A stretch of 64,000 nt of DNA from an uncultured Acidobacteriota bacterium. GTDB taxonomy: Bacteria > Acidobacteriota > Vicinamibacteria > Vicinamibacterales > 2-12-FULL-66-21. The DNA lies in NCBI GenBank assembly GCA_963810305.1, contig CAWEMY010000019.1, forward strand, positions 140,603 to 204,602, given 5' to 3'. The position numbers and the translations under genes are program-made. Shown here piece after piece: positions 1 through 64,000 of the stretch. The notes beneath the pieces were generated by a model. That model searched no databases. It had not been told where the DNA came from and was given only the letters and a program-made list of their open reading frames with translations. The stretch's first letter is position 1. Each line of letters begins with the position of its first letter.

Positions 1-22
1 GTGCATCCGAATAGCCATCCGA

Positions 23-958
23 TCACACCGCGCGGCGTGCTGGCCCGGCATTCTGCGCGCTCTCGGGCGACGCCGTCTCGTCGCGAGGAGCTTCGCCGCG
101 CTCGTCCCACACATCGGCTTCCGCGATCGCACGGATCTCCGGTTTGTTCCGCGCCTCGCGTACGAACTCCGATCGCGGATCCGCAAAGCCCCACTCGCGG
201 ACGTCGATGGTGAAACTGAATCGGGAGATCATCGGGCCGCGCGTGAAGTCGACATCCTCCTCTTCGCGGGCGAATTCCTCGCGCGCGAGTCCCATCAGAT
301 GTTCCGGCACCCACGCCGGGATGTTGCTCTTGTACCCCGGATACACGTAGGTGAACATCAGCACCTGCGACAGAAGCAGCGGCCAGTTCGGCCCAACCCG
401 ATCGACGAGCCGACGCCAGTCCAGCGCATCACCGAGACACAGAATCAGATGGACGATGTCGGACATGTCGTGGCGATGGCGCTCGCTGATGAACAGACGA
501 TGCCAGATGAGTTCCTCCGCGGGAGCGATGCGCACCGGAGTCGCCGCCAGAATGCTTTGATGGCTGTTCTGAATCCATCCATCATCGATGAACGAAATGC
601 CGTTGCCCATTCCATAGATCAGATCAACGAAGTACTCCCCCATCGTCGCCTTGGCGAGCCAGTGCTCATCCTCGAGCCGCGTCACGAAACCGACCTCCCG
701 AAGCGCCTGGGCCGCGGCCACTACCGCCGACGGCTGGAAGAAGAGATCGAGGTCCTTCGTCTTGCGGTAGATGCCGGTGTGCTCGTAGATCGCGTACGCA
801 CCGGCAACGACATACGGGATTTCTGCGGCATTCAGCGCCTCGAGGGCGCGTCTATAGACGTCCCGCTCGGCGTCGGGAATCCAGAAATCGCCATGCGTCA
901 GCGACTTCCGCTCTTCGGGGGTGATCCGCCTCGGGCGGCGGCTCCTCGGATTTGGCAA
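23..958 (-). CDS. uncharacterised nucleotidyltransferase-family protein
   Basis: 311-aa ORF. The N-terminal 'VVAGAYAIY...KDLDLFF' resembles the G[SA]...DxD signature of pol-beta-fold nucleotidyltransferases. No closer family recognised. Confidence 0.45.
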   Translation of the reverse strand: MPNPRSRRPRRITPEERKSLTHGDFWIPDAERDVYRRALEALNAAEIPYVVAGAYAIYEHTGIYRKTKDLDLFFQPSAVVAAAQALREVGFVTRLEDEHWLAKATMGEYFVDLIYGMGNGISFIDDGWIQNSHQSILAATPVRIAPAEELIWHRLFISERHRHDMSDIVHLILCLGDALDWRRLVDRVGPNWPLLLSQVLMFTYVYPGYKSNIPAWVPEHLMGLAREEFAREEEDVDFTRGPMISRFSFTIDVREWGFADPRSEFVREARNKPEIRAIAEADVWDERGEAPRDETASPESAQNAGPARRAV

Positions 959-1115
959 TGATTACCTCGTCAGTGGCCGCACGTTTTGCGGTGTTCTGCG
1001 CTGCGACAGCAACACTCGCGCCAGATGAGGCTGGCTTAGCGATCTGCAAGCAACGCCTCGTCGCGGACGGCGACGGGAGATCCAAATAACGCGAAGCTCG
1101 TTGTAGAGTGGTGAA

Positions 1116-1415
1116 ATGACGACCGCGGATGATCGAAAAGCGGCCGAAACCCGGATTCAGGACCTCATTGCCCTCGTTCAGCAGCAGCCGGAGAGCGATC
1201 TGAGCAACGCGTTGATCGAGGAATGCGAAGCGCTGGCCCGGGCCGTGGCGGCGTTCCACATGGAAGGCATCCGGTTCCGCAGCTATAACGTGGACCGGTT
1301 GCTGCGCCGTCCGGAGCTGCACCTCCCGCCGGCGGCCGCCGAAGCGTTCGCGGACATGCGGCGTTCGCTCGAGGCGGCCGGCTTCCACACCCGATCGCAC
1401 CAGGCTCCTTCGTAA
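1116..1415 (+). CDS. hypothetical small protein
   Basis: 99-aa ORF divergent from the NTase gene, with protein-like composition. No motif recognised. Confidence 0.3.
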   Translation: MTTADDRKAAETRIQDLIALVQQQPESDLSNALIEECEALARAVAAFHMEGIRFRSYNVDRLLRRPELHLPPAAAEAFADMRRSLEAAGFHTRSHQAPS

Positions 1416-1470
1416 GGGTGACGGTCGCGGTGGCACACAGCCGTTCTGGCGTTTACAATATGACTATCCG

Positions 1471-1851
1471 ATGAAATTGAAGCCCCTTGCCGATATCGCT
1501 GCGCTCGACGCGGCTATTGCCGAGTCGCGCCAGCGGCCCGTGCTACTTTTCAAGCACAGCCGTCATTGTGGCATCAGCTGCGAAGCCCTCGACGAGCTGA
1601 ATGCCCATCTCTCCGAGGCCGGGGTGGAAGCCTCCTACAACCTCATCACCGTCCAGAGTCATCGTCACGTGTCTGACGAAGCCTCCGCCCGGCTCGGGGT
1701 CCGTCACGAAACGCCACAGGCGATCCTGCTGCGTGACGGCCGTCCGGTCTGGAATGCGTCGCATTTCCGTATTACGGCGGACGCCCTGCTCGCGGGCGGT
1801 TCAGCGTCGGTCCAGCCCTCAGGGCTGGCGCCGTTCGATGGGCAGCCCTAA
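1471..1851 (+). CDS. ytxJ: YtxJ-like monothiol thioredoxin-fold protein (bacillithiol-system type)
   Basis: 126-aa ORF with 'LLFKHSRHCGIS' (single-Cys xCxxS motif) and the overall YtxJ/DUF2847 layout. The last ~15 codons are encoded by the REP array. Confidence 0.55.
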   Translation: MKLKPLADIAALDAAIAESRQRPVLLFKHSRHCGISCEALDELNAHLSEAGVEASYNLITVQSHRHVSDEASARLGVRHETPQAILLRDGRPVWNASHFRITADALLAGGSASVQPSGLAPFDGQP

Positions 1852-1897
1852 AGGGCTGGACGCCCTTCGATGGGCAGCCCTAAAGGGCTGGACTACG
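1811..1897. repeat. REP-like palindromic repeat cluster A (3 units, core CCAGCCCT-N-AGGGCTGG)
   Basis: Three tandem units '(t/g)cagccct(c/aa)agggctgg' with ~30-bp period. The same family occurs at 14461, 41617 and 51716. Confidence 0.9.
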
Positions 1898-2604
1898 GCG
1901 TCCTCGAAGATCAGCGACAGAAGCTCCGGTGTCGGCTCGAGCGAGGTGATCACCGCGACCTCATCCCGCATTCCGCATCCCGCATCCCGCGGATTGAACC
2001 AGATTGCTCTGATTCCCGCAGCCGCCGCGCCGAGCACGTCAGCATCCCACGAATCCCCGATCATCACTGCTTCCTGCGGACGGCAGCGCAGTCGATCGAG
2101 GACGATTTCGAAGATGCGCGGATCAGGCTTCGAAATCCCCGCTTCCTCGGAGACGACGAGAACATCGACGTACTGATCGAGCTCGCAGCAGCGCAGCTTG
2201 TCCTGCTGCTCCTCGAGCAGATTGTTCGACACGATCCCAACCTTCGCGCGTTCCCTGACCTTCATCAACAGCGCCGCTGCCCCACTCACTGCACGACGCT
2301 CCGCGAGATAGCGCTGCCGGTAACTCGCGGCTGCGCGAGAAGCCAGCTGCTGTGCCGCGTCGACACCGGCCACGGCAAACAACCGCCGGAAGCGCTCCGT
2401 TCTCGCCGCGTCCAGATCCAGACGACCGATCATCACCTCGCGGTGGAGCTCTTCAAGAATGTCACCGTGCGAACGCTCGAGTGCAGCCGCAGTAATCGGC
2501 GCGAAGCACTCGTGTGACGCGCGCACATCCTCGAGAGCCGCCCGCGCGCAGTGGCTATGGTCGAACAGCGTGTCGTCGAGATCGAAAAGGACCGCTCGAA
2601 TCAT
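1819..2604 (-). CDS. HAD-IA family hydrolase
   Basis: Starts 'MIRAVLFDLDDTLFD' (HAD motif I DxDxT). Has a later 'VSNN' and 'IGDSWDADVLGAAAAG' (motifs III/IV). The C-terminal ~25 aa are translated from the REP array. Confidence 0.8.
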   Translation of the reverse strand: MIRAVLFDLDDTLFDHSHCARAALEDVRASHECFAPITAAALERSHGDILEELHREVMIGRLDLDAARTERFRRLFAVAGVDAAQQLASRAAASYRQRYLAERRAVSGAAALLMKVRERAKVGIVSNNLLEEQQDKLRCCELDQYVDVLVVSEEAGISKPDPRIFEIVLDRLRCRPQEAVMIGDSWDADVLGAAAAGIRAIWFNPRDAGCGMRDEVAVITSLEPTPELLSLIFEDAVVQPFRAAHRRASSPLGLPIERRQP

Positions 2605-2630
2605 GGCTGAGGCGGCTTCGCCGCCGTGCC

Positions 2631-2717
2631 AACTCCAAACTCCTAACCTCTAACTCCAAACAGTTTTGTAAGTCTCTGGAATTAGGAATTTGACGAGTTA
2701 GGAGTTAGGAGTTAGAC
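2631..2717. repeat. imperfect hairpin built from CTCCTAAC / GTTAGGAG words
   Basis: Left arm 'aactccaaactcctaacctctaactcc', right arm 'gagttaggagttaggagttag'. Complementary blocks of 9 and 6 bp are separated by a ~35-nt loop. Lies between the purA stop and the HAD start. Confidence 0.7.
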
Positions 2718-2721
2718 GTTG

Positions 2722-4014
2722 TCAGGGAGCGAACCATTTCGCCGCGACTGACTCCTGTCGAATAATCGTGTCCTCGCGCGCCGAGCCGGTGGAGATGATC
2801 GCCGCCGGAACGCCGGTGATCTCCTCGAGCCGCGAGACATACGCGCGCGCTTCCCGCGGGAGATCGTCGTACCTGCGGACGCCTGCGGTCGGCGACGTCC
2901 AGCCGGCGATGCTTTCGTACACCGGCTCGCAGGCTGCGAGCTGCGCGACATCGCCGGGCATCTCGGTGAGGCTCTCGCCGTGAATGCGATACGACGTGCA
3001 GACCTGCAGCTCGGGAAGCCCGTCGAGGACGTCGAGTTTGGTCAGCGCCAGCGCGTCGAGGCCATTTACCCGGACCGCGTATCGCACCGCCACCGCGTCG
3101 TACCAGCCGCACCGTCGAGGACGTCCGGTCACCGCACCGAATTCCTGTCCGCTCTCGCGCAGCCGGTTCCCGAGTTCTCCCGTCAGCTCGGAGGGCAGCG
3201 GTCCTTCACCGACGCGGGTCGTGTAAGCCTTCGCCACACCCAGGACGCCGTCGATGGCCCGCGGCGGAACACCGAGACCGGTGCAGACGCCTCCGACCGT
3301 GGCATTTGAAGACGTCACGTACGGGTATGTGCCGTGATCGATGTCGAGCAGCGTCCCCTGCGCCCCCTCGAACATGATCGGACGGCCCGCGGCACGTGCA
3401 CGGGAGAGGAACAGGGACACGTCGGTGACCCAGGGCGACATCCGCACCCAGGCGGCCTGCAGCTCGTCGAGCACCCTGGCCGGGTCCATCGTCGTATCCC
3501 CGATGATCCGGTTGCGCGCGGCGACGTTGTGCTCCACGGCCTCGCGCAATGCTTCGCGGTTGGCGAGGTCGCCGACCCGTACACCGCGGCGCGCGATCTT
3601 GTCTTCGTACGCCGGACCAATCCCGCGCGTTGTCGTCCCGATCTTTCGCTCGCCGCGCCGGGCCTCGCTCAAGAGATCCAGCTCGCGGTGATACGGCAGG
3701 ATCAGGTGCGCCTTATCGCTGATGATCAGCCTGTCGCCGATCGTCACACCTGCGGCAGACACCTCGTCGATCTCCGCGAAGAGCGCCTGCGGATCGACGA
3801 CGACACCGTTGCCGATGACGCAGGTGATGCCGTTGTGAAGAATCCCCGAGGGCAGGAGGCGCAGCACGAACTTCCGACCGTTGGCGTAAACGGTGTGCCC
3901 GGCGTTATGGCCGCCCTGATAACGGCACACGACGGAGAAGTTTGGCGTGAGCAGGTCGACGATCTTCCCTTTGCCTTCGTCTCCCCACTGTGCGCCGAGC
4001 ACTGCGATGTTCAT
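2722..4014 (-). CDS. purA: adenylosuccinate synthase
   Basis: 430 aa, starting 'MNIAVLGAQWGDEGKGKIVD', the canonical PurA P-loop. Full-length collinearity. Confidence 0.95.
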   Translation of the reverse strand: MNIAVLGAQWGDEGKGKIVDLLTPNFSVVCRYQGGHNAGHTVYANGRKFVLRLLPSGILHNGITCVIGNGVVVDPQALFAEIDEVSAAGVTIGDRLIISDKAHLILPYHRELDLLSEARRGERKIGTTTRGIGPAYEDKIARRGVRVGDLANREALREAVEHNVAARNRIIGDTTMDPARVLDELQAAWVRMSPWVTDVSLFLSRARAAGRPIMFEGAQGTLLDIDHGTYPYVTSSNATVGGVCTGLGVPPRAIDGVLGVAKAYTTRVGEGPLPSELTGELGNRLRESGQEFGAVTGRPRRCGWYDAVAVRYAVRVNGLDALALTKLDVLDGLPELQVCTSYRIHGESLTEMPGDVAQLAACEPVYESIAGWTSPTAGVRRYDDLPREARAYVSRLEEITGVPAAIISTGSAREDTIIRQESVAAKWFAP

Positions 4015-4037
4015 AACCGCTGTATTCTACCTGCTCG

Positions 4038-5555
4038 ATGGTGCTTCTCGATGGGAACTCGCTCACGATCGAATCGCTTCTCGACGTGGCCGACGGTTAC
4101 GCCGAGGTAAGTCTCACGCCTGACGCGCGGCGTCGCGTCGACCTCGCCCGCTCCGTGGTGGATCGCATGGCGGCCGGCGACGCGCCGGTGTACGGCATCA
4201 ATACTGGATTTGGCGCACTTGCCGAGACGCCAATTCCCCGCGAATCGCTCGGTGCGCTGCAATCGAACCTTCTTCGCAGTCATGCCGCCGGCGTCGACGC
4301 TCCGCTGCCCGACCGCGCAGTCAGAGCGTCGATGGCATTACGGGCAAACGTTCTTGCGAAAGGCTTTTCGGGGATTCGGCTGGAGACACTCGATCTACTC
4401 CTCGCGATGCTCAATCGCCGCGTGCATCCCGTGGTGCCGAGCCGCGGATCGGTCGGCGCGAGCGGCGACCTTGCTCCGTTGGCGCACCTGTCGCTCGTGC
4501 TGATCGGTGAAGGGGATGCAAGTGTCGCGGGCGGGGTCGTCCAGCCTGGCGCCTCCGCGCTTGCGGCTGCCGGGCTCAACCCCGTGACACTGGCGCCCAA
4601 GGAAGGGCTCGCCCTCATCAACGGCACGCAGCCGTCCACCGCCGTCGCGGCGCTCGCCTGTGCGTCTGGCGACATGCTGGCCAGATGTGCCGATATCGCC
4701 GCGGCGATGTCGCTCGACGCCCTTCGCGGCTCGTTTCGACCGCTCGATCCGCGCATTCACGATGCACGACCGCACGATGGGCAACGGGCGGCGGCGGCCA
4801 ACATGCTCGCGCTCCTCGGCGGCAGTGCGATCAACAAGTCACACGAGGACTGCGGCCGCGTCCAGGACGCCTACTCCCTGCGCTGCGCGCCGCAGGTTCA
4901 CGGCGCCGCGCGCGACGCGCTGTCGTTCGCCCGTCGGACCCTCACGATTGAGGCAAATGCCGCGACCGACAATCCGATGGTCTTCGGTGATGATGATGAG
5001 ATCGTGTCCGGCGGAAATTTTCACGGCGCCCCGATTGGCATCGCAGCCGATCTGGTCGCCATCGCCGTAACCCACCTCGCGACCATCAGCGAACGACGGT
5101 CGGATCGGCTGGTGAATCCAGCGCTCAGTGAACTGCCCGCCTTTCTCACGCCTGACAGCGGCCTGCAGTCGGGCTACATGATGGCTCAGGTGACGGCAGC
5201 GGCTGTCGCATCAGAGTTGAAGACGCTCGCCCATCCGGCATCGGTCGATACGATCCCGACCTCGGCCAATAGAGAGGATCACGTCAGCATGAGCATGGGA
5301 GCGGCGTTGAAAGCGGAACGCGCGGTCACACTCGCCGCACGCGTCATCGCAGTTGAAGTCCTGTGCGCCGCACAGGCGCTCGACCTCCTCGCACCGTTGA
5401 AGACGTCGGGCGCGCTGCAGAAGGTGCACGCATTCGTCCGTTCGATCGCGCCGACACTGACTGCGGACCGTCCGCCATCGCGCGACATCGAGGAGATTTC
5501 GCGCGCATTACTCTCGGGAGCGTTTATTCGCGCATGCGACGCAGAAGTCAAGTAA
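4038..5555 (+). CDS. hutH: histidine ammonia-lyase
   Basis: 505 aa with the MIO-forming '[15 protein letters not shown]' motif. Confidence 0.95.
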
Positions 5556-5637
5556 GAAATTTTGCAATTTCAATTTGACAACGGCTCCGTACGTTTTTAG
5601 ATTTCACCCTTCGCCCCACATCGGTCCGACATCGTCC

Positions 5638-7311
5638 ATGAGCATCATCAGTCGTCACGTCAGCGCCCCGAGAGGCACCGCACGCTCCTGCAAGGCGTGG
5701 CCTCAGGAGGCGGCGCTCAGGATGCTGATGAACAATCTCGATCCGGAGGTCGCCGAGCGTCCCGACGATCTCATCGTCTACGGCGGTAGCGGCCGGGCGG
5801 CGCGCAGCTGGGAGGCATTCGATACGATCGTCGAGACGCTGCGGCGGCTCGAGAACGACGAGACACTCGTCGTGCAGTCGGGCAAACCCGTGGCCGTCTT
5901 CAGAACGCACCCGTGGTCGCCGCGCGTCATCATCGCCAATGCCCTGCTCGTGCCGGCATGGGCGACATGGGACCACTTCCGTGATCTCGAGGATCGCGGC
6001 CTGACGATGTACGGCCAGATGACGGCCGGCAGCTGGATCTATATCGGCACCCAGGGCATCCTGCAGGGCACCTACGAGACTCTCGCGGAGCTCGCGCGCC
6101 GGCATTTTGGCGGCTCGCTGGCCGGGCGCCTGACCGTGACCGCCGGCCTCGGCGGAATGGGTGGCGCGCAGCCGCTGGCCATCACGATGAACGGCGGGAT
6201 TGCGCTGGTCATCGAAGTCGATCCCAAACGCATCGAGCGCCGGCTGGCAACGCGGTACGTCGACGAGCGGGTCTCGCATCTCGACGATGCGCTGCAGCGT
6301 ATTGCGCAGTACCGCCGTGACGGCGTCGCCAGGTCGATTGCACTCGAGGGCAACGCTGCCGATATTCTGCCGGAACTGGTCCGCCGTAACGTCGTACCGG
6401 ACGTGTTGACCGACCAGACCAGCGCGCACGACGCACTCCTCGGGTACGTCCCGGCCGGCATGCCGTTGCGGGAGGCGGACTCGCTGCGTCAGACCGATCC
6501 TGACGAGTACGTGCGCCTTTCTGTGGCCTCGATGGCGATACACGTACGAGCGATGCTGGAGCTTCAGCAGCGCGGCGCGGTCACTTTCGACTACGGCAAC
6601 AACATCCGCGCACAGGCCGAGAAGGGAGGCGTCCAGAACGCCTTCGACATCCCGGGGTTCGTGCCCGAATATATCCGCCCGCTCTTCTGCCGCGGCAAGG
6701 GCCCGTTCCGGTGGGCTGCGCTCTCGGGGGATCCAGCGGACATCGCCGCGACCGACGAACTCGCGCTTCAGATGTTTGCCGACGATGAGCCGCTGTGCCG
6801 CTGGATCCGGCTGGCGGCGGAACGCGTCGCATTCCAGGGGCTCCCCGCTCGAATCTTCTGGCTTGGTTACGGGGAGCGGGCGCGCTTCGGCCTGGCCATC
6901 AACGAGCTGGTGCGTCGCGGTGCGGTGAAAGCGCCGATCGTCATCGGCCGTGATCATCTCGATGCCGGCTCGGTCGCATCCCCCAACCGGGAGACCGAGG
7001 GTATGCGGGACGGCAGCGATGCCATTGCCGACTGGCCGGTCCTCAACGCCCTCCTGAACGCGGCGTCTGGCGCCACCTGGGTCTCGGTGCACCATGGCGG
7101 CGGCGTCGGGATCGGATACTCCCTGCACGCCGGCATGGTGATCGTGGCCGACGGCACGCGTGAAGCGGACGAGAAACTGCAGCGCGTCCTCACGTGCGAT
7201 CCCGGGCTTGGGGTCGTGCGCCACGCGGATGCGGGATATCCTGACGCCATCCAGACGGCACGCGACCGCGGTATCGACATGCCTTCATTGCGCCCCGAGG
7301 GACCTCGATGA
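5638..7311 (+). CDS. hutU: urocanate hydratase
   Basis: '[33 protein letters not shown]' is typical of HutU. The ORF opens at 5575, but the ATG at 5638 gives the conserved N-terminus. Confidence 0.93.
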
Positions 7312-8483
7312 TGATCCCGGAACGTCCGTCGCTCGAGCGGCGGGTGCTGTCAGCGCTCGACGGCTCCCAGGGGAGCGGAGCCCGTATTCCCGTGCTGCTC
7401 GGTGGCTGCGGCGCAGGCAAATCTTCGGTTCTCCTCCGCCTTCGCGACCTCCTCGGCCGGACGTCGTCGCAGTACATCGATGTCGAGCGCGTCGCGACAA
7501 CCCCCGAACGCTTTCTAAAGACGGTGCGCGACGCCTCCACCTTCCCTGCCCATCCGTACGGTGGGGACGCCACCAACGGCGGAGGCGCGCGTGAGGCGTT
7601 CGACGCGTGGCTCGCGTTCCTCGATACCTCACGAGCGCCCGGTAATGCTCCGGCGACGTTCCTGCTGGATGAATTCCTCGAGCTGCGGACGTTCGAAAGT
7701 TTCCCAGGGCTTCGCGCGGTGCTGCGTGATCTGGTTGGCATGCTGGCGGCGAGTGGCAACCGGTTCGTGCTCACCACTCGATACGTCGCGCGGGCGCACC
7801 GATTGCTTCGCGATGCGCCGTCCCAGTTCGAAATCATTCACGTCGCCCCCTTGTCGCACGCCGAAATCCGCGCCACGGTCACCTCCGGCCACGAGATGCA
7901 CGACAAAGAGGACGACCAGACGCGTGAGGACCTGGTGCGCCTCGTCCACGCGCTGTCAGACGGCCGCCCGGCATACGCGCGATTGATCGCGGAGATGGCG
8001 GCGGTTATGGACGCGCGCGGCACTCACGATCCGGTGAGCGCGTTGGCTGCGCTCCTGGCGCCAGGAGGCGCCCTCTCGAACGCGTGCCGTTTCTGTTACG
8101 AGCTGCGCCTCCACCGCGCGCGCGGCTACGGCGCGCTGAAGGCAATCCTCGACGTGCTTGCCGAGGAGGAACCGCTCACGCTCACCGAGGTCGCCCTCCG
8201 CCTTCGCCGCACACCAGGCTCCACCAAGGACTACCTGTCGTGGCTCGAGGACGTCGACCTGATCGTCTCTCGGCAGAAGCGTTACAGCTTTGCCGACCCG
8301 ATGCTGCGCCTGTGGGTTCGGCTGCACTGCCGCCCGACCCCCCCGGGCGACGAAGAAATCGCCCGCGAGGTACACGCGTACGTCCTCTCGCATCTGCCGA
8401 TGGCTGAGCCCGCCCCCGCGCCCGCCCTCGCGCTCTCCACGCGTGAGACCGACAAGTCCTGGGGAATCATCGAAATCGACTAG
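7308..8483 (+). CDS. AAA-type ATPase with C-terminal winged-helix-like domain (archaeal-ATPase/DUF234-like)
   Basis: Walker A 'GGCGAGKSS' and Walker B 'FLLDEF'. The C-terminal '[30 protein letters not shown]' is wHTH-like. The start overlaps the hutU stop (ATGA). Confidence 0.6.
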
Positions 8484-8485
8484 GA

Positions 8486-9106
8486 CAGTGGGCAGTAATC
8501 AGTAACCAGTCATCAGTATTCAGTGCTCAATCGGATTGCTGAAAATGCAAACCGGCAGCGGCTCAGACGTTGCTGAAACATCAACGGCTGGGGGTTTGCT
8601 CCGCCGATTTCCTTGTAAATCGCTGGCATGGCATGTGTAGACGCACGCCATGGACAAATACGCCAATCTGAAGAAGAGGACGATGAAATTTGCCCTGGAC
8701 GTGACGCGATTCTGCCGGACCCTGCCACGTCACAACTACGAGGGCTGGCATGTCCAGAGCCAACTGTTTCGAGCTGCCACCGGCACCGCAGCGAACTACC
8801 GGGCCGCTTGTCGTTTCAAGTCGCAGCCCGATTTCATCTCCAAGATCGGCAGCGCGATCGAAGAGGCAGATGAATCGGATTTCTGGCTGGAGTTCTGCGT
8901 GGAGGCGGGGCTTACGAAGCGGGGTTCGGAAACCAAGCTTCGATCAGAGGCGGATGAACTGCTCGCGATCTTTCATCAATCGCGAACGACCGCTCGGGCA
9001 AACCTGGAAGCCGCCGCCAAATCACAGGCTACTTGACCACTGCCCCACAGATTACTGCCCACTGACTACTGATTATTGATTACTGGTTACTGATTACTGC
9101 CCACTG
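8486..9106. mobile_element. IR-bounded cassette carrying a four-helix-bundle gene (IVS-like / MITE-like unit)
   Basis: Perfect 25-bp inverted repeat: 8486-8510 CAGTGGGCAGTAATCAGTAACCAGT and 9082-9106, its exact reverse complement. The interior is visibly less G+C-rich than the flanks. Confidence 0.5.
8650..9036 (+). CDS. four-helix-bundle protein (23S rRNA intervening-sequence protein family)
   Basis: 128 aa. 'FALDVTRFCRTLP...QLFRAATGTAANYRAA...FISKIGSAIEEADESDFWLEF' is the characteristic pattern of this family. Confidence 0.8.
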   Translation: MDKYANLKKRTMKFALDVTRFCRTLPRHNYEGWHVQSQLFRAATGTAANYRAACRFKSQPDFISKIGSAIEEADESDFWLEFCVEAGLTKRGSETKLRSEADELLAIFHQSRTTARANLEAAAKSQAT

Positions 9107-9121
9107 ATTACTGATTACTGA

Positions 9122-10057
9122 TTACTGCGATCTGATTACTTCCAGCGCGAGCTTCGCGGCGTTCTGAGCTGCGTCTTTCTTGCTCTTGCCTTCGGCTTTG
9201 GCGAGCGGCTCGCCGCCGACCAGGACTTCGACTTCGAAGCGGCGGCGATGGGCGGGACCGATTTCGGCGGTGAGGCGGTACCCGGGCAGGCCTTTGCCTT
9301 GCTGCTGCAGCAGCTCCTGGAGCGCGGATTTGTAGTCCTCGGTGAAGCCGGCGCCGGTGCGGCTGGCTTCGTCGATCAGTTCCTGGAACTGGCGGCGGAG
9401 GAACGCGCGTACTGGTTCGAATCCGCCGTCCAGGTAGATGGCGGCGATCAGCGCCTCGTAGCAGTCGGCGATGATCGCGTGCTTGCGGCGGCCGCCGGTC
9501 TTCTCTTCGCCGCGGCCGAGGATCAGGTACTCGCCGAGATTGATGCGTTCGCCGAGCCGGGCGAGTGACGCCGCGGAGACCAGCGATGCACGGAGCTTCG
9601 ACTTCTGGCCCTCGTTGTGCTGCGGGAACTGCCGGAACAGGAGGTCGGCAATCACGAATCCGAGAATCGAGTCTCCGAGAAACTCCATCGATTCGTTGTC
9701 GAAGACGCCACCACTCGCGTCTTCATGGACGCGCGACCGATGTGTGAGCGCATGCTCGAGCAGCCCGCGGTCGCGGAACTTGTAGCCGATCGTTCGCTCG
9801 AGGGGTTCCAGCTCGCTGCCAAACGGTACGAGCTTGCCGCCGCGGCTGTCATCGCGGTGGCTCTCGATCAGCTGCTGCGCCTGATCCGCGTTCTCGGCGT
9901 TGACGGTGACGCGCAGCTCGTTGACCGACAGCGGGAACGGCGTGCGGGAAATATCGGCGTCGATCATGGTGGGGATGCCATGCGACTCCAGCAGCCCCCG
10001 CACGACGTCCGCTTCGATCGGCGACGGCGTGCGGAAGACGACGGTCAGATCACCCAT
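9122..10057 (-). CDS. rnc: ribonuclease III with N-terminal DUF2007-like extension
   Basis: RNase III signature 'ESMEFLGDSILG' and a C-terminal dsRBD ('KSKKDAAQNAAKLAL'). A preceding ~80-aa domain ('VVFRTPSPIEADVVRGLLESHGIP...') resembles DUF2007. Confidence 0.88.
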   Translation of the reverse strand: MGDLTVVFRTPSPIEADVVRGLLESHGIPTMIDADISRTPFPLSVNELRVTVNAENADQAQQLIESHRDDSRGGKLVPFGSELEPLERTIGYKFRDRGLLEHALTHRSRVHEDASGGVFDNESMEFLGDSILGFVIADLLFRQFPQHNEGQKSKLRASLVSAASLARLGERINLGEYLILGRGEEKTGGRRKHAIIADCYEALIAAIYLDGGFEPVRAFLRRQFQELIDEASRTGAGFTEDYKSALQELLQQQGKGLPGYRLTAEIGPAHRRRFEVEVLVGGEPLAKAEGKSKKDAAQNAAKLALEVIRSQ

Positions 10058-10076
10058 GCAGGGGTTTGCCCCTCCA

Positions 10077-12224
10077 TCACGCCAGCACCGGCACCAGCGC
10101 CTCTTCGACCTTCACCAGGATCATCGTCATATCGTCGTGCTGGTCGGCGTCGCCGACGAAGGATTCGATCTCGCGGAGAATTCTCTCACGCAGCTCGGCG
10201 GAGCCGAGGTGCCCGTGCTCCTCGATGATCTCGCTCAGGCGCGTCTCGCCGAACAGGTCGCTCTCGGCGTTCATCGCCTCGCTGATGCCGTCAGTGTAGA
10301 GCACGACGACGTCGCCGACGTTGAGGTCGATGCGCTGCTCCTCGAGCAGCTCGTCGAATTTCTCCGAAGCGCCCGGGATGCGCAGACCCACCACCATGCC
10401 GTCGGGCGTCAGAATCTGGGCGCCCCGCGGCGCCGACGACGAGGGGCCAGGGAGAAAGATCAGCGGTGTGTGGCCGGCACGGCAGTAGGTCATGAACCCG
10501 CGTTTGCGATCGATGACCGCGTAGGTCATCGTGATGAAGCTCCGGCTGTCCAGGTTCTCGGAGATGATCCGGTTGACCTCCATCAGCAGCGCCCGCGGGG
10601 AATCGTGCGATTGGCTGAGCGCAAGCACCAGGCCTTTCAATTCCGCCATGTACAACGCGGCCGACGTTCCCTTCCCCGCGACGTCCGCGATCAGCATCCC
10701 GAGGCGCTCACCAGGAAGGTGAAAGAAATCGTAGTAGTCCCCGCCAACTTCACGGGCCGGGACGCAGAGTGCCGTGACTCCAAGCCCGGGCGCGTCCACC
10801 GGCCCGCGCGGGAGCAGCGACATCTGGATCTGCCGTGCGATGCGGAGTTCCTCTTCCATCCGCTTCTTTTCCGCCGCTGTCTGCAGCAGGCCCTCGATGC
10901 TGCCGGTCATCTGGTTGAACGACCCGGCGAGCTCGCCGAGCTGGTCGTTCGTCGTGACGTTGATCCGGTGCGTGAAGTCTCCCTGTCGGACCCGCTCGGT
11001 GCCCATGAAGAGTTCGTGGATCGAACTCGTGATTGACCTCGCCAGCGCCAGCCCCATCAAGAGCGCGACCCCCTGGATGATGAGGAACAAGATCGCGACG
11101 ACGGCCAGCAGAATCAGGAACAGCTGACCGAGATTGGCGCCGGCGAGCGTTACGCGCTGCGATTGCGCGCGAGTCAGCCGGTTCCAGAGCTCTCCGACGT
11201 CGTAGGTCATGGCAATGGTTGCGCCGCGGTCCTTCCCGTTGCGCCAATCCGCCGTGTCGAGAAACGCCAGGCTGTTGCGGAAGAACGTGAACGAGCTGGT
11301 GGCACCAGTCGTCCCGGGGACGATCTGAAGCGGGGCGGCGTCGGTCGCCTCTGGCGGCGGCACGCTGAACCGCGGGGTCACCGCCTTGACGCCGGTGTTC
11401 TCCTTCAACGAGTCGAAGAGGCGATCGTCCACCGGCAGATCGGCCACGACGAATCCCAGAGCCCCCTTCGATCCGCGTACCGGCGCGACCGACCGGATCA
11501 CCAGCTGAAGTTCATCGGGTTCATCACCCGGCACGGCAATGGTCCCGTAGAAGCCATCCGCGGGCGTCCATGGGGGAACCGTCACGGGTACCGCCTGATG
11601 CTCCCATCGGCCGGCGATCGCCGGCGATGCCGGTGAGCCCGTCGAGGCGATGAACGCCATCGCCACGCTTGGATGGCGGCGGCTGATCGCCCTCTGGGTG
11701 CGATTGAGCACGTCACCGGCCGACGCCGGCTGCTCGCCGATCTGGGTCGCGGCGGACTTGGTCGCCAGTTCGACGTCGGCAACGATGCGGTCGTAGCCAT
11801 CCTTGAAGAGATACCCGGCAACGTTCATGGAGACCACGTTGGCGCTCACCAGCACGAAACCAACGATCAGAAGAGCCGGGACGAACCCGATGAAAATGTA
11901 GGACAGGATCAGCTTTCGCCGGACGCGCCACAGCAGCCGGCGCTTCATCAGCGTAAACAACCGCCACACGAAATATCCGAGCGAGATGAGCAGGCCGATT
12001 GTCGCGGCGCTGCTGAGCACTTCGACAAAGCCGGGAGGCTCGGCGATTCGGCGCACTATGCCGACCAGGACTTTCAGCAGGATGGAGACGATGAACAGAC
12101 GGCCCGGCCACGAACGCAGAAGCAGATCCGCGGCGGTCTGGTGCGGGTCAGTGCCTGGCGGCGGCGCCGGCAGGAGCGGCACGCGAGGTGCGCCCGCCGT
12201 CGTCCGATCAGGAAGCCTGCGCAT
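10077..12224 (-). CDS. membrane sensor PP2C/SpoIIE-family phosphatase with HAMP domain
   Basis: 715 aa with N-terminal TM segments. HAMP region 'NDQLGELAGSFNQMTGSI'. 'ARQIQMSLLP' and 'GGDYYDF...DVAGKG' are typical of SpoIIE/RsbU phosphatases. Ends 19 nt upstream of rnc on the same strand. Confidence 0.85.
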   Translation of the reverse strand: MRRLPDRTTAGAPRVPLLPAPPPGTDPHQTAADLLLRSWPGRLFIVSILLKVLVGIVRRIAEPPGFVEVLSSAATIGLLISLGYFVWRLFTLMKRRLLWRVRRKLILSYIFIGFVPALLIVGFVLVSANVVSMNVAGYLFKDGYDRIVADVELATKSAATQIGEQPASAGDVLNRTQRAISRRHPSVAMAFIASTGSPASPAIAGRWEHQAVPVTVPPWTPADGFYGTIAVPGDEPDELQLVIRSVAPVRGSKGALGFVVADLPVDDRLFDSLKENTGVKAVTPRFSVPPPEATDAAPLQIVPGTTGATSSFTFFRNSLAFLDTADWRNGKDRGATIAMTYDVGELWNRLTRAQSQRVTLAGANLGQLFLILLAVVAILFLIIQGVALLMGLALARSITSSIHELFMGTERVRQGDFTHRINVTTNDQLGELAGSFNQMTGSIEGLLQTAAEKKRMEEELRIARQIQMSLLPRGPVDAPGLGVTALCVPAREVGGDYYDFFHLPGERLGMLIADVAGKGTSAALYMAELKGLVLALSQSHDSPRALLMEVNRIISENLDSRSFITMTYAVIDRKRGFMTYCRAGHTPLIFLPGPSSSAPRGAQILTPDGMVVGLRIPGASEKFDELLEEQRIDLNVGDVVVLYTDGISEAMNAESDLFGETRLSEIIEEHGHLGSAELRERILREIESFVGDADQHDDMTMILVKVEEALVPVLA

Positions 12225-12246
12225 GCACGTTGAGAGTCGATGATAA

Positions 12247-12360
12247 CAGGACGGGTGGGTGACGTGCGGACGTCCGACGTGCGACGTGCGGCGTGCTCAC
12301 GTCCGGACGTGCCACGTGGGAACGTGCTGACGTGCCACGTGCGAACGTGCTCACGTGCTA
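12247..12360. repeat. ACGTGC/CACGTG word array including a 23-bp tandem duplication
   Basis: 12306-12328 'gacgtgccacgtgggaacgtgct' is followed by 12329-12351 'gacgtgccacgtgcgaacgtgct' (1 mismatch). Further gacgtgc words lie upstream. Sits in a divergent intergenic region. Confidence 0.8.
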
Positions 12361-13524
12361 TCTTCCAGGAGCATGAAGCTGCCTGATAACGCGCGCTTTT
12401 CGACCATTGCCATCCACGCCGGGCAGGAGCCCGATCCCGCGACCGGCGCGATCATCACGCCGATCTTCCAGACGTCCACCTACGTGCAGGAAGCGCTCGG
12501 CCGCCACAAGGGGTTCGAATACGGGCGCACGCAGAATCCGACCCGGCTCGCCGTCGAGCAGAACATCGCCGCGATGGAAGGCGGCAAAGCCGCCTATGCG
12601 TTCGCCTCCGGGATGGCGGCGATCGGCGCCATCTCGACGATGCTGAAGTCGGGCGATCATGTTGTCGTCACCGACAATACATACGGCGGCACCTTCCGAT
12701 TGTTCGACAAGGTGCTGACGAAGTACCAGCTGACGTTCAGCTACGTCGACACGTCGAAGATCGAGGAAGTCGAGCGCGCGATCCGGCCGGAGACGCGCAT
12801 GCTGTTTGTCGAAACCCCGACGAACCCCGTCATGCGCATCACTGATCTGCAGGCCGTCGCGAAGCTCGCACGCGCGCGTGACATCCGTCTCGTCGTCGAC
12901 AACACCTTCGCCAGCCCGTGCCTGCAACGTCCGCTCGAGCTCGGCGCGGACATGGTCGTGCACAGCACCACGAAATACCTGAACGGCCACAGCGATAGCG
13001 TCGGTGGCATCGTGGTCGCGGTTCGCGACGATGACATCGAGTGGCTGAAATTCATCCAGAATGCGGAAGGAGCGATTCTCAGCCCGTTCGACTCGTGGCT
13101 CGTACTCCGCGGCACGAAGACACTCGCGGTGCGCATGGCGCAACACAATCTCAACGGGCAGGCGCTCGCCGAGTTCCTCCAGTCGCACGCCAGGGTGAAG
13201 AGCGTGATCTACCCCGGTTTGCCGTCGCATCCGCATCATGAGCTTGCGAAAAAGCAGATGCGCGGATTTGGCGGGATGCTGGCGTTCGATATGGGGACGT
13301 TCAAGGAAGCCGAGCGCGTCTGCAACTCGGTGAGGCTGATGGCGCTTGCGGAGAGTCTCGGCGGAGTCGAGACGCTGATCTCACATCCGGCGACGATGAC
13401 GCATGCGTCGGTTCCTGCCGACCGGCGCGCCGCAATCGGTCTGACCGATAGTCTCGTGCGGATCTCGGCCGGGATCGAAGATCCGCAGGATCTGATCGAC
13501 GATCTCCGGCAGGCGATCGGATAG
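12355..13524 (+). CDS. PLP-dependent trans-sulfuration enzyme (cystathionine gamma-synthase / beta-lyase / gamma-lyase family)
   Basis: 'FSTIAIHAGQEPDPATGAI..PI.QTSTY' and 'HSTTKYLNGHSD' (PLP-Lys motif). The ATG at 12373 is an alternative start. Confidence 0.85.
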   Translation: MLSSRSMKLPDNARFSTIAIHAGQEPDPATGAIITPIFQTSTYVQEALGRHKGFEYGRTQNPTRLAVEQNIAAMEGGKAAYAFASGMAAIGAISTMLKSGDHVVVTDNTYGGTFRLFDKVLTKYQLTFSYVDTSKIEEVERAIRPETRMLFVETPTNPVMRITDLQAVAKLARARDIRLVVDNTFASPCLQRPLELGADMVVHSTTKYLNGHSDSVGGIVVAVRDDDIEWLKFIQNAEGAILSPFDSWLVLRGTKTLAVRMAQHNLNGQALAEFLQSHARVKSVIYPGLPSHPHHELAKKQMRGFGGMLAFDMGTFKEAERVCNSVRLMALAESLGGVETLISHPATMTHASVPADRRAAIGLTDSLVRISAGIEDPQDLIDDLRQAIG

Positions 13525-13544
13525 GTCCTGGTCCTCAGGTGCCG

Positions 13545-13874
13545 TCAGGCGTGAACGGATTCCCGGATCCAGTTCAAGTAGGTGTCGCCGCCGTCGATAA
13601 TCGGAAGAACGAGGAATTCGGGAACGTCGTACGGGTGCAGTTCGTCGACCCGGGCGCGGAGCGCGCCGAGACACGCGCGCGTCGTCTTGATCAGCAGCTG
13701 GCGTTCGAATGACTCCTCCACAGTCCCCTGCCACCGATACATCGACACCATCGCCGGCATCACGTTGACGCACGCGGCGAGCTGGTCGAGCACCAATCTC
13801 CGGGCGAAGGCGTCCACGTCGCCTTCCCCCGAAGGCCAGGTGGTCAGCACGACGACAAACTCCTGCTCAGGCAC
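13545..13874 (-). CDS. cutA: divalent-cation tolerance protein CutA
   Basis: 109 aa. 'LAACVNV.P.MVSMYRWQG.VEE..E..LLIKT' is the typical CutA1 pattern. GTG start. Confidence 0.85.
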   Translation of the reverse strand: MPEQEFVVVLTTWPSGEGDVDAFARRLVLDQLAACVNVMPAMVSMYRWQGTVEESFERQLLIKTTRACLGALRARVDELHPYDVPEFLVLPIIDGGDTYLNWIRESVHA

Positions 13875-14057
13875 TCCGTTCCCTCCGTGTCCTCCGTCCG
13901 AGCCCCCAGCCCCGAGTCCCTAGCCCCGAGACGCGGGCCCCGAGCCGCGACTCCAGGGCAGCTATTTTGATGCGGATCGCGATTTTGAGGGGTCGAACCT
14001 AATTTCCGTGTTGAGGAGTGCCGAAATCATTGTACAAAGGACGCTCTCTTTCCGAAC

Positions 14058-14456
14058 ATGCCTGCGCCGATCGATACACAGTCCGCGACGCGACGGGACC
14101 GGGCAGCCGAACCGCTCCGGCGCAAGCGCGCCCAGCCGGTTCCCTCTTCCGGCTCGCCTCGCCGGCGCCGAATCGTCAACGCCTTGCTGATTTTTTCAGC
14201 GGTCGTGCTGCTGGTCGATTCCCTGATTGGCGATACCGGGTTCATTCAGCGCATGCGAGCGCGGAGGCAGGTCGAAGAGGCGGAAGTCTCGATCAACAAT
14301 CTGAAGAAGCAGAACGCGCAGATGGTCGAGTACATTCGACGCCTGAAGGACGATCCGTCCCTGATCGAGGCGGTCGCGCGCGAAGAGATGGGATTGATCA
14401 AACCAGGGGAACTGCTCTTCATCGTCCGCGACGCACAACCCGCCGCAGTCAACTAG
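14058..14456 (+). CDS. ftsB: septum formation initiator family protein (FtsB/DivIC-like)
   Basis: Single TM segment, a coiled coil ('INNLKKQNAQMVEYIRRLKDDP') and 'IEAVAREEMGLIKPGE'. Confidence 0.7.
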   Translation: MPAPIDTQSATRRDRAAEPLRRKRAQPVPSSGSPRRRRIVNALLIFSAVVLLVDSLIGDTGFIQRMRARRQVEEAEVSINNLKKQNAQMVEYIRRLKDDPSLIEAVAREEMGLIKPGELLFIVRDAQPAAVN

Positions 14457-14460
14457 CCCT

Positions 14461-14548
14461 CGTAGTCCAGCCCTTTAGGGCTGCCCATCGAAGGGCGTCC
14501 AGCCCTTTAGGGCTGCCCATCGAAGGGCGTCCAGCCCTTCAGGGCTGC
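14461..14548. repeat. REP-like cluster B (3 units, inverted relative to cluster A)
   Basis: 'cgtagtccagccctttagggctgcccatcgaagggcg' repeated. Lies between convergent ftsB and the response regulator. Confidence 0.9.
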
Positions 14549-14569
14549 GACCAGCGTCTCCACGTTTTT

Positions 14570-15070
14570 TCAATGCACTGGTGTCCCGCCGTCGCAGTAA
14601 TCGCACACAACGTCCAGCAGCGTATCGACGTCGATGGGCTTCGGGATGAACGGGTCTGTCGCCTGACTGACGATCTCCGCGCCTACGGCTGAGATGACGA
14701 CGATCGGAATATCCCGAAACCGCGGGTCCCGCTGCAGCGCCGATCGGAACTCCCACCCGTTCATGACCGGCATCATCAGATCGAGCAGAATCACGCAGGG
14801 ACGGACGCCATTTTCCAGTTGCGCGAGAGCCTGACGTCCATTCGCAGCCGTGTACACCTCGTGCCCCTCCAGCTCGAGTGTGACGGTCATCATGTCGCGA
14901 ACGTCGTCGTTGTCCTCGACAACCAGAATGGTGGACATTCCTCTCCCTATTTCTTCCCTCTCCTTACGGTCTGAAGCGGCTAAGAACTCAAGTGATGCAC
15001 CACCAGTGCCGTTTGCCAGCTCGTCAGCAAGGATCTTGTAAGGAGTCGGAACGTTGACGGTGGTTGTCAC
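14570..15070 (-). CDS. single-domain response regulator (CheY-like receiver)
   Basis: 'ILVVEDNDDVRDMM...ILLDLMMPVMNG' are receiver motifs. The likely true start is the ATG at 14938, preceded by GGGAGAGGA. Confidence 0.85.
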   Translation of the reverse strand: MTTTVNVPTPYKILADELANGTGGASLEFLAASDRKEREEIGRGMSTILVVEDNDDVRDMMTVTLELEGHEVYTAANGRQALAQLENGVRPCVILLDLMMPVMNGWEFRSALQRDPRFRDIPIVVISAVGAEIVSQATDPFIPKPIDVDTLLDVVCDYCDGGTPVH

Positions 15071-15096
15071 CGCGTGTTACGATTTCGTTTTCCTGA

Positions 15097-15624
<528 letters not shown>

Positions 15625-15699
15625 GTTCGATCGTGTCGGCCGCTTCGGTCGCGCCCGGCTTTGCGCATCGCGCGGATGGGGGCGAAGCTGGAGTGGGGA

Positions 15700-18267
15700 T
15701 TACGGCAGGCCGAATTTCTTGCGGAGCGCCGCGAGGCGAGGGTCACCGCGAAGCACCGCCATCTCCGGATTGATCAGCATCCGTCCTACGTGGTGGGGCT
15801 GGACAACAGCCATCTGCTCCAACGCTTCAAAGGTGCGGTCCTTGTCCCCGAGGGCAGCATAGATGATCGCTAGGCCGGAGGGGGAGTCCTCATGCTCCGC
15901 GGCGAGCGCTTCCGCCTCTGCGCGTCTGCCTGTCATGACGTAGGCCTGCGCCAGCCAGGGCGCTCGTCGAGCCCGCGGAGCCTTGAAGCGGCCGAGGTTA
16001 TGGCCGTCGAGTTTTTCCAACATGACCACTGCCTCCGCCAGTTTCCTCGCGAACGTTAGTGCTCGCCCGAGCCAACTCTCCACAAAAGGAAAGTCGGGAT
16101 CGACCGCGCGCACGCGCTGGAAGGTGTCGATGGCCTCCCCGTACCGCCCGTCGAGGAACTGTACCACTCCGATCTCGCGCTGCACATCCAACGACAGGGG
16201 ATCGTTTCGCAACGCCACCTGCAGGATCCGCAGCGCTTCGTCCAGCTTTCCCAGCGGTTGGAGCACCGAGGTTGAATAGTTGGTGTAGGTCTCAGTGAGA
16301 CTTGGATTCAGTTCGATGGCCCGCTGGAAGGCCTTTTCGGCGTTGGCCCAGTCGCGCTCGCGCGAGTACACCCAACCCATAGCAGCATGTGCGTCAGTCA
16401 GCAGCGGATCGAGCTCACGTGCTTTAACTGCAGCTGGCCGAAGGATGGCATGGGCCGTCTCGAAGGGGAGGCTGCTGCTGATAGGGTCGGACATGAGCGC
16501 ATAGGCGTTAGCCAGCCCCGCATGCGTGGGAGCGAAGGCAGGATCCTTGGCGAGGACCTGTTGGAACAAGTCCGCGGCCTTCTCGAGGTTGGGAATACCT
16601 CTCCGTCCGACCAACGCTCGCCCCTTGAGGTACAGCTCGTATGTCTCCAGATCGAGGTCGTAGCGCCGCTGGCCCCTGACCCATGTCAGGCGAAGCTTGT
16701 CGGCGACCGCCCGCGAGATCTCGTCCAGGATGGCAAAGACGTCACTGGAGGACTTGACGTCGCGATCGAACCGCTCGGCCCACAGGGGCACCTCACCCGC
16801 GACCTGGACCAATTGCGCGTTGATTTGCAGCTTCGTACCTGATACCAAGACCGACCCCTCCACGACCAGGTTTGCGCCAAGTTGCTCGCCGACATCGCGA
16901 AGGTTGCGCTTGTCCTTGAACGCGAACGAAGATGTGCGCGACCGCACCTCCAGTCCTTTAACGACGGCGAGGTTTCGGATAATTTGATCGGTCAGCCCGT
17001 CGACGAAGTAGTCGCTGTCGGGCTCGACGCTAAGGTTCTTGAACGGAAGCGCCGCAATGACGGGCTGTTCGACCGGGCTGACGTTCGGGGCGCTGACAGG
17101 GTTCCAGCCCGCCACACGCGCAAACAGTGTGCTTGGCCTCCTCGGAGATCCCACTTGCCGGCCGACTCCTTCCCACACCAGCCCTGTAACTAGCATGAGC
17201 GCGACTGCCATGCCCGTCGCATACGCTAACCGTACGAGTGTCGGGCGCGGTTTGAGCGCCGCCAAATCCGCGGCCAATGCATCGGCGCTCTGGTAGCGAC
17301 GCTTCGGCCACGGATCGATCGCGCGCTCGATGATCCGGGCGAACTTCGGTGAGAGAGCCGCTCGCGCCGTACGGATGCTTGTTCGTTCGTTGCGTTCATG
17401 GGCAAGACGGACGTCAGGCAGGCTTCGCGCACGGACTGGGTACGAGCCGGTCACAAGATGGTAGAGAAGGACGCCGAGACTGTAGATATCGCTCTGGACA
17501 GTGGCCTCCCGCCCGCCCAGAATCTCAGGCGCCAGGTAGAGAGGCGTTCCGGCGAGATCGGAAGCAGAATCGTCCGCGAGCTCGCATCCCGTGCCAAAGT
17601 CCATCAGCACGATGCGCCCGTCGTCGGCTCGCATCACGTTGTGCGCCTTGATGTCCCGATGCAGCAGGCCCGCGCTGTGTACGGCGGACACCGCACGACA
17701 GAGCTCGAGGCCGATGTCCACCGTCTCAGCGACGGTGGGCTGTGTCGGTTGCTGAAGGATCTGCTCCAGGGTGTGGCCGCGAACGAACTCCATCCAGAGG
17801 CCAATCTGGTCGCCAATCTGCTCGGCGCCATGAATGGTGACCACGTTGGGGTGGCGCACGCGGGCGAGCAAGCGCCCTTCGTGGATGATCGAGGACGCCG
17901 CGCGATCGCCGCATGCGCGGCCGGCAGGCAAGAGCTTGAGCGCGACTTCCCGATCGAGCCGCGTGTCCCACGCCCGGTAGACTTCTCCAAAGGCGCCCCG
18001 GCCAATCCGCTCGAGGAGCCGAAGGTGACCCCACCGTTCAGCGGCTTCACCACTCTTGCGCTCTGACGATGACGAAGACGCCGCGGAGCGTGTGGGTGGA
18101 ATCGGTGGAGTCCCGCGATGAACCTCGGAGAGAGCCGCCAGTACCTTAAGCTCCTTGATCAGGAACTGATCGGGCTGCTGCGCGCTGGCCTCGGCCGATG
18201 CCCAGTCAATCGGCGTGCCGTCGAGAATCGCCCCAGCGAGGTCGTCAATGGGCGGGCCCGCCTTCAC
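15700..18267 (-). CDS. Ser/Thr protein kinase with TM segment, TolB-N-like domain and TPR repeats
   Basis: 855 aa with 'GRGAFGEVYRA', 'VALKLL', 'HRDIKAHNV' and 'DFGTG'. These are followed by a TM helix and a long TPR region. Confidence 0.9.
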   Translation of the reverse strand: MKAGPPIDDLAGAILDGTPIDWASAEASAQQPDQFLIKELKVLAALSEVHRGTPPIPPTRSAASSSSSERKSGEAAERWGHLRLLERIGRGAFGEVYRAWDTRLDREVALKLLPAGRACGDRAASSIIHEGRLLARVRHPNVVTIHGAEQIGDQIGLWMEFVRGHTLEQILQQPTQPTVAETVDIGLELCRAVSAVHSAGLLHRDIKAHNVMRADDGRIVLMDFGTGCELADDSASDLAGTPLYLAPEILGGREATVQSDIYSLGVLLYHLVTGSYPVRARSLPDVRLAHERNERTSIRTARAALSPKFARIIERAIDPWPKRRYQSADALAADLAALKPRPTLVRLAYATGMAVALMLVTGLVWEGVGRQVGSPRRPSTLFARVAGWNPVSAPNVSPVEQPVIAALPFKNLSVEPDSDYFVDGLTDQIIRNLAVVKGLEVRSRTSSFAFKDKRNLRDVGEQLGANLVVEGSVLVSGTKLQINAQLVQVAGEVPLWAERFDRDVKSSSDVFAILDEISRAVADKLRLTWVRGQRRYDLDLETYELYLKGRALVGRRGIPNLEKAADLFQQVLAKDPAFAPTHAGLANAYALMSDPISSSLPFETAHAILRPAAVKARELDPLLTDAHAAMGWVYSRERDWANAEKAFQRAIELNPSLTETYTNYSTSVLQPLGKLDEALRILQVALRNDPLSLDVQREIGVVQFLDGRYGEAIDTFQRVRAVDPDFPFVESWLGRALTFARKLAEAVVMLEKLDGHNLGRFKAPRARRAPWLAQAYVMTGRRAEAEALAAEHEDSPSGLAIIYAALGDKDRTFEALEQMAVVQPHHVGRMLINPEMAVLRGDPRLAALRKKFGLP

Positions 18268-18880
18268 GCTTCATCTCCTCCGCCAGCCGGACCAGCGCTC
18301 GTTGAGCCGCCTTGCGCGCCGCGTCTGGTGTCGGTTTGCCCAGCGCCTCGGCAAGCTCCTCGTAGGTGTAGCCCATCTCGACCCGCGCAATGATGGCTTC
18401 ACGTTCCTCCGCCTTCAGCCGAGCGAGCGCCTGCTCATAGCGCTCAACGGCCTCACGACCAATGGCTTGTTCGAGCGGCGACTCAGCGCTGTCGACCTCG
18501 ATGTCGTCAAGGTCGGTGCCATCGGGCCGCCGGCCCTTCCGCCGTAACTCCTCCCGTATGCGATTGAGGACCGCCTGTCGCAGATACGCCTGAAGCGCAC
18601 CGACACGTCGGGGTTCGAAGTCTCCGATCCTCTTAAACGTACCAAGCAGGGTCTCCTGGACAAGGTCCTCGGTGTCGGAGATATCCCGCGCCCACTTTGG
18701 CAGCCTGCCGCTCGCCCATCGCTGAAGAGGCTTCCGATGCCGGGCGAAGAGCTGTTCGAGAGCCTCTGAGTCACCGGCGCGGGCTCGGGCAATCAGGCTG
18801 AAGGTCGACTCGACATCGCTGGATGCCCCAGATGAGTCGGTGTCAGGTCGCCGGCAAGAGGGACGGCTGTCTTCGGCCAT
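18245..18880 (-). CDS. ECF-type RNA polymerase sigma factor
   Basis: Sigma-2 region 'TEDLVQETLLGTFKRIGDFEPR' and sigma-4 region 'EREAIIARVEMGYTYEELAEALGKP'. Its stop overlaps the kinase start by 23 nt. Confidence 0.85.
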   Translation of the reverse strand: MAEDSRPSCRRPDTDSSGASSDVESTFSLIARARAGDSEALEQLFARHRKPLQRWASGRLPKWARDISDTEDLVQETLLGTFKRIGDFEPRRVGALQAYLRQAVLNRIREELRRKGRRPDGTDLDDIEVDSAESPLEQAIGREAVERYEQALARLKAEEREAIIARVEMGYTYEELAEALGKPTPDAARKAAQRALVRLAEEMKREGGPAH

Positions 18881-18988
18881 ACAAATCGCGAAGACGCGAG
18901 GCGCCCATCTTACTCCAAGCCCATTTGTCCGATCTTGCGCCGGGGACCGTTTACTGGATCAGACGCGCACATTCGTCAAGGAGAGACG

Positions 18989-21151
18989 ATGAAACGCAAT
19001 GCTGTCGTCGTCGCGTTGGCGCTCGTCGTTTGCTCTTCGGTCGAGACCCCAGCCAACGGCACTGTACACGCGCTCTTCAACCTTCATCATCCCGAGACGG
19101 GACCGTTCCCAACGGACATCTTCACAGTTGCGGATCACACCCACAACACCGGACACAGGGTGAACCTTCCGTACCCTGATTGCGCGATTCGGGTGTCCGA
19201 CTGCGACGATCTCGACGTCGTCAACACTTTGGACGGTTTCGGCCTGCAGCCGCAGCTCTCGCTTCCATTCGATGGGCCGATTGATGTCGCGACGGTCAAC
19301 AGCGATGCCATCTTTCTCATCAATCTTGGAAGTACGATCGACGACGGCGAGCGGTCCGCTCGGATCATTGGCATCAATCAAACGGTATGGGACACCTTCA
19401 CGCACACGCTGCACGTCGAGGCCGACGAGCTACTCGCCCAACATACGCGCTACGCGCTCATCGCCACTAACCGGCTTCGAGATACCGACGGGCGGCTCAT
19501 CGAGGCGAGCAAGACCTTTCGCAGGTTCCGGCAGACCGTGCGAGGGAAGTACAAGCAGGCGCTGCTCGAGGCTATTCACGCCGCGCGCCGACACGGCGTC
19601 CGCGAACATGACATTGTGACCGCCAGCGTCTTCACGACGCAGACCATCACGTCGGTGATGGAGAGAATTCGGGATCAGATCAAGGGCGGTACGCCGGACC
19701 CCGCCAATTTCCTGCTCGGTCCGATGGGCGAGCGCGCGGTCTTCAACCGTCTGGATGTGGCTAGCATTTCCTGGAGACAACACACCCGGGTCAACCCAAC
19801 TGACTTCACGACGATGTCGATCGATTTGGGGGTTCTTCAGGTCGTTCCAGGCGCGGTGGGAACGATTGCGTATGGGTCCTACGTTTCACCCGACTACAAC
19901 GTTCACCCGGGCGAATACATCCCTCCGGTCGGGACGCGCACCGGGAGTCCGCCCGTGCAAGGCTACAACGACATCTACTTCACCCTGTATCTGCCTTCTC
20001 GCCCCAGGCCGGGAGCTGGCTGGCCAATCGCCCTGATCGGCGGCGGTACGACCGGCAACCAGCATTTCACGTCTGGCAACTTCGCGTCCAAGTTGGCCGC
20101 CAATGGCATCGCCACGCTCGGCATCAACCACGCGGGGCAGGGGTTCGGACCGCTTGGCACGCTCAGGGTCAGCAGAACGGATGGTTCGTCCCTGACCATC
20201 CCCGACGCGGGCCGGGGCATCGATCAGAATGGTGACAACGTCATCACGAATACGGAAGGGAACGAGGCCGCCGCCCCTCGGTTATGGACGATCTCCTCCC
20301 GCGATTCCCACCGACAGACGGTGATCGATCTCATGCAGCTCGTGCGCGTCATCGAGCTCGGGATGGACGTCGACGGTGACTACGTGGCCGATATCGATCC
20401 GTCGCGCATCTATTTTGTCGGTGCCTCTGCGGGGTCGATGATCGGCACGATCTTCATGGCTCTGGATCCGAGTGTGCTCGTAGGCGTCGCCGCCGCATCG
20501 CCCGGCGTGATTCCCGAGCACGCGCGATGGCAACCGAACCGCCGGCCGCAGATCGGATTCATCCTCCAGGCGCGAACGCCGTCGCTGATCAACTCACCTG
20601 GATTGACCGAGATCGACGGCGTTCCCGTCGGTGGCCCCCATTTCAACGAGAACAAGCCGCTGCGGAACCAGGCAACCGTCATCAACACCGTCCAAGGTGC
20701 GATCGAGATCCAGAAGGCGTTGGAGTTTTCGGAAATGGTATCGGAATCAGGTCTCACACCGGTGGTGTGGGCGCGCCACCTTCGAGAGGTGCCTTTGCCA
20801 GGGCTTTATCCCAAGTCCGTTATCTATCAGTTCGCAACGGGTGATCAGCAGGCAGTCAACCCAGGTACTAGCGCGCTTATGCGAGCGGGCAACCTGGAGG
20901 ATCGGACGCTCTACTACCGCCACGATCTCGCGTTCATGCAGGATCCCACCATGCCCAAAAACCCCCACCTCTTCGCTGGCTCGCCGAACCATCCCAACGC
21001 TCTGTTTCGGTCGATCTCACGCGGAGTGCAGGATCAGATCGGCGTCTTCCTCGCCTCCGGAGGCACCGTCGTCATTCATCCGGAACCCGCACACTTCTTT
21101 GAGGTTCCGATCAGAAGTCCACTTCCAGAGGACCTGAACTACATCCGCTAA
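18989..21151 (+). CDS. secreted alpha/beta-hydrolase, bacterial lipase-N-terminal-domain-like
   Basis: Signal peptide 'MKRNAVVVALALVVCSS' after AAGGAG. 'LDGFGLQPQLSLPFDGPIDVATV' resembles the extracellular-lipase N-domain. Nucleophile elbow 'GASAGS'. The ORF opens at 18935. Confidence 0.5.
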   Translation: MKRNAVVVALALVVCSSVETPANGTVHALFNLHHPETGPFPTDIFTVADHTHNTGHRVNLPYPDCAIRVSDCDDLDVVNTLDGFGLQPQLSLPFDGPIDVATVNSDAIFLINLGSTIDDGERSARIIGINQTVWDTFTHTLHVEADELLAQHTRYALIATNRLRDTDGRLIEASKTFRRFRQTVRGKYKQALLEAIHAARRHGVREHDIVTASVFTTQTITSVMERIRDQIKGGTPDPANFLLGPMGERAVFNRLDVASISWRQHTRVNPTDFTTMSIDLGVLQVVPGAVGTIAYGSYVSPDYNVHPGEYIPPVGTRTGSPPVQGYNDIYFTLYLPSRPRPGAGWPIALIGGGTTGNQHFTSGNFASKLAANGIATLGINHAGQGFGPLGTLRVSRTDGSSLTIPDAGRGIDQNGDNVITNTEGNEAAAPRLWTISSRDSHRQTVIDLMQLVRVIELGMDVDGDYVADIDPSRIYFVGASAGSMIGTIFMALDPSVLVGVAAASPGVIPEHARWQPNRRPQIGFILQARTPSLINSPGLTEIDGVPVGGPHFNENKPLRNQATVINTVQGAIEIQKALEFSEMVSESGLTPVVWARHLREVPLPGLYPKSVIYQFATGDQQAVNPGTSALMRAGNLEDRTLYYRHDLAFMQDPTMPKNPHLFAGSPNHPNALFRSISRGVQDQIGVFLASGGTVVIHPEPAHFFEVPIRSPLPEDLNYIR

Positions 21152-21220
21152 TTCGGGACGACGATTCTCTCGTCATGAGAGCCGTCCACGTCTGGTCAAT
21201 GCAGCAATACGCTGCAGGAG

Positions 21221-21715
21221 GTGCGCATGTCGAAACGAGTCCTAATTGCCATTGGTCTCGCGCTGGCACTCTCTGCCGGTCTCGCGTGGTCGACGCCTGG
21301 CTCCGGAACCACATCGATGTTGGTCGGCCGAGGCACGTTCGACGAGGGCTTCAAGGTCAAGCGGAGCCAAGACCATTGGCGGGTGGAGGTCAAGGCGACG
21401 CCCAATCTCGACGTCGCCGCGCAGATCATCGATTTCAACCCCGGCGGTCAGAGCGGCTGGCACAGCCACCCCGGTCCTGTGTTCATCTCGGTGGTGACGG
21501 GGACGATGACGTTCTACGAGTCCGACGATCCAGACTGTGAGCCGATCGTGCGCACCGCTGGCCAAGGGTTTCTCGACGTTGGCGATCACCCGCACATCGC
21601 GCGCAACGAGAGCGGCGCGCCGGCCAGGAATGTCGTCACCTACTTTGCGCCGCCGGGTGCCCCGTTGCGGTTGGACGAGCCCAACCCAGGCAACTGTCAG
21701 TTTCGCGGGTTCTGA
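21221..21715 (+). CDS. secreted cupin-domain protein
   Basis: Signal peptide plus the cupin motif 'GGQSGWHSHPGPVF'. Confidence 0.7.
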   Translation: MRMSKRVLIAIGLALALSAGLAWSTPGSGTTSMLVGRGTFDEGFKVKRSQDHWRVEVKATPNLDVAAQIIDFNPGGQSGWHSHPGPVFISVVTGTMTFYESDDPDCEPIVRTAGQGFLDVGDHPHIARNESGAPARNVVTYFAPPGAPLRLDEPNPGNCQFRGF

Positions 21716-21762
21716 CCCAGCGGATGCCCACGTCGGTCTGCCGCAGAGGAGGACGAGAGGAC

Positions 21763-22857
21763 ATGCGAACCCGGTCTCGCCATCGTCTGGCGTTGATGAG
21801 CGCAGCTGGTGCCCTCAGCCTCGGTCTCGTCTCGTGCGACAAGAGTCCGACCAGCCCCTCGCCGGGCCCCTCTGCCCCGCCGAGCGCGTTCGTTCGACTT
21901 GAACTTGTTGCGCCTCAAGAAATCGCCCCCGGCGAGTCCGTTCAGCTGACTGCGCGTGCCGTCAAGTCCGACGGCTCCGTCGAAAACGTGACCGGCCGGG
22001 TGGAATGGACGGTTCGCTCAGACGCAGGCAGCTCAGTGCTGTCAGTGACGGCAACGGGCCTCGCCACGGGCGGAGAGCGGGGAGAAGGAGTGGTGGCGGC
22101 TCGCTTCGACGGACGGACGGATCAGGCGACGATAGTCGTCCTCCCTAAAGGTACCTTCCGCCTCGCGGGCACTGTCTCGGAGAACGGTATCGGACTAGAG
22201 AGGGCTGCGGTAACCGTAATCTCCGGAGTCGGAGAAGGTCTTGTAGCGCCCACCGACGCCCGCGGTTACTACGCGCTTTACGGTGTTGCGGGACAGGTGG
22301 AGGTGCGGGCGACCGGAGATGGCTATCTCGATAGGACCCAACAGATCAACGTCACCAGCCATGGTTCCCACTCGTTTGAGATGGTGGCCAGCCGACCGAG
22401 AATCGACCTTAGCGGAACGTACACGCTGACCGTCAGCGCAGAGAGCACTAGCGGTCCCTGCCAGCCCGGGTTTCCGGAGCCGCTCAAGCGCCGCATCTAT
22501 ACCGCAACTGTTAAACAGACGGGGGCCGACTTGAGTGTGTCTCTCTCAGGAGTCGATTTCGTGATCGCTCGTGACGGTAGCGGGAACAGCTTTCGTGGCG
22601 TTGTCGCAGCGACGGGCGAGGCCAGGTTCTCGATCAGGCCGGCGACCGTCTGGGACTACGACGGTCCTGACGTCGTGGAACAGTTGAGTGACGGCACAGC
22701 GCTATGCGTGGCGGGAAGCATTACCGCCAGAAGCACGCCGACAGGCATTTTCGGCACCGTCGATCGGTCAAGGGGCGCGACGATCTACCGGTGTTCAGGT
22801 TCGTACATCAGCCATTCGGGTTGCTCGATCGAGCGTTTCGAAATGGTGCGGCGTTGA
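21763..22857 (+). CDS. lipoprotein with Ig-like (Big_2-type) and CarboxypepD_reg-like domains
   Basis: Lipobox 'LGLVSC'. 'IAPGESVQLTARAVKSDGSVENVT' is Big_2-like. 'GTVSENGIGLERAAVTV...TDARGYYALYGV' is CarboxypepD_reg-like. The ORF opens at 21724. Confidence 0.6.
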   Translation: MRTRSRHRLALMSAAGALSLGLVSCDKSPTSPSPGPSAPPSAFVRLELVAPQEIAPGESVQLTARAVKSDGSVENVTGRVEWTVRSDAGSSVLSVTATGLATGGERGEGVVAARFDGRTDQATIVVLPKGTFRLAGTVSENGIGLERAAVTVISGVGEGLVAPTDARGYYALYGVAGQVEVRATGDGYLDRTQQINVTSHGSHSFEMVASRPRIDLSGTYTLTVSAESTSGPCQPGFPEPLKRRIYTATVKQTGADLSVSLSGVDFVIARDGSGNSFRGVVAATGEARFSIRPATVWDYDGPDVVEQLSDGTALCVAGSITARSTPTGIFGTVDRSRGATIYRCSGSYISHSGCSIERFEMVRR

Positions 22858-23072
22858 CTCGGCACACTCCGGATCGCGCGATTGTTGTTGTTCTTCTCGG
22901 TGGAATTGGCCTCTGTCAGCGGGAGGGGCTGAGGCGTTAGGCTACCTTGGCGCGATACGCGCCGGCATTGTTCTCCGCCCTCAGCCGCTGGAGCGCCCGC
23001 TCGTAGCACTCAACCGAATCTCGGTCCAGTCGGTGGTCGCCCGTGCTGGGTGATGCTCGGCATCCGATGTCC

Positions 23073-24239
23073 TCACGACGGGGCGTGGAAGTTACCCTGC
23101 ACCACCGTCCCAACCCCGTGGTCGATCAAGGTGCCGCTTCCGCCCGCGATCGTCGTGTTTTTGGCGACCGCGCCAATTTCCACCGTGGCGACCGTCGGCG
23201 CGAACTGCTGAACATTGTTGCCTTGGAACTTCGTTGCGGACGGATTCCCGTCGGTGCCAGTCGGCTTGTCGAGTGGGAAGTCCGAGAAGATCACCGAGAT
23301 CGCGGCCCGACCGCGTCCCTTGATTCGATTCGCCCGGATCTCGTTGTCGTTCGCTGACCCCTGGACCTGGACGCCGGCGCTCTGCTGGCCGGGCAGCTTG
23401 CCGGGCGGCACTGACGCCACAATCTCGTTCTGACTGATTACGGCCTTCTTCGTGCCGCCGAGCCGCACAACGGCGGCGTTCTCGAAGCCGCAGTCGAGCT
23501 GATTCTTCTCTACCAGGTACTCCCCCGATCCGATCAAACGCAGGGCATCGACAAACTGGCCTGGCAAGCCACTCCGCCCCACCGTACCCGTCTCAACGAC
23601 GTTCCGTTCGACGCGCGCCGGACCCTTGACATCCCTCAGGTCCATCCCATGCGATGTGGTGCCGGTGATCCGGTTGTCGGCGATCAGCAGGTGGTCTGCC
23701 GGTCCGGTCATGATGATGCCGCCGACGCTGTCATCGGCCGTGCCGCCAAGCTGAAAGCGGTTCTCGAGAATCGAGACAGCGCCGACCGATGCGCCAGGCA
23801 GGTGGATGGCCAAGGCCGCCTTCTGAACACCGGCGGGCGTGGCGACCGCCGAGGGAGTCAAACCATCGACCTGGCATGTGGCGATTCTGACATTGCCCGC
23901 TCGCGCGACTCGTATGGCTGCGTTGTGTGGGTTCACGAAGCGAAGGCCTTCAATCGTGACATCGCCACCTGGCGCGGCAATGAGGAACACCGCCTGCTGC
24001 CCGCCTGCTGCGGCCGAACCGCCACCGACAATCGTGACACCCTGCCCCCGGATGGTCACTGAGCGGGTCACAAGGATCACCCGGCTGCCAAGCGGCCCCG
24101 GCAGACTCACATTCACGAAGTTGAAAGTGCCGTGTAGAACAAGCGTTCCACCGGCGTCGACCGCCTGCTGTACGGCGGGAACATCAACGGTGGCGTTGTT
24201 CTGACCGATTACGTCGCTCATACTGTCCTCCAGGCTCAA
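23073..24239 (-). CDS. right-handed parallel beta-helix repeat protein
   Basis: Repeated '..I.GN.I..' type turns throughout ('VTIEGLRFVNP', 'ILENRFQLGG', 'LIADNRITG', 'VISQNEIVA', 'NEIRANRIKG'). No signal peptide is evident. Confidence 0.65.
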   Translation of the reverse strand: MSLEDSMSDVIGQNNATVDVPAVQQAVDAGGTLVLHGTFNFVNVSLPGPLGSRVILVTRSVTIRGQGVTIVGGGSAAAGGQQAVFLIAAPGGDVTIEGLRFVNPHNAAIRVARAGNVRIATCQVDGLTPSAVATPAGVQKAALAIHLPGASVGAVSILENRFQLGGTADDSVGGIIMTGPADHLLIADNRITGTTSHGMDLRDVKGPARVERNVVETGTVGRSGLPGQFVDALRLIGSGEYLVEKNQLDCGFENAAVVRLGGTKKAVISQNEIVASVPPGKLPGQQSAGVQVQGSANDNEIRANRIKGRGRAAISVIFSDFPLDKPTGTDGNPSATKFQGNNVQQFAPTVATVEIGAVAKNTTIAGGSGTLIDHGVGTVVQGNFHAPS

Positions 24240-25119
24240 CCAGCGGGCTCACTGGTTCCTCGCAGCCGGCCTCACTCTAGATAAACGTGAAAAGTGCCGA
24301 ATCCGGACAGTCGCCATCTAGGCTCAGCAGGGAAGATCAGTGTCCAACTACATGCGCTGACAACGGATACCCTGCCGACGGTAGAAACTGGTAATTGGGT
24401 GAGAACCATGTAGCCCAAGCCGGGCGCACGGTTCGTCCTCGAGACGCCGATGGTCCTCGAGAATCTCCTTGGCCATCTCAGAGCCGACTGTGGTGGAAGG
24501 TCGGGGAGATGTTTCTGCTCGTGTCGAACGGAGTACGACCACGCGCGAAGTCGTCTTCAACATCGAGTACACAGTTCTGTCGAAGGGCTCCTCCGAAGTG
24601 CGGTACGGCTCGCATCGAGCATGACGGTAAGCGAAATTGAGAACCGATCGAGAAGGCAGGCTTCGACGCTGCCGACGCCAAACCGTGGACGCGCGATGTG
24701 CACTCGGTCACGTTCATTGCGACGCGGCGATAGCAGCTCACGCAGTGTGATGCGTCGTGATACGGCCGAGCTAATAAAACCGCCGCTGAATGGCCCAACT
24801 ACAATTGCGAACGGCTCTTGTACAGTTCTGACGCACCTGTGCGCGTGCCAGATGCTGAGGCGTTTCACCTGAAAAATGAAGTGTCTGCAATACTCGGCGC
24901 GGTTCGAATTCGCCGAAGTCTGAGGAGCAGACGCCGGCTCTGCGCCTGCTCCGCGGCGTCGCGCCAAGTGTTCCCGCCCATGCATACCGCCGGCATCTTA
25001 GCCGGAAGCACCGGTGAAGCATCTCCTGCTCGATGTGAAACCTCTCTCTCAGGGTCTCGCCGGGTTCGGTTGTTTGATATTCGAGGAAGCTCCGACCCGA
25101 TCGCGGAGAGGAGGACCGC

Positions 25120-26196
25120 ATGACCCGCTGCCGCCCGATCGCGTTGCTCGCCGCCTTCCTGATACTCGGCGTGAGCGCGACGCCTGGCACGATTGCCCAA
25201 AAGGCCACCGTCGAAGGCCATGCCCGCGCCGAAGACGGTGGCGCGCCGGTGCAGTTCGCGCTGGTGCGACTTGTCCGCGCCGACTCCAGCCCGTTGCCTT
25301 CAGACAGTCCACCGCAAGGGATTACGAACGCTGATGGGCGATACCGGTTCGATGGCGTGGCACCCGGACGTTATCGCGTGCAACTGCTGCGTATCGGGTT
25401 CCGACCGGTGCTGTCAGACCCAGTGCAAGTCGCGGCCGGCGAGACTGTACAGCTCGATCTCCGCGTGGCTTCGCAGCCACTGATGCTGCCGCCGGTCACG
25501 GTCACCGTCACTGCGGATGTCTGCGTGCCGGCAAAGGAACTCAAGGAACACCCACAGCTCCAGACGCTCTGGCAACAAGCGCGAGATGGAGCGTCGGTGC
25601 GCACGGAGCTCATGGCACGATTCCGCTACCACGTGTTGCAGCATGAGGAGTCATACGAACTGAAAGCCGACGGTCCCACGGCGCCGGGCACGATAGATCA
25701 GCCCTCCGTCAGCGACCCCAGGTGGGCAGTCAAGAACGCCGCGCGTAACCGGGCGCAGCGGCTCTCTCGCGGCTACTACGGTCCCAGCAACAAGTTCGGC
25801 GACGGGTTCTACGTGCCAAACGAGTTGGACGTCTTGCACGAGGACTTCCTGAAGGCGCACTGCTTCGTTCCGGCGGCCGCACGTGGCGCGGGCGAGGTGG
25901 GACTGCGTTTCCGGCCACTGCGCACGCGCCGGAACTTCCTCGACATTCTCGGCACGATCTGGCTCGACTCGGCGACGTATCTCGCGCGACGGCTCGAGCT
26001 CGAGTACGTGGACTTCGACGAGTCGCGCGGGACCGTCCGCGTGGACTTCGCCGACGTCCCGGTCGCCGGCGGCACGTTGCGGATGCCCGTCGGCGGGGCG
26101 TTCGCGATGCGGCCGTCGCGAAAGAATCCCACCAAGCGCACCGAGGGGAAGTTTACGTTCACGTACTCGGGCTTCGAGGAGGTGCCGCCGCGTTAG
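25120..26196 (+). CDS. secreted CarboxypepD_reg-like domain protein
   Basis: Signal peptide 'IALLAAFLILGVSATPG'. 'ITNADGRYRFDGVAPGRYRVQLLRIGFRP' is the typical motif. Confidence 0.6.
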   Translation: MTRCRPIALLAAFLILGVSATPGTIAQKATVEGHARAEDGGAPVQFALVRLVRADSSPLPSDSPPQGITNADGRYRFDGVAPGRYRVQLLRIGFRPVLSDPVQVAAGETVQLDLRVASQPLMLPPVTVTVTADVCVPAKELKEHPQLQTLWQQARDGASVRTELMARFRYHVLQHEESYELKADGPTAPGTIDQPSVSDPRWAVKNAARNRAQRLSRGYYGPSNKFGDGFYVPNELDVLHEDFLKAHCFVPAAARGAGEVGLRFRPLRTRRNFLDILGTIWLDSATYLARRLELEYVDFDESRGTVRVDFADVPVAGGTLRMPVGGAFAMRPSRKNPTKRTEGKFTFTYSGFEEVPPR

Positions 26197-26230
26197 GTTC
26201 ACGGGATCCGGTTGTGCGCCCCGCAACCAA
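26196..26230 (+). repeat. partial tRNA-fMet 3'-half copy (att-like direct repeat)
   Basis: 'ggttcacgggatccggttgtgcgccccgcaaccaa' versus the tRNA 'ggttcaaatcctgcccccgcaaccaa'. The last 12 nt are identical. Confidence 0.6.
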
Positions 26231-26239
26231 ATTTCGGTA

Positions 26240-26270
26240 GAGGCCGCCTTCAGGCGGCCTCTTCGTTTTC
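26240..26270 (+). terminator. GC hairpin plus T-rich tail
   Basis: gaggccgcc-ttca-ggcggcctc followed by 'ttcgttttc'. The same hairpin sequence recurs at 34003. Confidence 0.55.
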
Positions 26271-26275
26271 TGGCA

Positions 26276-26480
26276 GTCAGTATCGCCGCCAGATTTCCTT
26301 TCAGCTCGACTTGAAGTTCGCCCTGGCTCGGCGTCAGGACGATGGCGTCGATGAGGTCACGAAGCGCCCCAGAGGATTTCGAGCGGTCGGCGAGCGCCTC
26401 GTGCGCGGCTTTCAGATTGACCAGGGGTCTGAACCGGCGCGAGCCCAGGTCGAAGGCAGACGGATCGCGCGTATCCTGCG
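26276..26480 (-). pseudogene. second C-terminal remnant of a large serine recombinase
   Basis: The reverse-strand translation '...FRPLVNLKAAHEALADRSKSSGALRDLIDAIVLTPSQGELQVELKGNLAAILTAR' is homologous to the remnant at 15.2 kb. A 38-nt block at 26272-26309 matches 15229-15266 at 35/38 positions. Confidence 0.6.
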
Positions 26481-26606
26481 CCAGACACGCGTAGGATCGT
26501 TCCGACGCGGGTTCTCGAGCTCCAGACGAACACCGTCAGCGGAATACGACGAAGGGCGCCACAGCGTGAACTGTCGTGCCCTCGGTCGCTGTCCGTGGCC
26601 GCTACA

Positions 26607-27257
26607 TCAACCTCGTTGCCTGAGACGGAACGACCGAAGAGTGAAACCTACCGCCAGCGAGAGCAACCCGGCCAATCCCATCGCCGGAAGGGGGCTCGCC
26701 GTCTTCGGCAGCTTCTTTGGAGCCTCTGGGGCTGGTGCAGGCATCGGCGCCGGTGCCTGTGCCTGTGGGGCCGGCGTCGGCCGCGGTTCGGCCGCCCGCG
26801 GGGCGGGCTCAGGGGCAGGTTGTGCAGCCGGGCGAGGAATAACGACCGGCACCAGCTTCGCCGTCAGCACGTCGAGTTCACGAAGATTGTCCGGATCCTT
26901 GTCGGTCTCGCTCTCGAGTCTGCCGCCGATCTCCACCCAGTGGCCGAGCATCGCGTCGGTCATGTTGGCCTTCTCCGGGTTATCGAGCGTCAGGGCATCG
27001 GCACCGGGGTCAGCCGTGCAGTTCGCCTCTGGCACGCTGGCAACGGGCCCTCTTCGGGGGCGCGCCAACGTGTACTTGTCCTTCTTTCCGCCGCGCACCG
27101 CATCGCCGCGAACCAGACATCCCACCGCCGTAACCTGCCCGCTTTGATTCTGCGGCAGGAGGCTCCCATCCCGTCGCTGCGCGTAGGCGGGTCCGACCGT
27201 CACCAGACTGACTCCGAAGACAAAGACCGTTGCTCGATGGACATACTTAAGGGTCAT
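26607..27257 (-). CDS. secreted protein with Pro/Ala-rich linker and sortase-type C-terminal sorting signal (LPKTAS-TM-basic tail)
   Basis: Start at the ATG at 27257 after CAGGAGG. Signal peptide 'ATVFVFGVSLVTVGPAYA'. C-terminus 'KKLPKTASPLPAMGLAGLLSLAVGFTLRSFRLRQRG'. The ORF opens at 27452. Confidence 0.6.
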   Translation of the reverse strand: MTLKYVHRATVFVFGVSLVTVGPAYAQRRDGSLLPQNQSGQVTAVGCLVRGDAVRGGKKDKYTLARPRRGPVASVPEANCTADPGADALTLDNPEKANMTDAMLGHWVEIGGRLESETDKDPDNLRELDVLTAKLVPVVIPRPAAQPAPEPAPRAAEPRPTPAPQAQAPAPMPAPAPEAPKKLPKTASPLPAMGLAGLLSLAVGFTLRSFRLRQRG

Positions 27258-27661
27258 GCGAATCCTCCTGTCGCTGCGATGAGCAACAACCGATCCGATC
27301 GTGTGACACACGGCCAACGTCCCTTCTGTCGGTGTCGCAAACCAGTGGCGCGGCGGGACTTGCGTCGCCCGTGCGACCGGAAATCGTTCAATCATCACGT
27401 CGCGCCAGTATGGGTGGGGGCAACTCGCCCACGGTATTCCGTAGAGGGACACGGCATTTCGTAGTGGCGGAGAAGAGCGACTGACGCGTCAGGGGGGATT
27501 GTGGGACCCGCGTCCGGCTGACCGAATGGCGTCCTCAGGGGCGTCGACGATGCCACGTCTCGCGCCATGGAAGAACGCGGACATCGGGCAAGCGAGCGGG
27601 TCCAACACGCCGAAACAGATGTGCCCAGGCGCCGGGGCGGAAGGTCAAGTACCTGCCGTCA

Positions 27662-28939
27662 TTACGGCGCGCAGCTCCGGTCGGCGACCTGCCGCACCTT
27701 GTCCTTGAAGGCGGCGACCCACGCGTCCACCCCGGTGTATTCGGTCCCGGTGCGGGGATCCTTCCAGGTTTGAGGTTCGGACATCTTCTCGACGCGGGCT
27801 GTGGTCAGGAGCGCACGCACGTGTGCGTCGGTCAACAGGAGCAGGCGACCCTGCAGGAATGCGCGCCCGGCCTCGCCAATGCGAGGGTTCCCCCGGCCGC
27901 CATCGCCGGCCGCCATCGAAACCGTGAGATTACCGCGGCATTCCGCCGCGCCCGACGACGAGTCAGACTTGGCCTCATCAAACACTGGTCGAGCGGTCCA
28001 CGCCTTCAGGTTCATTTTCGACGACGCTTTGCTCATACGGCCCGCACCGCCGAACGTTGCACCGATGTCCTGAACAGCGATCACCGGTTCGCTGCACGCC
28101 GTGGCATCAGCGCGCTCGAAGAACACAGCCTGGCCGTTGTCTCCACGAAGCGGGCGCACCTCTCCCGCTTTCAGGTCGAGCGAGCTACGGCACTCCAGCC
28201 GCTGTTGCTCTGGCTTTCGATCGCCGTGCTGGATGAACACGCCCATGAGCGTCAGCGCGTCGAAGTGCGTGCGCTGTCGCGTCCGCACCGGACCCGCGGG
28301 CAGATTCGCGATGGCCTCATCGACCTCGCCCCAGCGCCATCCCTGGTCAGGCTTGTCGCCCTCGACCATGACCAGACGGTTGAATTCCGGTTGGAACGTT
28401 GCCAGGTACGAGCGTCTGGAGCGTGAGCCGTCGCCCGACATCGGGTCGGACGGGCAGTCGCGGCAGTCGATCGTGATCGGATAGATCGGATCCGAGATGA
28501 ACCCGAGGGCCCAGAGGAGCTTCGCAGCCGCCACGCCAGAAAAGATCTCGCGGTTGCCATCCTTCGATCCGTCGCTGTATTTGACACGGATCGTCCTGCC
28601 GCCTGGGGTGATGCACGCGAATTTCGGCGTGGCGCCGCCGAGGTCCTTCCCCGGTTTAGCGAAGCTGCATTGCAGCGGCTGACCGCCAAGGGCAGCCTCG
28701 AGTCCCTGCGCCTGCTTCAGCGCCCGGCCCGCCAGCACCATTTCGGGGGTCACGTCTCCCGGGTCGGACCAGATCTTGGCGGTCGCCAGATACCGCAACC
28801 GCTGTTCTGCGCTCGCGACTTGCACGAACGCGATCTTGTTGTCGCTCTGGGCGACGAGACTGGTCGCGAGGACCAGCCCTGCGACCGCTAGCGCGGATGC
28901 CGAAAGGATCTTGGCTGACATGCTAGACCGCCCTTCCAC
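27662..28939 (-). CDS. secreted hypothetical protein with protein-kinase-like motifs
   Basis: Signal peptide 'ILSASALAVAGLVLATSLVAQ'. In kinase order: 'GKDLGGATPKF', 'IRVKY', 'NREIFSGVAAAKLLWALGF', 'IQHGDRKPEQ', 'VQDIGATFGG'. Confidence 0.55.
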   Translation of the reverse strand: MEGRSSMSAKILSASALAVAGLVLATSLVAQSDNKIAFVQVASAEQRLRYLATAKIWSDPGDVTPEMVLAGRALKQAQGLEAALGGQPLQCSFAKPGKDLGGATPKFACITPGGRTIRVKYSDGSKDGNREIFSGVAAAKLLWALGFISDPIYPITIDCRDCPSDPMSGDGSRSRRSYLATFQPEFNRLVMVEGDKPDQGWRWGEVDEAIANLPAGPVRTRQRTHFDALTLMGVFIQHGDRKPEQQRLECRSSLDLKAGEVRPLRGDNGQAVFFERADATACSEPVIAVQDIGATFGGAGRMSKASSKMNLKAWTARPVFDEAKSDSSSGAAECRGNLTVSMAAGDGGRGNPRIGEAGRAFLQGRLLLLTDAHVRALLTTARVEKMSEPQTWKDPRTGTEYTGVDAWVAAFKDKVRQVADRSCAP

Positions 28940-29158
28940 TTTCGCCGTGGTCCGATACCGGAATCAAACCCGGGATTCACTTGAATTGGACGACCGACAC
29001 AGCAAGGCTCGTTCCGTTCTACGCTCGACCTGGAACGCGGAAGGTGTCAACCGCGCTGCTGATGAGCCCGATGCGGAATCGTCCAACGTGGTGAAGGAAA
29101 GGCCTAATCTCGAAAACGGCGCCGTAATTCAGGGCTGCCCCATTAGCTGTACAGCATG

Positions 29159-30769
29159 CTAGAACCACGGCCAGGGACCGGTGATCGCGAACGTGATTCC
29201 CGGTGTCTGGATGTTGACGAACAACCATTTGCCATCGGGACTGAACACCGCGCCAGCCCATTCGTTTTGCCTCATGTTGCCGGTGAAGCTCCGTCCGGAG
29301 GGGCGCGTCAAGGTTCCTAATCCTCCGGCCGTGAAGTCGAGGTTGTTCAGGGCAAAGGTGAAGATCTTTCCACTCTTCGGGTAAAGCCAGACCAACCGCT
29401 CTCCTGGGTTTGGATTGACACCGCCCGTCCCATCCGCGTTGTCTTCGCAGAAGATGATGCTGCCGTCTGGTGCCACGACGATGTTGTCCGGGTTCTCGAG
29501 CGCCGACCGGGCCGGGGACACGTACCTGATTCTGAGCTGCTTGGACTTCGGGTCGTACTCGAAGAGCTGACCCTCTCCGATCCCGGTTCCGTTGGGCGCT
29601 GCGATGTCCGGACCTCCGTTGGTCGACACGAAGAAGATGCTGGAGTCTCCGTACCAGCAGCCTTCCAGACGCCGGAAGTTGGCGCCGCCACCCGCGTGGC
29701 CCTGCTGAAACGTCGAGAGGTCGCCAGCCACCAGGTCCGGGTCGGGCTTTTGAATCGTGACCCATCGGACCGGGAACGATCGACTCTCGCAACCCGTCTC
29801 CTGGAAATCGAACTGAGGATGTCCCTTGATGGCGAGCATCTGGAGCGTTCCACCGTGCTCGGCTTTGCCCGGAACGTTGTAGAGGAATCGATAGAAGCCC
29901 GACCCGATATCGCCTGGAGCGCTTCCCCCGTCTTCGGTCAGGTAGGTGATCCCGGTTGCGGGATCAGTCGCCATCGCCTCGTGAGAGAAATTTCCCATGT
30001 CGGGAAACGCCGTCGCGGACCCGCCGGGAAGCGGACCGAGGGGACCGACCTCAAATACGTACCCATGTCGATGGCCTCCTGCGGTGGTATTTCCGGTGTC
30101 GGTCTCTTCGCAGGTGTACCAACTGCCCCAGGGTGTCACGCCGCCGGAACAGTTTCGAATGTTCCCGCTGATGCTCGGGACTGACGAGATGAACACGCCC
30201 GTGGCCAGGTTGAACACGAGGTTGGACGTTCCTCCTCCGGCCAGCGGGTCATACCAGAGCGCCGAATCGCCAAATGCGGGGAGAACATTGTCCGGGGGAT
30301 CGTGGTCCACCTCATGATTCCTCACCAGAATCAGATGGCTCGGGCCGAGCTCCTGGATCACCGCCATCCCGTCATGTAGTGGCGGCGTGGGTGTTCCAAG
30401 GTCATCGTCCATCACGTCTCCGGTCCATCCGTAGGAACGGTAGCTGAATCCATTCGGTAGTTGCAGGAGATTGAGGCTGGTTTCAAGATCCAGCTTCGGG
30501 CCGATGGCGCCCCAGGGCGAGAGGCTCGAGCCGCCGGCCGCACACTGTGCCGCTTCCAGGCGAGCAACCGATAGCGCCCCCAAGGTCTTCTCCAATGTGA
30601 TGCCCCCGACCAGGGCCGCTCCGCCTCTCAGGAACGCCCTGCGGTTCACGACGTTGGACAGCGGGTTCGTCCACCCCGATGGCGACCACGGCGACTGTGC
30701 GCGCCGTTGCGCCATCTGCAATGCCTCGTGCAGGTCCCTTCGCTGATTGCGGGACAAGTTTTCAAACAC
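29159..30769 (-). CDS. phoX: PhoX-family (DUF839) phosphatase, Tat-exported
   Basis: Twin-arginine signal 'NRRAFLRGGAALVGG'. The C-terminal 'FSPDGKWLFVNIQTPGITFAITGPW' is typical of PhoX. Confidence 0.75.
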   Translation of the reverse strand: MFENLSRNQRRDLHEALQMAQRRAQSPWSPSGWTNPLSNVVNRRAFLRGGAALVGGITLEKTLGALSVARLEAAQCAAGGSSLSPWGAIGPKLDLETSLNLLQLPNGFSYRSYGWTGDVMDDDLGTPTPPLHDGMAVIQELGPSHLILVRNHEVDHDPPDNVLPAFGDSALWYDPLAGGGTSNLVFNLATGVFISSVPSISGNIRNCSGGVTPWGSWYTCEETDTGNTTAGGHRHGYVFEVGPLGPLPGGSATAFPDMGNFSHEAMATDPATGITYLTEDGGSAPGDIGSGFYRFLYNVPGKAEHGGTLQMLAIKGHPQFDFQETGCESRSFPVRWVTIQKPDPDLVAGDLSTFQQGHAGGGANFRRLEGCWYGDSSIFFVSTNGGPDIAAPNGTGIGEGQLFEYDPKSKQLRIRYVSPARSALENPDNIVVAPDGSIIFCEDNADGTGGVNPNPGERLVWLYPKSGKIFTFALNNLDFTAGGLGTLTRPSGRSFTGNMRQNEWAGAVFSPDGKWLFVNIQTPGITFAITGPWPWF

Positions 30770-31151
30770 TGAAAACCTCTCTTTCTAAAGGCGAGCTCAA
30801 CGCAGAAACGTTTTTGACAACCGCGCCTCTTGACGCGCGCTTGGAGTGACGAACGCGACGATACTCACGCGTTGTCGCAGTGAAACGACGTCCCAATCAA
30901 TTCGAGGAAACGTTCTGCTGACAGTCGTACGACTCGACCGTGGCCGTTCGGAACGGATTAGCTGGCCCTCCGGGACGTGGGGCTCTGATGCGACGCTCGT
31001 GACACGACGACAGCGGCTTGGCCGGTCACAGTCGATGGTAGATGGCTAACGGCGCATCGTCACTGATCTGAGGCAAGTTCAGAGTCGGCCGGCGCGAGCA
31101 CAGGGAATTGCCGGGCGGAATCGCGAACATAGCGGCATCAACGATCAGTTC

Positions 31152-31334
31152 ATGAAGGACTTGGGCGCGACTCTCACGTCAGGCAGTTCCGCGCTTTTCG
31201 TGCTCGTGCGCAACTCAACCCCCGACAAGGTTCTTGAAGGGCTCAAGCCGTTTGCCGGCAAAGGTCGGGTGCTTCAAACCTCGTTGACCAAGGACAAAGA
31301 GGACGAATTGCGCAAATTGATGGAAGGCGTGTAG
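31152..31334 (+). pseudogene. C-terminal fragment of a DUF1269-family membrane protein
   Basis: 60-aa ORF 'LTSGSSALFVLVRNSTPDKVLEGLKPFAGKGRVLQTSLTKDKEDELR' resembles only the C-terminal soluble part of DUF1269 proteins. No N-terminal part lies upstream. Confidence 0.4.
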
Positions 31335-31427
31335 ATCCTTCGACAGCGACCGGAACAAACTCACGGAGGATTCCGTAGGAAGGTCAGGGCGAACTGTCCT
31401 CGAAACGGCTCGTGCGTCGGAACCACC

Positions 31428-33981
31428 ATGAGCGGAGATCGTCAAATGAAGTGGCTCGAAGGGTTCTCGCTCGATCTCAAGCTCGGGGGCCGGATGCTCG
31501 TGAAGTATCCGGGCCTGACGATTGTCGGCGGCCTGGCGATGGCGTTCGCGATCTGCGTCGGCGCCGTCATCTTCGCGGTCCTGACGATGTTGGTCCATCC
31601 CACGCTGCCGCTCTCCGACGGCGAGCGCATCGTCCAGATCCGGAACTGGGACGTCGCCGCGAATGGTCCCGAGCCGCGCGCGCTGCACGACTTCATCGTC
31701 TGGCGCGGCGCGCTGCGGTCGGTCACGGAGCTCGGCGCCTGGCGGGACGTCACCCGCAACCTGATCGTCGCCGCCGGTAACGCGCGTCCCGTCGAGGTCG
31801 CGGAGATGACCGCCTCCGGCTTTCGCATCGCCGATGGTGCGCCGCTCCTCGGCCGCGTCCTCGTGGCCGCCGACGAGCAGGCAGGTGCGCCATCCGTGGC
31901 CGTGCTCGGGTACGAGGTGTGGCGAACGCGCTTCGGGAGCGACCCCAATGTGCTCGGCCGCACCGTGCAGCTGGGCAACGATTACGCGACGGTGGTCGGC
32001 GTGATGCGCGAAGGCTTCGCGTTCCCCGTCTCGCACGAGCTCTGGGTGCCGTTGCGAACCGACATCCTGGATCAGGCGCCGCGTTCGGGTCCCGCCATCA
32101 CGATCTTCGGCGTGCTCGCACCCGGCGCGACTCTCGAGACGGCGCAGGCCGAGTTGACGACGCTCGGCCGCCGTGCGGCCATCGAGCGGCCTGCCACGCA
32201 CGAACATCTGCAGCCGCGTGTGACGCCTTACGCGAAGCTGTTCTTCTCGGCGCCGTCTGGCGAGGACCTCGGGATCTTCTTCTCGATCTACTTCTTCGCG
32301 GTCATGCTGCTCGTGCTCGTCTGCGGCAACGTCGCCCTTCTCATGTTCGCGCGCGCCGCGACGCGCGAGAGCGAGCTCGTCGTGCGCACCGCCCTCGGAG
32401 CGAGTCGCGGCCGGATCGTCGTGCAGTTGTTCGCCGAGGCGCTCGTGCTCGGAGGCGTGGCGGCGGCGGTCGGCCTCGTCGCCGCCGATTTCGCACTCCG
32501 CAACTGGGGCCTTGAATTTCTCGAGGTGAACCTGGGCCGGCTCCCCTTCTGGTTCGACCTCCGCCTGTCGCCAGCGACGGTGCTGTTCGCCATCGGGCTC
32601 ACCGTGCTCGGCTCGGCGATCGCGGGGGTGATGCCTGCGCTCAAGGTCACGCGCGGTATGGGATCCCGCCTGAAGCAGGCCGCGGCCGGAGCCGGCGGAC
32701 TGCAGTTCGGCGGTGTCTGGACCGCGGTGATCGTCGTGCAGGTCGCGGTCACGGTGGCATTTCCCGCGGTCGTCTACGTCGAGCAGTGGGAATTGCGTCA
32801 CATCCAGACGTTCGAGGCCGGATTCGCCTCCGAGGAGTTTCTGGCCGTGCGGATCGAGATGGATGCTCCGAATGTCCCGGTAGCAAACGCCGATTCGGCT
32901 CGGGTCGCCGAGCGCGCTGCGTTCGCGTCCAGCATCGAGGAGCTGCGCCGGCGCGTTGCAGCGGAGCCAGGGGTCGCCGGCGTCACCTTCGTGGACCGCC
33001 TTCCCCGTACCCCCCGCCCCGAGTACCGACATCGAGCTTTCCGATGACTCGACAATCACCGCCCAGTCGGCCCGCGTGGCGAGCGCGGATCCACGACCGC
33101 CGCTCCGCGAGGCGACTGTTGCGGGCATCGAGCCGTCGTACTTCGATGTGCTGGAGACTCCGATTCTCGCCGGTCGCGCGTTCAATGCCGCCGATCTCGC
33201 CCCCGGTTCGAGCGTCGCGATTGTCGATCAGGGCTTCGTCGACCAGGTGCTGCAGGGGCGGAATCCCATCGGCCAGCAGGTGCGATTCGTGCAGGATCCG
33301 GACGATGCGGCCGCCAAGCGCCCCAATCCCTGGTTCGAGGTCGTCGGGGTCGTGAAGGAGCTCGGGATGGGCGCACCCACGCGAAAGGGACGCGCGGCAG
33401 GTTTCTACGTTCCTGCCACCCCGGACCGATTCGACCAGGTTTACATGATGGTGCACGTGCGGGGCGATCCGATGACGCTCGGCCCACAGCTTCGCGAGAT
33501 CGCCGCCGCGGTGGATCCGACGCTTCGGCTCTCGGAGCTGCAGCGGGTGAACGAGGTCACGAACAATCTCCTGTGGGTCGTCGGGCTATGGCTGCGAGTC
33601 ACGATCGTGATGACCGCCGTCGCCTTGCTGCTCTCACTGGCGGGGATCTACGCGGTGCTGTCGTTCATCGTGGCGCGACGGACGCGCGAGATCGGGATCC
33701 GCGTGGCCCTGGGTGCCAGCCGGCGGCGCGTCGTCGCCGCCATCTTCCGCCGTCCGCTGTCACAGGTGGGACTCGGCGTCCTTGTCGGCGCCGCGCTCAT
33801 CGCCGCTGCGGGCAGCGTCGAAACCGAGATGCCTGGGCTATCCGCTGGGTTCTCGCTCGAGGATGTCGCGATGCTCCTTGCCTACGCCACCCTCATGCTG
33901 GGCGTCTGCCTCCTCGCGTGCGTCGTCCCGACGCGCCGCGCCCTCGGCGTGGAGCCGACCGTCGCGCTGCGGGTGGATTAG
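31428..33981 (+). pseudogene. ADOP-family duplicated FtsX/MacB-type permease, frame broken once
   Basis: Two overlapping ORFs (31428-33047 in frame 0, 32956-33981 in frame +1) together give the ~850-aa two-FtsX-domain architecture. The break maps to the C-rich tract at 33003-33020. Confidence 0.8.
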
Positions 33982-34002
33982 CCCGCACCCAATTCTTCGG
34001 TA

Positions 34003-34030
34003 GAGGCCGCCTTCAGGCGGCCTTTACGTT
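34003..34030 (+). terminator. GC hairpin (same sequence as 26240)
   Basis: gaggccgcc-ttca-ggcggcct followed by 'ttacgttt', immediately after the ADOP stop. Confidence 0.5.
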
Positions 34031-34076
34031 TCCGGTCTGGTAGGATGATCAGACTGCCTGCGGACCGTGAAATCGT

Positions 34077-35279
34077 ATGAGCGAGTACGACGTCATCATT
34101 GTCGGCGCGCGGTGCGCCGGCTCGCCGACGGCGATGCTTCTCGCCCGTCGCGGCTATAAAGTCCTTGCCGTCGACCGCGCCACCTTTCCGAGCGACACGA
34201 TCTCCACACACCTGATCCACCCTCCAGGCGTTGCGGCACTTAGGGGATGGGGGCTTCTGGATCGCCTGCTGGCAACCGGATGCCCGGCTATTCACACCTA
34301 CTTGTTCGACGTTGGGCCGTTCACACTTTCCGGCACTCCGGGCACCGATGACTCGCCGGTGGCGTACAGCCCACGCCGCACCGTCCTCGACAAGCTGCTC
34401 GTCGACGCCGCGTCAGAAGCAGGAGCCGAGATCCGCGAGTCGTTCATCGTGGACGATCTACTCTTCGACGGTGACCGCGTTTCGGGCATTCGCGGTCACA
34501 GCAAAGGAGGAGAACCCGTCACGGAACACGCGCGGATGATCGTCGGTGCGGACGGCGTGCACTCGCTCGTCGCCCGCGCCGTGTCGGCGGAACAGTACAA
34601 CGACAAACCACCGCTTCAATCCAGCTACTACACGTACTGGAGCGGGCTGGCGATGGATGGACATTTCGAGGCGTACGACCGAGGCACTCGGGCGTTCGCG
34701 CTATGGCCCACCAATGATGATCTGACTCTCGTCATCGTTGGCTGGCCGATCGCTGAGTTCGAGGCTAACAAGGCGGACATCGAGGGTCACTACCTGCGTG
34801 CGTGCGCCTTGGCGCCGGTACTCATGGAGCGGATGGCCGCCGCCAGACGGGAAGAACGGTTCATCGGGGCTGCCGTGCCGAACTATTTCCGGAAACCTTT
34901 TGGCCCGGGCTGGGCGCTGGTCGGCGATGCCGGCTACAACAAGGACTTCATCACGGCGCAGGGCATCTCCGACGCGTTCCGCGACGCCGAGCGCCTTGCC
35001 ACCGCACTCCACGACACGTTCTCGGGAACGACTTCCTTCGACGCAGCGATGGGAGCCTATCAGTCAGCCCGCGACGCGCACGTCACGCCAACCTACGAGT
35101 TCACGTGTCAGTTCGCGAGGCTTGCGCCGCCGCCGATCGAGATGCAACAGCTTCTCGCCGCGGTTCACGGCAACCAGGAGGCGATGAATGGGTTCGTGCG
35201 GGTTTTCTCAGGCGTGACTTCGCCCGCCGACTTCTTCTCCCCCGCCAACGTCGAGCGCATCTTCGCGGCGGCTGGATAG
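34077..35279 (+). CDS. FAD-dependent oxidoreductase/monooxygenase
   Basis: N-terminal dinucleotide fold 'YDVIIVGARCAGSPTAMLLARRGYKVLAVDR'. Later 'GDAGY' motif. Confidence 0.8.
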   Translation: MSEYDVIIVGARCAGSPTAMLLARRGYKVLAVDRATFPSDTISTHLIHPPGVAALRGWGLLDRLLATGCPAIHTYLFDVGPFTLSGTPGTDDSPVAYSPRRTVLDKLLVDAASEAGAEIRESFIVDDLLFDGDRVSGIRGHSKGGEPVTEHARMIVGADGVHSLVARAVSAEQYNDKPPLQSSYYTYWSGLAMDGHFEAYDRGTRAFALWPTNDDLTLVIVGWPIAEFEANKADIEGHYLRACALAPVLMERMAAARREERFIGAAVPNYFRKPFGPGWALVGDAGYNKDFITAQGISDAFRDAERLATALHDTFSGTTSFDAAMGAYQSARDAHVTPTYEFTCQFARLAPPPIEMQQLLAAVHGNQEAMNGFVRVFSGVTSPADFFSPANVERIFAAAG

Positions 35280-35297
35280 ATCCGACTCCAACGCAAC

Positions 35298-36605
35298 ATG
35301 CCCAAGCCGCCGGCAGAACGGCTCCAGGTCGGCGGCCGGGAAGTGATGATCTCGAATCCGGCGAAGGTGCTCTTCGCTACCGCAGGACATACCAAACTGG
35401 ATCTCGTTCGCTACTACCTTGCCGTCGCCGACGGTGCGTTGCGCGGGTCCGGTGGACGGCCAAATGTGCTGGTCCGTTATCCCAACGGGGTCGGCGATGA
35501 GTTCTTCTATCAGAAGCGGGCACCTGCGTCGCGGCCGGACTGGATCGAGGTCGTGGCGCTGAAGTTCCCCTCGGGACGCACCGCCGAGGAGGTTGTGCCG
35601 CGGGATGCCGCCGCCCTCGCGTGGATGGCGAATCTGGCCTGCCTCGAGTTGCACCCGCATCCAGTCCGCGCCGAAGACCTGGATCATCCCGACGAGTTGC
35701 GCGTGGACCTCGATCCGGTGCCTGGTATCAGGTGGGAACAGGTGCGCGATGTTGCCGAGGTGGTGCGCGCGACCCTGGAGGACCTGGCGCTCGTCGGCTG
35801 GCCGAAGACGTCAGGCTCCCGCGGCATGCACGTCATTATCCGGATCCAGCAACGCTGGACCTTTGACGAAGTGCGCCGCGCGGCGCTGGCCCTCGCGCGC
35901 GAAGTCGAACGTCAAGCGCCGGGCCTCGCGACCAGCAAGTGGTGGAAGGAGGAACGCCACGGGGTATTCCTCGACTACAACCAGAACGCGAAAGACCGCA
36001 CGGTCGCGGCGGCGTACTCCGTTCGGCCGACGCCGGACGCACGCGTCTCGGCGCCGCTGACATGGGGCGAAGTCCCCGACTGCGATCCGCATGACTTCAC
36101 CCTCGTAACGATGCCGGCGCGCTTCGCCTCATTGGGTGATCGACACGCTGCGATCGACGAGCGGCAGTTCTCGCTGGAAAGCCTTCTCGATCTGTCGGCG
36201 AAGCATGAACGTGACGGGCTCGGCGATGCGCCGTGGCCACCGCACTACCGCAAACAGAAGGGTGAGCCTACGCGTGCGCAGCCCTCCCGACGCCGCGCAT
36301 CGTCTCAACCATTGATCGAAATCGGGCGTGCCCTCCGCAAAGATGACGCGCTTGCCGGATTGGAGCGCTGGCGCAACCGCCATCCGGAAGCCGCGAAGCA
36401 GCTCGCGCCTGAGGACGTGCTGGTTGACTCGATGCGAGGGCGAAGCTCGACGTGGTGGCGCATTCGCTTGAATCTGAAGAACGTACCGGAAGATCTCAGA
36501 CCGCCGCAGGAAGCGCTGGATCCCGACGAGGATCCATGGAAAGGCGTGGACGTCAGCGCGTGGACGTCGCGCCGAACACCTTCGCGAGCTCGTAAGGAGT
36601 CGTGA
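35298..36605 (+). CDS. ligD: NHEJ DNA polymerase/primase domain protein (LigD-Pol), with C-terminal extension
   Basis: 'ISNPAKVLF...TKLDLVRYY', 'LVRYPNGV...FFQK', 'ELRVDLDP' and 'KTSGSRGMHV' are LigD PolDom motifs. About 130 extra C-terminal residues. Confidence 0.85.
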   Translation: MPKPPAERLQVGGREVMISNPAKVLFATAGHTKLDLVRYYLAVADGALRGSGGRPNVLVRYPNGVGDEFFYQKRAPASRPDWIEVVALKFPSGRTAEEVVPRDAAALAWMANLACLELHPHPVRAEDLDHPDELRVDLDPVPGIRWEQVRDVAEVVRATLEDLALVGWPKTSGSRGMHVIIRIQQRWTFDEVRRAALALAREVERQAPGLATSKWWKEERHGVFLDYNQNAKDRTVAAAYSVRPTPDARVSAPLTWGEVPDCDPHDFTLVTMPARFASLGDRHAAIDERQFSLESLLDLSAKHERDGLGDAPWPPHYRKQKGEPTRAQPSRRRASSQPLIEIGRALRKDDALAGLERWRNRHPEAAKQLAPEDVLVDSMRGRSSTWWRIRLNLKNVPEDLRPPQEALDPDEDPWKGVDVSAWTSRRTPSRARKES

Positions 36606-37602
36606 CTTCGAGCTGGTCGTAGCGGCAGTCGGCGGGCTGCTTGTCAGGGCGCCAGCGCAGGAAGATCGTCGCGTGACGGAAACGATCTCCCTGGAGATGG
36701 TCGTACTTGACCTCGCAGACGCGCTCAATCCGCAGCGGCTCCCACGAGAGATCCTTCCCTGCGCTCCACCGGCTCTGCCCTCCCGGCATCCGCCTGGCCT
36801 GGTGCTCCCCGGCGTCCGCCCAGGCACCCCACGGATGATCTTTCAACGCGTTCTTGCGCAGCGGTTCGAGTTCGGTGAGTAACTGGCGCCGCTTCTCCAT
36901 GCTGAACGCGGACGTGACGCCCACGTGGTGCAGTGTGCCTTGGTCGTCGTACAGCCCGAGAAGCAGCGACCCGACGGCGTCCGGGCCGCTCTTGTGAAAC
37001 CGGAAGCCGGCGACGACGCATTCCGCGGTGCGGGCATGTTTTACCTTGAGCATCGCGCGCTTGCCGGGCTGATAGATCCCGTCGTCCGGCTTCGCGATGA
37101 CACCATCGAGCCCCGCGCCTTCGAAGCGCTCCAACCACTCCACTGCAGATGACCGGTCGCGTGTCATGGGCGTGAGATGGATCGGCGGACCGATCTTCCC
37201 CACCGCTTTTTCGAGCTGTCTGCGCCGTTCGTGCTGCGGTTCGCCCCGGATGTCCCGGCCGTCTACCGCGAGCAGATCGAAGACGACGAACGATGCCGGT
37301 GTCTCCTTCGCCAGCTTAGCGGCCCGTGAAGCGGCCGGGTGCAGCCGGAGCTGCAGCGCATCGAAGTCGAGCCCTTTCTTTGTCGCAATGACGATCTCGC
37401 CGTCGATGACGCTGCCGTCGGGGAGACGCTCGATCAGCGTATCGTGCAGTTCGGGGAAGTACCGGTCGAGGGGCCGCAGGTCACGGCTCTGGATGTAGAC
37501 GTCGCCGCCGCCGCGAAAGACGATGGCCCGGAAGCCGTCCCACTTCGGTTCGAAGAGAAACCCCTCCTCGGACGGCAATTCATCCGCCAGTTTGGCGAGC
37601 AT
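36553..37602 (-). CDS. ATP-dependent DNA ligase (LigD-ligase/LigC type)
   Basis: Adenylation motif 'FEPKWDGFR'. 'LDGEIV', 'FVVFDLL' and 'DGVIAK' follow in order. Confidence 0.9.
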   Translation of the reverse strand: MLAKLADELPSEEGFLFEPKWDGFRAIVFRGGGDVYIQSRDLRPLDRYFPELHDTLIERLPDGSVIDGEIVIATKKGLDFDALQLRLHPAASRAAKLAKETPASFVVFDLLAVDGRDIRGEPQHERRRQLEKAVGKIGPPIHLTPMTRDRSSAVEWLERFEGAGLDGVIAKPDDGIYQPGKRAMLKVKHARTAECVVAGFRFHKSGPDAVGSLLLGLYDDQGTLHHVGVTSAFSMEKRRQLLTELEPLRKNALKDHPWGAWADAGEHQARRMPGGQSRWSAGKDLSWEPLRIERVCEVKYDHLQGDRFRHATIFLRWRPDKQPADCRYDQLEVTTPYELAKVFGATSTR

Positions 37603-37713
37603 CGGCTCAATCGGAGGAACTATCGGAAATGGCGTAATATCAGGTCCCTTATTCAGCGTTCGCTAAGTCTGTGCTGGATTACATTGTAGATGTTCGGTTT
37701 TGGGAGGTTGGCA

Positions 37714-38088
37714 ATGAAGAAGTGGTTCTTATGCTGTGTCGTAGGTCTGTTGGTGATGGCGCCGGTGTCTGCCCTGGCTCAAGCGGGTGCCGCCCCTGAC
37801 CCGAAGAAAGTCCTGTCCGCCTCGGGGGTTGTCTCAGCCGTCACCGATACGACGGTCACCGTCAAGGGCAAAACCGCTGAATGGACCTTTGCCGTCGATA
37901 AGGATACGAAGGTGATTGGTACCGGCGCCAGCCGTAAGACCAGTGAACTGAAGAGCGAAGACAAGCCCCGCGTCATCTCCGAGTTCATCAAGGTCGGCGA
38001 TACCGTCGCCGTGAAGTACCACGACATGGGTGACTCGAAACATGCGGCGGACATCCGCGTGACAAAGCCGGCACCGGCAGCCAAGTAA
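37714..38088 (+). CDS. small secreted hypothetical protein
   Basis: ATG after GGGAGG. Signal peptide 'KKWFLCCVVGLLVMAPVSALA'. The ORF opens at 37690. Confidence 0.5.
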   Translation: MKKWFLCCVVGLLVMAPVSALAQAGAAPDPKKVLSASGVVSAVTDTTVTVKGKTAEWTFAVDKDTKVIGTGASRKTSELKSEDKPRVISEFIKVGDTVAVKYHDMGDSKHAADIRVTKPAPAAK

Positions 38089-38158
38089 CCTGCCGAGCTT
38101 CAGCGACCTAGCCGGAGAGCTGGCTCGTGTCGGGCGCCGCCTCGACGCTCGAGGATGG

Positions 38159-38734
38159 GTGCTCGGCACGAGCGGTAACTTCAGCGTCGTCCTCGGCCGC
38201 GACCCTCTGCGTCTCGCGATCACACCGAGTGGGGCGTTCAAGGGACAACTCACGCCTGACGACCTCCTGGAGATCGACGAACATGCCGCCGTCGTGAACG
38301 GTCGTCCGGGGAAACCATCGAACGAGGTACGGCTCCATCTGGAGATTGTGCGCGAGCGCGGGGCTGGTGCGGTGCTTCACACGCATTCGGTGTGGAGCAC
38401 CATACTCTCCGATCGGCATGGGTCGGACGGCGGCGTGGCGATCGAGGGCTACGAGATGCTGAAGGGTCTCGAAGGCATCACCACGCACGAGCACCGCGAG
38501 TGGATCCCGATCCTCGGCAACGATCAGAACATGGAGCGGCTGGCCGCCGGGGTGCGCCGAGCCTTAGTGGCTGAGCCCGCCTGTCACGCCTTCCTTCTCG
38601 AGCGCCACGGGTTGTACACTTGGGGCCAGACCCTTCCGCAGGCAGCCCGCCATATCGAGATTCTGGAATTCCTGCTCGAGGCGGTTGGAAGGGCACGAGG
38701 CACCAGCCATGGCGATCATCAAGATACCCGCTGA
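38159..38734 (+). CDS. mtnB: methylthioribulose-1-phosphate dehydratase
   Basis: 'GTSGNFSV', 'ITPSG..KG.L' and 'HTHS' are class II aldolase/MtnB motifs. Conserved sequence continues in frame upstream of the GTG at 38159, back to a CTG at 38090. Confidence 0.8.
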   Translation: MLGTSGNFSVVLGRDPLRLAITPSGAFKGQLTPDDLLEIDEHAAVVNGRPGKPSNEVRLHLEIVRERGAGAVLHTHSVWSTILSDRHGSDGGVAIEGYEMLKGLEGITTHEHREWIPILGNDQNMERLAAGVRRALVAEPACHAFLLERHGLYTWGQTLPQAARHIEILEFLLEAVGRARGTSHGDHQDTR

Positions 38735-39257
38735 AAACAGAACGCTCACCGATGATGGAACGGTGCGCGCGTTTCTTGCCGCTCGAGGGATCGATTACGA
38801 GCGCTGGACACCGAAGCACCCCGTCGGCGCCGACGCGTCCGCGGACGAAGTCCTCGCGGCGTACGCGCCCGAAATCGATTCTCTGAAGGCGCGCGGCGGC
38901 TATGTCACCGCCGATGTGATCGACGTGAAACCGGACACGCCGAACCTCGACGTGATGCTCGCGAAGTTCAACCGCGAGCACTGGCATGACGAAGACGAGG
39001 TGCGCTTCATCATCGAAGGCCGAGGCCTGTTCCACGTCCATCCGTCCGGAGGTTCGGTCTTCGCTATCGAGGTCGAGGCCGGTGACTTGATCCGTGTGCC
39101 GCGAGGCACGCACCACTGGTTCGACCTGTGCGGAGAGCGCCGGATCCGCGCGATCCGGCTATTTCAGGACACCTCGGGCTGGACGCCGCACTATACCGAA
39201 AGTGGCGTGGACCAGAGCTTTCAACCGGTCTGCTTCGGTCCGTCATATCTGATGTGA
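38709..39257 (+). CDS. mtnD: acireductone dioxygenase
   Basis: 'EHWHDEDEVRFIIEGRGLF.V' and 'HHWFD' are ARD cupin motifs. The ATG at 38709 is preferred over the TTG at 38685. Confidence 0.85.
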   Translation: MAIIKIPAENRTLTDDGTVRAFLAARGIDYERWTPKHPVGADASADEVLAAYAPEIDSLKARGGYVTADVIDVKPDTPNLDVMLAKFNREHWHDEDEVRFIIEGRGLFHVHPSGGSVFAIEVEAGDLIRVPRGTHHWFDLCGERRIRAIRLFQDTSGWTPHYTESGVDQSFQPVCFGPSYLM

Positions 39258-39880
39258 ACGGCGGAGTCCGCGCGATTCTTCTGGACGTCGAAGGCACGAC
39301 AACGCCGATCACCTTCGTCTACCAGACGCTTTTCCCGTACGCGCGACAAAAACTGAAGACCTACCTCGAGGCACACGGGCGTCTCCCTGAGTACCAGACC
39401 TTCGTCGATCTCATGGACCAGGACAGCAAGTCCACGGCTCTGAAAGACGTGCAGGGGCAGATCTGGGAGGAAGGGTATGCCAACGGGGAACTGGTCGGCG
39501 AAGTCTTCGAGGAGGTCGCGCCAGCATTGAAGCGCTGGCGCGCGCGCGGGATCGACGTCGGCATCTTCTCGTCTGGCAGTGTGCTGGCGCAGAAGCTGCT
39601 CTTCCGACATTCGTCAGCCGGCGATCTCACTCCCCTTCTCCGCTGGCATTTCGATACGACGGTCGGTCCCAAGACTGATCCGGAGAGCTATCGGCGCATC
39701 GCCTCGTCCATTGGAGTGTCGCCCTCGGACGTCCTCTTCATATCGGACGTTGTACGCGAACTCGACGCCGCGCGAACCGCCGGCGTGGATACAGCCCTGT
39801 GTGTCAGGCCCGGCAACTCAGATCCGCCGGACGGTCATATCCACTCCACCATCCACACCTTCCACGACCTGGCGATCTGA
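39254..39880 (+). CDS. mtnC: enolase-phosphatase E1
   Basis: 'ILLDVEGTTTPITFV...LFPY' is the MtnC N-terminus, with HAD motifs downstream. The GTG start overlaps the mtnD stop (GTGA). The ORF opens at 39128. Confidence 0.8.
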   Translation: MNGGVRAILLDVEGTTTPITFVYQTLFPYARQKLKTYLEAHGRLPEYQTFVDLMDQDSKSTALKDVQGQIWEEGYANGELVGEVFEEVAPALKRWRARGIDVGIFSSGSVLAQKLLFRHSSAGDLTPLLRWHFDTTVGPKTDPESYRRIASSIGVSPSDVLFISDVVRELDAARTAGVDTALCVRPGNSDPPDGHIHSTIHTFHDLAI

Positions 39881-39901
39881 CGACGCGCTGCCAGCCGAAT
39901 C

Positions 39902-41293
39902 TCAGTGGCCGCCGCCCTCGCCCGATAGCGCCTTGACGACTTCTCCAAGCGCCGCCTTGGCATCGCCGAACAGCATCAACGTGTTGTCCATGTAATAGAG
40001 CTCGTTGTCGATCCCGGCAAAGCCCGGGTTCATCGAACGCTTGTTGGCGATCACGAACTTCGCCTTGTCCGCGTCGATGATCGGCATGCCGTAGATGGGA
40101 CTCTTCGCGTCGTGCCGGGCGGCCGGGTTGACGACGTCGTTGGCGCCGATGACGAGGACGACGTCGGTCTGCGGAAGGTCGTGGTTGATGTCGTCCATCT
40201 CGACCAGCGAATCGTAGGGAATCTCAGCCTCGGCCAGGAGCACGTTCATGTGCCCGGGCATTCGGCCAGCGACAGGGTGAATCGCGAATTTGACGTCGAT
40301 CCCCTTCTTGGTGAGCGCGTCGTAGATCTCGCGGACGCGGTGCTGCGCCTGCGAGACAGCCATGCCGTAACCAGGAACAATGACCACGCGCTCGGCGTTC
40401 CCGAGCAGGTCCGCCACGTCCTGTGGGGTCCCACTCTTCGCGGTCTTCGCTTCCCCTGCGGCGGCTGACGTCTGCACCTGCCCGAACGCGCCGAAGAGGA
40501 CGTTGGTGAATGACCGATTCATCGCACGGCACATGATGATCGACAGGATCAGACCGGACGATCCGTCGAGTGCACCGGCGATGATCAGGACCTTGTTCTC
40601 CAGAACGAAGCCCATCGCCACCGCGGACAGACCCGCGTATGCGTTGAGGAGCGAGATCACGGTCGGCATGTCGGCGCCGCCGATCGGCACGACGAGCAGC
40701 ACGCCGAAGGCCAGTGACAAGACAACGATCAACGGAAACAACGGCCAAAGGTCCGGACGATACATGAGCGCGATGCCGGAAATCACGGCGATCCCGAGTA
40801 ACGAGAGATTGATGACGTTCTGGCCCGGGTAGGTGATGGGCCGGGTCGGAATGATCTCCTGCAGTTTGCCGGCCGCCATGAGACTACCGGTGAAGGTCAG
40901 ATAGCCGAGGATCACTTCGACGGTTATCGCAGCGGTTCTGAACGTCGTCAGGTGTCCTTCCTGAAACCAGAGGATGTACTTCGCGGTACCGACGAGGCCC
41001 GCCGCCAGGCCGCCGAAGGCGTGGGACAGTGCCGTCCGCTGCGGCACCGCCGTCAGCGGCACGCGCGACAACGGAACGCCGATGATCGTGCCCGCGACTA
41101 CCGCGAGAGCAATCCACTTGAAGGTGACGATCTCCGGATGGAGGAGCGTGCCGCCAACTGCGGCCGCCATCCCGAGGACGCCGGCGGCAAGGCCGCGTCG
41201 CGCTGTCTTGGGATGGCTCAGCCACCGTAGCGACAGGATGAAGAGAGCGGCGGAGAGCAGGTAACTCGCTTGTGTCAGATGCTCGGCGATCAT
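39902..41293 (-). CDS. pntB: NAD(P) transhydrogenase subunit beta
   Basis: 463 aa with multiple TM segments, then the dIII domain ('VIVPGYGMAVSQAQH', 'AIHPVAGRMPGHMNVLLAEA'). Confidence 0.95.
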   Translation of the reverse strand: MIAEHLTQASYLLSAALFILSLRWLSHPKTARRGLAAGVLGMAAAVGGTLLHPEIVTFKWIALAVVAGTIIGVPLSRVPLTAVPQRTALSHAFGGLAAGLVGTAKYILWFQEGHLTTFRTAAITVEVILGYLTFTGSLMAAGKLQEIIPTRPITYPGQNVINLSLLGIAVISGIALMYRPDLWPLFPLIVVLSLAFGVLLVVPIGGADMPTVISLLNAYAGLSAVAMGFVLENKVLIIAGALDGSSGLILSIIMCRAMNRSFTNVLFGAFGQVQTSAAAGEAKTAKSGTPQDVADLLGNAERVVIVPGYGMAVSQAQHRVREIYDALTKKGIDVKFAIHPVAGRMPGHMNVLLAEAEIPYDSLVEMDDINHDLPQTDVVLVIGANDVVNPAARHDAKSPIYGMPIIDADKAKFVIANKRSMNPGFAGIDNELYYMDNTLMLFGDAKAALGEVVKALSGEGGGH

Positions 41294-41574
41294 GCGTGCG
41301 GCTCCTGCCTGGGAGCGCGCTCGCGGAACATCTTGAGCATGCGGTCGGTGATCAGGAAGCCGCTGACGATGTTGGTGACGGATGCGGCGACGGCGATGAC
41401 GCCCAGCACCGTCGAGAGCGTCGTCTTCTGCTCACCGGCGATGATGATGGAGCCGACCACCGCGATGGCGGAGATGGCGTTCGTGAGCGACATGAGCGGT
41501 GTGTGCAGCAGCCGGGATACTCCCTGAATCACCTGCAGCCCGATGAATGTCGCCAGCACCAGCACGAACGCCAT
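41290..41574 (-). CDS. pntA: NAD(P) transhydrogenase subunit alpha part 2
   Basis: Small membrane protein with 'HTPLMSLTNAISAI'. Its stop overlaps the pntB start. The ORF opens at 41640, inside the REP array. Confidence 0.85.
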   Translation of the reverse strand: MAFVLVLATFIGLQVIQGVSRLLHTPLMSLTNAISAIAVVGSIIIAGEQKTTLSTVLGVIAVAASVTNIVSGFLITDRMLKMFRERAPRQEPHA

Positions 41575-41616
41575 CGACCAGAGATCGATCGCAGCCACCG
41601 TCACTCTCCTCTCTTG

Positions 41617-41753
41617 CAGCCCTAAAGGGCTGGACATCATTACGACGACGCGATGCGACAGCCCGTAGTCGCAGCCCTTCAGGGCTGCATTACGACGACG
41701 CGATGCGACAGCCGTAGTCCAGCCCTTTAGGGCTGCATCACGACGACGTCGCG
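41617..41753. repeat. REP-like cluster C (3 palindromes, ~45-bp period with repeated spacer 'attacgacgacgcgatgcgacagcc')
   Basis: Read directly from the sequence. Same palindrome core as clusters A, B and D. Confidence 0.9.
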
Positions 41754-41819
41754 TTTTCGGTGCGCGAAGTGTATCAGGGTAGAATCGCCACTTGCCAGCA
41801 TCGGAGGAGACTGAATCGA

Positions 41820-43100
41820 ATGGCTCATTCAGAGGTTGAACGGGCGCCGCGGCGGCGCGGCTTCACGCTCACCCAGCAGATTTTCATAGGCCTCGCACTC
41901 GGGATCCTCGCCGGATGGCTCGTGCAGCGGTTCCACCCCGAATGGGCGATCTACTTCCGTCCGTTCAGCCAGTTATTCCTGCGGCTGATCAAGATGATCA
42001 TCGCGCCGCTGATTTTTGCGACACTCGTCGCCGGGATCGCCGGGGCCGGCCACTTCAAGGTCGTCGGGCGGATGGGTCTCAGGGCCATCATCTACTTCGA
42101 GATCGTGACGACGATCGCGCTTGTGATCGGCCTGCTCGCGGTCAACATCACCAGGCCGGGCGACGGCGTCAACCTGCCGATGGGGCAGGGCTCCGAAGTC
42201 ACCGCCAAGGCGCAGACCTGGGACCAGATCCTCCTCCACGTCGTCCCCGAGTCGGTTTTCGACGCGATGGCCAAAGGTGACGTCCTTCAGATCGTCGTCT
42301 TCAGCGTTCTCTTCGGGATCGCGTTGGGCATGATTGGCGAAAAAGGGCGCCCGGTCGTCGTCTGGTGCGAAGGGGTCGCCGAGACGATGTTCAAGTTCAC
42401 GAACATCGTCATGCACTACGCGCCAATAGGCGTTGGGGCCGCCATCGCCTACACGGTCGGCCATGGAGGTCTGGGCGTCCTCTACAACCTCGCCTGGCTC
42501 GTCGCCACGCTGTACATGGCGCTTGCGGTGCTGATCCTGGCGGTGTTCCTGCCGATCGCGCTCATGTTCAAGGTCCCGATCCGCAAGTTCCTCAAGGCGG
42601 TGAAGGAGCCGGCGATCATCGCGTTCTCGACGACGTCGAGCGAGGCGGCCCTGCCACGCGCCATGGAAGTCCTCGAGCGCCTGGGCGTCCCACGCCGGAT
42701 CGTGTCGTTCGTTCTGCCGCTCGGCTACAGCTTCAACCTCGATGGCACGACGCTGTATCTGTCGCTGGCGGCGGTCTTCGTGGCGCAGGCCGCTGGCGTC
42801 GAGCTGACCGTGGGACAGCAGATCACGATGCTGCTCACGCTGATGCTGACGAGCAAAGGGGTCGCCGGTGTTCCTCGCGCGTCACTGGTGATCCTCGCCG
42901 GAACGCTCGCCAGCTACGGCCTCCCCCTGGAAGGCGTGACGCTGATTCTTGGCGTCGACGAGCTGATGGACATGGCCAGGACGATGACCAACGTTATCGG
43001 CAACTGCCTGGCCACCGTCGTCATTGCGAAATGGGAAGGTGAGTTCGTGGAAGCGAGCGATGATGACCTCGCGATCGCTGCCGCTCGAGGCGAGATCTAG
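41820..43100 (+). CDS. dicarboxylate/amino acid:cation symporter (DAACS family)
   Basis: 'MIIAPLIF..LV.GIAG', 'SSEAALP' and 'NLDGTTLY' are typical of GltP/DctA-type carriers. ATG at 41820 after GGAGGAG. Confidence 0.9.
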   Translation: MAHSEVERAPRRRGFTLTQQIFIGLALGILAGWLVQRFHPEWAIYFRPFSQLFLRLIKMIIAPLIFATLVAGIAGAGHFKVVGRMGLRAIIYFEIVTTIALVIGLLAVNITRPGDGVNLPMGQGSEVTAKAQTWDQILLHVVPESVFDAMAKGDVLQIVVFSVLFGIALGMIGEKGRPVVVWCEGVAETMFKFTNIVMHYAPIGVGAAIAYTVGHGGLGVLYNLAWLVATLYMALAVLILAVFLPIALMFKVPIRKFLKAVKEPAIIAFSTTSSEAALPRAMEVLERLGVPRRIVSFVLPLGYSFNLDGTTLYLSLAAVFVAQAAGVELTVGQQITMLLTLMLTSKGVAGVPRASLVILAGTLASYGLPLEGVTLILGVDELMDMARTMTNVIGNCLATVVIAKWEGEFVEASDDDLAIAAARGEI

Positions 43101-44865
43101 CTGCCCCGGACCCGCTCCTTCGCATCTTTGACTGCCTGAGAGAGCGCTGCACTCGGGGCTGGCCGTCGGCAGCCGCTCGACGCTGTCGAGGGCGTGTGAG
43201 TACCACGCCTTCCATGCGGCGATGACCTGCTGCTCGACCCGTTCCGCGGCGGCTTTGTCCGGCGCCTTTGCGACCAGCCCGCCTCCCTGCTTTCGCTCCA
43301 GCGCCAATCGCGCCTCTGACGCGCGCTCAATCAGCGCAACTACACTCATCGCATCTTCGGCGGAGGCGGAGGCCAGGAAATACGCCGATGTCCCGACCAG
43401 TGCGGCGACGTTCTCCATTTCGGCGGCGCTCACCTTGTCGAGGGTGTCCTGATTCGTATGGTAGAAGCGGTCGGTGAAATGCCAGTTGAGAAGAGACGGC
43501 ACACCCGCTGACGCGAAGGTCGTGTGATCGCTGCCCCCCTCGTACGGGTTCGTGCGGACGACCCAGCCGGTATCGCGGGCGCGACGATTCGCGACCGCGA
43601 TGTGCAGATCGTTGAGCAGGCTGCCTTTTAGTGTCTCGAGCTTGACCTCACCGGCACCCCATTCGCTATGCGGGTCCGACGGACGCTTCCAGACGGCGGA
43701 CGGATCCGCTTCCTTCTCGATCAGAAACGTGCCCCCGGTCTTCGCCGTGTCTTCTCCGGTCATGTCCATGGAAAACATGTACTGGACGCCGCGAGCCTCG
43801 TCCGTCCTCGACGCGATCCACTGCCGGCTTCCGGTGATCTCGTCCCCCCAGAGAAACGTGAGAGTCCGCTCCGGCGGCGGCAAAGCCCCTCGCGAAACTG
43901 CGTCGGCTATGGCCTTGGCGATGCCAAGGAGGGTCGCGCATCCGCTGGCGTCGTCGTTCGCACCGGGCTCCTGAACGTGTGCGACCATCACGATCCGCTC
44001 ATTCGGCCTCGTGCGTCCCGGGATTTCAGCCACGAGCGTACGGTTGGGACCCGCATACGAGCGGGCCTCGATTGCCACGCGAACGGCCCCAGCGGGGTTC
44101 CGGGCAAGCGCCGCTCGCAACCGCGATGCCGCACGCCAGCTGGCTTTGAAACCGAACGAACTCAATTTGGCGTCGTACGGAATGGCCCCCCATTGCAGGA
44201 CGTCGCGCTGCTCGTCCGACATTGCTGCCGGATCCGAGGGGCGGATGTACCCGGCAATCTCCGTGGAGACGACTCCGGCCGCGCCGCGCGAGCGCACGGC
44301 CTGCTGCCACAGGCGTCCGATGGCTGCGTCGCCAAGGACGACGGCTCCCTTGACGTCCTTGCCGGCATAATCTCCCTCGTTCGCGCCGGCGCCGACGTCC
44401 ACCAGGCGAAGCCGGACGCCGCTCCCAGGGCTCGTCGAAAATGAGTTGATCGCCAGCGATACGCGATCCTGTTCGCGCGAAAGCACAGGGACGGGATCTC
44501 CCTCGATCCAGACCGTGCCGGTCAGGTAATCCCAACCCGCCTGCCCTTTCGGGAACTCGTCGACACGGATGAACGGTGCGGAGGTGCTGGCGATTGATTG
44601 AAAACCGCTCTTCGTCAGCTGGTCGCGGATATGGTCGATCGAGGCGTTGAATCCCGGATTGGCAGCGATCCGCCAGAACTGCTGCATGAATGCGACGGTC
44701 TCCATGGCCGCGGCCCGATCGAATCGCGTCGCCAGTGCCGCGTACGCCCGTTCCGCGCCAGGCGGCAGTGACGGGTCTTGCGGCGTGACTGATGGAGCCA
44801 GCCGGGCGTCCCCAGGTGGCAACGAGCGTCGCCAGGCAGAGCAGCGTCCAGGCCCTGCCGCTCAT
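43097..44865 (-). CDS. secreted M28-family metallopeptidase (PA-domain type); reading frame broken near both ends in this sequence
   Basis: The main body is ORF 42882-44822 ('HVQEPGANDDASG', 'SMDMTGED', 'GGSDHTTF'). A signal peptide 'MSGRAWTLLCLATLVATW' lies in another frame, starting at the ATG at 44865 (ATGA overlap with the HIRAN stop). A clean C-terminus '...SAALSQAVKDAKERVRGS*' lies in a third frame, ending at 43097. Confidence 0.75.
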
Positions 44866-45203
44866 GAGCCCGTTGCAGCAGGCAGGCACGAAACGTCCAG
44901 CAGTAGCTCGACTCCGGACGTGGCGTGATCCGACGGCAGCGCGCGGCGTCCCTGGCAGGTAATCGGAGTGGCGGATGCCTTGAGAGTCTCGAAGATGTCG
45001 GAAGCGATTTCGGGGGCGATGTAACCGACCTTGTTGCCGTTCACGACAACCGCTATGGCGTGGCGAAAATAGCGATTGTCGGGTTCCGGGACCAAGGTGG
45101 CCGAGAAGGACGCTGGAAGTTGCCGGACCCTGTCGATATAACCGAGGCTCCCGACAATCGGAATCCTGGGGTCAGATCTTGTTTCTTGCACGTTTGTCCT
45201 CAA
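44862..45203 (-). CDS. standalone HIRAN-domain protein
   Basis: 113 aa. 'IVGSLGY...ATLVPEPDNRYFRHAIAVVVNGNKVGYIAPEIA' follows the HIRAN pattern (hh.EP.N.yd..AI.V...g..iGYi..e.A). TTG or GTG start lies inside the hairpin arm. Confidence 0.55.
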   Translation of the reverse strand: MRTNVQETRSDPRIPIVGSLGYIDRVRQLPASFSATLVPEPDNRYFRHAIAVVVNGNKVGYIAPEIASDIFETLKASATPITCQGRRALPSDHATSGVELLLDVSCLPAATGS

Positions 45204-45255
45204 TCAGCAACGTTCCACAAAGTGGACAAACGTGCAAGAAACAAGATCTGACCCC
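45168..45255. repeat. 88-bp perfect hairpin: 32-bp inverted repeat with a 24-nt loop
   Basis: 45168-45199 GGGGTCAGATCTTGTTTCTTGCACGTTTGTCC, and 45224-45255 is its exact reverse complement. Checked base by base. Confidence 0.95.
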
Positions 45256-45258
45256 CTC

Positions 45259-45816
45259 CTACAGCTTCGGCAGCGTGACTTCGAGCTGGCCGAGGTACTT
45301 CCCCTTCTTGTCGGCGTAGGAGACCTCGCACTGCTCGTCGCTCTGGAAGAACAGCACCTGCGCGATGCCTTCATTCGCGTAGACCTTGGCGGGCAGCGGG
45401 GTGGTGTTGGAGATCTCCAGCGTCGCGGTCCCCTCCCATTCGGGCTCGAACGGCGTGACGTTGACGATGATCCCGCAGCGCGCGTAGGTTGACTTCCCGA
45501 GGCATACCGTGAGGACATCGCGCGGGATCCGGAAGTACTCCACCGTCCGCGCCAGCGCAAACGAATTCGGCGGGACGATGATCGTGTCGGCCTTGATGTC
45601 GACGAACGAACGCGGATCGAAGTTCTTCGGGTCGATCAGCGCGTTGTTCACGTTGGTGAACACCTTGAACTCGTCGGCCACACGGATGTCGTAACCGTAG
45701 GACGACAAGCCGTAGGAGATGACGCCGGAGCGCACCTGCCGCGCCTCGAACGGCTCGATCATCTGGTGCTCGAGCGCCATCCGCCGGATCCATTTGTCGG
45801 ACTTGATCGCCATCAA
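45259..45816 (-). CDS. dcd: dCTP deaminase
   Basis: 185 aa. 'SDKWIRRMA...MIEPF', 'SSYGYDIR' and 'GTATLEISN' are canonical Dcd motifs. Confidence 0.95.
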
Positions 45817-45869
45817 AACAACTCCTAACGCCTAACGCCTAACGCACTAAACCGGAGTTCGCGCAGCGC

Positions 45870-46064
45870 TCACCGTCGCAGAAAGAAAAACACGAGAGTC
45901 AGAATAATGCTCGCGAGGATCGATGTCGTGAGCGGAAAGTAGAACCCGAAATTGCCGCGCCGGTAGGAAATGTCCCCGGGAAGCCGGCCGATCGGAAGCC
46001 CCATGGAGATCAACACGCCGACGGTCGCGATGAGCAGGCCGACGACGATCAGAAGCTTGCCCAA
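45870..46064 (-). CDS. DUF2905-family small membrane protein
   Basis: 64 aa. 'GRLPGDISYRRGNFGFYFPLTTSIL' is the typical pattern. Confidence 0.8.
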   Translation of the reverse strand: MGKLLIVVGLLIATVGVLISMGLPIGRLPGDISYRRGNFGFYFPLTTSILASIILTLVFFFLRR

Positions 46065-46070
46065 TCGTCC

Positions 46071-46487
46071 CTACCGCGCGAATTCGACACCCGGGAAGAA
46101 GTAGCCCAGCTCGAACGCGGCGGTCTCCGGCGCATCCGAGCCGTGCGTGGCGTTGTTTTCGATCGACGCTCCGAATTCCTTGCGCAGCGTGCCGGCGTCC
46201 GCCTTTGCCGGGTCGGTCGCCCCCATCAGCGTCCGCCACTTCTGGATCGCGTTATCCGCCTCGAGCGCCATGACGATGGCCGGCCCGGACGACATGAATT
46301 TCGTGAGACTCGCGAAAAATGGCCGCTCGCGGTGAACCGCGTAGAAACCCTCCGCCTCGGACTGCGTCAGGGATACCATCCGCATGGCACGAATGGTGAA
46401 TCCTTCCCGCTCGATGCGCTGAATGATGCTGCCGGCGTGACGCGCCTTGACGGCGTCCGGCTTGATGATCGCAAATGTACGTTGCAT
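46071..46487 (-). CDS. ndk: nucleoside-diphosphate kinase
   Basis: '[11 protein letters not shown]' and 'NATHGSD' (active-site His). Confidence 0.95.
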
Positions 46488-46522
46488 AAGCTCTTCGAAT
46501 TATGGCAGAAAAGAAACCGGCG

Positions 46523-48754
<2,232 letters not shown>

Positions 48755-48760
48755 GATCGT

Positions 48761-49807
48761 TTACCGGAGCGACTCCATCACTGCGTCCAGCACCTCGCGT
48801 CCGGGTCGGATCCGTTCGAGTGGCAGTGTGGACAGGGGTTCGTCCACGAGATTGAGGAGCGTCGTGAAATCGTACTTGGCCGGTTCTACGTAAAGGATGC
48901 CGGTTGCGTACTCCTCCCGGTGGGCGGTATCCCTCAGGAGCCGGAGCGCCGCCCCTTTGTCGGTGGGATCGTAGTCTTCGGCCAGCTTCTTCAGGAACAG
49001 GCGCGAGCCGTCGTGCATTTTGACTTCGGTCGTGCTGCCGGGCTCGTACTCCACGGAAATATCCTCGAAGAACGGGACGAAGTTGATGTCTCCGACCGGC
49101 TCGTCGTGATCCTTCACGTATGAATAGCTCTTCGTCGATCCTTCGTGGTCGTTGAACGTGACGCACGGGGAGATGACGTCGATCATGGAGGTACCGCGGT
49201 GACTCATCGCCGCCTTCAGAATCGAAAGGAGCTGCTTCTTGTCGCCCGAGAAAGACCGGGCGACGAAGGAGGCTCCGAGCTCGATCGCCAGCGTGCAGGT
49301 GTCGAGTGGCGGGAGGTCGTTGACGACGCCGTTCTTCAGGACGGAGCCGAGGTCCGCCGTCGGCGAAAACTGTCCCTTGGTCAGGCCGTAGCAGCCGTTG
49401 TCTTCAATGATGTAGATCAACGGGAGATTGCGCCGCATCAGGTGCACGAACTGGCCGATACCGATCGCGCCGGTATCCCCGTCGCCGCTTACACCGATGG
49501 CCAGCAGCTTGCGGTTCGCAAGGAGCGCCCCGGTGGCCACCGACGGCATTCGTCCATGGACGGAGTTCAACCCGTGGGAGCCGCCGAGGAAATAGGCGGG
49601 GCTCTTGCTCGAGCATCCGATGCCCGACAGCTTGATGACGTCCTTCGGGTTGATCCCCATCTCGAAGAACGCATCGATGATCCGCTCCGAGATCGCGTTA
49701 TGGCCGCAACCGGCGCACAGCGTCGTCTTGCCGCCGCGATACGGCTGCACCTCGAGACCGATGCGGTTGACCTTCTTACCGGGTTCAGGCGTTGATGTTG
49801 TGGACAT
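48761..49807 (-). CDS. korB: 2-oxoacid:ferredoxin oxidoreductase subunit beta
   Basis: 'CAGCGHN', 'GIGCSS' and the TPP-binding 'GDGD..AIG' motif. Confidence 0.9.
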   Translation of the reverse strand: MSTTSTPEPGKKVNRIGLEVQPYRGGKTTLCAGCGHNAISERIIDAFFEMGINPKDVIKLSGIGCSSKSPAYFLGGSHGLNSVHGRMPSVATGALLANRKLLAIGVSGDGDTGAIGIGQFVHLMRRNLPLIYIIEDNGCYGLTKGQFSPTADLGSVLKNGVVNDLPPLDTCTLAIELGASFVARSFSGDKKQLLSILKAAMSHRGTSMIDVISPCVTFNDHEGSTKSYSYVKDHDEPVGDINFVPFFEDISVEYEPGSTTEVKMHDGSRLFLKKLAEDYDPTDKGAALRLLRDTAHREEYATGILYVEPAKYDFTTLLNLVDEPLSTLPLERIRPGREVLDAVMESLR

Positions 49808-49811
49808 AGGA

Positions 49812-51659
49812 TTAAACCGCGATTGCTGCGCCTTCCTGCGCGAGGATGGCGTCGGTGATTGAGCGCGCGTCTATCGGCAACCCGTTGTAATGGCGAACGC
49901 TCCGTAACTTCGCGCTCAACGCCGGGTCGAAATCGAGGCGGAGGAGCGTCAGCATCTGCGCGTCGCGGTTCTGCTCGACGACGTAGACGCGGTCCAGCCC
50001 GGTGACGAATTCAGCGACCTGTTCGCTGAACGGATATGCGCGCAGCCGCAGGTACGCAGTGGACAGCCCGGCTTCGGTCTGCAGCTGGTCACGGCTCTCT
50101 TCAACCGCGAAATGGCTCGTCCCATACGCGATTACGCCAATGCGGGAGCCGGGAGCCGCGTCCACGATCGGCTGCGGGACATGCTGACGGGCGGTCTCGA
50201 ATTTGCGCGCGAGCCGATCCAGATTATTGACATAGTCGTCGGGACGCTCGCTGTATTGACCGCGTGCGTTGTGGCCGGAGCCCCGCGTGAACGAAGACGG
50301 CATGCCATCACCCGGAATCGTCCGGTACGGGATACCGTCACCGTCGACGTCCACGTACCGTCCCCAGTCGTTGTTGATGCGCGTGAGAGTCGCCTGGTCG
50401 AGCAGTTTGCCGCGGTCGAGCGGCTTGTCGGGGTACTGAAAAGGATCCGACATCCAGGTGTTCATGCCCAGATCCAGGTCGCTCATCACGAAAACGAGCG
50501 TCTGGAACCGCTCGCTCAGGTCGAACGCGTCCATCGACATCGAGTAGCACTCCTCGACCGTCGCCGGGAGCAGCATGATGTGCTTCGTGTCGCCGTGCGA
50601 CAACGTGGCTACCGAAAGGATGTCCCCTTGCGCGGTGCGGGTCGGCAGGCCCGTGGACGGCCCTACCCGCTGGATGTCAAAAATGACACCAGGCAGCTCG
50701 GCGTAGTACGCGAGCCCGGCGAACTCCCCCATCAGCGAAATGCCAGGGCCCGAGGTGGACGTCATCGACCGTGCGCCGGCCCAACCCGCCCCAATGACCA
50801 TGCCGATTGCGGCAATCTCGTCTTCGGCCTGGACGATCGCGAACGTCGCTTTGCCGGACGCCTTGTCCATCCGGTACTTCTTCATGTAGCCGATCAGCGT
50901 CTCGGGGAGCGACGAGGACGGCGTGATCGGATACCAGGCCACAACCGTCACGCCGGCCATCATGCAGCCCAGCGCCGCGGCGGCATTCCCTTCGATCAGG
51001 ATCTTGCCCGCCGTCTTGTTCATTCGTTCGACGGAGTACGGATCCTGCTTGACGAGGTTCTGCTCCGCGAAGTCGAACCCGCCCTTCAACGCACCGACGT
51101 TGAGCTCGACGGCCTTCAGCTTCTTGCCGAGCTGACGTTGCAGCGCGTGCTCCATCTCCCCGAGCTCGACGTTCAGCAGCTTCGACAGCACGCCGTCGTA
51201 GATCATGTTCTTGACGAGGCGGCGCAGCTTCGCGTCCTTGCAGACCTCGGCAACGATCTTGTCGAACGGCACCGGATAGAAGGTCAGATCGTCCCGCAGG
51301 GCGCTCAACTTCAGCGGCTCGTCATAGAGGACCGCCGAACCAGGCTGAAGGGAGAGGACGTCCTCTTTCGCCGTTTCCTGGTTCATCGCCACGAGAAAAT
51401 CGATCTCTTTTTTACGAGAGACGTATCCGCTCGCATTCGCTCGGATCGTGTACCAGGTCGGCAGGCCGGCAATATTCGATGGAAACAGGTTCTTGCCCGA
51501 GACCGGGATGCCCATCTGGAAGAGGGAGCGAAGCAGGACGAGGTTCGCGGTCTGGCTGCCGGACCCGTTGACGGTCGCAACCTGGATGCTGAAGTCGTTG
51601 ACGATACGCCGCGTCGAGGCTGCGGGCGTCTGCGCAGCCGCCGCGTCAGTCGGGGCCAT
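49812..51659 (-). CDS. korA: 2-oxoacid:ferredoxin oxidoreductase subunit alpha
   Basis: 615 aa. 'GNAAAALG...AWYPITPSS' and 'TSGPG.SLM.E' are typical of KorA. Confidence 0.9.
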   Translation of the reverse strand: MAPTDAAAAQTPAASTRRIVNDFSIQVATVNGSGSQTANLVLLRSLFQMGIPVSGKNLFPSNIAGLPTWYTIRANASGYVSRKKEIDFLVAMNQETAKEDVLSLQPGSAVLYDEPLKLSALRDDLTFYPVPFDKIVAEVCKDAKLRRLVKNMIYDGVLSKLLNVELGEMEHALQRQLGKKLKAVELNVGALKGGFDFAEQNLVKQDPYSVERMNKTAGKILIEGNAAAALGCMMAGVTVVAWYPITPSSSLPETLIGYMKKYRMDKASGKATFAIVQAEDEIAAIGMVIGAGWAGARSMTSTSGPGISLMGEFAGLAYYAELPGVIFDIQRVGPSTGLPTRTAQGDILSVATLSHGDTKHIMLLPATVEECYSMSMDAFDLSERFQTLVFVMSDLDLGMNTWMSDPFQYPDKPLDRGKLLDQATLTRINNDWGRYVDVDGDGIPYRTIPGDGMPSSFTRGSGHNARGQYSERPDDYVNNLDRLARKFETARQHVPQPIVDAAPGSRIGVIAYGTSHFAVEESRDQLQTEAGLSTAYLRLRAYPFSEQVAEFVTGLDRVYVVEQNRDAQMLTLLRLDFDPALSAKLRSVRHYNGLPIDARSITDAILAQEGAAIAV

Positions 51660-51715
51660 TCACAGTCCTTATTGCAAGAGAATCAGCTGAAGAAGAAGGC
51701 CGGGCTGTCTCATTC

Positions 51716-51772
51716 CGTAGTCCAGCCCTTCAGGGCTGTCTCCTACCCGTAGTCCAGCCCTTTAGGGCTGTC
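51716..51772. repeat. REP-like cluster D (2 units)
   Basis: 'cgtagtccagcccttcagggctgtctc' occurs twice. Lies between korA and sucD. Confidence 0.9.
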
Positions 51773-51799
51773 TCGAGTCGTAAACCAACCCTTAGGAAA

Positions 51800-52666
51800 T
51801 TATAGCGCGCCCTGCACCGCCGAGCCGATGTCGGCGGGGCTGCGGACGACGTGAACGCCGGCAGCGGTGAGAGCCTCCATCTTTTCGGCCGCGGTGCCAC
51901 TGCCGCCGGAGATGATCGCTCCGGCATGTCCCATCCGTCGGCCTGGCGGCGCCGTCTGCCCCGCGATGAATCCGACAACGGGCTTTTTGAAGTTGCCGCG
52001 AATCCATTCGGCGGCTTCCTGCTCCGCCGAGCCGCCGATCTCGCCGATCATCACCACCGCTTCGGTCTGCGGATCGCCGTTGAAGAGGTCGAGGGCGTCG
52101 ATGAACGACGTTCCGATCAGCGGGTCGCCTCCGATCCCGATGCAGGTCGTCTGCCCCAACCCGAGGCGCGTCAGCTGGTGGATTGCTTCGTAGGTCAGCG
52201 TGCCGCTTTTGGACACGATGCCAACGCGTCCTTCCTTGCAGATGTGGCCTGGGATGATCCCCGCTTTGGCCTGCCCTGCCGTAATCAAGCCCGGACAGTT
52301 CGGACCGATCAGCCGGGTCGTCGACTGCCGGACGATCGCCAGCGCTCGCATCATGTCCAGCACCGGGATCCCCTCGGTAATGCACACAGCCAGCGCGAGT
52401 CGGGCGTCAACGGCTTCGAGGATGGCGTCGGCCGCAAACGCCGGCGGCACGAAAATGACCGTGGCATTCGCACCAGTCTCCCTGACGGCGTCTGCGACGG
52501 TATTGAATACCGGCCAGCCCTCGTGGGTGGTCCCGCCCTTGCCTGGTGTGACGCCGCCGACCACCTGCGTCCCATACGCCTGTGACGCTTTGGCGTGGAA
52601 GGTCCCTTCGCGGCCGGTGATGCCCTGAACGATCAGACGGGTGTTCTTGTCGATGAGTACTGCCAT
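51800..52666 (-). CDS. sucD: succinate--CoA ligase subunit alpha
   Basis: '[20 protein letters not shown]' and 'GHAGAII'. The ATG at 52666 is preferred; the ORF opens at 52714. Confidence 0.95.
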
Positions 52667-52676
52667 TAGTGTCCCG

Positions 52677-53837
<1,161 letters not shown>

Positions 53838-53959
53838 GATGTAGAGGCGCGCTTTCGCCGTGCGCGCAAGCTATTAATCATGTCTCAGGCGCGCGCGGGC
53901 AAGCAAGCGTGCTAACGGAGTAACAATTTCCTGTTCGCTCGCTGCGAACGGTCATTCTC

Positions 53960-54631
53960 ATGCGCTCCCGCTTCCTTCGCGCGCTCTCGTCCTCGGTCGG
54001 CACCAAGCTTCTGATGGGACTGACGGGCCTGGCGCTCTTTGCGTACATGGTCCTGCACCTGGCCGGCAACGCGCTGGTCCTGGCTGGTCCGGACATCTTC
54101 AACGAGTATTCGCACACCCTGATCTCGAACCCGCTCATTGTGCCGATCGAGCTGGGTCTGCTGGCGCTGTTCCTGGTCCACACCTACACGGCGATCACGA
54201 TGTGGCGGGCCAACAAGGCTGCCCGGCCCGTCGGCTATCTGAAGAAGGAGCCGGCCGGCCACACGAGCCGCAAGAGCCTGGCCTCCACGACGATGATCGC
54301 GTCAGGGCTGTTGCTGTTGGTCTTCGTGATCGTCCACGTGAAGCAGTTCAAGTTCGGCACCTGGTATCAAACGGTGGCCAGCGAGGAGATCAGAGATCTC
54401 TACCGGACAGAGATTGAAATTTTTCAACAGCCGCTCTGGGTGCTGTTCTATGTGGCCGGCACGCTGCTGGTCGGGCTGCACCTGCGGCACGGGATCGCGA
54501 GCGCCTTTCAGTCGCTCGGCATCGATCACCCGGTATACACGCGCAAACTGACCGCGATGGGTATCTTTTTCGCGATCCTCATCGCCGGCGGGCTCGCGGC
54601 CATCCCCGTCTGGATCTTCTTCACCCACTGA
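53960..54631 (+). CDS. sdhC: succinate dehydrogenase cytochrome b subunit (b558 type)
   Basis: 223-aa polytopic membrane protein directly upstream of sdhA. Confidence 0.8.
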
Positions 54632-54636
54632 GTGTT

Positions 54637-56550
54637 ATGACGCTGGACGCGAAAACCCCCGGCGGTCCGCTCGCGGAGAAGTGGGATCGGCACCGTTTCG
54701 AGTCGAAGCTGGTCAACCCCGCCAATCGCCGCAAATACACAGTCCTCATCGTTGGCACCGGCCTCGCCGGCGCATCCGCTGCGTCCTCGCTCGGGGAGCT
54801 TGGATACAACGTTCTCAGTTTTTGCATCCAGGACAGCCCTCGCCGCGCGCACAGCATCGCAGCGCAGGGAGGGATCAACGCGGCGAAGAACTACCAGAAC
54901 GACGGCGACAGCATTCAGCGACTGTTCTACGACACGGTCAAGGGGGGGGACTACCGCTCACGGGAGGCCAACGTTTATCGTCTGGCCCAATTGAGCGTGA
55001 ACATCATCGACCAATGTGTCGCGCAAGGTGTGCCATTCGCGCGCGAATACGGTGGATTGCTCGATAACCGGTCCTTCGGCGGCGCCCAGGTGTCGCGCAC
55101 ATTCTACGCACGCGGTCAGACCGGGCAGCAGTTGCTCCTCGGCGCCTACCAATCGATGATGCGCCAGGTAGAGCGCGGCACAGTGAAGTCCTTTGCCAAT
55201 CGCGAGATGCTCGATCTCGTCCTCGTGGACGGCAAAGCACGCGGCATCGTCGTCCGCAACCTGATCACGGGAGCGATCGAGCGGTACGCCGGTCACGCGG
55301 TGCTGCTCTGCACTGGTGGCTACGGGACTGCGTATTACCTATCCACCAACGCGGTCAACTCCAACGTCACTGCAGCGTGGCGCGCACACAAGCGTGGCGC
55401 ATTTTTTGCCAACCCCTGCTACACCCAGATCCACCCGACCTGCATCCCCGTTTCAGGCACCCATCAGTCGAAGCTGACGCTGATGAGCGAAAGCCTTCGC
55501 AACGACGGACGCGTCTGGGTGCCGAAGAAGCAGGGGGATCGGCGTCCGCCGCACCAGATTCCGGAAGCGGACCGCGACTACTACCTCGAGCGACGCTATC
55601 CGAGCTTTGGCAACCTGGTGCCGAGGGATGTGGCATCGCGGAACGCGAAGGGTGTGTGCGACGAAGGACGCGGCGTCGGCGAAAGCGGCCTCGCTGTCTA
55701 TCTGGACTTCCAGGACGCGATCAAGCGCCTCGGCGACAACGTTATCCGCGCCCGGTACGGCAACCTCTTCGACATGTACACGAAGATCACCGACGAGGAC
55801 CCGTACAAGGTGCCGATGCGGATCTACCCCGCGATCCACTACACCATGGGGGGTCTCTGGGTTGACTACAACCTGATGAGCACCATCCCCGGTCTGCACG
55901 TCCTCGGCGAGGCGAACTTCTCCGACCACGGTGCCAACCGGCTGGGAGCAAGCGCGCTCATGCAGGGTCTCGCGGACGGGTACTTCGTGATCCCTTACAC
56001 GCTGGCGCATTACCTGGGCAGCACGACCTTGCCACCCGTCGCGACCGATCACGACGCGTTCGCGGAAGCTGCCACTGCTGTGCAGAGCAGAATCGACAAG
56101 CTCCTGACTGTGAAGGGTCCGAAAACGCCGCGGCAACTGCACCGCGAGCTCGGCCAGTTGCTCTGGGACGAAGTCGGGATGGCCAGGGGCGACAGCGGTT
56201 TGCGAAAGGCACTCGACGTCATCCCGAAATTGCGTGAGGACTTCTGGCAGAACGTGTCGGTGCCCGGCCCCGCCAACAACATGAACAAGAACCTCGAATA
56301 TGCGGGGCGTGTAGCGGATTACCTCGAATTTGCGGAAGTCTTGGCGCTGGATGCGCTTCACCGCACCGAATCCTGCGGCGGCCACTTCCGGGAAGAGAGC
56401 CAGACGCCGGACGGCGAGGCCCTCCGCGACGATCAGAACTTCACGTACGTGGCCGCCTGGGAGTTCACCGGCGTCGGTCAGCCCCCGGTTCTGCACAAGG
56501 AACCGCTGACGTTCGAGTACGTGAAGCCATCCCAGCGAAGCTATAAGTAG
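54637..56550 (+). CDS. sdhA: succinate dehydrogenase/fumarate reductase flavoprotein subunit
   Basis: '[11 protein letters not shown]', 'HSIAAQGGI' (FAD-linking His) and 'HYTMGG'. Confidence 0.95.
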
Positions 56551-56552
56551 CG

Positions 56553-57302
56553 ATGCGAATCCTTCTGAAAGTGTGGCGGCAGTCGAGCCCCACGGCCCGT
56601 GGCGAGTTCAGGGACTACGTGGCGGAGAGCGTCTCGCCCGACATGTCCTTCCTCGAAATGCTCGATGTCGTCAACGAGGGGCTGATCGCGAAGGGCGAGG
56701 ATCCGATTGCATTCGACTCGGATTGCCGCGAGGGGATCTGCGGGACCTGTGGATTCCTCATCAGTGGTGTCCCCCACGGTCCCGAGCCAGGCACGACGGT
56801 CTGTCAGTTGCACATGCGGCGTTTCAAGGACGCCGACCGCGTCATCCTCGAGCCGTGGCGCGCAAAGGCTTTCCCGGTCATCAAGGATCTGGTCGTCGAT
56901 CGAAGTGCATTCGACCGCATCATCCAGGCCGGCGGCTATACGTCAGTCAACGTCGGAGGCGCACAGGACGCGAACGCGATTCTCGTGCCCAGGCCGCTGG
57001 CTGAGAGCGCGATGGATTCTGCCGCTTGTATCGGCTGCGGTGCGTGCGTGGCGGCGTGCAAGAACGCTTCAGCCGCGCTTTTCACCTCGGCGAAGGTCAG
57101 CCACCTGGCGCTACTGCCGCAGGGAGAGGTCGAGCGTTCGACCCGCGTGGTCGCGATGGTCGACCGTCACGATGCCGAAGGATTCGGCAGTTGCTCGAAC
57201 GAAGGGGAATGCGAGGCTGTCTGCCCTAAGGAGATCCCGATCACCAACATCGCGCGAATGAACCGGGAGTATTTCCGCGCCATGCTGGTCAATCCTACGT
57301 AA
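56553..57302 (+). CDS. sdhB: succinate dehydrogenase iron-sulfur subunit
   Basis: 'CREGICGTC', '[11 protein letters not shown]' and '[12 protein letters not shown]' cluster ligands. Confidence 0.95.
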
Positions 57303-57327
57303 CGACGGCATCGCGTTCGCGAACGAT

Positions 57328-57355
57328 GTAGGGGCGGTTCGCGAACCGCCCCTAC
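57328..57355. repeat. 28-bp perfect palindrome (copy 2), likely bidirectional terminator
   Basis: Lies between convergent sdhB and mdh. The mdh TAG stop (57352-57354) is part of the palindrome. Confidence 0.9.
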
Positions 57356-58296
57356 ACCTTAATAATGTCGGTCAATTCCTTGACCGCCGCGGCCGACTTC
57401 TTCAATGCCGCATCTTCTTCAGCCGTCAACTTGATCTGAATGATCTGTTCGACGCCGCGGGCACCGAGTTTGATCGGGACGCCGACAAACAGGTCGTTGA
57501 TCCCGTACTCTCCCTGCAGGAACACTGAGCACGGCACGATCTTCTTCTTGTCCTTGAGGATGATCTCGACCATCTCGGCGGCAGCGGACCCTGGCGCGTA
57601 CCAGGCGCTGGTGCCGACGAGTTTGGTGATCTCCGCTCCCCCGTTGGCGGTCCGCTCGCTGATCGCGGCGATTTTTTCAGCGGTCATGCCCGGGTAATCC
57701 GGCAACGGGATCCCTGCGATCGTCGAGTAGCGTGCCAGCGGCACCATGGTGTCGCCGTGGCCACCGAGCACGAATGCGTGGATATTCTCGACCGAGACGC
57801 CGGTCTCCATCGCAATGAAAGCGCGCATGCGGGCGGAATCGAGCACGCCGGCCATGCCGATCACCCGCTCCCGCGGGAACCCGCTCAATCGATACACGGC
57901 CTGGCACATGGCATCGAGCGGATTCGCGACCGGCACGATGATTGTCTTCGGTGAATACCTGATCACCTGCTCCGTGACCGACTGCATGATCTTGTAGTTC
58001 ACGTTCAGCAGGTCGTCACGGCTCATCCCCGGCTTTCGCGGCATGCCGGACGTGATGACAACGACATCGGAGTCGGCGGTCTGCGCCCATCCTTCGTCGT
58101 TTGCGCCGTATCCGACGACACGTGAGTCGGATCCCTCGATCGGGCACGCCTCGAGCATGTCGAGCGCCACACCGGCGGCCTTCTGATCGGCGATGTCGAT
58201 GATGACGACGTCGGCCAACTCCTTGTCAGCCACCGCGCGAGCCACAGTGGCGCCGACGTTCCCGGCCCCGCCTACAACCGTTACCTTGCGATTCAT
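57352..58296 (-). CDS. mdh: malate dehydrogenase
   Basis: '[12 protein letters not shown]' and 'GGHGDTMVP' indicate an LDH-like MDH. Confidence 0.95.
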
Positions 58297-58326
58297 AGCC
58301 TCCCGGTCTCCCGTCTTCTCTGGCCG

Positions 58327-59568
<1,242 letters not shown>

Positions 59569-59619
59569 GCTGATTTAGGTCACCTCACCACGACGGCGTC
59601 GCGCGTTGTTCACAGATTG

Positions 59620-59677
59620 TGTGGAAAACCATGTGGAAATCGACCGCTCTGAGCCCATCCAGCCGCGTCATTCCACA
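59620..59677. promoter_or_regulatory. TGTGGAA(A) triple motif in the icd-serA divergent region
   Basis: TGTGGAAA at 59620-59627 and 59632-59639 (12-bp spacing). An inverted TTCCACA lies at 59671-59677. Confidence 0.3.
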
Positions 59678-59766
59678 CGTTTGAGCGAATTGCACCACGC
59701 GAGTGCAGCCTGGCCCGCCTTGCGCGCAGCGCGAAGGCGGGAACACAACATTATACTGACTCACTG

Positions 59767-61356
59767 ATGAAAATCGTCGTCGCCGACCAACTCCCCGCCT
59801 CCGCGATCGAGCTTCTGCGCAGCGTCACCGGATCGATCGTCGATGCTCGCGCGCAACGTCCGCTCGATGTTCTGAAGGCCGATCTCGCCGACGCGGACGC
59901 GCTCATCGTTCGCAGCGCCACTACGGTCGATCGCGCACTGATCGACTCGGCGCCGCGGCTTCGGGTGATCGCCCGCGCCGGTACCGGCGTCGACAACGTC
60001 GATGTCGAAGCGGCAACAGAACGCGGGATCCTCGTGATGAATGCCCCCGGCGCAAACAGCGTCAGCGTTGCCGAGCATGCCATCGCGCTGATGCTTGCGC
60101 TCTCGCGCGGCGTCGCACCTGCGGACGCGGCGATGAAACAAGGCGTGTGGGACAAGAAGAAACTCGTTGGCGCCGAGCTCCGCGGCAAGACGCTTGGCGT
60201 CGTCGGTCTTGGCCGGATCGGGCAGGAGGTCGCGGGGCGCGCGCGCGCCTTCGGCATGACGATCGTCGCCCACGATCCGTTCATCTCTGAACAGGTCGCC
60301 GCGTCGATGGGCATCACGCTGTTGAGCCTCGATGACCTTTGTGCCCGGTCGGACTACATCACGCTTCACCTGCCGGCGACGGCGGAGACGCGACATCTCT
60401 TCGGCCGCGAGCGGCTGGCTGGGTGCAAGCCGGGTGTCAGGATCGTGAACACGGCGCGCGGCGAGCTGATCGACGAGGAGGCTCTCGCCGACGCGATCGA
60501 GTCAGGGGCGGTTGCTGGCGCAGGTCTTGACGTGTTCGAAAACGAGCCACCGGGAGAATCGCGCCTCGTCAAGTTGCGCCAGGTTCTGGCAACTCCGCAC
60601 ATCGCAGCCTCGACGGTGGAGGCCCAGGAGCTGGTCGGTATCGAGACGGCCGCCGCCGTTCGGGATTACCTGGAGGCCGGAACAATCGCCAACGCCGTCA
60701 ACTTCCCGTCAGTTCGTGGTGATGACGCGGCGCAGCTGCGGCCGTTCATGACGCTGGCGCAGCGAATGGGGGATCTGATCGCGCAGATTGCGACGGGCCG
60801 GACGCATGCGCTTGGTGTGCGCTATTACGGGCCACTTCTCGGCAAGCACGGTTCCCTTCTTGCCAGCGCGGCGATCGCGGGCGCACTGAAGCCGATTCTC
60901 TCCACGTCCGTCACGGTCGTGAACGCCCGTGCGGTTGCCGAGCAACGCGGCATCGAGATCATCGAATCCCACAGTTCCCGGCCACGCGACTACGCGAATC
61001 TCCTGTCGCTGAAACTTCACACGACTGAAGGGGAACGCTGGATCGAAGGCACGGTCTTCGAGACGGGCACCGCTCGCCTGGAATTGATCGATGGGATCGA
61101 CGTCGAAGCACCCCTCGAGGGCACCATGCTCGTCATCAGCAATGAGGATCAGCCTGGCGTGATCGGCGAGGTCGGCACGATCCTTGGGCGTCACCGGATC
61201 AACATCGCCGGGTTTTCTCTCGGCCGCGGCCGCAGCGGCGCGATCGGCGTCGTCAATCTGGACACCGGGCAACCGGACGGGAACATCGAAGCGGCGGTCA
61301 GGGAACTGCGGGATGTGGCGGCGATCCGCCGCGTGTGCCTGGTGAGGCTAACGTAA
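59767..61356 (+). CDS. serA: D-3-phosphoglycerate dehydrogenase (long form with ACT domain)
   Basis: 529 aa. 'GLGRIGQEVA', 'NTARG' and a C-terminal ACT-like region. Confidence 0.95.
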   Translation: MKIVVADQLPASAIELLRSVTGSIVDARAQRPLDVLKADLADADALIVRSATTVDRALIDSAPRLRVIARAGTGVDNVDVEAATERGILVMNAPGANSVSVAEHAIALMLALSRGVAPADAAMKQGVWDKKKLVGAELRGKTLGVVGLGRIGQEVAGRARAFGMTIVAHDPFISEQVAASMGITLLSLDDLCARSDYITLHLPATAETRHLFGRERLAGCKPGVRIVNTARGELIDEEALADAIESGAVAGAGLDVFENEPPGESRLVKLRQVLATPHIAASTVEAQELVGIETAAAVRDYLEAGTIANAVNFPSVRGDDAAQLRPFMTLAQRMGDLIAQIATGRTHALGVRYYGPLLGKHGSLLASAAIAGALKPILSTSVTVVNARAVAEQRGIEIIESHSSRPRDYANLLSLKLHTTEGERWIEGTVFETGTARLELIDGIDVEAPLEGTMLVISNEDQPGVIGEVGTILGRHRINIAGFSLGRGRSGAIGVVNLDTGQPDGNIEAAVRELRDVAAIRRVCLVRLT

Positions 61357-61875
61357 GACCAGCCGCCGGATCGCGCCGCTGATGGAATGCTTCAACTCGA
61401 TGGCGTCGTGGCCAATGGCCGCGACGTCGTAGAGACCCAGGATCCGCTGTCCGACGGTAACCATGAGAAGGTCGCCGGCATCGTTCGAGATCATCGCCGT
61501 CCGAACGACGGCTTCCCCGGCCTGCTTCTCCGCTATCCCAATCAGTTCCAGCGACGGCTCGGCGGGTTCGGCGGGCAGCGGGAGAGGGACGCTCGCAGCC
61601 ACGACGCGCGCAGGACGCGCTACTGATTGAACGCGCGGCGCGAAGGCAAAAGGATTGCGCAGCGGCGCCTGCGGCGCCGGAGCAGTGTCGAGACGGTGCC
61701 GCAGCCGTTCGGCCTGCGCTTCGACGTCGGTCGCGAGATGATCGATTGGACTGGCAGCCGCCGGCGGCGACGTCCTGACCGGATGCCGCGGCCCCTGGTC
61801 GCTTGCGGCTGACGCGAGCCAGGCGCCGAGGACTGCCGCGCCAAACATCCACGCCGCCACACGCGAGGCGTTCAT
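61348..61875 (-). CDS. hypothetical membrane-anchored protein (PilP/GspC-like C-terminal beta domain?)
   Basis: ATG at 61875 gives 'MNASRVAAWMFGAAVLGAWLA' as a TM segment. The C-terminal 'LELIGIAEK..GEAVVRTAMI...VGQRILG.YDVAAIGHDAIEL' is reminiscent of PilP/GspC HR domains. The ORF opens at 62055. Confidence 0.4.
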   Translation of the reverse strand: MNASRVAAWMFGAAVLGAWLASAASDQGPRHPVRTSPPAAASPIDHLATDVEAQAERLRHRLDTAPAPQAPLRNPFAFAPRVQSVARPARVVAASVPLPLPAEPAEPSLELIGIAEKQAGEAVVRTAMISNDAGDLLMVTVGQRILGLYDVAAIGHDAIELKHSISGAIRRLVLR

Positions 61876-61990
61876 GCCCAACATCCTACTCCTGAAGACG
61901 CCGCGCGTCATCCGCCTTCGCACCTGCGGTGCTTCGGCGCGACAGGCTCCGACCCTGAAAGAGCCTGAATCGACTGTGGTAAGATTCGCC

Positions 61991-62776
61991 GTGCCCCTCG
62001 TTTCCAGCCCCGGGCCCCCTGTTAGTTCCGGTACTTTCTCCGTCGTCGCCATCATCCCCGCGCGTTACGACTCGACTCGCCTCCCTGGAAAAGCGCTCGC
62101 CGATATCGGCGGTCGGCCGATGATCGAGCACGTCTATCGCCGCGCCAGTGCCGCCCGCTCCGTCGGTGTTGTCATCGTCGCCACCGACGACGACCGGATT
62201 CGGGACGCCGTCGAAGCGTTCGGCGGCCGCGCACAAATGACATCACGCGCACATCAGAGCGGCACCGACCGGCTCGCGGAAATTGCCGCAACCCTGACAT
62301 CGGATCTCGTCGTCAACGTCCAGGGGGACGAACCGTTGATCGAGGCGTCGATGGTCGACGATGCGATCGCAGTGTTTCGCGCCGACCCGTCGCTCGAGAT
62401 GAGCACGGTGCGTCGTCGCATCGACGATCCGGCGGACCTCCGGAACCCGAACGTGACGAAGGTGGTGGTGGACCGCGAGGGGAACGCGCTGTATTTTTCG
62501 CGGGCGCCGATTCCATTCACCAGGGACGGATCCCCGCCCGCGCCGGCATGGAGGCACATCGGCCTCTACGTGTATCGCCGGGAAACGCTGCTGCGGTTGA
62601 CGGCCTTGCCGCCGACGGCGATGGAGCAATCCGAGGCGCTGGAGCAACTTCGCGCGCTCGAGCACGGCATCCGGATCAAGACGGTCGAGACCCCGTATGA
62701 ATGCATCGGTGTCGACACTCCGGAAGATCTCGAGCGCGTCAGACGACAACTTTTGATTCCTACGTCTAACTCCTAA
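61991..62776 (+). CDS. kdsB: 3-deoxy-manno-octulosonate cytidylyltransferase
   Basis: 'AIIPARYDSTRLPGKALADIGGRPMI' and 'VNVQGDEP'. The ORF opens at 61874, but the in-frame GTG at 61991 gives a normal-length N-terminus. Confidence 0.85.
   Translation: MPLVSSPGPPVSSGTFSVVAIIPARYDSTRLPGKALADIGGRPMIEHVYRRASAARSVGVVIVATDDDRIRDAVEAFGGRAQMTSRAHQSGTDRLAEIAATLTSDLVVNVQGDEPLIEASMVDDAIAVFRADPSLEMSTVRRRIDDPADLRNPNVTKVVVDREGNALYFSRAPIPFTRDGSPPAPAWRHIGLYVYRRETLLRLTALPPTAMEQSEALEQLRALEHGIRIKTVETPYECIGVDTPEDLERVRRQLLIPTSNS

Positions 62777-64000
<1,224 letters not shown>

Follow-up and report, generated by a model that had tools for sequence, protein, structure and literature searches.

A four-helix-bundle gene enclosed by inverted heptamer arrays

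The window, i.e., the whole 64-kb stretch of DNA analyzed here, harbors a single gene for a four-helix-bundle (4HB) protein, which is located between two convergent neighbors, viz., a gene for a 391-residue protein (A391) and the RNase III gene rnc (Table 1). The open reading frame that the initial annotation had assigned to this family could be matched to both of its profiles, PF05635 with 47.3 bits (cutoff 33.8) and TIGR02436 with 71.4 bits (cutoff 24). The AF2 model of the protein as a monomer has four helices and a pLDDT of 94.5, and Foldseek searches initiated with this model retrieve the S23p-family structures 2RLD and 2GSC as the closest matches (TM 0.73-0.90), followed by the Avd protein of diversity-generating retroelements (DGR; PDB identifiers 4DWL and 8UB7; TM ~0.65-0.8). 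The relationship to 2RLD is also detected at the sequence level by phmmer with an E-value of 4e-10. The crystal entries of the S23p-family structures hold five chains. Although structures of the S23p (23S-IVS protein) family have been solved, we know of no function for it. The 4HB protein of the window has no catalytic motif, no partner gene was seen nearby, and no homologue was found in a phage collection at E <= 1e-3. Since the protein is 91% identical to its counterpart in a related locus (L082; loci are designated by L numbers) while the DNA is 85.6% identical, comparison of the two sequences indicates that the 4HB gene is under purifying selection. Among the organisms matched in GTDB by related 4HB genes are Vicinamibacterales and further Acidobacteriota.

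Table 1. Coordinates of the features at the locus (positions in the window)
Feature	Position	Strand	Remarks
A391 (391-aa gene)	7308..8483	+	Upstream neighbor; weak AAA-ATPase-like matches only
Polymorphic segment	8484..9141		658 bp missing in L083, which has 53 bp instead
Left arm	8486..8534		~6-7 heptamers CAGTNNN; 8486-8510 is the perfect 25-nt core
Inverted interior (leader and 4HB gene)	8527..9071		Reversed relative to L082, 85.6% identity over 548 nt
Leader	8535..8649	+	Left arm to start codon; small internal hairpin 8547-8559 / 8587-8599
4HB protein gene	8650..9036	+	128 aa; PF05635 / TIGR02436 profile matches
Right array	9039..9140		~14-15 heptamers NNNACTG, GATTACT type; exceeds the left array and enters rnc
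rnc tail	9122..9142	-	Last six codons and TAA (EVIRSQ*), written in heptamer-array sequence
rnc (RNase III, N-terminal DUF2007 domain)	9122..10057	-	Convergent with A391; TIGR02191 243 bits

The gene had initially been described as enclosed by a perfect 25-bp inverted repeat, and the segments 8486-8510 (CAGTGGGCAGTAATCAGTAACCAGT) and 9082-9106 are indeed exact reverse complements. The weaker complementarity noted further inward is likewise present, with 7 of the next 10 nt pairing, and the inverted repeat spans 49 nt in all, at 86% (8486-8534 / 9058-9106). That description needs revision in one respect: the arms are two heptamer arrays, not a repeat of unique sequence. The units of the left arm are CAGTGGG, CAGTAAT, CAGTAAC, CAGTCAT, CAGTATT and CAGTGCT, and its complement lies within the right array, whose GATTACT-type units, read as TTACTGA, are a variant of the TAACTGA repeat known from the literature. 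The tandem TGATTAC copies reported at 9105-9125, with a further copy at 9133-9139, belong to this right array and, as had been noticed, run into the last codons and stop of rnc. TRF detects a period of 7 at 8493-8524 and 9050-9127. Being intergenic tandem 7-nt words with related variants, the arms are of the STRR/TAACTGA type, and their words are within one base of the published TAACTGA family. The ungapped inverted-repeat score of the locus is 30 compared with 9-11 for displaced window pairs, and the 95th percentile of controls across 80 loci is 11, so that chance does not account for the repeat. Allowing for up to two mismatches, CAGTAATCAGTAA has 10 matches in the two arms together and one isolated match at 23431-23443 (chance expectation 0.15); both CAGTAAT arrays of the 64 kb are at the cassette. 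When 8470-9150 is folded as RNA, the arms are paired with each other in the predicted minimum-free-energy structure (-268 kcal/mol, z = -7.2). The interior, which had appeared less G+C-rich, has a G+C content of 0.50-0.60 against 0.65-0.70 outside.

A direct repeat or target-site duplication is not visible at the outer borders of the cassette. A crude consensus scan of 8300-9300, which may miss promoters of this phylum, did not find a sigma-70-like promoter. In the same region, the two terminator-like sites are both inside rnc (9155-9175), and the arms have neither such a site nor a U-tract; an intrinsic terminator, with its short GC-rich hairpin and U-tract, was hence rejected for the arms. 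Rfam searches at gathering thresholds returned only a tRNA, and no rRNA, within the window. A single snoRNA match of the region at E <= 1 (21 bits) was dismissed as meaningless.

Presence, absence and inversion at orthologous loci

Relatives of the A391/rnc locus were found among soil metagenome contigs, and an exact look-up of the RNase III protein of the window itself gave no record. In a syntenic locus (L081), the surrounding genes are CutA1, a PLP enzyme, HAMP-SpoIIE, RNase III, A391, urocanase and HAL; as no reverse transcriptase is among them, the locus was not considered a DGR. Four states of the hairpin site are seen: it is empty, it has a gene-less heptamer hairpin, it carries a 4HB gene that points one way or the other, or, in a single case, it carries a different gene. 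The comparison of orthologous loci suggested with the initial annotation thus reveals both insertion polymorphism and empty sites. For example, the 53 bp present in L083 in place of the polymorphic segment comprise a different 25-bp hairpin made of GCTGAAG-type words, and yet the nucleotide sequence of A391 is 93% identical between this locus and L081, where the cassette is present with arms that are literally (TAACTGA)n. The tail of rnc differs in relatives with other arms, where it reads VISGQ*, AILRGEG* or AILNAEG*.

The window and L082 are colinear on both flanks, with A391 90% identical, and the interior is flipped. A second, independent inversion is seen between L099 and L121, and in both clades the breakpoints lie in the arms. 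In L094, the same arms are kept and the 452-bp interior is absent. From these alignments we infer that the interior is inverted and lost by way of the arms. The stop codon of A391 (TAG) is 2 nt ahead of the left arm in the window, and in loci where a globin gene separates A391 from rnc, the hairpin is found at -2 to +6 nt from the A391 stop. These positions link the site, be it occupied by a hairpin or by the cassette, to the 3′ end of A391.

Inverted heptamer arrays flank the family across phyla

It had been asked whether other 4HB genes are flanked by their own inverted word repeats, and this is the case for 68/78 loci, whose scores exceed the control 95th percentile; the median best flank-to-flank inverted-repeat score is 19, compared with 9 for displaced controls. 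Expressed as bracketing by inverted arrays, the proportion is 87% of the 4HB genes against about 2-5% of control positions. The repeats have a period of 7 upstream in 50/78 and downstream in 49/78 loci, as compared to 25/445 control windows, and a period of 8 in 8 and 11 loci, respectively. The bracketed layout is therefore the norm for the 4HB family across phyla. It is also present inside operons on complete plasmids of Planktothrix and Gloeocapsa, and cassettes sit within defense operons as well. An array of GGGAATC words adjoins XCC0516, beside bccP, in Xanthomonas (supplement of PMC4692102). For the best ungapped stem of each locus, the median number of matched bp is 24, and 52/77 loci reach 20 bp or more, a length at which the arms should suffice as substrates of RNase III.

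The cassette nearly always points in the direction of the upstream gene and fills the intergenic space. The upstream neighbor is co-directional with the 4HB gene in 69/74 loci, the strands of the upstream and downstream neighbors being (+,+) in 50, (+,-) in 19, (-,+) in 3 and (-,-) in 2. The median gap between the 4HB gene and its neighbor is 95 nt on the upstream side and 66 nt on the downstream side. When only tandem (same-strand) contexts are considered, 50 of 52 cassettes are co-directional with the operon. A 4-nt core of the arm words has a polarity with respect to the gene: GATT is upstream in 28 loci versus 1, and AATC is downstream in 29 versus 1. In the clade of the window, this polarity is opposite to that of the family majority (AATC/CAGT upstream).

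A proposed cassette in a 3′-end hairpin and its alternatives

Taken together with the empty sites, the family-wide flanking repeats support the earlier reading of an IVS-like cassette outside rRNA, and we consider it moderately probable that the 4HB gene is such a cassette, residing in the loop of a 3′-end hairpin and read through from a neighboring gene. Accounts of ORF-bearing intervening sequences (IVS) in 23S rRNA document their excision by RNase III. In the window, the S23p/Avd-like gene would occupy the loop of a hairpin located 3′ of the A391 stop codon, the sides of the stem being inverted heptamer arrays of the TAACTGA/STRR kind. The gene, presumably devoid of a promoter of its own, would be transcribed by read-through from A391, or from rnc in the six relatives in which it lies directly downstream of rnc and in the same direction. 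The arms would then pair in the transcript to form a double-stranded RNA stem of about 25-49 bp, which is a likely substrate of RNase III. Cleavage of the stem would free the 4HB mRNA and separate it from the host message. At the level of DNA, the same arms would act as recombination substrates by which the interior could be inverted or deleted. The cassette is not a 23S rRNA IVS proper, given that its flanks are protein-coding and that it is not inserted in a 23S rRNA helix. The alternative label of a MITE-like unit has to be dropped, as the unit codes for a conserved ORF, has no visible target-site duplication and is present in one copy in the 64-kb window.

A different relationship between gene and repeats would be a protein-repeat system akin to RAYT/REPIN, a reading that we regard as tentative and on balance unlikely. 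Here, a pentamer of the 4HB protein, either by itself or, as in DGRs, together with a polymerase or reverse transcriptase, would bind heptamer words in DNA or RNA. By the same unlikely scheme, the protein would maintain, spread or regulate genomic heptamer hairpins, its own arms being cognate sites for autoregulation or mobility. The tight association of gene and arrays across phyla is consistent with such a system, and so is the conserved 4-nt core with its fixed polarity to the interior, a feature reminiscent of terminal inverted repeats, where binding sites are oriented. Further heptamer arrays, many of them gene-less inverted pairs, are present in 28/80 4HB loci and in some cases (L036, L049 and L079) share the words of the cassette arms. 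The structural relative Avd contacts RNA in the DGR ribonucleoprotein, and a repeat-binding protein, then unidentified and possibly the component that is mobile, was postulated by MacGregor in 2015 (PMC4679880). However, paralogues within one genome carry different words (L025 versus L071), and the words change completely while the 4HB gene is inherited, from CAGTAAT in the window to AATTCTC in L168 and GCAATNA in L163. The identity of 4HB proteins is nearly equal within and between arm word classes (54.3% versus 53.0%), so that no signal is seen at this resolution. The lack of a catalytic motif and of a partner gene and the observation that a LOG-family gene can fill the same arms also count against a protein-repeat system.

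The arms may instead be an ordinary terminator or stabilizer hairpin of slippage-prone repeats, the loop of which the 4HB gene entered once as a passive selfish passenger; the arms would have no role connected to the gene, and RNase III would be irrelevant. Two convergent genes meet here with their 3′ ends, and plain GC-rich hairpins are located at the same place in L095, L098, L104 and L158. Gene-less heptamer hairpins are common at the orthologous site, the word varying from one relative to the next. A period-7 array is present in the A391/rnc spacer of 24/61 loci, far above the frequency in the other spacers of these loci (9 arrays in 333 kb elsewhere). Mismatches in the arms, read on the sense strand, comprise 66 G-U, 66 A-C and 195 of transversion type. 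As G-U pairs are thus not in excess of A-C, selection on pairing of the sense-strand RNA is not demonstrated, and the complementarity of the arms could be kept by homogenization at the DNA level instead. Nevertheless, passive residence in a hairpin leaves unexplained why the bracketing is so much more frequent than in controls across contexts and phyla, and why cassettes in tandem contexts follow the direction of the operon almost without exception. The lack of a U-tract and of terminator-like sites in the arms also speaks against it, and we consider this explanation improbable.

The adjacency to rnc, for which a functional role or a footprint of targeting had been considered, could mean that the stem over the rnc stop is an autoregulatory target of RNase III or that the element targets rnc-adjacent DNA. 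The co-directional 4HB genes downstream of rnc in six relatives, the overlap of the right arm with the stop or last codons of rnc in the window and several relatives, and the wealth of arrays in the A391/rnc spacer are in keeping with this idea. But rnc is adjacent to the 4HB gene in 0/80 other loci, the globin-split loci retain the hairpin by the A391 stop at ~370 nt from rnc, and a single ancestral origin can yield the enrichment among orthologous loci. Targeting or autoregulation of rnc as a general rule is largely refuted by the first two of these observations, and a link to rnc is very unlikely; its adjacency is a matter of descent within the clade, a coincidence of lineage and no part of the mechanism. 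Equally remote is an inverton, in which the arms would serve a site-specific invertase for recombination and reversal of the interior would switch the 4HB gene or a neighbor on or off. In its favor, close relatives within each of two independent clades differ in the direction of the interior, the breakpoints being located in the arms; the inversions observed are all between relatives. Against it, there is no recombinase gene within about 5 kb, and the orientation is fixed within sub-lineages (six relatives one way, the window the other way). Moreover, whichever way it points, the 4HB gene follows the direction of one convergent neighbor and, therefore, occasional homologous recombination between the arms suffices to account for the inversions.

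Relation to known systems and implications

A close parallel to a cassette in a 3′-end hairpin is the 23S rRNA IVS of Leptospira and Coxiella burnetii, with which the cassette shares the S23p (PF05635) protein family, terminal inverted repeats that enclose the ORF in a stem of about 25-30 bp, and a location, presumed for the cassette, in the loop of an existing helix within the transcript of a host gene (PMC4990558). In the Coxiella element, a terminal stem of 28 bp is combined with GACAGAT heptamers in tandem and with an S23p ORF; the heptamers, in its 5′ part, vary in copy number between strains, and RNase III excises the element at the first repeat (PMC4990558). Unlike these elements, the cassette of the window lies between protein-coding genes, its arms are long heptamer arrays, and excision by RNase III, a feature of the IVS, would extend to it by analogy. 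Conversely, inversion and presence/absence polymorphism are seen for the cassette and are not described for IVSs.

Heptamer repeats of bacteria have been known since 1990, initially as STRR in cyanobacteria and later as TAACTGA in Beggiatoaceae, Cyanobacteria and Bacteroidetes and as GGGAATC/GGGGATT in Xanthomonas and Nostoc. To our knowledge, neither their origin nor a binding partner has been established. Like the arms, they consist of heptamers repeated in tandem between genes, in which a core is constant and the remaining positions vary. As in the published TAACTGA repeats, stop codons occur in all three frames (PMC4679880), and inverted heptamer pairs are common in Xanthomonas, with 70-75 per genome (PMC4692102). 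The papers on these repeats differ in treating them as regulatory or G-quadruplex elements with no protein family linked to them, whereas in the window they are arms around a gene of one specific family. The array at the start of XCC0516 was tabulated without comment (supplement of PMC4692102). Full-text searches of the literature for a connection of S23p/4HB genes with heptamer repeats retrieved only the note on the Coxiella IVS and papers that deal with the repeats by themselves. REP/REPIN elements with their RAYT likewise have one gene between inverted copies of a short repeat, and gene-less inverted pairs elsewhere. However, the 4HB protein is not a transposase, its words are not uniform within a genome, and the repeat is a tandem array and not a single palindrome. 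The Avd protein of DGRs has the same fold, but sequence identity is 10-16%, and a template/variable repeat pair, like a reverse transcriptase, is absent nearby.

The S23p family and the heptamer repeats are two old puzzles that may be one. The 4HB family is bracketed by heptamers across phyla, sits in sense orientation inside operons, and has been acquired, lost and inverted in the loops of hairpins. A bolder proposal, which we put forward as speculation of low probability, is that S23p/Avd-like 4HB proteins are the missing trans-acting partner of the heptamer repeats (STRR, TAACTGA and GGGAATC, among others) in a widespread two-part system. If so, heptamer hairpins would be seeded in transcribed spacers and rRNA helices, and a 4HB pentamer, perhaps with a polymerase, would bind, extend or move the arrays or control their processing, for which the pairing of Avd with a reverse transcriptase could serve as a model. 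The 23S IVSs would then simply have been noticed first among a much larger class of cassettes that are bracketed by stems and reside in operons. Both the excision of an mRNA 'intervening sequence' by RNase III and the binding of 4HB proteins to heptamer arrays are testable in culturable organisms, such as Xanthomonas (XCC0516 beside bccP), Gloeocapsa PCC 7428, Planktothrix and Bacteroides (BT_0352).

As cassettes are found inside defense operons, guilt-by-association screens may wrongly tie them to CRISPR or defense, and this may explain the '23S rRNA IVP' entry in PMC10910872. The cassettes also break metagenome assemblies, and many of the contigs that carry them are about 1 kb in length.

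Architecture of the cassette

The initial annotation described a gene of the 23S rRNA intervening-sequence (IVS) protein family enclosed by a perfect 25-bp inverted repeat. This description holds, and the complementarity of the arms in fact continues to 49 nt at 86%. The encoded four-helix-bundle (4HB) protein yields a high-confidence four-helix-bundle model, whose closest structures are those of the S23p family (PDB identifiers 2RLD and 2GSC), followed by Avd, the accessory protein of diversity-generating retroelements. The left arm lies 2 nt beyond the end of an upstream 391-aa gene (A391), and the convergent RNase III gene (rnc) terminates within the right array, such that repeat sequence encodes its final residues EVIRSQ and the TAA stop. 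The G+C fraction is 0.50-0.60 inside the cassette vs ~0.67 outside. The inverted-repeat score of 30 is far above chance (9-11 in displaced controls), and a long-range stem is predicted with a minimum free energy of -268 kcal/mol (z = -7.2). At its N-terminus the RNase III protein has a DUF2007 domain (33.6 bits), which the relatives L081 and L163 share.

Features of the cassette and of other repeats in the window
Feature	Position	Description
A391	7308-8483 (+)	391-aa gene
Left arm	8486-8534	Tandem heptamers CAGTGGG CAGTAAT CAGTAAC CAGTCAT CAGTATT CAGTGCT
4HB ORF	8650-9036 (+)	128 aa; PF05635 and TIGR02436 matches over their cutoffs
Right arm	9039-9140	~14-15 tandem units of the word complementary to the left arm; longer than the left
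Exact inverted repeat	8486-8510 / 9082-9106	Exact reverse complements
Extended inverted repeat	8486-8534 / 9058-9106
rnc	9122-10057 (-)	RNase III gene
Gene-less inverted pair	2631-2661 / 2695-2715	AACTCCA/AACTCCT-type facing GAGTTAG x3; loop ~33 nt
Short heptamer arrays	1962-1990, 12261-12350, 13898-13950, 45820-45850, 62766-62783	In other spacers
CAGCCCTNNAGGGCTG clusters	1813-1893, 14465-14548, 41617-41748, 51702-51774	Tandem units of 32 or 48 nt

The layout across the gene family

One genome per GTDB species was scanned, which gave 80 loci encoding relatives of the 4HB protein in Acidobacteriota, Bacteroidota, Chloroflexota, Verrucomicrobiota, Nitrospira, Planctomycetes, CPR phyla and others. 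When the 350 nt upstream of each gene were compared with the 350 nt downstream, using displaced window pairs from the same loci as control, the best flank-to-flank inverted repeat had a median score of 19 vs 9, and 68 of 78 loci scored above the 95th percentile of the control. Without gaps, the best stem of a locus has 24 matched bp in the median case and 20 bp or more in 52/77; the median length of the complete unit is 452 nt. Arms of period 7 are found upstream in 50/78 and downstream in 49/78 loci, vs 25 of 445 control windows; period 8 accounts for 8/78 and 11/78, respectively. The usual array combines a constant 4-nt core with three variable positions, most commonly as (GATTNNN)n upstream and (NNNAATC)n downstream, the GATT arm being the upstream one in 28 loci and the downstream one in a single locus. 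The clade of the window is a minority type with a CAGT core and a polarity opposite to that of the majority. The bracketed layout is thus a property of the gene family and not of a single locus.

The cassettes follow the sense of the host transcription units that contain them: the upstream gene is co-directional in 69 of 74 loci (tandem context 50, convergent 19, other 5), with median spacers of 95 and 66 nt. An assembly artefact as the source of the layout is ruled out by complete plasmids of cultured cyanobacteria, which show it within operons. Sense-oriented cassettes are present in defence-type operons of Planktothrix agardhii plasmid p1, between drmD and an MmeI-like gene, and of Gloeocapsa PCC 7428 plasmid pGLO7428.03, between a DUF1156 gene and a Swt1-HEPN gene. 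Such insertions could account for the '23S rRNA IVP' listed among CRISPR-associated domains (PMC10910872).

Gain, loss and inversion at the orthologous locus

A metagenome scan with A391 recovered 80 loci having the conserved convergent A391/rnc pair. In the spacer, the two genes may abut or overlap, or be separated by an ordinary GC-rich hairpin, by a gene-less hairpin of inverted heptamer arrays, or by a 4HB gene enclosed by arms. The word of the gene-less hairpins differs in nearly every relative (GCTGAAC, TGCTGAA, AGTCAGA, GGACGAA, ATCCCAA, GCTTCGG and others). At one locus (L147) the arms surround a 4HB gene from another subfamily, and at one other (L143) inverted TTAGGAA arrays surround not a 4HB gene but one of the LOG family (193 aa; PF03641, 146 bits), so the arms are able to carry other cargo. 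The 418-nt spacer of a further locus (L092) has unusually long inverted arms of 63 nt with a 14-nt unit, GGAGGATCGGAGAC, around 284 nt without a convincing ORF, and may be a decayed cassette.

Closely related loci differ by gain, loss and inversion, with breakpoints in the arms. L083 lacks the cassette though its A391 is 93% identical to that of the cassette-bearing L081; relative to the window, homology ends at 8483 and restarts at 9142, and the 658 bp give way to 53 bp containing another 25-bp hairpin. The window and L082 share 90% identity in A391 and have colinear flanks, but positions 8527-9071 match L082 in the inverse direction (85.6% over 548 nt). The 4HB gene is co-directional with rnc in six relatives (L081, L082, L163, L168, L169 and the P0006 locus) and with A391 in the window only. 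An independent inversion is seen in a second clade (one orientation in L099 and L120, the other in L121), as is a loss, L094 having kept the arms of these loci (TGCTGAATGCTGAGTGCTGAATGCTGAA) but not their 452-bp interior. This 28-nt left-arm array is identical in L094 and L099 and one base off in L120 while the adjoining A391 genes share only ~75% nucleotide identity, suggesting that the array has been conserved or laterally exchanged. Arm words have been replaced completely while the 4HB gene was inherited (CAGTAAT in the window, TAACTGA in L081, AATTCTC in L168, GCAATNA in L163). The 4HB protein, at 91% identity to that of L082, is more conserved than its DNA (85.6%), so purifying selection acts on the gene. 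The initial interpretation is partly supported: the IVS-like cassette and its insertion polymorphism are upheld, the MITE label is not.

A functional or targeting link to rnc, also raised initially, finds no support, as none of the 80 other 4HB loci has rnc as a neighbour. Period-7 arrays occupy the A391/rnc spacer in 24 of 61 orthologous loci, vs 9 arrays over the other 333 kb of these loci, an enrichment that a single origin can explain given their shared ancestry. In distant relatives a globin gene lies between A391 and rnc, and the hairpin stays -2 to +6 nt from the A391 stop codon and ~370 nt from rnc; the hairpin site hence belongs to the A391 3' end and touches rnc only incidentally. 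The C-terminal tail and stop codon of rnc come from whichever arm is present.

Plausible mechanism and relation to known elements

The 4HB gene would be transcribed by read-through; a crude scan found no promoter-like site for it. By analogy with the 23S IVSs of Leptospira and Coxiella, the arms would pair within the transcript and RNase III would cut the stem. However, G-U mismatches in the arms are no more frequent than A-C mismatches (66 vs 66), which counts against RNA-level constraint. As seven is not a multiple of three, an array with a stop triplet terminates every incoming frame within three units, a property noted for TAACTGA repeats (PMC4679880) that may help gene ends to tolerate insertions. 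Recombination or slippage between arms would be the simplest explanation for inversion and loss. The chief alternative is recognition of the heptamer arrays by the 4HB protein itself. The conserved array core and polarity favour this, as do extra gene-less hairpins in the same genomes, which occur in 28 of 80 4HB loci and sometimes have the identical word, but the turnover of arm words, the lack of covariation between protein and word, and the LOG gene as cargo speak against it.

ORF-bearing IVSs in 23S rRNA, S23p structures, Avd and heptamer repeats are already known. The Coxiella 23S IVS has a 28-bp terminal stem and tandem heptamers of variable copy number, and RNase III cuts it where the first repeat begins (PMC4990558). 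The heptamer repeats STRR, TAACTGA and GGGAATC are described as abundant, intergenic, often in inverted pairs and without a known function (PMC4679880, PMC4692102, PMC2700814). In the supplement of the Xanthomonas heptamer paper, a GGGAATC array overlaps the start of XCC0516, an overlap on which its authors are silent (PMC4692102). XCC0516, which adjoins bccP, is a crystallised member of the 4HB family. In the openly available full-text literature, no paper links the protein family to heptamer repeats outside the Coxiella IVS. We read the window element as a variant of the known IVSs, an IVS-like cassette that resides in mRNA operons and 3' hairpins; less probably, the 4HB protein and the heptamer repeats form one system.

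Other repeats

A gene-less pair of inverted heptamer arrays with the architecture of the cassette arms lies in the spacer of two minus-strand ORFs (1819-2604 and 2722-4014). The short arrays in other spacers have the words CATCCCG, GACGTGC, AGCCCCG, CTAACGC and CTAACTC, and words with a CTAAC core are found at three distinct sites (2631-2715, 45820-45850 and 62766-62783), the last directly ahead of an ATG at ~62793. In one 4HB locus (L049) an identical 25-nt heptamer array, GATTTATGATTTTAGATTTTAGATT, is present three times in 2 kb (1208-1232, 1390-1424 and 2959-2983), one being the upstream arm of the cassette, which suggests that arrays are copied and have not arisen independently through slippage. 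The palindrome CAGCCCTNNAGGGCTG belongs to a different repeat family, which looks REP-like, with ten copies in four clusters in the window where ~0.01 are expected by chance.
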